Origin: Escherichia coli
GTDB lineage: Bacteria; Pseudomonadota; Gammaproteobacteria; Enterobacterales; Enterobacteriaceae
DNA length: 64,000 bases
NCBI RefSeq assembly: GCF_003334815.1
Contig: NZ_QOWO01000001.1
Reading direction: 5' to 3' (one strand)
How positions within the stretch are numbered: the first letter of the stretch is position 1; every line of letters starts with the position of its first letter. This document shows positions 1 through 64,000 of the stretch, piece by piece. Below the pieces are notes generated by a model. That model saw only the letters and a program-made list of their open reading frames with translations, did no database searches and was not told the origin of the DNA. A program made the position numbers and the translations under genes.

Positions 1-22003: not shown

Positions 22004-22029
22004 AAAAAAAAGGTGCACATTTGTGCACC
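22004..22029 (-). terminator. Rho-independent terminator of the tdc operon (after tdcG)
   Basis: On the minus strand, stem ggtgcac / gtgcacc followed by eight U residues (A8 on the + strand at 22004-22011). Confidence 0.75.
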
Positions 22030-22053
22030 CAAGGATGAAAGCTGACAGCAATG

Positions 22054-23418
22054 TCAGCCGCAGACCACTTTAATGGCCAGTCCTCCGCGTGATGTTTCGC
22101 GGTATTTATCGTTCATATCTTTGCCGGTTTCATACATCGTCTCGATCACTTTATCGAGTGAAACACGCGGTGCCGAGGTGCGGCGCATCGCCATCCGCGC
22201 GGCGTTTACTGCTTTCACGGCATTAATGGCATTACGTTCAATGCACGGGATTTGTACCTGTCCGGCAACCGGATCGCAGGTCAGCCCAAGGTTATGCTCC
22301 ATCGCGATTTCCGCCGCATTGCATACCTGCGCCGGACTGCCGCCCAGTAGTTCAGTTAACCCTGCCGCCGCCATTGAACAGGCCACGCCAATCTCCCCCT
22401 GACAGCCGACTTCCGCGCCAGAGATGGAGGCGTTCATTTTATACAGCGCGCCAATAGCCCCCGCGGCCAGAAAATAGCGGGCAATTGACCGCTCGTTTAC
22501 CGGACGACGGAACTTATCGTAATAAGCCAGTACTGCCGGAATAATGCCGCACGCACCGTTAGTCGGTGCCGTTACCACGCGCCCGCCAGCTGCGTTTTCT
22601 TCACTAACCGCCAGCGCGTACATGTTGATCCAGTCGATGACATTCATCGGATCGTTAGAGATGTTATCGCTGGAAACCAGCTGACGACGCAGCGCTACGG
22701 CACGGCGCGGCACATTGAGCGGACCAGGCAGCACGCCTTCAGTGTTCATCCCACGTTCAATACCGTCATGCATCACTTGCCAGATACGGGCAAAACCGGC
22801 GTCAATTTCCGCTTTGCTGCGCAGCGCTAGCTCGTTGTGCATCATCAGACCAGATATAGACAGGCCGTTGTAATCACACATTTTCAGCAGTTCACCTGCT
22901 GAGTGGAAATCGTAAGGTACGGACGTTTCGACATCGTGCGACAGGCCGAAGTGTTCTTCTTCGACAATAAACCCGCCGCCGACAGAGTAATAGGTTTTAC
23001 TTAATAGCTCTTCCTGTCCCTTCCAGGCAGTGATCCGCATTCCGTTCTCATGGCGAGGCAACATTTCGGGATGGAAGATAATGTTCTTTGCTACAGGAAA
23101 ATCAACAATATGCGCACCAGATGCCACTGGCAGCCGCCCGCTGCGCGTTACTAACTCTATAAATGCAGGGATCTCATCAATGACAACATCCTGCGGACTG
23201 TTTCCTGCCAGTCCCATGATGATGGCGACATCCGTGGCATGGCCTTTGCCCGTCAGTGACAACGACCCGTACAGATCGACCACAATATGGCTCGTCGCGG
23301 TTAATAAGCCGCTACTTTCCAGCCGATCAATAAAACTTTTTCCGGCATTCATTGGCCCCACGGTATGCGAACTGGAGGGACCAATCCCAATTTTGAAAAT
23401 ATCGAATGCACTAATCAT
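22054..23418 (-). CDS. tdcG: L-serine dehydratase TdcG (454 aa from the ATG at 23418; a GTG two codons upstream at 23424 is an alternative)
   Basis: Fe-S L-serine dehydratase-like sequence; GAGGG Shine-Dalgarno upstream; last gene of the tdc operon. Confidence 0.9.
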
Positions 23419-23489
23419 ATCCACACCCTCGGATTGCCGTTCAGTGAAGTGGAGCGGAACGACCTTACGACCGTCCCGCTCACGAGGCT

Positions 23490-23879
23490 TTACGCACTAC
23501 GTACTGCGATGGCTTCAATTTCCAGCTTCACATCTTTCGGCAAACGCGCGACCTGCACACAGCTCCGGGTCGGATAGGTCGCCTGATGCTCATCGAAGAA
23601 CTGCTTATAGACTTCGTTGATGGTGGCAAAATCATTCAGATCGGTGATAAACACGGTCATCTTGATGATATCGCCCACGCTCAGCCCGGCAGCAACCACG
23701 ATCGCTTTGACGTTTTCGAGGCTTAAACGCGCCTGATCTTGCACATCAGCCGGGATCTCACCGGTCTGTGGGCAAACCGGTATTTGCCCGGAGGTGAAGA
23801 CCATGCTGCCTAAATCAACGCCCTGAACATAAGGGCCGATTGCGCCTGGGGCACGTTGCGTTTCGATAATCTTTTTCAT
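23490..23879 (-). CDS. tdcF: RidA-family enamine/imine deaminase TdcF (129 aa)
   Basis: Internal ATG gives MKKIIETQRAPGAIGPYVQG, the recalled TdcF N-terminus. Confidence 0.9.
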   Translation of the reverse strand: MKKIIETQRAPGAIGPYVQGVDLGSMVFTSGQIPVCPQTGEIPADVQDQARLSLENVKAIVVAAGLSVGDIIKMTVFITDLNDFATINEVYKQFFDEHQATYPTRSCVQVARLPKDVKLEIEAIAVRSA

Positions 23880-23892
23880 ACATCCTCCGGCG

Positions 23893-26187
23893 TCAGAGCG
23901 CCTGGGTAAAGGTACGTGAAATAACATCCTGTTGCTGTTCACGGGTCAGTGCGTTGAAGCGCACGGCGTAGCCAGAGACACGGATTGTCAGGTTAGGATA
24001 TTTTTCCGGGTGCTCGATGGCATCCAGCAGCATTTCCCGATTCATTACGTTGACGTTGAGGTGTTGACCGCCTTCGACATCCGCTTCGTGGTGGAAATAC
24101 CCATCCAGCAGGCCGACAAGGTTGGTTTTACGTACTGGATCTTCTTTGCCCAGCGCCGCAGGAACGATTGAGAAGGTGTACGAGATCCCATCTTTGGCGT
24201 AGGTGAACGGCAGTTTCGCCACCGACGTCAATGAGGCCACGGCACCTTTGCGGTCACGACCATGCATCGGGTTAGCGCCCGGCGCGAACGGTGTTCCGGC
24301 GCGACGACCGTCCGGCGTATTACCGGTTTTCTGGCCGTACACCACGTTAGAAGTGATAGTCAGAATCGACTGGGTAGGGACGGCGTTGCGATAGGTTGGC
24401 AGCGCTTTAATTTTCTTCATAAAGCGTTCAACCAGGTCGCAGGCAATGCTGTCTACGCGCTCGTCGTTGTTGCCGTACTGCGGATATTCACCGTCGATTT
24501 CAAAGTCCACCGCCAGGCCGTTTTCGTCACGGATTGGTTTCACGCGGGCATATTTGATGGCAGACAGGGAGTCCGTCGCCACCGACAGGCCCGCGATGCC
24601 GCATGCCATAGTGCGATAGACATCACGATCGTGCAGCGCCATCAGCGAAGCTTCGTAGCTGTACTTGTCGTGCATGTAGTGAATGATATTCAGCGCGCTG
24701 ATGTACTGCACCGCCAGCCAGTCCATGAAGTGATCGAGGCTGTCCATCACTTTGTCGTAATCCAGCACGTCGTCCATCAGCGGTGCTGTTTTCGGCCCGA
24801 CCTGAATCTTCAGCTTCTCGTCCACCCCGCCGTTAATTGCGTAGAGCAGCGTTTTCGCCAGGTTAGCGCGTGCACCAAAGAACTGCATTTGCTTACCAAT
24901 CACCATTGGGCTGACGCAGCAGGCAATCGCGTAATCGTCGCTGTTGAAGTCAGTACGCATCAGATCGTCATTTTCATACTGCAAGGAAGAGGTGACGATC
25001 GACACCTGCGCGGCATATTTTTTGAAGGCAATCGGTAATTCTTCCGACCAAAGAATGGTCAGGTTAGGTTCCGGTGCCGGCCCCATAGTGTGCAGGGTGT
25101 GCAAATAGCGGAAGGAGTTTTTGGTCACCAGCGTACGACCGTCCAGCCCCATCCCGCCGATCACTTCCGTCGCCCAGATTGGGTCGCCGGAGAACAGCGA
25201 ATCAAATTCCGGTGTACGCAGGAAGCGTACCATACGGATCTTCATGATGAAGTGATCGATCAGTTCCTGTGCCTGCTGCTCATTGAGTACGCCAGCTTTA
25301 AAGTCGCGCTCAATGTAGATATCGAGGAACGATGCCGTGCGGCCCAGCGACATCGCGCCGCCATTTTGCGATTTCACTGCCGCCAGATAAGCGAAGTAGA
25401 GCCACTGCACCGCTTCCTGCGCATTCTGCGCCGGGCGAGAGATATCAAAGCCATATTTCGCCGCCATTTCCTGAATCTGCAACAGCGCATGACGATGCTC
25501 TGCCAGCTCCTCACGCAGACGGATGGTGGCTTCCAGATCCTCGCCTTTTTCCAGACGAGACTGGAGATCGGCAAATTGCAGTTCGCGTTCACGTACCAGA
25601 TAACTGATGCCATACAGCGCTACGCGGCGATAGTCACCGATAATGCGCCCACGGCCATAGCCATCTGGTAAACCGGTCAGCACGCCAGATTTACGGCAGC
25701 GCAGCATATCCGGTGAGTAAACATCAAATACGCCCTGGTTATGGGTTTTACGCAGATCGGTAAACAGATATTCAAATTCACTGTCCATTTCTCGGCCATA
25801 GGCGTGGAATGAACTTTTAATCATATTAATGCCACCGAACGGGTGTAGCGCACGTTTCAACGGCGCATCCGTTTGCAGGCCAACAATTTTTTCCAGCGGC
25901 TGGTTAATATATCCCGCATCATGAGCGGTAATTGTGGTGGCAATATTGGTATCGAAATCAACCGGCGCGTGGGTTGCATTTTCGATACGGATGCCTTCCA
26001 TTACTTTTTCCCACAATTCCGTGGTGGCAGGCGTCGCTTCGGCGAGGAAAGATTCATCGCCTTCATACGGTGTATAGTTATGTTGAATAAAATCGCGGAC
26101 ATTAATTTCGTTTTTCCAGTCCGTACCTTTAAAGCCAAGCCATGCGTCGGCGTACAGCTTATCGCTGGTATCAATATCTACCTTCAT
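23893..26187 (-). CDS. tdcE: 2-ketobutyrate/pyruvate formate-lyase TdcE (764 aa)
   Basis: Glycyl-radical enzyme sequence with the C-terminal RVSGY motif (IRVSGYAV). Confidence 0.95.
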
Positions 26188-26220
26188 GAAAAATAATCTC
26201 TCTACAATACTTCAACTAAA

Positions 26221-27429
26221 TTATGCAAATTCTGCGGGCGCGTTAACTTTGCCTAAATGAATGGCATCCAAAGCAATCATTTTTTCTTCGTTAGTCGGAA
26301 TAACGGCACAAATGACACGCGCATTTTCACTGGAAACAATTCGCTCACCACAGGAGTTAGAGCGATTATTCATTTCTGTATCAATCTCTAAGCCTAATAC
26401 AGCCAAATGTTCCATGACCAGACGACGAATTAAGCTTGAATTCTCTCCTATTCCGCCGGTGAATATAATTCCATCCAGGCGACGTAATGAAGCTGCGTGT
26501 CCGGCAATATGACGGGCAATTCGGTGAACAAAGGTTTTAATTGCCAGTTGCGCGCGTTCGTGACCTTCATGCCAGGCTTTTTCCAGAACACGTAAATCCG
26601 AAGAAAGACCGGAAATACCTAATAATCCCGACTCTTTATTCACTACGCGTTCCAGGTCACCCAGGCTCTGGTTGGTTTGGCTGGCGACCCAGGACATCGC
26701 ACCAAAGTCGACATCGCCACTGCGGGTACCCATCATCAAGCCTTCCAGCGGCGTCATTCCCATTGAGGTATCAACACTCTGACCGTTGCGAACCGCGCAG
26801 ATTGACGCGCCATTGCCAAGATGCGCCACAACCAGGCCGGAGTCATCTTCCGCCAGATTCAGCAGCGAATGTGCGCGCTGGGAAACATAGCGGTGCGACG
26901 TGCCGTGGAAACCATAACGGCGTACACCTAACTCTTCATAATATTTCCACGGCAGGCCGTATAAATAAGCTTCCGGAGCCATCGTCTGGTGGAAACTGGT
27001 ATCAAATACCGCCACCTGAGTTACGCCCGGAAATAATTGCTGCGCCGATTCAATACCACTTAAATTGGCGTAATTATGCAGGGGTGCCAGTGGAGAAACG
27101 CGACGGATATTATCAATGACTTCATCGGTAATAATGGCGGACTCGGTAAAAATACTGCCGCCGTGAGCGATGCGGTGGCCAATTAAGGCCACACTGTCAT
27201 TTAAATTCCGTTTTTCCAGTTCAAATGCAATTGCCTTCAATGCACCTTCGTAGCTGTGGTGAGCCAGCGGTGCTGGCTCTCCCCCATTTACGGATAAGAA
27301 TGCATTTTCCGAGTTAATACCGTCGGCAATACCTGACATTAATACTTCACAGTCGCTGGCATCGAGCACGGAAAACTTAATCGAAGACGAACCACAGTTA
27401 ATAACCAAAACAACCGGAAATTCATTCAT
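26221..27429 (-). CDS. tdcD: Propionate/acetate kinase TdcD (402 aa)
   Basis: Internal ATG at 27429 gives [19 protein letters not shown], an acetate-kinase-family N-terminus. Confidence 0.9.
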
Positions 27430-27454
27430 CTCTTTTCTCATCCTGAGTTACGGA

Positions 27455-28789
<1,335 letters not shown>

Positions 28790-28807
28790 CTATCCTCAAC
28801 GAATTAA

Positions 28808-29797
28808 TTAAGCGTCAACGAAACCGGTGATTTGAGAGACGCGAGAAAGATCGATATTGCCGCCGGAAATAATACTGACGGTTTTTCTGTTTTGAATATA
28901 TTGGTCTAATTTACCGCTTAATAATGCAGCACATGCCAGAGCGCCTGCGCCTTCGGTGACGACTTTATTGCGCTGAATTAAGGCAATCATACTGTTTCTG
29001 ATTTCGTCTTCGCTGACCAGCACGATGTCATCGACTAATTCACGAACGATTTCGTAAGTTAAATTACCCGGGCGGGAGACATCACAACCATCCGCCAGGG
29101 TGCCGGTAGTTCGGTGCGTGGTTATTTCTCCGGAGTGGAAAGAAGCCGCCATGCCGTGAACGTTTTCAGACTGTACGCCAATAACACGAATGGTCGGGTT
29201 AATAGATTTAATTGCCACCGCAATACCAGCAATTAAACCGCCACCACCAATTGGCACAATCACGTTATCGACATCATAGAGATCTTCCATAATTTCCAGA
29301 CCAATCGTTCCCTGGCCAGCAATCACTTTCGGATCATCGTAAGGTGGGATAAAAATACGGCCTTCCATTTCGACAATTTCGCTCACTTTAGCGATAGTGT
29401 CGTTGAAGTTATCACCATGCAGAACGACTTCTGCGGAGTAGTCGCACGTTGCCGCTACTTTGGATTTTGGCGCACCTTTTGGCATCACCACTTTACCGTC
29501 GATACCCAGCATCGCGCAGGAGAGGGAAACCCCTTGCGCATGGTTGCCCGCAGAACAGGCCACCACGCCTTTGCGTTTTTCCGCATCGGTCAGTGAACTT
29601 AATTTATTAAATGCGCCACGAATTTTAAATGAACCCGTACGCTGCATATTTTCAAACTTCAGGAATATTTCACCTTTGCAACGTTCACTAAAATAGTTGG
29701 AGCGAGGCATGCCTGTTTTATAAATTCGCCCAGCCAGTCGTTGTTTCGCTTCAATAATGTCATCAATAGCAACCGGCAGATCGTATGTAATATGCAT
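28808..29797 (-). CDS. tdcB: Catabolic threonine dehydratase TdcB (PLP-dependent, 329 aa)
   Basis: PLP-binding lysine motif region (SFKIRGA). Confidence 0.95.
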
Positions 29798-29895
29798 TAT
29801 AAAACCTCTTCGCCTGAATTAAATATGTAGGTAACCGTAACCGACACCTGCAAGACAGACAGGTGGATTATTTATGTTTAAATAAAAACAAATAA

Positions 29896-30834
29896 CTAAC
29901 CAACTTCTATTAATTGCCTTCGTCTACACCCATTATAAGATGAATACTCTTTGGCTAATTCCACCAAAACCGATGCTGCTTTTTTAATACGATAATTTTT
30001 CGACCATACCGCGGCATATTGTGCCACAGGTAATGTTTCTTCAACCGGAATAGTAATAAATTGATTAGAACCAAAAGGTGACGTCATATCACAAGGAATT
30101 ACAGTTAAGAAATCAGCATTGAGAACAAGATTATAAATTGTCACGACTGAGTCGGTTTTAACGATGTTTTCAATACTGATGCCATTTCTTTGTAACGTAG
30201 TAAGCAGTTCGCTGTAGTACCCCATATTAGTTTGTGGCAACACCCACTGTTCGTTCTTCAACGACTCCAGCGTGGTGGTGCCGGTGCATGTTCGGGACTT
30301 ACTGGCTACCAGCACAAACTCGGACTCGAACAGCGGCTCAACATGTAAATCCTGAAGCTTCATTTCTGCACTTAACGTACCAATCGCAAAATCCAGTCGA
30401 CCGTCGCGGATTGCCGGTAAGAACGAAGACAGTTGCGCTTCATACATAGAAACCTGCGCTTTCGGGAACACCTCTTTGAACTTGTTGATCATCCCTGACA
30501 TAAAAGTAAAACCAATCAATGAAGGAAAACCAAATGAGACTTCCACCACCGCCTCAGAAGACATACCGCTTATCTCATTAACCATATTTTTCATTTCACG
30601 GGTAATGGATTCGGAACGGGAGAGTAACAATTGACCGGCAGGTGTTAATGTTACACCGGTATTTTTCCGCACCACTAATTCCACACCAAAATAATCTTCA
30701 ATATCGTTAATGATTTTACTGACGGCCGGTTGAGTTAACCCTAATTCTTTTGCAGCCGAGCCGATAGAACCACTTCTAATGACTTCCTGAAAGACTACCA
30801 GGTGCTGCGTTTTCGGAAGAAGAATAGTGCTCAT
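29896..30834 (-). CDS. tdcA: LysR-family activator TdcA (312 aa)
   Basis: N-terminal helix-turn-helix; first gene of the tdc operon. Confidence 0.9.
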   Translation of the reverse strand: MSTILLPKTQHLVVFQEVIRSGSIGSAAKELGLTQPAVSKIINDIEDYFGVELVVRKNTGVTLTPAGQLLLSRSESITREMKNMVNEISGMSSEAVVEVSFGFPSLIGFTFMSGMINKFKEVFPKAQVSMYEAQLSSFLPAIRDGRLDFAIGTLSAEMKLQDLHVEPLFESEFVLVASKSRTCTGTTTLESLKNEQWVLPQTNMGYYSELLTTLQRNGISIENIVKTDSVVTIYNLVLNADFLTVIPCDMTSPFGSNQFITIPVEETLPVAQYAAVWSKNYRIKKAASVLVELAKEYSSYNGCRRRQLIEVG

Positions 30835-30897
30835 AACGACCTACGTTAATTACCTCATTGACGGCATGAAGTGTATCAAAATGAAATGAACAGGATA

Positions 30898-30913
30898 TGT
30901 GCGACCACTCACA
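30898..30913. promoter_or_regulatory. Putative CRP binding site in the tdc promoter region
   Basis: TGTGCgaccacTCACA matches the TGTGA-N6-TCACA consensus; lies about 70 bp upstream of the tdcA start. Confidence 0.45.
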
Positions 30914-31148
30914 AATTAACTTTCAATACTTTCCAGAGTATCGTTATTACAATTAAATACCTTTAAATATCAACAAGTTAAAGTATAAAAATCAGCATAA
31001 ACCCTGATTTTTGTCAAAAAAAATGACGGGGATAACCATATTTTATGGCGATAACATCATTCGTTATGTGGTTAATACAAAAAAGGGGCTGAGACCATAT
31101 TTCAAGCAATTACCGGATAATTACCAGGCAAAATTTGAGTTAAATTTA

Positions 31149-31367
31149 ATGAGCAAGTTCTCAAATTTTATTATAAATAAACCATTTTCAGTGATAAATA
31201 ATGCGGCATGTCACATTTTTTCACGCTATTTGTTGGAGAACAAACATTTATTTTATCAATATTTTAAAATTTCGAATACATGTATTGATCATCTCGAACA
31301 ATTGATTAACGTCAACTTTTTCTCTTCTGACAGGACGTCATTTTGTGAATGCAATCGTTTTCCATAA
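31149..31367 (+). CDS. tdcR: Small regulatory protein TdcR (72 aa)
   Basis: Internal ATG at 31149 gives the 72-aa product recalled for TdcR; low-GC sequence; divergent from tdcA. Confidence 0.6.
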   Translation: MSKFSNFIINKPFSVINNAACHIFSRYLLENKHLFYQYFKISNTCIDHLEQLINVNFFSSDRTSFCECNRFP

Positions 31368-31622
31368 ATTCTTCTCCCCTCATAGGCGACGAATAGCATT
31401 TTGTGTTGAGGATCACAAAACGAATAATTGCTGATCGCCGCGATAAGGTCAGACAAAGACAACAAGGGAAATTTTCACAGAGCTTTTGATCGGCGTAGGC
31501 CACAGAATGTTGCTTCGTTTACTGTAACGCCGGGTAAATGAGCGTTTTTTGATAGTGCGAAAGAACCCTGCGAGGAAAATAAGCATCTATTATTGTTTGT
31601 CATGATGACAAGGCAGGCATCA

Positions 31623-32162
31623 ATGAAAGGCTTCCCAATTGCGCATATTTTTCACCCTTCAATCCCGCCAATGCACGCAGTGGTTAACAATCACAATAGA
31701 AATATTGATTATTGGACGGTAAAAAGAAAGTTTGCAGAAATTGTCTCCACCAATGACGTTAATAAAATTTACAGTATAAGTAATGAACTGCGGAGAGTAT
31801 TATCTGCAATAACTGCATTGAATTTCTATCATGGCGATGTTCCTTCTGTCATGATCCGAATCCAACCGGAAAATATGAGTCCATTCATTATAGATATTTC
31901 TACAGGAGAACATGATGATTATATCATACAAACATTAGATGTAGGCACTTTTGCACCTTTTGGTGAACAATGTACTTGCTCAGCCGTCAATAAAAAAGAG
32001 CTGGAATGTATTAAGGAGACGATTTCTAAGTATTGTGCAAAATTCACCCGAAAAGAAGCCATCTTAACCCCCCTTGTGCACTTTAATAAAACCAGCATTA
32101 CTTCAGATTGTTGGCAAATTCTCTTTTTTTCACCCGATCATTTTAATAATGATTTTTATTGA
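31623..32162 (+). CDS. yhaB: Uncharacterised protein YhaB (179 aa)
   Basis: ATG at 31623; low-GC ORF; position matches K-12 yhaB. Confidence 0.6.
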   Translation: MKGFPIAHIFHPSIPPMHAVVNNHNRNIDYWTVKRKFAEIVSTNDVNKIYSISNELRRVLSAITALNFYHGDVPSVMIRIQPENMSPFIIDISTGEHDDYIIQTLDVGTFAPFGEQCTCSAVNKKELECIKETISKYCAKFTRKEAILTPLVHFNKTSITSDCWQILFFSPDHFNNDFY

Positions 32163-32183
32163 TTATTTATAAAGGATAAAATA

Positions 32184-33371
32184 ATGTTCCCTGTTTCATC
32201 AATTGGTAATGATATTAGTAGTGATTTAGTCCGTCGAAAAATGAATGACCTTCCTGAAAGCCCAACAGGAAATAACCTCGAAGCACTAGCACCAGGTATA
32301 GAAAAACTAAAACAGACCTCTATTGAAATGGTCACTTTACTTAACACGTTACAACCTGGTGGAAAATGCATTATCACTGGTGATTTTCAAAAAGAATTAG
32401 CGTACTTACAAAATGTAATTCTTTATAATGTCTCGTCTCTTCGTCTGGATTTTTTAGGTTATAACGCCCAAATTATTCAACGATCGGACAATACTTGTGA
32501 ACTTACCATTAATGAACCGTTAAAAAACCAGGAAATATCCACAGGTAATATCAATATTAATTGCCCATTAAAAGATATTTACAATGAAATCAGGAGGTTA
32601 AACGTAATTTTTAGTTGTGGGACTGGAGATATCGTTGATCTATCCTCTCTGGACTTACGTAATGTCGATTTAGATTATTATGATTTCACAGATAAACATA
32701 TGGCTAATACTATTTTAAATCCTTTTAAATTGAATTCAACAAATTTTACTAATGCCAACATGTTTCAGGTTAATTTTGTTAGTTCAACACAAAACGCCAC
32801 AATCTCCTGGGATTATTTACTAAAAATAACGCCTGTTTTAATAAGCATTAGCGATATGTATTCTGAAGAAAAAATCAAGTTTGTCGAAAGTTGTTTAAAT
32901 GAGCCTGGAGACATTACCGAAGAACAATTAAAAATTATGAGATTTGCAATTATAAAATCTATACCAAGGGCAACTCTTACAGATAAATTAGAAAATGAAT
33001 TAACAAAAGAAATATATAAAAGCTCATCGAAAATCATCAATTGCTTGAACAGAATTAAATTACCAGAGATGAAAGAATTCTCATCAGAAAAAATATATGA
33101 TTACATCGATATAATCATTGAAGATTATGAAAATATCAAAGAAAATGCTTATCTGGTCGTCCCCCAAATTAATTATACTATGGATTTAAACATAGAAGAC
33201 TCTAGCTCAGAAGAGTTACTTTCAGATAATACCCTCGAGAAAGACGAAAATTCTCCGGACAATGGCTTTGAGGTCGGGGAATATAACACATATGAAGCAT
33301 ATAACTCAGAGAAGCAATATTTTACCAGAGAGGACTATACGTATGATTACGACCTTTTAAATGCAATATAG
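32184..33371 (+). CDS. yhaC: Uncharacterised protein YhaC (395 aa)
   Basis: ATG at 32184 with an AAAGGA Shine-Dalgarno; strongly AT-rich; central pentapeptide-like repeats and an acidic Y/D/E-rich C-terminus. Confidence 0.65.
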   Translation: MFPVSSIGNDISSDLVRRKMNDLPESPTGNNLEALAPGIEKLKQTSIEMVTLLNTLQPGGKCIITGDFQKELAYLQNVILYNVSSLRLDFLGYNAQIIQRSDNTCELTINEPLKNQEISTGNININCPLKDIYNEIRRLNVIFSCGTGDIVDLSSLDLRNVDLDYYDFTDKHMANTILNPFKLNSTNFTNANMFQVNFVSSTQNATISWDYLLKITPVLISISDMYSEEKIKFVESCLNEPGDITEEQLKIMRFAIIKSIPRATLTDKLENELTKEIYKSSSKIINCLNRIKLPEMKEFSSEKIYDYIDIIIEDYENIKENAYLVVPQINYTMDLNIEDSSSEELLSDNTLEKDENSPDNGFEVGEYNTYEAYNSEKQYFTREDYTYDYDLLNAI

Positions 33372-33490
33372 ACTTAATAACTTCTTACAAAGTCTATTAT
33401 TAATACCGTAGATATTTATTCATCTTACCCTGTGCACCAAAAGCAAAAACTCACTGACGCGGGTTTGAAACTGATGGCAACCGCAAAAAT

Positions 33491-33589
33491 GCCTGATGCG
33501 CTACGCTTATCAGGCCTACGCCATCTCTGCAATATATTGAATTTGCGTGCTTTTGTAGGCAGGATAAGGCGTTCACGCCGCATCCGGCA
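33491..33589. repeat. REP cluster (two inverted REP elements)
   Basis: gcctgatgcgctacgcttatcaggcctac and its inverted partner gtaggcaggataaggcgttcacgccgcatccggca. Confidence 0.7.
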
Positions 33590-33616
33590 TGAATAAAGCG
33601 CACTCAACAATCTGAA

Positions 33617-33984
33617 ACCCGCCGGAACGGTTTATTACGTACATCAGGTAAAACTGACCGATAAGCCGCTTTCTTTTGGGTATAGTGTCGTGGACAGTCA
33701 TTCATCTTTCTGCCCCTCCAAAAGTAAAAACCCGCCGAAGCGGGTTTTTACGTAAAACAGGTGAAACTGACCGATAAGCCGCTTTCTTTTGGGTATAGTG
33801 TCGTGGACAGTCATTCATCTTTCTGCCCCTCCAAAAGCAAAAACCCGCCGAAGCGGGTTTTTACGTAAACCAGGTGAAACTGACCGATAAGCCGCTTTCT
33901 TTTGGGTATAGCGTCGTGGACAGTCATTCATCTTTCTGCCCCTCCAAAAGCAAAAACCCGCCGAAGCGGGTTTTTACGTAAATC
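33617..33984 (-). repeat. 113-bp tandem repeats downstream of rnpB (three full copies plus a degenerate partial), each carrying a terminator hairpin
   Basis: Repeat units begin at 33645, 33758 and 33871 (exact 113-bp period); each contains aaaaacccgccgaagcgggttttt and a copy of the last ~40 nt of rnpB. Confidence 0.85.
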
Positions 33985-34361
<377 letters not shown>

Positions 34362-34368
34362 GGCGCGC

Positions 34369-34398
34369 AGTATAGAGGGTTTGCGCGCCCTTGTCACC
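34369..34398 (-). promoter_or_regulatory. rnpB sigma-70 promoter
   Basis: On the minus strand, TATACT at -8 to -13 and GTGACA at -32 to -37 relative to the M1 RNA 5' end, with 17-nt spacing. Confidence 0.6.
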
Positions 34399-35539
34399 CC
34401 GCGTTGCGCATTCCAATCGCCAGTGTCGCGGCGATATTACGTGAAGCACGGCAGATATTGTCATAAGCCCCGCGGAATGCTTCGTCCAACGTACCTATGC
34501 TGGTCAATACGCTGAAGACCGCATCAATGCCATGCTGATGTACAACGCCAACATCATCGGTCAGGCTACCCGCAATGCCAATCACCGGTTTATGGTACTT
34601 CTTCGCCACGTTTGCGACACCAATCGGTACCTTCCCGTGAATACTCTGGCTGTCAATACGCCCTTCACCGGTGATCACCAGCGTACAATCGTGAATATGT
34701 TCCTCCAGATTCAGCGCCGTAGTGACGATTTCAATACCACTTTTCAGTTCCGCACCAAGAAACGCCATTAGCGCCGCGCCCATACCACCCGCAGCTCCTG
34801 CACCGGGGACATCTTTCACATCAACATGCAGCGCTTTTTTAATGACCTCGGCATAGTGAGAGAGGTTATTGTCCAGCTCAACAATCATCGCTTCACTGGC
34901 TCCCTTTTGTGGGCCAAAGATGCGCGATGCGCCGTTATCGCCCACCAGCGGATTGGTGACATCACAAGCGACGCGAATGACGCAATCTTTTAAGCGCGGA
35001 TCGAGGCCGGAAATATCAATATCATTCAGAGTATTAAGACTACCGCCGCCAAAACCAATTTCATTGCCGTTGGCGTCGCATAATTTCGCCCCCAGCGCCT
35101 GTACCATGCCTGCGCCGCCATCATTTGTAGCGCTGCCGCCAATGCCGATAATAATGTTTGTCGCACCGCTCTCCAGCGCCTGCAGGATTAACTCGCCTGT
35201 GCCGCGTGAAGTGGTCACGAGTGGATCGCGTTTTTCCGCAGGTACCAGCTCCAGCCCACTGGCCGCCGCCATTTCAATAAACGCGGTTTTGCCATCGCCG
35301 GAGATCCCCCAACTGGCATTCACTTTCTCGCCCAGCGGCCCTGTAACCCAGGCGTGACGTTCAGCCCCCTGGGTGGCTGCAATCATCGCTTCCACCGTTC
35401 CTTCGCCACCGTCGGCAACCGGAACAGAAACGTACTGTGCATCAGGAAAAATTTCCCGAAATCCTTTTTCTATCGCCTGCGCAACCTCGCTGGCAGATAA
35501 ACTTTCTTTATAAGAGTCTGGGGCGATTACGATTTTCAT
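34394..35539 (-). CDS. garK: Glycerate 2-kinase GarK (381 aa)
   Basis: Internal ATG at 35539 gives MKIVIAPDSYKESL, a glycerate kinase N-terminus. Confidence 0.9.
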   Translation of the reverse strand: MKIVIAPDSYKESLSASEVAQAIEKGFREIFPDAQYVSVPVADGGEGTVEAMIAATQGAERHAWVTGPLGEKVNASWGISGDGKTAFIEMAAASGLELVPAEKRDPLVTTSRGTGELILQALESGATNIIIGIGGSATNDGGAGMVQALGAKLCDANGNEIGFGGGSLNTLNDIDISGLDPRLKDCVIRVACDVTNPLVGDNGASRIFGPQKGASEAMIVELDNNLSHYAEVIKKALHVDVKDVPGAGAAGGMGAALMAFLGAELKSGIEIVTTALNLEEHIHDCTLVITGEGRIDSQSIHGKVPIGVANVAKKYHKPVIGIAGSLTDDVGVVHQHGIDAVFSVLTSIGTLDEAFRGAYDNICRASRNIAATLAIGMRNAG

Positions 35540-35635
35540 ACCTATGCCTGTTACCACATGACGCCGGAGGGCGTTTCTCTTATTCGGCCTGGATTCCAGG
35601 CCCGGATTGCAATACGCCATCCGGGCACGACGTCA

Positions 35636-36520
35636 TTAACGAGTAACTTCGACTTTCGCCAGTTTTTCGTAGTAGCACGCCAGGGCGCTATGATCCGCCG
35701 TTCCTAAACCATCTGCTCGCAGTGCCTGCATCATCTCCATAACCGCAGCTGTGAGCGGCAGTTGTGCGCCGACGCCGTGAGAAGTATCCAGCGCATTCGC
35801 CAGATCCTTAATATGCAGATCAATACGGAAGCCCGGCTTGAAGTTGCGGTCCATCACCATCGGCGCTTTGGCATCCAGCACGGTACTGCCCGCCAGTCCA
35901 CCGCGAATTGCCTGATAAACCAGGTCCGGGTTAACGCCCGCTTTAGTTGCCAGCGTTAACGCTTCTGACATCGCGGCAATATTCAGCGCCACAATGACCT
36001 GATTTGCCAGTTTGGTGACGTTACCTGCACCGATTTCCCCGGTATGCACCACGGAACCCGCCATCGCTTTCATCAAATCATAGTATTTGTCGAAAATAGC
36101 CTTGTCGCCGCCCACCATCACTGACAGCGTACCGTCGATGGCTTTCGGTTCACCGCCGCTCACCGGAGCATCCAGCATATCAATGCCTTTCGCTTTCAGC
36201 GCTTCGCTGATTTCACGGCTTGCCAGCGGTGCGATAGAACTCATATCGATCAATACCGTACCTGGCTTCGCGCCTTCAATAATGCCATTCTCACCCAGCG
36301 CCACCTCTTTCACATGAGGGGAGTTTGGCAGCATGGTTATGATGACGTCGCACTGTTCAGCGATCGCTTTAGCCGTAGACGCTGTTTCTGCACCTGCAGC
36401 AATCACGTCAGCAATAGCTTCTGGGTTACGGTCAGCAACCACCAGCGAGTAACCTGCTTTCAGAAGGTTTTTACTCATTGGTTTACCCATAATCCCCAGG
36501 CCAATAAAACCAACTTTCAT
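35636..36520 (-). CDS. garR: Tartronate semialdehyde reductase GarR (294 aa from the ATG at 36520)
   Basis: NAD-binding GxGxxG motif (KVGFIGLGIMG); start chosen among three in-frame ATGs at 36535, 36526 and 36520. Confidence 0.9.
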   Translation of the reverse strand: MKVGFIGLGIMGKPMSKNLLKAGYSLVVADRNPEAIADVIAAGAETASTAKAIAEQCDVIITMLPNSPHVKEVALGENGIIEGAKPGTVLIDMSSIAPLASREISEALKAKGIDMLDAPVSGGEPKAIDGTLSVMVGGDKAIFDKYYDLMKAMAGSVVHTGEIGAGNVTKLANQVIVALNIAAMSEALTLATKAGVNPDLVYQAIRGGLAGSTVLDAKAPMVMDRNFKPGFRIDLHIKDLANALDTSHGVGAQLPLTAAVMEMMQALRADGLGTADHSALACYYEKLAKVEVTR

Positions 36521-36555
36521 AGTCATATCAATCATCTCTCTTGTTGCGGTGGTGG

Positions 36556-37326
36556 TTATTTTTTAAAGGTATCAGCCAGTTTCTGAGTGGCAGAGCGGAA
36601 GACGCCGAGATCGCTGCCGACAGCCACAAACGTCGCGCCCCATTCCAGATAACGACGCGCATCGGCTTCGACCGGCGCGAGGATACCGCTGGGTTTGCCG
36701 TGCGCGCTGGCACGGTTAAAAATGTGCTGAATTGCTTTTTGTACATCCGGGTGTGATGCATTGCCGAGATGGCCTAATGCCGCGGCCAGATCGCTGGGGC
36801 CGACGAAGATGCCGTCTACGCCTTCGGTAGCGGCAATGGCATCGACGTTATCTACGCCCTGCTGACTTTCTATCTGGACCAGAATAGTGATGTTCTTGTT
36901 CGACTGAGCGAAATAATCCGCCACGGTGCCAAACATATTGGCGCGGTGAGAAACGGAGACGCCGCGAATGCCTTCCGGTGGGTAACGGGTTGATGCCACC
37001 GCCAGCTCTGCTTCCTCTTTTGTTTCTACAAAAGGAATCAGGAAGTTATAGAAACCGATATCCAGAAGACGCTTAATAATTACCGGCTCGTTGGTCGGCA
37101 CTCGCACTACTGGCGCGCTGGCGCTGCCTTTCAAGGCCATTAACTGCGGAATAAACGTGGAGATATCGTTTGGCGCATGTTCGCCATCCAGCACCAGCCA
37201 GTCAAACCCAGCCAAACCAAGAACTTCAGTGCTAATCGGGTTAGAGAGTGCTGACCAGCAACCAATTTGTACCTGTTTCGCAGCCAGTGCGGCTTTGAAT
37301 TTATTCGGGAAAACATCGTTATTCAT
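36556..37326 (-). CDS. garL: 5-keto-4-deoxy-D-glucarate aldolase GarL (256 aa)
   Basis: HpcH/HpaI-type aldolase sequence; gene order garP-garL-garR-garK. Confidence 0.9.
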
Positions 37327-37341
37327 CGCTTATACCTTTGC

Positions 37342-38676
37342 TTATTTCTGCAATTCCATACGTTTAATGTCGCCAACTACGAAGAGGTAGCAGACCATCG
37401 CCATCAGCGCTGAACATCCCACGAAAACCAGTGCTGCATTGAAGGAGTGCAGTTCACTTACCAGGTAGCCAATCACCAGTGGAGTGACAATGGAGGCAAC
37501 ATTGCCAAAGACGTTAAAGACGCCGCCGCAGAGGCCAACAATCTCTTTCGGCGCGGTGTCAGAAATCACCGGCCAGCCCAGCGCACCAAATCCTTTGCCA
37601 AAGAAAGCCAGCGCCATCAGCATGACCACCAGCGTGGTGTTGTTGGTGTAGTTACATAAGATGATGGTGGAAGCCAGCAACATTCCCAGCACAATCGGTA
37701 GCTTACGTGCCAGGGTCAGGGATAAACCGCGTTTGATCAGATAATCCGAGAAGACACCTCCCAGCACGCCGCCCGCAAAACCACACAGTGCTGGAATCGA
37801 GGCGACCAGACCCACTTTCAGAATCGACATGCCTTTTTCCTGCACCAGATAAATCGGGAACCAGGTGAGGAAGAACCAGGTGATGGTGTTGATAAAATAT
37901 TGTCCGAAAAATACGCCCAGCATCATGCGGTTAGAGAGCAATTGCTTGATGTAATGCAGTTTGGGTCCGCTTGCTGCCGCACTGCCCGGCTTTTTGTGGT
38001 CCATATCGACCACCGCGCCATTTTCAGAGATAAACTTCAGCTCTTCCGCAGACATACGTGGGTGATCTGTCGGGTTATGAATCAACTTGATCCACAGCGC
38101 CGTCAGCACAAAACCAATCACCCCCATAACGGTAAAGACGTGCTCCCAGCCCCAGGCGAAAGTCAGCCAGCCAAGCAGCGGCGAAAAGAGCGCCAGCGAG
38201 AAATATTGCGCCGAGTTAAAGATGGCGGAGGCAGTACCACGTTCTTTCGTCGGGAACCAGGCGGCGACAATTCGGGCGTTCGCCGGGAATGATGGCGCTT
38301 CCGAGAAGCCGAGCATAAAGCGCATAAAGAACATGGAGATCCCTGCCCAGGCCAGCGGGAACATATCAACAAAGCCTTGCAGGAAGGTGAATAGCGACCA
38401 GAAAAAGAGGCTGTAGGTGTAAACTTTTTTCGAGCCAAACTTATCAAGCAGCCAGCCGCCGGGGATTTGCATCAGCAAGTAGGCCCAGCCAAAAGCGGAG
38501 AAGATGTAACCCATCGAAACCGCACTTAACTGCAACTCTTTTGCCACTTCGGTACCAGCAATAGACAGCGTTGCACGATCGGCGTAGTTAACGGCGGTAA
38601 CAATAAAAATAATCAGTAATATTAAATAGCGGGTATGCACGCCTTTCTTTTTTTCGTCAACGGTGTCCAGAATCAT
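37342..38676 (-). CDS. garP: Galactarate/glucarate MFS transporter GarP (444 aa)
   Basis: 12-TM MFS protein; first gene of the garPLRK operon. Confidence 0.9.
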   Translation of the reverse strand: MILDTVDEKKKGVHTRYLILLIIFIVTAVNYADRATLSIAGTEVAKELQLSAVSMGYIFSAFGWAYLLMQIPGGWLLDKFGSKKVYTYSLFFWSLFTFLQGFVDMFPLAWAGISMFFMRFMLGFSEAPSFPANARIVAAWFPTKERGTASAIFNSAQYFSLALFSPLLGWLTFAWGWEHVFTVMGVIGFVLTALWIKLIHNPTDHPRMSAEELKFISENGAVVDMDHKKPGSAAASGPKLHYIKQLLSNRMMLGVFFGQYFINTITWFFLTWFPIYLVQEKGMSILKVGLVASIPALCGFAGGVLGGVFSDYLIKRGLSLTLARKLPIVLGMLLASTIILCNYTNNTTLVVMLMALAFFGKGFGALGWPVISDTAPKEIVGLCGGVFNVFGNVASIVTPLVIGYLVSELHSFNAALVFVGCSALMAMVCYLFVVGDIKRMELQK

Positions 38677-39050
38677 TTTATTTACCTCGGGTACTTATGC
38701 TGATTTTTATTATTATGGGGAAGGTGTTATTTATGAGTTTCATTTATGCCGTAACGACAATGAACTCGGGAATTAGTATAAGCAGCGCGAGAATAATAAT
38801 CATTGTGCAAATGCTAATTTAATTAATACTATTTAAATATTATTTTGAGCATATGCACATAAGGTTGCGCGCTAAAGCACAGATTTGCGCTTTACCTTAC
38901 CGGGCGGCACTGCAATCCCTGAAATGATTGACATTGATCACATTTCTGCGTTTAAACTCCTGACATTCTTATTTCACCCAATGAAGTCATTTATTTTTAA
39001 ATGAGACCAGGTCCTCATTTTAATAACCCCTGGCTGGAGAATATTGCACA

Positions 39051-40622
39051 ATGGCCAACATCGAAATCAGACAAGAAACGCCAACTGCGTTTTATATAAA
39101 AGTTCACGACACAGATAATGTGGCAATTATTGTTAATGATAATGGCCTGAAAGCAGGAACGCGTTTTCCGGATGGGCTGGAATTAATTGAACATATTCCC
39201 CAGGGGCATAAAGTCGCATTGCTGGACATTCCGGCTAATGGTGAAATTATTCGTTATGGCGAAGTGATTGGTTACGCCGTGCGTGCAATCCCACGCGGAA
39301 GCTGGATCGACGAATCAATGGTTGTACTACCGGAAGCGCCGCCGTTACACACGCTGCCACTGGCAACCAAAGTCCCGGAACCCTTACCGCCGCTGGAAGG
39401 ATACACCTTTGAGGGCTATCGCAATGCCGATGGCAGCGTGGGCACCAAAAACCTGCTCGGTATCACCACCAGCGTCCACTGTGTGGCAGGCGTGGTGGAC
39501 TATGTAGTAAAAATCATTGAACGCGATCTGCTACCGAAATACCCGAACGTCGATGGCGTGGTGGGGCTGAATCATTTGTACGGTTGTGGCGTGGCGATTA
39601 ACGCACCGGCGGCAGTTGTACCTATCCGTACCATTCACAATATTTCGCTGAATCCTAACTTTGGCGGCGAAGTAATGGTGATTGGCCTGGGTTGTGAAAA
39701 GTTGCAGCCTGAGCGCCTGCTGACTGGAACGGATGATGTGCAAGCTATTCCAGTAGAAAGCGCCAGCATTGTCAGTTTGCAGGATGAAAAGCATGTCGGT
39801 TTTCAGTCCATGGTCGAGGATATTTTGCAGATCGCCGAACGCCATCTACAAAAACTGAATCAACGGCAGCGAGAAACCTGCCCGGCTTCAGAACTGGTCG
39901 TTGGTATGCAGTGCGGTGGCAGCGATGCGTTTTCTGGTGTAACGGCAAACCCGGCGGTTGGCTATGCGTCTGATCTACTGGTGCGCTGCGGCGCAACGGT
40001 GATGTTTTCAGAAGTAACGGAAGTGCGTGACGCGATCCATCTGCTGACACCACGCGCAGTGAACGAAGAGGTCGGCAAACGGCTGCTGGAGGAGATGGAG
40101 TGGTACGATAACTATCTCAATATGGGAAAAACCGACCGCAGCGCCAACCCTTCGCCGGGCAACAAGAAAGGCGGTCTGGCAAACGTGGTAGAGAAGGCAC
40201 TCGGCTCCATTGCTAAATCGGGTAAAAGCGCAATTGTTGAAGTGCTGTCGCCCGGTCAACGCCCGACTAAACGCGGATTAATTTACGCCGCGACGCCAGC
40301 CAGCGATTTTGTCTGTGGCACGCAACAGGTGGCTTCGGGTATCACAGTGCAAGTGTTTACGACCGGTCGTGGTACGCCGTACGGCCTGATGGCGGTACCC
40401 GTCATTAAAATGGCAACCCGCACCGAGCTGGCGAACCGCTGGTTTGATTTAATGGATATTAATGCGGGCACCATCGCTACCGGCGAAGAAACTATTGAAG
40501 AGGTGGGCTGGAAGTTGTTCCACTTTATTCTCGACGTCGCCAGCGGGAAGAAGAAAACCTTCTCGGATCAATGGGGGCTGCATAACCAGCTGGCGGTGTT
40601 TAACCCGGCACCGGTGACCTGA
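39051..40622 (+). CDS. garD: Galactarate dehydratase GarD (523 aa)
   Basis: ATG at 39051 with a GGAGA Shine-Dalgarno; paralogous in sequence to UxaA in this window; divergent from garP. Confidence 0.95.
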
Positions 40623-40645
40623 TTTCTTTTGGAACGTCCCTCGCA

Positions 40646-40672
40646 AAACATGGCCTTAGTGCCATGTTTTTA
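40646..40672 (+). terminator. Rho-independent terminator of garD
   Basis: Stem aaacatggc / gccatgttt with a 6-nt loop followed by a T-run. Confidence 0.75.
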
Positions 40673-40699
40673 TTGTTTAAAGCCCCCACGTCCATTAAT

Positions 40700-40734
40700 A
40701 ATGCATTTGCATTACCTTAGTTCAAGCTTATAAT
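40700..40734 (+). promoter_or_regulatory. prlF-yhaV promoter with a palindromic operator
   Basis: Perfect palindrome AATGCAttTGCATT at 40700-40713 overlaps the presumptive -35; TATAAT at 40729-40734. Confidence 0.5.
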
Positions 40735-40770
40735 TTGAGCAGAAAACAGGCTGTAAAAGGACAGTGAATC

Positions 40771-41106
40771 ATGCCCGCTAATGCTCGCTCTCACGCTGTA
40801 CTGACCACTGAATCAAAGGTCACGATACGCGGACAAACAACTATCCCCGCGCCAGTGCGTGAGGCCTTAAAACTGAAGCCAGGCCAGGACAGCATTCATT
40901 ACGAAATTCTGCCTGGTGGGCAAGTATTTATGTGCCGACTGGGAGATGAACAGGAGGATCATACTATGAATGCATTTTTGCGTTTTCTGGATGCAGATAT
41001 CCAGAACAACCCGCAAAAAACTCGTCCATTCAACATTCAACAAGGAAAGAAACTTGTCGCTGGCATGGACGTCAACATTGATGATGAGATTGGCGACGAC
41101 GAATAA
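40771..41106 (+). CDS. prlF: Type II antitoxin PrlF (SohA), AbrB/SpoVT-like fold (111 aa)
   Basis: ATG at 40771 with an AAAAGGA Shine-Dalgarno; acidic C-terminus; stop overlaps the yhaV start (TAATG). Confidence 0.85.
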   Translation: MPANARSHAVLTTESKVTIRGQTTIPAPVREALKLKPGQDSIHYEILPGGQVFMCRLGDEQEDHTMNAFLRFLDADIQNNPQKTRPFNIQQGKKLVAGMDVNIDDEIGDDE

Positions 41107-41570
41107 TGGATTTTCCACAAAGGGTTAATGGTTGGGCGCTATATGCTCATCCCTGTTTTCAGGAAACCTACGACGCTTTAGTTGCCGAAGTCGAGACATT
41201 AAAGGGAAAAGATCCTGAAAATTATCAGAGAAAAGCCGCCACAAAGTTATTGGCGGTAGTCCATAAAGTGATTGAGGAGCATATCACGGTCAATCCATCA
41301 TCACCGGCATTCCGTCATGGCAAGTCGTTAGGCTCTGGGAAAAATAAAGACTGGTCACGGGTAAAATTTGGTGCTGGTCGTTATCGTCTCTTCTTTCGTT
41401 ATAGTGAAAAAGAGAAAGTCATCATTCTGGGATGGATGAACGATGAAAACACTCTGCGCACCTACGGTAAAAAAACAGATGCCTATACCGTATTCAGCAA
41501 AATGTTAAAAAGAGGACATCCTCCTGCCGACTGGGAAACCCTCACCCGAGAAACAGAAGAAACCCATTGA
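41106..41570 (+). CDS. yhaV: Type II toxin YhaV (ribonuclease, 154 aa)
   Basis: ATG overlapping the prlF stop; basic protein; classic antitoxin-toxin gene arrangement. Confidence 0.85.
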   Translation: MDFPQRVNGWALYAHPCFQETYDALVAEVETLKGKDPENYQRKAATKLLAVVHKVIEEHITVNPSSPAFRHGKSLGSGKNKDWSRVKFGAGRYRLFFRYSEKEKVIILGWMNDENTLRTYGKKTDAYTVFSKMLKRGHPPADWETLTRETEETH

Positions 41571-41624
41571 TGGTGTTCACAATGCCCGCCGAACGCATTC
41601 GTGTTGACCAGCGGGCATCCTTTC

Positions 41625-42434
41625 TCACTCCCCGACCAGAATCACTTCAACCCCAGCCTTTCGCAGTCCTTCCAGGCTATCCGCAGGAATGCCTTCATCA
41701 ACAATGATCATGTCGATACGTTGAGTATCAATGATCTTATGTAAACTGGAACGATTGAACTTACTGGAATCGGTGACCACGATGATCCGTTCCGCAACTT
41801 CGCACATCCGACGGTTTAAACGAGCTTCATCTTCATTATGTGTGCTGACGCCGCGCTCCAGATCGATCGCATCTACACCAAGAAACAGCATATCGAAGTG
41901 GTAATTTTGCAGCGATTGCTCAGCCTGATCGCCGTAAAAAGATTGCGACTGACGGCGCAAATGCCCGCCGGTCATCAGCAGCTCAACGCCTTCCGCTTCC
42001 AGCAACGCATTAGCCACGTTCATACCGTTGGTCATCGCAATTACGTCAGTGTGCTTGCGCATCAGACGAGCAATCTCAAAAGTGGTGGTCCCGGAATCGA
42101 GGATAACCCGATGACCTGGCTGAATCAACTCAACGGCAGCTTTCGCAACGCTGCGTTTCATCGCGGTGTTCAGTGCGCTTTTATCTTCCACTGATGGCTC
42201 GACTGACGGCGTCGTGCTATCGCAGATCAACGCGCCACCATAGGCACGCACAGCGATCCCCTGCTTTTCCAGAAACGCCAGATCGTTGCGGATCGTCACA
42301 GTAGATACGCCATACAATGCCGACAGATCGTTAACCTGCACACTCCCTTGCTGTCGCAGACGCTGAATGATCTGTTCTCGTCGCTCGCTGGTGCCAGTCA
42401 CTCGCTTCTCACCTGAAGCGTCGGTATTACTCAT
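41625..42434 (-). CDS. agaR: DeoR-family repressor AgaR (269 aa)
   Basis: N-terminal helix-turn-helix plus a sugar-phosphate-binding domain; divergent from kbaZ. Confidence 0.9.
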
Positions 42435-42442
42435 AGTAAGTC

Positions 42443-42655
42443 CTTTCGTAAAACTTTCGTTTCATTTCGTTTTGCCTATTAACGCCTTTCTATTAAGCAA
42501 ATGCAAGCCCACCTTGCCCATTGACGCAAGCTACTCTCGTTTCAGTGACTTTCATTATGTTTCTTTTGTGAATCAGATCAGAAAACTATTATCTTTCGTT
42601 TTATTTTTATTTCACCATGACGCAGTATCAACTGAAACAAAACGAAAGATTAATA
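42443..42655. promoter_or_regulatory. agaR / kbaZ divergent control region with AgaR operator-like CTTTCGTTT repeats
   Basis: Repeated tttcgttt and aaacgaaag motifs at about 42443-42476 and 42590-42655. Confidence 0.55.
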
Positions 42656-42682
42656 TCGCAGTAATCTGAACTGGAGAGGAAA

Positions 42683-43963
42683 GTGAAACATCTGACAGAA
42701 ATGGTGAGACAGCACAAAGCGGGCAAAACAAATGGAATTTATGCCGTTTGTTCCGCACATCCGCTGGTGCTGGAGGCTGCAATCCGCTACGCCAGTGCAA
42801 ACCAAACGCCGTTACTGATTGAAGCAACCTCCAATCAGGTAGACCAGTTCGGCGGTTATACCGGAATGACGCCCGCCGATTTTCGCGGCTTTGTTTGTCA
42901 GCTCGCCGACTCGTTGAATTTCCCGCAGGATGCGTTGATTCTGGGTGGTGACCATCTGGGGCCAAACCGCTGGCAAAACCTGCCGGCCGCTCAGGCAATG
43001 GCCAATGCCGATGATTTGATTAAAAGCTACGTTGCGGCAGGATTCAAAAAAATCCACCTTGATTGCAGCATGTCCTGTCAGGACGATCCGATTCCCTTAA
43101 CTGATGACATCGTGGCTGAACGCGCCGCCCGTCTGGCGAAAGTGGCGGAAGAAACCTGTCTTGAACACTTTGGCGAAGCCGATCTGGAGTATGTCATTGG
43201 TACCGAAGTGCCGGTACCTGGCGGCGCGCATGAAACCTTAAGCGAGCTGGCGGTCACCACGCCGGATGCCGCCCGCGCCACGCTGGAAGCCCATCGTCAC
43301 GCCTTTGAAAAGCAAGGTTTGAATGCCATCTGGCCACGCATCATTGCCCTGGTGGTTCAACCCGGCGTCGAATTCGATCACACCAACGTTATTGATTATC
43401 AGCCCGCCAAAGCGAGCGCCTTAAGCCAGATGGTCGAAAACTACGAAACGCTGATTTTCGAAGCGCACTCTACCGATTATCAAACGCCGCAATCGCTGCG
43501 CCAGCTGGTGATTGACCACTTTGCCATTCTGAAAGTTGGCCCAGCGCTGACCTTCGCCCTGCGTGAAGCTCTGTTCTCTCTGGCGGCGATTGAAGAAGAA
43601 CTGGTGCCAGCGAAAGCCTGTTCTGGTCTGCGTCAGGTGCTGGAAGACGTGATGCTCGACCGCCCGGAATACTGGCAAAGCCACTACCACGGTGACGGCA
43701 ACGCGCGTCGTCTGGCGCGTGGTTATAGCTACTCGGATCGCGTGCGCTATTACTGGCCGGACAGCCAGATTGATGACGCTTTCGCTCATCTGGTACGTAA
43801 TCTGGCGGATTCACCAATTCCGCTGCCGCTGATCAGCCAGTATCTGCCGCTGCAGTACGTGAAAGTTCGCTCCGGCGAGCTGCAGCCAACGCCACGGGAA
43901 CTCATTATCAACCATATTCAGGACATCCTGGCGCAGTACCACACAGCCTGTGAAGGCCAATAA
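42683..43963 (+). CDS. kbaZ: Tagatose-1,6-bisphosphate aldolase non-catalytic subunit KbaZ (426 aa, GTG start)
   Basis: GTG at 42683 preceded by a GGAGAGGA Shine-Dalgarno. Confidence 0.9.
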
Positions 43964-43985
43964 GCAAAACAAAGAGGAACACGCT

Positions 43986-44459
43986 ATGCCAAATATTGTT
44001 TTAAGCCGGATTGATGAACGCTTGATTCACGGTCAGGTCGGCGTTCAATGGGTCGGATTTGCGGGGGCAAATCTGGTGCTGGTAGCCAACGATGAGGTTG
44101 CCGAAGATCCGGTACAACAAAACCTGATGGAAATGGTACTGGCAGAAGGGATCGCCGTACGTTTCTGGACGCTGCAAAAAGTTATCGACAACATTCATCG
44201 CGCCGCCGATCGACAGAAAATCCTGCTGGTTTGTAAAACACCCGCCGATTTCCTGACGCTGGTGAAAGGTGGCGTTCCGGTGAATCGCATTAACGTTGGC
44301 AATATGCACTACGCCAATGGCAAACAACAAATCGCCAAAACGGTTTCTGTGGATGCGGGCGATATCGCAGCATTTAACGACCTGAAAACCGCTGGGGTGG
44401 AATGCTTCGTTCAGGGCGTCCCGACAGAGCCTGCTGTGGACCTCTTTAAATTACTTTGA
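43986..44459 (+). CDS. agaV: PTS N-acetylgalactosamine-specific IIB component AgaV (157 aa)
   Basis: Internal ATG at 43986 with an AGAGGA Shine-Dalgarno; mannose-family IIB sequence paralogous to AgaB. Confidence 0.9.
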   Translation: MPNIVLSRIDERLIHGQVGVQWVGFAGANLVLVANDEVAEDPVQQNLMEMVLAEGIAVRFWTLQKVIDNIHRAADRQKILLVCKTPADFLTLVKGGVPVNRINVGNMHYANGKQQIAKTVSVDAGDIAAFNDLKTAGVECFVQGVPTEPAVDLFKLL

Positions 44460-44469
44460 GGGATTCATC

Positions 44470-45249
44470 ATGGAAATCAGCCTGTTGCAGGCATTTGCGT
44501 TGGGCATTATCGCCTTTATCGCTGGCCTGGATATGTTTAACGGCCTAACCCATATGCACCGCCCGGTGGTCCTCGGCCCGTTGGTCGGGCTGGTACTTGG
44601 CGATCTGCATACCGGAATTTTAACCGGCGGTACGCTGGAACTGGTGTGGATGGGGCTGGCCCCGCTGGCGGGCGCACAGCCGCCTAACGTGATTATCGGT
44701 ACTATCGTCGGCACGGCGTTTGCCATTACTACTGGCGTGAAACCCGATGTCGCAGTAGGTGTCGCCGTACCTTTCGCTGTCGCAGTACAGATGGGGATTA
44801 CCTTCCTGTTCTCGGTGATGTCCGGCGTGATGTCTCGCTGCGACCGGATGGCGGAGAACGCCGATACTCGCGGCATTGAACGCGTGAACTATCTGGCACT
44901 GCTGGCACTCGGCATTTTCTATTTTCTCTGCGCTTTCCTGCCTATCTACTTCGGCGCGGAACATGCAAAAACCATCATTGATGTCCTGCCGCAACGATTA
45001 ATCGACGGCCTCGGCGTCGCGGGCGGCATCATGCCAGCAATCGGTTTTGCCGTGCTGCTGAAAATCATGATGAAAAACGTCTACATCCCCTACTTCATCC
45101 TGGGCTTTGTTGCCGCCGCCTGGCTCAAGTTACCAGTGCTGGCTATTGCTGCCGCTGCGCTGGCGATGGCGCTGATCGACTTGCTGCGTAAATCTCCTGA
45201 ACCGACTCAACCTGCGGCACAGAAAGAGGAATTTGAAGATGGCATCTAA
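44470..45249 (+). CDS. agaW: PTS N-acetylgalactosamine-specific IIC component AgaW, full length (259 aa)
   Basis: Intact ORF paralogous to AgaC in this window; not truncated. Confidence 0.85.
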   Translation: MEISLLQAFALGIIAFIAGLDMFNGLTHMHRPVVLGPLVGLVLGDLHTGILTGGTLELVWMGLAPLAGAQPPNVIIGTIVGTAFAITTGVKPDVAVGVAVPFAVAVQMGITFLFSVMSGVMSRCDRMAENADTRGIERVNYLALLALGIFYFLCAFLPIYFGAEHAKTIIDVLPQRLIDGLGVAGGIMPAIGFAVLLKIMMKNVYIPYFILGFVAAAWLKLPVLAIAAAALAMALIDLLRKSPEPTQPAAQKEEFEDGI

Positions 45250-46117
45250 TCAAACCACCCTGCCGAACGTCAGTGAAAACGAAGAAACATTGCTGACTGG
45301 CGTCAATGAAAACGTGTATGAAGATCAGAGCATTGGCGCGGAGCTGACGAAAAAAGATATCAACCGCGTCGCCTGGCGTTCCATGCTGTTACAAGCGTCT
45401 TTTAACTACGAACGTATGCAGGCTTCTGGCTGGTTGTACGGTCTGCTGCCTGCTCTGAAAAAGATCCACACTAATAAACGCGACCTGGCGCGCGCCATGA
45501 AGGGGCATATGGGTTTCTTCAATACCCATCCGTTTCTGGTGACGTTTGTTATCGGCATTATCCTTGCGATGGAGCGTTCTAAGCAGGACGTTAACAGTAT
45601 TCAGAGCACCAAAATTGCCGTCGGTGCGCCGCTTGGCGGGATTGGCGATGCAATGTTCTGGCTAACGCTACTGCCGATTTGTGGCGGGATTGGAGCCAGT
45701 CTGGCATTGCAAGGCTCCATTCTTGGCGCAGTCGTCTTTATTGTGCTGTTCAACGTGGTACACCTGGGGCTGCGTTTTGGTCTGGCGCATTATGCTTACC
45801 GCATGGGCGTGGCGGCGATTCCACTGATTAAAGCGAATACCAAAAAAGTCGGCCATGCTGCGTCTATCGTTGGGATGACGGTAATCGGTGCGCTGGTGGC
45901 AACCTATGTTCGTTTAAGCACCACGCTGGAAATCACGGCGGGCGACGCAGTGGTTAAGTTACAGGCTGATGTTATCGACAAACTGATGCCGGCCTTCTTA
46001 CCGTTGGTCTACACCCTGACCATGTTTTGGTTGGTACGCCGCGGCTGGAGTCCGCTGCGTCTGATTGCAGTTACCGTGGTTCTCGGCATCGTCGGTAAAT
46101 TCTGCCATTTCCTTTAA
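45239..46117 (+). CDS. agaE: PTS N-acetylgalactosamine-specific IID component AgaE (292 aa)
   Basis: ATG at 45239 with an AAGAGGA Shine-Dalgarno (the six-frame ORF begins at a TTG two codons earlier); paralogous to AgaD (shared motif LLQASFNYERMQA). Confidence 0.85.
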   Translation: MASNQTTLPNVSENEETLLTGVNENVYEDQSIGAELTKKDINRVAWRSMLLQASFNYERMQASGWLYGLLPALKKIHTNKRDLARAMKGHMGFFNTHPFLVTFVIGIILAMERSKQDVNSIQSTKIAVGAPLGGIGDAMFWLTLLPICGGIGASLALQGSILGAVVFIVLFNVVHLGLRFGLAHYAYRMGVAAIPLIKANTKKVGHAASIVGMTVIGALVATYVRLSTTLEITAGDAVVKLQADVIDKLMPAFLPLVYTLTMFWLVRRGWSPLRLIAVTVVLGIVGKFCHFL

Positions 46118-46134
46118 ATACAATGAGGTATTAG

Positions 46135-46569
46135 ATGTTAAGTATTATTTTGACAGGGCATGGCGGGTTTGCCAGCGGCATGGAAAAAGCAATGAAGCAA
46201 ATTCTCGGTGAGCAATCGCAGTTTATCGCCATCGATTTTCCGGAAACCTCAAGCACCGCGCTGCTTACATCGCAGCTTGAAGAGGCCATCGCCCAACTGG
46301 ATTGTGAAGACGGCATTGTTTTTCTGACGGATTTGCTGGGCGGCACGCCGTTTCGCGTAGCTTCAACGCTGGCGATGCAAAAACCGGGCTGTGAAGTGAT
46401 CACCGGCACCAATTTGCAACTGCTACTGGAGATGGTGCTGGAGCGCGAAGGGTTAAGCGGTGAAGAATTCCGTGTACAGGCGCTGGAGTGTGGACACCGA
46501 GGGCTGACCAGTCTGGTGGACGAGTTAGGCCGCTGCCATGAAGAATGTCCGGTCGAGGAAGGAATATGA
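46135..46569 (+). CDS. agaF: PTS IIA component AgaF (144 aa)
   Basis: Mannose-family IIA-like sequence; stop overlaps the agaA start (ATGA). Confidence 0.85.
   Translation: MLSIILTGHGGFASGMEKAMKQILGEQSQFIAIDFPETSSTALLTSQLEEAIAQLDCEDGIVFLTDLLGGTPFRVASTLAMQKPGCEVITGTNLQLLLEMVLEREGLSGEEFRVQALECGHRGLTSLVDELGRCHEECPVEEGI

Positions 46570-64000: not shown

Follow-up and report, generated by a model that had tools for sequence, protein, structure and literature searches.

The low-G+C tdcR-yhaB-yhaC segment of Escherichia coli: an older tdcR region beside a two-gene insertion that encodes a protein with a pentapeptide-repeat-like stretch

The low-G+C segment of the Escherichia coli chromosome that carries tdcR, yhaB and yhaC has two histories. 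Because tdcR is present in sister lineages without yhaBC, the islet is composite, and it is yhaB and yhaC that behave like laterally acquired DNA. We propose that the segment combines an old AT-rich tdcA-tdcR region, including tdcR, with a foreign piece of about 1.9 kb (~31469-33406), which would have entered between tdcR and the terminator repeats of rnpB before E. coli diversified. Taken as a whole, this explanation has in our judgment an even chance of being correct. Positions refer to the analyzed stretch of 64,000 nucleotides (64 kb), called the window hereafter, and the features discussed are collected in Table 1.

Table 1. Features of the tdcR-yhaB-yhaC segment and its flanks, with positions in the window
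Feature	Position	Strand	Remarks
tdcA-tdcR divergent control region, AT-rich	30835-31148	n/a	G+C 31.8%
tdcR	31149-31367	+	72 aa; annotated transcriptional activator
Published FNR ChIP site AACAATTGATTAACGTCAACTTTT	31297-31320		inside tdcR, upstream of yhaB; position confirmed in the window
Published CRP site TTTGTGTTGAGGATCACAAAA	31400-31420		downstream of tdcR; conserved in E. ruysiae and E4930
E. coli-specific insertion, ~1.9 kb	31469-33406	+	yhaB leader, yhaB, yhaC and 35 bp beyond; junctions approximate
yhaB	31623-32162	+	179 aa soluble orphan protein
yhaC	32184-33371	+	395 aa acidic soluble orphan protein
Pentapeptide-repeat segment of YhaC, residues 151-205	32634-32798	+	
Acidic Tyr/Asn-rich variable tail of YhaC, residues 321-384	33144-33335	+	
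Conserved C-terminal motif of YhaC, residues 385-395	33336-33368	+	
Incomplete, degenerate copy of the repeat unit located downstream of rnpB	33407-33466		directly 3' of the insertion; repeat families D2/D3; aligns with the E. ruysiae unit
Pair of REP elements	33491-33519 and 33555-33589		from sequence
Array of three 113-bp repeats with terminator-like hairpins	33603-34025		downstream of rnpB
rnpB (RNase P RNA), conserved right flank	33985-34361	-	Rfam RF00010, 318.6 bits

The open reading frames of tdcR, yhaB and yhaC lie exactly where the original prediction had placed them. The right border is likewise the one claimed there, formed by a REP cluster (a pair within 33491-33589) and the rnpB repeat array. 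Between yhaB and yhaC there is a gap of 21 nt, with the Shine-Dalgarno sequence AAGGA located 8 nt upstream of yhaC, and the two genes have been handled as one young operon (PMC12218254). No integrase, tRNA, flanking direct repeats or IS element was seen at the borders of the insertion, and no genes for type III secretion, chaperones, mobility or defense adjoin yhaBC. In some K-12-like strains (e.g., O16:H48 PG20180061 and TG1), an extra stretch of 113 bp corresponds to one repeat unit.

Base composition sets the segment apart from its tdc and gar neighbors, as had been claimed. The G+C content of positions 31149-33371 is 33.5%, against a mean of 50.0% (SD 4.3) when the entire 64 kb is scanned in 2.2-kb windows, and the lowest of these (0.329) is located at tdcR-yhaB-yhaC. 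The GC/GC3 values of the three genes are 0.288/0.315 (tdcR), 0.356/0.311 (yhaB) and 0.318/0.280 (yhaC, whose GC3 is the minimum), compared with 0.464/0.439 for tdcB, 0.498/0.619 for tdcC and 0.538/0.534 for garK in the flanks. Codon usage deviates in the same direction. With the remaining long ORFs of the window as the reference set, codon adaptation is 0.530 for yhaC (the lowest value) and 0.587 for yhaB versus 0.699 +/- 0.044 for the other long ORFs, which makes both genes clear outliers from their neighbors; the share of rare codons peaks in yhaC at 12.4%.

Comparison with sister lineages divides the segment. The tdcA-tdcR region and tdcR itself are also found in E. ruysiae and Escherichia sp. 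E4930, while yhaB-yhaC is missing from both, leaving a clean empty site; the gene pair is therefore an E. coli-specific insertion. Homology to these two genomes stops at about 31431-31468 and restarts within the rnpB repeat unit. Thus, the claim of a horizontally acquired islet stands for yhaB-yhaC and fails for tdcR. The tdcA-tdcR control region is ancestral in Escherichia and lies outside the insertion. TdcR matches NCBIfam NF008507 with 174 bits and has homologues in Escherichia only; the dN/dS of its gene is 0.98 against E. ruysiae and 0.90 against E4930, compared with 0.01-0.05 for neighboring genes.

The foreign origin of the islet and its binding by H-NS have already been published. Promoter islands at tdcA/tdcR and within yhaC are listed in Table 1 of PMC3661553 as foreign by several prediction methods; in this compilation of ChIP results, the entry on H-NS binding for the island in yhaC reads 'according to all studies', the tdcA/tdcR island is also listed as H-NS-bound, and such 'promoter islands' are said to be transcriptionally suppressed. 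In its low G+C content, lineage specificity and H-NS binding, yhaBC resembles the H-NS-silenced xenogeneic islets of E. coli K-12 (PMC3661553). It differs from them in its small size (about 1.9 kb, two genes), in the lack of mobility signatures at its borders and in the unusual depth of the allele classes that it holds at one fixed place in the chromosome.

The yhaBC operon would normally be silenced. A simple scan found no sigma-70-like promoter on the plus strand of the yhaB leader, and the three plus-strand promoter-like sites nearest to the yhaB start all fell inside yhaB. Two published regulatory sites are located upstream, an FNR ChIP site, AACAATTGATTAACGTCAACTTTT (PMC1802558), and a CRP site, TTTGTGTTGAGGATCACAAAA (PMC12871828). 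Since the CRP site is conserved in lineages without yhaBC, it predates the insertion; the FNR site falls in a patch of tdcR whose encoded residues are the same in E. ruysiae and in E4930. Both sites, older than the insertion, may serve tdc or tdcR and not yhaBC. If yhaBC is expressed, its transcription would start from this older CRP/FNR-controlled region, under the anaerobic, catabolite-derepressed, gut-like conditions that apply to tdc.

The gene pair is restricted to E. coli/Shigella, as a survey of presence and absence of the kind that the original prediction had suggested made clear. Among 5426 complete genomes, 4302 carry largely present yhaBC (at least 80% of length matched), and about 1085 (~20%), including Nissle 1917, retain only remnants. 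Nissle-type remnants consist of the 5' end of yhaB, 63 nt of yhaC and the 3' end of yhaC; because such remnants are kept, the absence is a secondary deletion and the insertion preceded the radiation of E. coli. A 2.8-kb query gave a median of 28 matching places per genome, an excess likely due to REP copies, whereas yhaB-yhaC alone has a median of one place per genome, with 5388 of 5389 places chromosomal. Three of the four 'plasmid' matches are records of 4.8-4.9 Mb, i.e., mislabeled chromosomes, and no copies were found on phages. Among 100,044 species-representative genomes, there was no full-length relative outside E. coli/Shigella; the sole two matches were E. coli contigs mis-binned into MAGs. 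No full-length relatives of YhaB or YhaC outside E. coli/Shigella were found among 5.8 billion proteins by word search or 1.84 billion by exhaustive HMMER search, and YhaB and the parts of YhaC outside the repeats matched nothing among these 1.8-5.8 billion proteins. The search for a donor thus yielded no copy in phages or other species, and the plasmid-collection matches are chiefly mislabeled chromosomes.

The operon is dispensable; it is often expendable and may be decaying. One explanation is that yhaBC has no function today. It would be what is left of an old insertion, silenced and in slow decay, and its diversity would reflect relaxed constraint and a high rate of mutation or recombination in AT-rich, H-NS-bound DNA. 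The deletion in ~20% of genomes, IS elements inside yhaBC in some strains, the yhaB frameshifts common in many sequences, the existence of a yhaB-yhaC fusion, H-NS binding and the suppressed transcription described for promoter islands (PMC3661553) are in line with this explanation. Moreover, the open-access papers that mention yhaB or yhaC contain no defined phenotype, and their only experimental finding is the recovery of a yhaB knockout in a cell-density enrichment screen. We nevertheless consider a relic improbable in view of the pattern of substitutions. The dN/dS values are 0.19-0.25 for yhaB and 0.18-0.32 for yhaC, indicating purifying selection on both, and this level (0.2-0.3) is held over a dS of 0.52-0.63 between allele classes at yhaBC, compared with 0.07-0.13 in the flanks; neutral decay would give a dN/dS near 1, as in the adjoining tdcR. 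The most deeply diverged YhaC allele, with 66% identity, sits at the same locus, and a recombinant allele also exists. The comparison covered six sequenced alleles, the deepest included, and each of them has both ORFs intact. Because purifying selection acts on both frames across such deep allelic divergence, yhaB and yhaC encode real proteins. Two features of YhaC described below also speak against a relic, namely repeat conservation that tracks a structural period, with an invariant core and a variable surface, and a conserved C-terminal motif.

YhaC matches NCBIfam NF007262 ('YhaC family') with 890 bits and has a pI of 4.4. The stretch of pentapeptide-repeat-like sequence that had been proposed for it, from strings falling in residues 157-201, was recovered as in-phase pentads beyond chance. 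Residues 151-205 read VDLSS LDLRN VDLDY YDFTD KHMAN TILNP FKLNS TNFTN ANMFQ VNFVS STQNA, i.e., 10-11 in-phase pentads. An L, F or M occupies each fifth residue (10 of 10, residues 153-198), a regularity matched by one in 20,000 shuffles of the protein; in the first 10 pentads, position i-1 is D/N in 7 and position i-2 is V/T/A in 6. Between alleles, the center residue is invariant in 10 of the 11 pentads and position i+2 in 2 of 11, a periodic core conservation that is compatible with a beta-helix that is right-handed and quadrilateral.

Family models detect this stretch below their thresholds (Pfam Pentapeptide_4, E = 0.14; Pentapeptide, E = 6.4), the NCBIfam model penta_Alr5209 is not significant (E = 0.12), and a PDB profile search returned only cyanobacterial and designed repeat proteins at E 0.05-2. 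The profile of YhaC itself, searched against a protein library, retrieved about 35 long proteins at library-wide E-values of 2.6e-10 to 1e-3, nearly all through residues ~140-215 and with 2-11 stretches per protein. In the two matches that were checked, PF00805 domains are numerous (best E 4.4e-13 and 1.2e-08), so that the YhaC profile retrieves Pfam-verified pentapeptide-repeat proteins (PRPs), and it reaches them only through residues 140-210. YhaC thus appears to join the PRP superfamily (PF00805/PF13599; right-handed quadrilateral beta-helix), sharing the L/F/M center residues in 10 pentads. It differs from known members in that its segment is short and degenerate, so that Pfam HMMs are non-significant, and in that its N-terminal, helical and acidic-tail regions have no counterpart among them.

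The repeats make up ~14% of YhaC and the residues outside them ~85%. The protein would comprise an N-terminal alpha/beta region (residues 1-145), the repeats, a helical region (206-323) and an acidic tail, variable and rich in Tyr, with the conserved DYDLLN[A/E]I at its end. An acidic C-terminal tail rich in Tyr, Asp and Glu had been noted before, and residues 321-395 indeed hold 18 D/E, 3 K/R and 9 Y, with a pI of 4.05. The invariant fraction of residues 297-384 is 0.38, the lowest among six regions compared, and the dN/dS of the tail is 0.48. Residues 321-384 are probably disordered, and the low-confidence model gives no secondary structure there. By comparison, the end motif YTY(D/N)YDLLN(A/E)I (residues 385-395) has an invariant fraction of 0.82 and is kept in the 66% allele. 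AlphaFold2 modeled YhaC with a mean pLDDT of 34.9, falling to 21-29 over residues 150-210, which were modeled without secondary structure. Neither YhaC nor YhaB contains a transmembrane segment or a signal peptide.

Acidic proteins with pentapeptide repeats include Qnr, MfpA, AlbG and McbG, and YhaC could be a DNA mimic of the Qnr/MfpA/McbG type that binds DNA gyrase or another DNA-processing enzyme and protects or regulates it. MfpA and Qnr are similar in length to AlbG. Pentapeptide repeats, strong acidity (most of all in the tail) and the fact that the only biochemically defined bacterial PRPs act in this way (PMC8145042) are points in its favor. In these proteins, however, nearly the whole chain is repeat sequence, wound into at least 8 coils (eight complete ones in AlbG), and the dimer of MfpA is a rod as large as B-DNA (PMC8145042). 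In YhaC, by contrast, there are about 55 repeat residues of 395, enough for ~2.5-3 coils, and the ~85% of the protein that is non-repeat is absent from such proteins. Additionally, there is no significant PDB-profile match to Qnr, MfpA or AlbG and no LexA box near yhaBC, and a DNA mimic seems to us very unlikely.

YhaB is a protein of 20.6 kDa with a pI of 6.4, for which a precomputed assignment to Pfam PF27690/UCP004546 exists. Searches of Pfam-A, PDB, PADLOC and PHROG gave no match of note, no PDB chain was found for its profile even at E <= 10, and the AlphaFold2 model (pLDDT 36) is unusable. A Bud32/RIO-type kinase was rejected, because TIGR03724 scored 16.5 bits (E 0.0044) against a cut-off of 125, and the residue before the invariant G71-D72 is H, Q or K among alleles. 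MkoA, suggested by PADLOC with an E of 0.011 over 60 residues, is not credible. The earlier statement that neither YhaB nor YhaC has an assigned function remains true after these family and profile searches.

For the mode of action, we tentatively favor YhaC as a protein-binding adaptor or decoy without an enzymatic signature, a possibility that we rate well short of an even chance. According to a review, domains of pentapeptide repeats can mimic DNA, bind a partner directly or serve as a scaffold for binding (PMC8145042). In YhaC, the short beta-helix would present a rigid face with outward residues that differ among alleles, the acidic tail and end motif would attach to a basic protein, perhaps one that binds nucleic acids, and YhaB, made from the same mRNA, would be a partner or modulator of YhaC. 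yhaC has been reported to rank with the top genes for positive selection (PMC9110714), and frequent loss, deep allelic divergence and this published site-wise positive selection together fit a variable target (phage, mobile element or host factor) and not a housekeeping role.

A host factor would be the target if YhaC were a translocated, host-directed effector, for example a leftover substrate of ETT2, a degenerate type III system. The conserved DYDLLN[A/E]I and the acidic stretch before it would then mimic the acidic-cluster dileucine (DxxLL) signal used for sorting in eukaryotes, with YhaB as a possible chaperone. Strains without yhaBC may also lack ETT2. YhaC resembles EspX (EHEC), PipB/PipB2 and SopA/NleL in having a non-repeat N-terminus, short repeats and a C-terminal region, and also in its AT-rich gene and restricted lineage. 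PipB2 carries a functional terminal motif, and the end motif of YhaC is conserved inside a variable tail. EspX1 of O157 Sakai likewise has a long N-terminal region followed by short degenerate repeats. Other points in favor are the polar, Ser-rich N-terminus of YhaC without a signal peptide, the AT-rich, lineage-specific and H-NS-bound character that yhaC shares with many effector genes, and its positive selection (PMC9110714).

Homology searches, however, speak against an effector, which we regard as highly doubtful. EspX1 aligned with YhaC at an hhalign probability of 0.3% over 32 columns, all in the repeats, and EspG, of the EspG/VirA family, at 0.1% (BLASTP E 2.6). EspG, the best Foldseek match, was non-significant (E 0.085, TM 0.15-0.17, 82 columns) and came from a low-confidence model (mean pLDDT 35), while structures of SopA/NleL were not among the results of the PDB profile search. 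Unlike EspX/PipB2-type effectors, YhaC has no type III context, with no secretion or chaperone genes adjoining yhaBC. Class I type III chaperones are smaller and more acidic than YhaB. Furthermore, matches to short motifs are common by chance, and yhaC is intact in K-12, which to our knowledge has no working type III system.

If the target is instead a phage or mobile element, yhaBC could be an unrecognized defense pair, with YhaC as sensor or decoy and YhaB as effector, or the reverse. The operon is a compact, lineage-restricted, often-lost and polymorphic two-gene cassette with reported positive selection, and such a pattern of loss, polymorphism and selection is typical of conflict genes. 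One distant match to the YhaC repeats (P0140) is fused to a TIR domain, and PRP domains occur in immune-type architectures. A defense pair is nonetheless unlikely: apart from the MkoA match of YhaB (E = 0.011), PADLOC returned nothing for the two proteins, no PHROG match had an E below 0.046, and neither YhaB nor YhaC has a recognizable domain of the nuclease, NTPase, TIR, SIR2, protease or membrane-disrupting kind. The locus lies outside defense islands with no integrase beside it, was never found on phages and is confined to a single species, unlike most defense systems, which spread horizontally.

Beyond the adaptor or decoy favored above, a bolder proposal is that yhaBC is a conflict module against a non-self target, acting through a fast-evolving repeat surface and the acidic tail with DYDLLN[A/E]I; we hold this to be unlikely. 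YhaC would either bind and neutralize a protein of a phage or mobile element or, provided that it is exported, engage a host sorting adaptor as a eukaryote-like acidic dileucine signal, and balancing selection would maintain the two deeply diverged allele classes in E. coli. Should this prove true, yhaBC would represent a new functional class built on the pentapeptide-repeat scaffold in the best-studied bacterium.

The window carries a K-12-like E. coli chromosome, and the 2.8 kb around the tdcR-yhaB-yhaC islet matches K-12-derived and related strains at 99.7-100% identity; for these, RefSeq gives the order tdcC-tdcB-tdcA (-), tdcR, yhaB, yhaC (+), rnpB, garK, garR (-). ORF calls agreed with the coordinates that the original prediction had given for the three genes (see the table), and the low G+C content it had reported was also found: the segment 31149-33371 contains 33.5% G+C, against a mean of 50.0% (SD 4.3%) over all 2.2-kb windows of the 64 kb, and the minimum lies here. 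GC3 is 0.28 in yhaC and 0.31 in yhaB, compared with 0.44-0.62 in tdcB, tdcC, garK and garR. The proposed check of codon adaptation pointed the same way, with 0.530 for yhaC and 0.587 for yhaB against 0.699 +/- 0.044 for the 34 other long ORFs of the window used as reference, and the share of rare codons among long ORFs is highest in yhaC. Two other dips in G+C, both far smaller, occur near 52751-54000 (0.37-0.38 over 1 kb) and near 38600-39000 (0.345, in the spacer between two divergent ORFs). The 113-bp array downstream of rnpB has three copies in the window and fewer in Nissle 1917, E. ruysiae and Escherichia sp. E4930; an extra 113 bp, the length of one more repeat unit, is carried by some K-12-like strains, O16:H48 PG20180061 and TG1 among them.

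Features of the islet, its surroundings and the compared genome loci (L handles), with dN/dS estimated by the Nei-Gojobori method
Feature	Coordinates	Strand	Basis or position	dN/dS
tdcR	31149-31367	+	ORF call; 72 aa	
yhaB	31623-32162	+	ORF call	0.19-0.25
yhaC	32184-33371	+	ORF call	0.18-0.32; tail 0.48
Degenerate partial copy of rnpB repeat unit	33407-33466		directly after yhaC; two REP elements between it and 113-bp array	
Two REP elements	33491-33519 and 33555-33589		between yhaC and rnpB	
Three 113-bp repeats	33603-34025		between yhaC and rnpB	
rnpB	33985-34361	-	Rfam	
tdcA				0.00
garK				0.03
tdcR in compared loci	L013:5001-5219, L016:5061-5279, L006:4965-5201			

TdcR homologues are confined to Escherichia and include those of E. 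ruysiae and E4930, two sister lineages in which the locus reads tdcA-tdcR-rnpB-garK and no gene is called between tdcR and garK. In alignments of these loci to the window, homology spans tdcR and a CRP site, ends at about 31431-31468 and restarts in the rnpB repeat unit, and no trace of yhaB or yhaC was found in the aligned loci of either lineage. This gap makes about 1.9 kb (31469-33406) an insertion with respect to the two sister lineages, and its junctions carry neither an integrase, a tRNA or an IS nor flanking direct repeats. The original prediction had read the composition and context of the whole islet as typical of acquired DNA. This stands for yhaB and yhaC, for which E. ruysiae and E4930 provide an empty site, but not for tdcR; since both of these lineages have tdcR, a single acquired unit of tdcR-yhaB-yhaC was rejected. 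The islet is thus a composite. E. coli Nissle 1917 has also lost the genes, and what remains is ~100 nt at the yhaB start, 63 nt of internal yhaC (32453-32515) and the yhaC 3' end. These are the traces of a secondary deletion, and the insertion is therefore older than E. coli diversification.

The gene left outside the insertion evolves differently from its neighbours. Compared with E. ruysiae and E4930, tdcR shows 22-24 nonsynonymous differences versus 5-6 synonymous ones, giving dN/dS of 0.98 and 0.90, respectively, against 0.01-0.05 in neighbouring genes, while inside E. coli its dS is 0 and its dN 0.02. The ORF is open in all sequences examined, and six codons longer in the rare allele described below. 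On these figures, tdcR evolves as if its reading frame were unconstrained, and its patches of conservation match the published position of the FNR site, which raises doubt that the 72-aa TdcR peptide, rather than the DNA, is the functional entity.

Published data place several regulators at this locus. H-NS-bound "promoter islands" with predicted foreign genes include the yhaC interior and the tdcA/tdcR spacer (PMC3661553), a ChIP site for FNR at 31297-31320, within tdcR, has been attributed to yhaB (PMC1802558), and so has a CRP site at 31400-31420 (PMC12871828). The positions of the FNR and CRP sites were checked in the window sequence. Neither E. ruysiae nor E4930 has yhaBC, and the CRP site is completely conserved in the former and almost so in the latter; it therefore predates the insertion and was not brought by it. 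The insertion landed downstream of a CRP/FNR-bound region that already existed, and the CRP site may act on tdcR or tdc, or on an unannotated transcript towards the rnpB repeats. A simple scan of the region detected no intrinsic terminator, and no + strand promoter in the yhaB leader was convincing; there is no LexA box near the yhaBC operon. The gap between yhaB and yhaC is 21 nt, with a Shine-Dalgarno sequence AAGGA before yhaC, and a phylostratigraphic study took the pair to be a single young operon (PMC12218254).

At least 80% of yhaB-yhaC was found in 4302 of 5426 complete genomes, and about 1085 contain only remnants; the pair has a median of one place per genome, chromosomal in every case except one. 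The proposed presence/absence check limited yhaBC to E. coli/Shigella. When one genome per species was scanned across 100,044 species, yhaC matched only two contigs, L007 (CAUHML010000178.1) and L008 (JAIJJM010000798.1), from MAGs labelled Bacteroides sp. and Collinsella sp.; these are almost certainly mis-binned E. coli contigs, since YhaC identity is 99% and 87%. The E. coli representative genome was itself unmatched and is suspected to be a yhaBC-less strain. YhaC was not found in the phage collection. Four matches came from the plasmid collection, three of them 4.8-4.9-Mb records that are mislabelled chromosomes, the fourth a 354-kb record.

Signs of decay are also visible. Several abundant YhaB variants have frameshifted C-termini, a YhaB-YhaC fusion was found, and IS1, IS5-like and IS621 insertions lie in or beside yhaB/yhaC in some strains. 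The corresponding nucleotide match records (H1, H12, H15 and H60) fall at window position 31623-33600; IS1 is inside yhaC, the IS5-like element is ISKpn26, and IS621 (IS110 family) adjoins the REP elements. Many database YhaC entries are ~225-aa fragments flagged as partial, which might be assembly breaks at an IS insertion. One 252-aa protein (P0072) has a tyrosine-phosphatase-like N-terminus (PF13350) followed by the final 87 YhaC residues; its only source is one very short ENA contig (917 bp), which points to a probable chimeric assembly rather than a real domain fusion.

Where the genes are intact, their dN/dS values indicate constraint that is weaker than in the metabolic neighbours and clearly non-neutral, and this constraint persists at very large synonymous distances. 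These estimates show that yhaB and yhaC are real, selected genes and no annotation noise. In a published genome-wide scan, yhaC ranked within the 14 genes with the most significant positive selection (PMC9110714). The common alleles are diverse (86-95% protein identity), and a rare class encodes YhaC and YhaB only 66% and 77% identical to the window proteins; at >=95% identity it occurs in 19 of the 5426 complete genomes, at precisely the locus that the genes have in the window. This rare haplotype (L003-L006, e.g., L006:4965-7170) has 72-89% nucleotide identity to the window over ~31200-33600, in a block that covers tdcR, yhaB and yhaC and breaks off abruptly at rnpB (compared over 30800-33990), with flanks mostly 96-100% identical. 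Between the classes dS reaches 0.52 in yhaB and 0.63 in yhaC, against 0.07 in tdcA and 0.13 in garK, and is larger than the dS between E. coli and E. ruysiae in five of the six flanking genes compared (0.23-0.37; garK, 0.60). No donor of the rare haplotype was found, and since its tdcR keeps the outgroup-shared residues L4, S12, R21 and D45, it looks like an old lineage and no recent import. Recombination between the two classes is seen in at least one allele (P0030). Deep allele classes at one locus together with loss in a fifth of genomes make this population pattern unusual. It would fit an unrecognised defence module, but yhaBC yielded no model match and no effector domain, and we regard this explanation as unlikely.

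YhaC is a protein of 45.3 kDa (pI 4.4) whose sole family match is NF007262, "YhaC family". When 1.84 billion representative proteins were searched exhaustively by HMMER, a profile built from 11 alleles gave full-length matches only to YhaC itself. About 35 long proteins matched at E values from 2.6e-10 to 1e-3, nearly all via residues ~140-215 and with 2-11 stretches each; those inspected are classical pentapeptide-repeat proteins, two of them confirmed with many PF00805 domains. In the reverse direction, Pfam and PDB pentapeptide models match YhaC 151-198 only at E 0.05-0.14. The pentapeptide-like strings quoted in the original prediction are present in YhaC, where residues 151-205 read VDLSS LDLRN VDLDY YDFTD KHMAN TILNP FKLNS TNFTN ANMFQ VNFVS STQNA. 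This segment qualifies under a working definition from the literature, which asks for a run of eight or more contiguous repeats (PMC8145042). The pentad centre is L, F or M ten times in succession, matched by 1 of 20,000 shuffles, and it is invariant across alleles in 10 of 11 pentads, compared with 4 of 11 for position i+1 and 2 of 11 for i+2. Such a pattern is expected with a buried core and exposed turns and supports a folded beta-helix. That yhaBC might be a functionless relic is contradicted by both the dN/dS values and this periodic conservation, and seems improbable to us. The repeat segment forms only ~2.5-3 coils, far too few for a Qnr-type DNA mimic, a role that we consider very unlikely for YhaC. 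The pentapeptide assignment, the first for YhaC, is partial: it covers a small part of the protein and is statistically supported though sub-threshold. The acidic, Tyr-rich tail was likewise recovered, with 18 acidic and 3 basic residues and 9 Tyr in residues 321-395. It is the most variable part of YhaC, and the last 11 residues, YTY(D/N)YDLLN(A/E)I, are kept even in the 66% allele.

Structure prediction was uninformative for both proteins, because the available homologues are all near-identical: AlphaFold2 models reached a mean pLDDT of 34.9 for YhaC (11-sequence alignment) and 36.1 for YhaB (6 sequences), and are unusable. The beta-helix and other domains are therefore predictions from sequence. 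A PDB profile search with YhaC returned weak matches only, with pentapeptide proteins at E 0.05 or above; methylenetetrahydrofolate dehydrogenase (E 0.0085) and LinA (E 0.044) were treated as noise. No PDB structure reached E <= 0.001 when the YhaC model was searched with Foldseek. Homology to EspG (Foldseek top chains at E 0.085; hhalign 0.1% and BLASTP E 2.6 against EspG from the Sakai LEE) and to EspX1 (probability 0.3% against the YhaC profile) was rejected. YhaC has a layout resembling EspX and PipB2, and its C-terminus resembles a eukaryotic DxxLL signal; the EspX1 and EspG comparisons are negative, however, and a secretion context is absent, and we see little chance that YhaC is a translocated effector. 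The most fitting description of YhaC is that of an uncharacterised protein with pentapeptide repeats in an otherwise orphan architecture.

YhaB (20.6 kDa, pI 6.4) had no match in Pfam-A as searched here, PDB, PADLOC or PHROGs, and precomputed annotation places it in PF27690/UCP004546, its own family. A Bud32 kinase match (E 0.0044; 16.5 bits versus a cut-off of 125) was rejected, and the PDB profile search did not reproduce it. Across Pfam-A, NCBIfam, PADLOC and PHROGs, nothing significant except self-families was obtained for either protein, and neither has a transmembrane segment or signal peptide.

Taken together, yhaBC is an E. coli-specific, dispensable, single-copy insertion encoding two proteins under purifying selection. 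We infer that the operon is H-NS-silenced under laboratory conditions and, when derepressed, would be transcribed from the CRP/FNR-controlled region. YhaC has no catalytic signature, and pentapeptide-repeat domains are known to act by mimicry, direct binding or scaffolding (PMC8145042); by analogy, YhaC may bind another macromolecule. Contacts would be made by the variable outward-facing side of the predicted beta-helix and by the acidic tail with its terminal motif, with YhaB as the partner. The population pattern suggests that the target itself is variable. We consider the description as a whole (insertion, silencing and YhaC binding with YhaB as partner) to stand at about an even chance, and its adaptor or decoy step to be a tentative and rather doubtful proposal.

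The low-G+C, foreign and H-NS-bound character of the locus and positive selection on yhaC were already published, and the genes had been annotated and named. New here are the limits and dating of the insertion with the exclusion of tdcR, purifying selection on both ORFs, deep allele classes at a fixed site, the pentapeptide-repeat assignment for part of YhaC and its conserved C-terminal motif. We found no functional study of yhaB, yhaC, b3120 or b3121 in the literature searched, where several matches were unrelated uses of these strings. As a small xenogeneic islet, yhaBC is of a kind already known and would not surprise a specialist, and its practical significance is modest unless the conflict or effector reading is true. 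Both genes belong to the K-12 genes without function, homologues or usable structure prediction, of which they are clean, testable members, and the present results make concrete experiments on them possible.

Follow-up and report, generated by a model that had tools for sequence, protein, structure and literature searches.

Class II CRP-dependent promoters of the galP1 type, which have an extended -10 element, are the closest described relatives of the garD promoter of Escherichia coli. In these promoters CRP binds at -41.5 and no -35 element can be recognised. The garD promoter shows the same layout, including a TG one base upstream of the -10 hexamer. It differs from the galP1 type because it also needs the activator CdaR and carries two more conserved boxes, at about -103 and -124. 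A short palindrome in the garD leader is no part of this promoter.

A second comparison is offered by the operators of the PucR/CdaR family (Bacillus subtilis PucR, Corynebacterium glutamicum GabR and E. coli CdaR). The box that we predict for CdaR, TGGGCATTTGCACAATG, is likewise an imperfect inverted repeat. It overlaps the -35 region, which is where a class II activator should bind. The leader palindrome and the TGGGCATTTGCACAATG box have neither sequence nor position in common.

The palindrome can also be compared to RNA hairpins. Like ompA-type stabilising stem-loops and RNA thermometers, it could form a small hairpin in a bacterial 5' leader. It differs in that it starts at +24 instead of at the 5' end, pairs with neither the Shine-Dalgarno sequence nor the start codon, and is not conserved. 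The hairpin is also much weaker than characterised 5' UTR stem-loops. Intrinsic terminators and attenuators consist of a hairpin and a following U-run, and the repeat is likewise followed by a few U residues (CUCAUUUUAAUAA). However, its stem has 7 bp with two G-C pairs, and the U-run is interrupted.

We regard the repeat as ordinary, because it is found in Escherichia only, occurs at chance level and is not the binding site of CdaR. On balance we favour the view that it is incidental and Escherichia-specific, with weak pairing, and that it lies where the garD 5' UTR is not conserved. It most likely has no dedicated regulatory role. Being a lineage-restricted, chance-level repeat in a non-conserved leader stretch, it is of little importance in itself. 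More useful, and of modest practical interest, are the by-products of the analysis: a base-level map of the garP-garD control region (start site, class II CRP site and extended -10 element), a set of rigidly spaced conserved boxes common to two divergent promoters, and a CdaR operator predicted by comparative genomics, TGGGCATTTGCACAATG, which precedes the -10 element by 20-21 nt.

Control elements of the divergent garP and garD promoters

The window is a stretch of 64 kb from an E. coli chromosome, and all positions refer to it unless stated otherwise. Its part from 38600 to 39150 is 100% identical to E. coli K-12 MG1655 (K-12 coordinate = window position + 3236231) and was found in 5420 of the 5426 complete E. 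coli genomes. The features of the region are listed in Table 1.

Table 1. Genes, promoter elements and repeat arms in and around the garP-garD intergenic region.
Feature	Position	Strand	Description
garP	37342-38676	minus	100% identical to E. coli K-12 MG1655
Predicted garP -10, TATACT	38775-38780	minus	plus-strand CAGTATAA (38774-38781) invariant in 30 genera
CdaR-type box TTAGCATTTGCACAATG	38801-38817	minus	predicted site; 20 nt upstream of garP -10
Box A TTGAGCATATGCACAT	38845-38860	plus	nearly invariant in 30 genera
Box B TGCGCGCTAAAGCACAGATTT	38866-38886	plus	highly conserved in 30 genera; predicted second CRP-type site
CRP site ATTGAcattgaTCACA	38927-38942	plus	class II; centre 38934.5, -41.5 from garD start
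garD extended -10, TG-a-CATTCT	38961-38969	plus	from conservation and the -10 element of PMC2760140
garD 5' untranslated leader	38976-39050	plus	75 nt, A/T-rich; from mapped start and 30-genus alignment
Left arm AAATGAG	38999-39005	plus	+24 to +30 of garD leader
Spacer/loop ACCAGGTC	39006-39013	plus	8 nt between the arms
Right arm CTCATTT	39014-39020	plus	+39 to +45 of garD leader
garD Shine-Dalgarno GGAG	39036-39039	plus	inside conserved CTGGAGAATAnTG..CAATG in all genera aligned
garD	39051-40622	plus	galactarate dehydratase gene; ATG at 39051; 100% identical to K-12 MG1655

The 5' end of the garD transcript has been placed at -75 from the start codon by 454 sequencing, with a frequency of two reads only, and tcctGACATTCTTAtttc was given as the -10 element of this start site (Mendoza-Vargas et al. 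2009, Table S1, PMC2760140). Converted to the window, this distance puts the start at 38976. The same position is predicted independently from the geometry of the -10 element and the CRP site. Hence, the repeat lies at +24 to +45, where it is transcribed and downstream of the promoter.

The extended -10 element sits in a conserved block, CTCCTGACATTCTTATTTCAC (38956-38976). When the garP-garD regions of 30 enterobacterial genera are aligned, CTCCTGACATTCTTATTTC (38956-38975) shows hardly any variation. Within the element itself, the bases fixed across genera, being nearly invariant, are only the TG, the A at hexamer position 2 and the T at position 6. Judging by the mapped start and this conservation, TGaCATTCT would be the element that drives garD.

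CRP binding upstream of this element has been measured. A footprint was obtained in vitro at K-12 position 3275166 with a Kd of 1.9 nM (PMC12871828), and a CRP ChIP-seq peak between garP and garD in ETEC covers the site (PMC4287617). The site is kept as GTGATCtnnATCACA across the genera of the alignment. Its centre is 41.5 bp from the mapped start, which is the distance (near -41.5) that defines a class II CRP-dependent promoter. Control of garD lies upstream of the leader, with a class II CRP site that has been shown experimentally.

An alternative layout, in which CTGACA (38960-38965) is a -35 element and CRP acts as a class I activator from -61.5, can be rejected. No genus has a -10 element 17 bp downstream of CTGACA, and the mapped start agrees with the extended -10 element instead.

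Direct repeats resembling TTCTTTATTTC, about 21 nt apart, occur in many genera at and just past the garD -10 element and start site (38966-38997). A similar sequence, TTCTTTATTTCTTCG, is found about 110 nt upstream of the E. coli gudP box (minus strand, about 8380-8400 of the gudP locus, L002).

The conserved blocks of the region are the garP -10 element, the garP box, box A, box B, the CRP site, the garD -10 block and the ribosome-binding region. From 38825 to 38970 the alignment is free of gaps, and the conserved blocks are therefore rigidly spaced. Boxes A and B stand at a fixed distance from both core promoters. They would act on garD from about -124 and -103, at a rigid distance from its core promoter, as putative sites for CdaR or CRP. 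For garP no start site was found in the literature searched; the predicted one is near 38768.

Box A contains a near-perfect 14-bp palindrome, TGAGCATATGCACA. The motif GCATWTGCACA occurs twice in the 64-kb window, both times in this region, compared to 0.14 expected occurrences. From this box it is 42 bp to the garP box, and relative to the garD start it is at about -124. We tentatively consider it a candidate for a further CdaR dimer site that would serve both promoters; the assignment is tentative because its score with the matrix of the CdaR-type box is only 3.6-4.8 bits. A class II CdaR-box promoter for garD just past box A can be rejected by inspection, since there is no acceptable -10 element at a 20-nt spacing.

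Box B is located at about -102.5 relative to the start of garD and at -105.5 relative to the predicted start of garP. TGTGCTTTAGCGCGCA has been reported as the second motif under the garP/garD CRP ChIP peak in ETEC (PMC4287617). Box B is a predicted second CRP-type site. A sigma-54 promoter was considered for the same sequence, and on inspection the GG-to-GC spacing is wrong.

A predicted CdaR box

The consensus TGGGCATTTGCACAATG was derived from 22 garP, garD and cdaR promoters of about a dozen genera. In all 22 promoters the box stands 20-21 nt before a TATACT-like -10 element. Outside E. coli, the loci are the upstream regions of garD, cdaR and garP (L049, L061-L082). This architecture is found at the garD promoters of Pectobacterium, Brenneria, Serratia, Sodalis, Rahnella, Enterobacillus, Dickeya, Pantoea, Erwinia and Gallibacterium; at the cdaR promoters of Yersinia, Serratia and Enterobacter pulveris (L049); and at the garP promoters of Sodalis, Rahnella and Brenneria.

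In E. coli the same 14-mer, GCATTTGCACAATG, is present near garP (38814-38801, minus strand) and upstream of cdaR, where the complete box occupies positions 2398-2414 of the cdaR locus (L003). At both genes the 14-mer is followed by 20 nt and then by TATACT or TATGCT. A weaker copy, TGTGTTGTTGCACGGTG, is found at gudP, 20 nt from TATACT (minus strand, about 8270-8290 of L002). The garP box is centred at about -42.5 from the predicted garP start. It has the top matrix score in the window, 18.6 bits, for a site that belonged to the training set.

The quasi-palindromic TGGGCATTTGCACAATG, with half-sites TGnGCA and TGCnCA, is probably the CdaR site, in a class II position near -42. Among the sequences considered it would be the best candidate for the CdaR operator, given its presence at garP, cdaR, gudP and the garD genes of more distant Enterobacterales. 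The literature searched contained no CdaR footprint, SELEX or ChIP data, so the box itself is a prediction.

CdaR together with PgudP is widely used as a biosensor for glucarate and glycerate. Furthermore, the gar and gud genes are reported to be important for enterobacterial growth in the inflamed gut. For both reasons a defined CdaR operator, here a predicted site, would be of practical use.

The garD promoters of some genera are organised differently. In Pectobacterium, Serratia, Dickeya, Pantoea and Erwinia, the divergent neighbour of garD is a gudP-like transporter gene with gudX/gudD homologues behind it, in place of garPLRK. The garD promoters of these five genera (L061-L082) have the box-plus-TATACT arrangement, and a CRP-like site precedes the box by about 62 bp. 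The class II CRP architecture of E. coli is absent from them.

The 3' core of the putative CdaR box, TTGCACAATG, overlaps the garD start codon (39044-39053). This overlap is confined to E. coli, E. whittamii and E. albertii, and other genera have CTGGACAATG. The sequence is polymorphic in strain C2 (ATAGTACAATG) and hence probably not constrained.

The inverted repeat in the garD leader

A sequence-only reading of the window had pointed out the near-palindrome AAATGAG-ACCAGGTC-CTCATTT upstream of garD and proposed that it is either an operator for CdaR or an RNA hairpin in the leader. The repeat is indeed there, at exactly 38999-39020. With the garD ATG at 39051, 30 nt separate its right arm from the start codon. 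A repeat search extends the arms to TTTAAATGAG and CTCATTTTAA, which are 10 nt long with 90% complementarity. A second inverted repeat, TCATTTA/TAAATGA (38987-39004), overlaps the first. The E. coli loop contains CCAGG (39007-39011), a Dcm recognition and methylation site.

Repeats of this kind are common. In 2000 dinucleotide-preserving shuffles of the A/T-rich, 374-bp garP-garD region, at least one perfect 7-bp inverted repeat with a 3-12-nt spacer was present in 26% of the shuffled sequences. The 64-kb window contains 126 such repeats, about 2 per kb. The garD-leader repeat is statistically not unusual and no more than expected by chance. The exact pattern of the repeat occurs once in the window, and the sole other match (30989) has 2 mismatches.

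That the repeat is the CdaR operator of garD is extremely improbable. Its proximity to a CdaR-activated gene and its form as an inverted repeat are what make the idea attractive, and cdaR is, as had been supposed, encoded elsewhere in the genome (K-12 182463-183620). However, when the motif was sought upstream of garP and gudP, as the sequence-only reading had suggested, it was absent from both. Neither AAATGAG nor CTCATTT nor the full pattern occurs upstream of gudP (L002), upstream of cdaR (L003) or in the rest of the garP-garD region. The repeat is also missing upstream of garD in Citrobacter, Salmonella, Enterobacter, Klebsiella, Kluyvera and others, although these genera keep the gar genes and the conserved promoter blocks.

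Position and sequence speak against a CdaR operator as well. CdaR is an activator, and an activator is not expected to bind within the transcribed region past the start site. The best 17-mer overlapping the repeat scores -2.0 bits on the matrix of the box common to 22 gar/cdaR promoters, compared to 18.6 bits for the garP box. The sequence-only reading had named two observations that together would refute its proposals, absence from other CdaR-regulated promoters and a location outside the transcribed leader. The first is what we find, while the second is not: the repeat lies within the leader.

It is also very unlikely that some dimeric regulator besides CdaR uses the repeat as a DNA operator. 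Such a regulator could act in Escherichia only, for example as a repressor or roadblock past the start, and the position of the repeat could suit a repressor. Conserved 7-bp inverted half-sites around a variable 8-bp spacer are also typical of dimer sites. Nevertheless, the repeat is at chance level, has no other mismatch-free copy in the 64-kb window and is absent at the other gar/gud promoters. Furthermore, CdaR is the only gar/gud-specific regulator named in the literature examined. We know of no E. coli regulator motif that matches the repeat. Finally, the right arm predates the palindrome in other genera (see below), which suggests that the symmetry arose by drift.

The other proposal, a hairpin in the leader RNA, is correct as far as location goes: the repeat is transcribed, and its 7-bp stem can form. 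The hairpin is weak, competes with other folds and is confined to one genus, and nothing points to a functional role. On its own, the repeat gives a stem of 7 bp and a loop of 8 nt at -5.5 kcal/mol; an equally good fold is reached by 14 of 200 shuffled sequences. Across the versions of three Escherichia species the hairpin has -5.5 to -7.7 kcal/mol, with z-scores of -1.5, -3.4 and -6.0 against shuffles of the same sequence, so that each version beats most of its shuffles.

In the context of the whole leader this stem is not the preferred structure. The best fold of the 75-nt leader contains the TCATTTA/TAAATGA hairpin and a pairing of CCAGG (39007-39011) with CCUGG (39029-39033) instead of the repeat stem. 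The leader together with the first 30 nt of coding sequence has no more structure than its shuffles (z = +0.84). The Shine-Dalgarno GGAG is paired with the repeat in none of the predicted folds.

Several kinds of leader RNA can be rejected for the repeat. An intrinsic terminator or attenuator does not fit, because a terminator scan of 38600-39150 gave 0 terminator-like sites and the stem has only two G-C pairs. Rfam yields no match to a known RNA family, the only hit being a chance miRNA match elsewhere in the region (E = 0.63). A structure conserved across genera was not seen either: when the leaders of about 45 relatives were folded from the conserved -10 element as far as the ATG, no common hairpin appeared and the z-scores were near 0. 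A leader that masks the ribosome-binding site does not fit, since the last base of the stem is at 39020 and GGAG is paired with it in none of the predicted folds. It is not a 5'-terminal stabilising stem-loop, because it begins at +24. A CsrA site and pairing with Spot 42 were considered by eye only and are unsupported.

A functional stem-loop that modestly tunes the stability or translation of garD mRNA in Escherichia, with the stem under selection and the loop free to change, is unlikely. It would agree with transcription of the repeat, with arms that stay the same in three species while the loops differ, and with folding energies better than those of most shuffles. On the other hand, the stem is weak and A/U-rich and gives way to the alternative pairings in the full-leader fold. 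It begins 23 nt from the 5' end, which rules out a 5'-terminal protective hairpin, and ends 16 nt before the Shine-Dalgarno sequence. The arms never change, hence there is no covariation. In addition, the stem-loop is missing in all other genera, whose leaders are unstructured, and matches no Rfam family.

In our preferred reading, an incidental repeat, the transcribed sequence can fold into a weak stem of 7 bp around a loop of 8 nt, and this would leave the ribosome-binding site accessible. Such a stem would be neither a terminator nor bound by CdaR.

Distribution of the repeat within and beyond Escherichia

Three species carry the repeat, namely E. coli, E. whittamii and E. albertii, all of them Escherichia. 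It is absent in about 27 other genera, in which the promoter blocks are conserved. The part of the leader that contains it (38978-39030) is A/T-rich sequence that cannot be aligned across the 30 genera. Some genera have a related ACTC(A/T)TTT stretch in place of the right arm without any left arm, for example ACTCATTTT in Pseudescherichia. The symmetry thus appears to have arisen within Escherichia from pre-existing sequence.

In the three species the arms are identical while the loops differ: ACCAGGTC in E. coli, ATTGAATT in E. whittamii and CCACGATA in E. albertii. Compared to E. coli, 6 of the 8 loop positions are changed in E. whittamii and 5 of 8 in E. albertii. The leader sequence that adjoins the left arm on its 5' side has diverged in E. 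albertii too.

Fixed arms around differing loops in three species are the pattern expected of a constrained stem or a dimer site. As the arms are invariant in the only three species that carry the element, covariation is not possible. With three species and no compensatory changes to go by, selection on the arms may have acted. Nevertheless, the evidence for a function is thin, because it comes from only three close species, lacks compensatory changes and concerns a palindrome whose right arm is older than the palindrome itself.

If selection did act, the repeat could be a genus-specific element gained in the ancestor of Escherichia, either a leader hairpin or a putative operator for a dimeric regulator, with the arms under purifying selection and the centre free to change or hypermutable. 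A hypermutable 8-nt centre is suggested by transitions at 6 of its 8 positions between E. coli and E. whittamii. We consider such an element distinctly unlikely. It would add a layer of control found only in Escherichia to galactarate catabolism, which published work has linked to growth in the inflamed or antibiotic-treated gut.

Of 5402 matching E. coli genomes, 5337 show at least 99% identity over the 32 nt around the repeat. This is about the level of ordinary E. coli diversity. The alleles of K-12, ST131 EC958, C2 and 2013C-4465 have the same loop and differ only outside the repeat. The allele of E. whittamii has no full-length, high-identity match in the 5426 E. coli genomes.

The loop of E. 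whittamii stands out against its surroundings. In the rest of the 374-bp region the sequences of E. coli and E. whittamii differ by only about 4%, yet the two loops (39006-39013 and positions 3956-3963 of the E. whittamii locus, L004) have six differences, all of them transitions. Compared to about 4% elsewhere, this looks like a local burst of mutations or a replacement.

The intergenic region has also been a target of IS1, which inserted independently in at least three E. coli genomes (one of them Ecol_AZ147). In strain MY1-8 (L088), IS1 follows position 39016, inside the right arm of the repeat. In strain 2018-166 (L087), positions 38872-39001 are replaced, with IS1 present. The CRP site, the -10 element and the start site are deleted there, and hence the garD promoter is lost in that strain.

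Follow-up and report, generated by a model that had tools for sequence, protein, structure and literature searches.

Upstream of the Escherichia coli genes prlF and yhaV, a toxin-antitoxin pair, lies an inverted repeat that overlaps the likely promoter, which raises the question of whether this repeat is the operator through which the toxin-antitoxin complex represses its own operon. We examined the locus within a stretch of 64,000 nucleotides of E. coli DNA, referred to here as the window, starting from a preliminary description that had proposed such autorepression. On the evidence set out below, the locus is very likely a chromosomal type II toxin-antitoxin operon that has its own promoter and operator and represses itself by excluding RNA polymerase. 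The features of the locus are collected in Table 1.

Table 1. Features of the prlF-yhaV locus, in window coordinates
Feature	Position	Strand	Basis
garD intrinsic terminator hairpin, AAAACATGGC / GCCATGTTTT, with T-rich tail	40645..40670	+	10-bp stem, 6-nt loop
Operator dyad TAATGCA-tt-TGCATTA (7-nt arms, 2-nt centre); putative binding site of the PrlF-YhaV complex	40699..40714		Inverted-repeat search; conservation in homologous loci
-35 hexamer TTGCAT, in the right arm of the dyad	40707..40712	+	Promoter scan and relatives; 16-nt spacer to the -10
-10 hexamer TATAAT	40729..40734	+	Sequence; promoter scan; relatives
Predicted transcription start	40741..40742	+	Sigma-70 geometry, 7-8 nt after the -10
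AAGGA, resembling a Shine-Dalgarno sequence, 9 nt ahead of the prlF ATG	40757..40761	+	Read from the sequence
prlF (sohA), antitoxin, 111 aa	40771..41106	+	ORF; NF007429 equivalog; PF15937
(CATTCAA) x 2.3 heptanucleotide repeat in prlF	41027..41042	+	Tandem repeat; S. sonnei MLVA locus SS3
TAATG stop/start overlap	41104..41108	+	prlF stop TAA 41104-41106 and yhaV ATG 41106-41108, one base in common
yhaV, RelE-superfamily ribosome-dependent mRNA endonuclease toxin, 154 aa	41106..41570	+	PF11663; AlphaFold2 model; activity from the literature

The description of the two genes as a prlF-yhaV type II pair was borne out by family models and by annotation. PrlF matches the NCBIfam equivalog model NF007429 over residues 1-111 with 170 bits (cutoff 125) as well as Pfam PF15937 (7.2e-42), and YhaV matches PF11663 (8.9e-54). 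The stretch from 40600 to 41650 is 100% identical to several complete E. coli chromosomes and is present in 5168 of the 5426 complete E. coli genomes. In the RefSeq annotation of identical E. coli sequence, the order is garD, prlF, yhaV and agaR, so that the pair does sit between the gar and aga clusters. When the AlphaFold2 model of YhaV (pLDDT 82.7) was compared with the PDB, the best matches were the toxins PfiT, RelE and HigB (probability 0.98-1.00), and the fold, as modelled, is RelE-like. No structure has been solved for PrlF, YhaV or their complex with the operator. Searches among solved structures found no sequence relatives of either protein, the PADLOC defence-system models gave none for PrlF or YhaV, and the Rfam scan of the locus returned no RNA family.

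The layout is that of a compact two-gene operon with the antitoxin first. The reading frames overlap by one nucleotide in a TAATG, as had been described, and the gene junction in Enterobacteriaceae-type homologues is TAATG, TGATG or ATGA. Judging from this overlap, translation of yhaV is probably coupled to that of prlF. Both genes have been reported to be transcribed together as one mRNA, and the reported ratio of antitoxin to toxin mRNA is 1.11 (PMC5535158). YhaV is a ribosome-dependent toxin (PMC8546651), described in the literature as an mRNA nuclease of the RelE clade; it stops growth, and PrlF neutralises it (PMC7781912, PMC8546651).

Neither the prlF-yhaV system nor its autoregulation at a promoter palindrome is new, the latter having been published in 2007. 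For the stoichiometry of the complex, its binding to DNA, co-repression, the activity of the toxin and the single transcript, we rely on the literature. According to one review (PMC7781912), Schmidt et al. (2007) reported that a PrlF2-YhaV4 complex binds the palindrome of the prlF promoter cooperatively, and a second review states that prlF-yhaV "may" follow a scheme in which the toxin is a co-repressor (PMC8138530). A 2025 Reg-Seq preprint has prlF and yhaV among its targets; its text and supplement give no results for either gene. A full-text literature search for ATGCATTTGCAT returned unrelated papers only. In our inverted-repeat search, the garD terminator was the only other palindrome found near the prlF promoter. 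Because the repeat at 40699-40714 is thus the only promoter palindrome at prlF, we infer that it is the published binding site.

The control region of prlF is bounded upstream by the garD terminator and so comprises about 100 nt. Within this region, the consensus TATAAT was found at exactly the positions given in the preliminary description. The promoter scan pairs it with TTTGCA (40706-40711) as the -35, with a 17-nt spacer and 10/12 matches. Comparison with relatives favours TTGCAT instead, one base further on and with a 16-nt spacer. Both hexamers fall inside the repeat, which therefore does cover the likely -35 as had been claimed, and the -35 and -10 hexamers have the 16-18 nt spacing of a sigma-70 promoter. 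The start of transcription would lie just after the -10, at the position given in Table 1; no mapped start for prlF was found in the accessible literature. In prlF loci outside Escherichia (L008, L021, L023 and L026-L030), another conserved block, CAGAAGTTAAYCA, was seen a short way past the -10, where the transcript is predicted to start. Its E. coli equivalent is only partial, CAGAAAACAGG (compare 40739-40750 in the window), and the block may serve as a leader element or as an additional binding site.

The repeat itself differs slightly from its first description as a perfect 14-bp palindrome. The sequence AATGCAttTGCATT is indeed located at 40700-40713, and the arms are each one base longer, TAATGCA at 40699-40705 and TGCATTA at 40708-40714, with 100% complementarity and 2 nt between them. 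The word "perfect" has to be given up, because the central TT is not self-complementary, and the element is more correctly a 7+2+7 inverted repeat. Truly perfect palindromes, of up to 24 bp in Cedecea, occur in those relatives that have AT at the centre. Two other interpretations of sequences in this region were considered and rejected. The dyad is not an RNA hairpin or terminator, since it lies upstream of the promoter -10 and a 2-nt loop cannot form. The TAATGC hexamer at 40779-40784, within prlF, was discarded as a third half-site, being just six bases of coding sequence that are not conserved beyond Escherichia.

A repeat of this kind is not rare. When the 148-nt intergenic region was shuffled, 4.7% of the shuffles had a perfect 7+7 inverted repeat with a spacer of 0-4 nt, and there are 34 such repeats in the 64-kb window, so that the repeat at 40699-40714 is not significant by itself. 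These frequencies speak for the possibility that the dyad is a chance by-product of an A+T-rich promoter, in which only the -35 and -10 would be functional and any autoregulation would be exerted at another site. The window contains no other close match to the dyad pattern. The significance of the dyad lies in its conservation across genera.

To assess this conservation, prlF-yhaV loci were gathered from a one-genome-per-species scan and from contigs encoding diverged PrlF proteins. The 16 representative loci comprise Escherichia (including E. albertii and cryptic lineages), Pseudocitrobacter, Enterobacter, Cedecea, Salmonella, Photorhabdus, six metagenomic lineages and one viral contig, L136. 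The core TGCA-NN-TGCA is found 39-74 nt upstream of the start codon in all 16, and nearly all have the full 16-bp dyad TAATGCA-WT-TGCATTA. For example, the Enterobacter dyad reads ATGCAATTGCAT. Mean pairwise identity among the 16 loci is 0.88 in the 18-nt motif block, compared with 0.27, or about random, in the adjacent 21-nt upstream flank. The dyad is the sole conserved block upstream of prlF homologues down to 42-47% protein identity, and it always lies over the core promoter. The Photorhabdus loci carry it although their proteins are only 42-47% identical to those of E. coli, the Salmonella loci that have it are in prophage regions, and L136 has it beside prlF-yhaV in G+C-rich flanks. Escherichia lineages that differ in their upstream neighbour are homologous from the left edge of the dyad onwards.

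In 11 of the 16 loci, the TTGCAT of the right arm stands 16-17 nt upstream of a hexamer with 5-6 of 6 matches to TATAAT (TATAAT, TATACT or TATATT). This spacing is kept while the spacer sequence is unconserved, which is the signature of a real -35/-10 pair, and the right arm may owe some of its conservation to serving as the -35. The left arm, however, contains no promoter element and is conserved across genera as well as the right arm, between flanks and a spacer that are random, which is difficult to reconcile with a repeat arising by chance from promoter composition. Furthermore, the motif is kept where its register to the likely promoter differs, as in L024, Photorhabdus and L136, in the latter two of which the dyad is apparently located in the promoter spacer and over the -10. 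Finally, binding of the complex to a promoter palindrome is reported in the literature, and only the garD terminator is available as another palindrome. Despite the shuffling frequencies, these observations leave a chance origin of the dyad extremely improbable.

The fate of the dyad in decaying loci was also visible within Photorhabdus. Loci in which the toxin or antitoxin genes are frameshifted or degraded (L010, L016, L017 and L020) have a mutated left arm (TGTA), and the intact loci (L012, L013 and L015) have a perfect repeat.

The motif is not confined to this gene family. At least 120 viral contigs carry the 16-mer of the dyad, and among the matches listed, 119 have no prlF or yhaV nearby, L136 being the sole viral contig in which the 16-mer adjoins prlF-yhaV. 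This count is a point in favour of a chance origin, and it follows that the motif, necessary though it is in the prlF-yhaV family, is not specific to that family. In one of the viral contigs (L103, 8426-9682), a 75-nt tandem repeat of 16.7 copies, unrelated to prlF, has the 16-mer TAATGCATTTGCATTA in some of its copies.

A different possibility is that the protein bound at the dyad is a host regulator with no relation to the toxin-antitoxin pair, such as a regulator of the gar or aga genes or a global factor. The position of the site in the garD-agaR neighbourhood would suit such an assignment. However, the motif moves with prlF-yhaV into unrelated contexts (L021, L023, L027, L028 and Photorhabdus), and it is absent where the antitoxin lacks a DNA-binding domain. 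The latter case is Vibrio phage O395 (L031), the only yhaV homologue found in the phage GenBank collection. Its product is 45% identical to YhaV and its antitoxin, of 64-73 aa, is without an AbrB-like DNA-binding domain; no ATGCA-NN-TGCAT motif was found upstream of the homologue (1199-1909). We therefore consider a separate host regulator very improbable, and take the dyad to be the operator of the toxin-antitoxin pair itself.

The contexts in which homologues of the pair were encountered are of some interest in their own right. Those in L027 and L028 come directly after holin, lysozyme and DUF2570 lysis genes, that in L021/L022 is beside a gene with a phage antirepressor (ANT) domain, and that in L023 is beside HlyIII and YgfZ genes. 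Such neighbourhoods suggest that prlF-yhaV may be carried by phages as accessory genes.

Signs of a DNA-binding domain were seen in PrlF, which gives a weak match to PF04014 (i-E 0.0023, residues 16-39) and scores 27.1 bits against TIGR01439, below the cutoff of 28.3. A PrlF profile run against the PDB gave three matches, all of them AbrB-family regulators and all weak (E 0.5-0.7), and the AlphaFold2 model of the monomer, built from an 11-sequence alignment, was unusable (pLDDT 43). These matches point weakly to an AbrB/MazE-like, DNA-binding N-terminal part with an AbrB-type fold. The C-terminal part of PrlF is acidic.

A mechanism can be proposed from these elements and the published data. 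The sigma-70 promoter would give rise to one bicistronic mRNA, on which the TAATG overlap would link yhaV translation to that of prlF. PrlF would dimerize via its AbrB/MazE-type N-terminal domain and grip YhaV with its C-terminal part, forming PrlF2-YhaV4. This complex, with YhaV as co-repressor, would occupy the dyad and keep RNA polymerase off the promoter, so that the operon represses itself. Polymerase exclusion is the most likely form of autorepression because no other palindrome lies in the promoter and the -35 hexamer, being the right arm of the dyad, would be occluded by the bound complex. If PrlF were lost or altered, the promoter would be freed and YhaV, a RelE-like ribosome-dependent mRNA nuclease, would be released. 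The autorepression by the toxin-antitoxin complex that the preliminary description had put forward is thus supported, both by the conservation of the dyad on the core promoter and by the reviews that describe binding of the complex to the palindrome.

At the same operator, PrlF might also repress alone, with YhaV modulating repression through the toxin-antitoxin ratio (conditional cooperativity, in which excess toxin frees the DNA) rather than acting as an obligatory co-repressor. Such conditional cooperativity is widespread among type II systems, and the review that describes the co-repressor scheme words it only as something that "may" apply (PMC8138530). An arrangement that would suit cooperative binding of several complexes was found in L024 and L025, which have two operator copies, TAATGCAAATGCATT and TAATGCAACTGCATTA, located 73 and 51 nt upstream of prlF. 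The copies are therefore 22 bp apart, or about two helical turns. The PrlF of these loci, 51% identical to that of E. coli, is the most diverged full-length homologue found by protein search. No second copy is present 22 bp to either side of the E. coli dyad. The data summarised in the other review (PMC7781912) are of cooperative binding by the PrlF2-YhaV4 complex, and the sequence does not discriminate between the two schemes. Repression by PrlF alone is in our judgement unlikely, and repression by the complex, with YhaV as co-repressor, is the scheme that we retain.

The locus can be compared with characterized systems. There is no detectable difference from PrlF(SohA)-YhaV of E. coli K-12 (Schmidt et al. 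2007, J Mol Biol 372:894), which occupies the same locus between the same garD and agaR neighbours. MazE-MazF and other systems with AbrB/SpoVT-type (swapped-hairpin) antitoxins are likewise antitoxin-first two-gene operons. PrlF has in common with these antitoxins an apparent AbrB/MazE-like N-terminal domain (weak matches, residues 15-39), and self-repression at a palindrome in the operon's own promoter is a property of theirs that we also read in prlF-yhaV. In contrast to MazE-MazF, the partner of PrlF is RelE-like rather than MazF-like, the complex is reported as PrlF2-YhaV4 (PMC7781912), and the operator is a short, sharply defined 16-bp dyad. With RelB-RelE and HigB-HigA, the features in common are on the toxin side, namely the toxin fold and ribosome-dependent mRNA cleavage; those operons, too, are autorepressed, through operators overlapping the promoter. 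Their DNA-binding domains are of the ribbon-helix-helix or helix-turn-helix type, whereas that of PrlF appears AbrB-like, and YhaV is longer (154 aa), with extra helices in the model.

Loss of the pair by deletion was observed in E. coli strain R32_14_1F (L001, 2990-3100). Here prlF-yhaV is missing between two ATGCCCGC 8-mers, of which one is formed by the first bases of prlF and the other follows closely on yhaV (40771-40778 and 41582-41589 in the window). The operator and the leader are retained, with TCTAAT as the -10, and in this lineage the upstream neighbour is a second agaR-like gene and not garD. Elsewhere in the window, three copies of AACCCGCCGAAGCGGGTT, 113 nt apart, come after the 3' side of rnpB, the RNase P RNA gene (minus strand, 318.6 bits; 33729-33972 and 33985-34361). 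We presume that these copies are the repeats reported 3' of rnpB.

Inside the antitoxin gene, the heptanucleotide repeat CATTCAA was found to coincide with a typing locus. Shigella sonnei strains are typed at the MLVA locus SS3 (Liang et al. 2007), whose forward primer matches exactly at 40939-40958, 69 nt upstream of the repeat, and thus flanks a 7-nt unit of variable copy number; the two sites are the same. In one study, no locus was more diverse than SS3, for which 40 strains yielded 16 alleles. The window has a short allele of 2.3 copies, in which the frame is kept, compared with long alleles of up to ~30 copies in S. sonnei and some E. coli. Many PrlF variants from S. sonnei and E. coli in the databases contain (FNIQHST)n insertions that correspond to 5-30 copies of CATTCAA, in all three reading frames, and the database alleles as a whole, inferred from the protein alleles, range from 2 to 30 copies. 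For example, at one locus (L152, 1457-1570) there are 16.3 perfect copies, while operator, promoter and yhaV are all intact. The frameshifted prlF alleles likewise keep the operator and an intact yhaV.

A classical mutation of the antitoxin gene may map to this same tract. The prlF1 allele is a 7-bp duplication in prlF that hyperactivates the Lon protease and that, in an evolution experiment in the laboratory, became fixed in a sweep. The position of the duplication was not found in any accessible source, and a link between SS3 and prlF1-type alleles was not found in the searchable literature. One extra copy of the 7-nt unit fits, and the CATTCAA repeat is apparently the prlF1 site. It is conceivable, if unlikely, that the tract is a contingency switch rather than a neutral typing marker only. 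In that case, slippage would alter the copy number, and out-of-frame alleles would replace the C-terminal, toxin-binding tail of PrlF while the operator, the promoter and yhaV were retained.

As a discovery, the locus carries little weight, prlF-yhaV being a catalogued type II toxin-antitoxin pair of E. coli K-12. What the present analysis adds is, first, a family-wide operator consensus, TAATGCA-WT-TGCATTA, and second, evidence that the right half-site of this operator doubles as the -35 hexamer, which provides clean targets for mutagenesis. A third addition is the placement of a hypervariable 7-nt typing repeat of S. sonnei, SS3, inside the antitoxin gene, at the apparent site of prlF1, a mutation that recurs in laboratory evolution. 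If the repeat does act as a switch, it would reversibly put cells, above all those of S. sonnei, in a prlF1-like state, with the operon derepressed and the Lon protease hyperactive.
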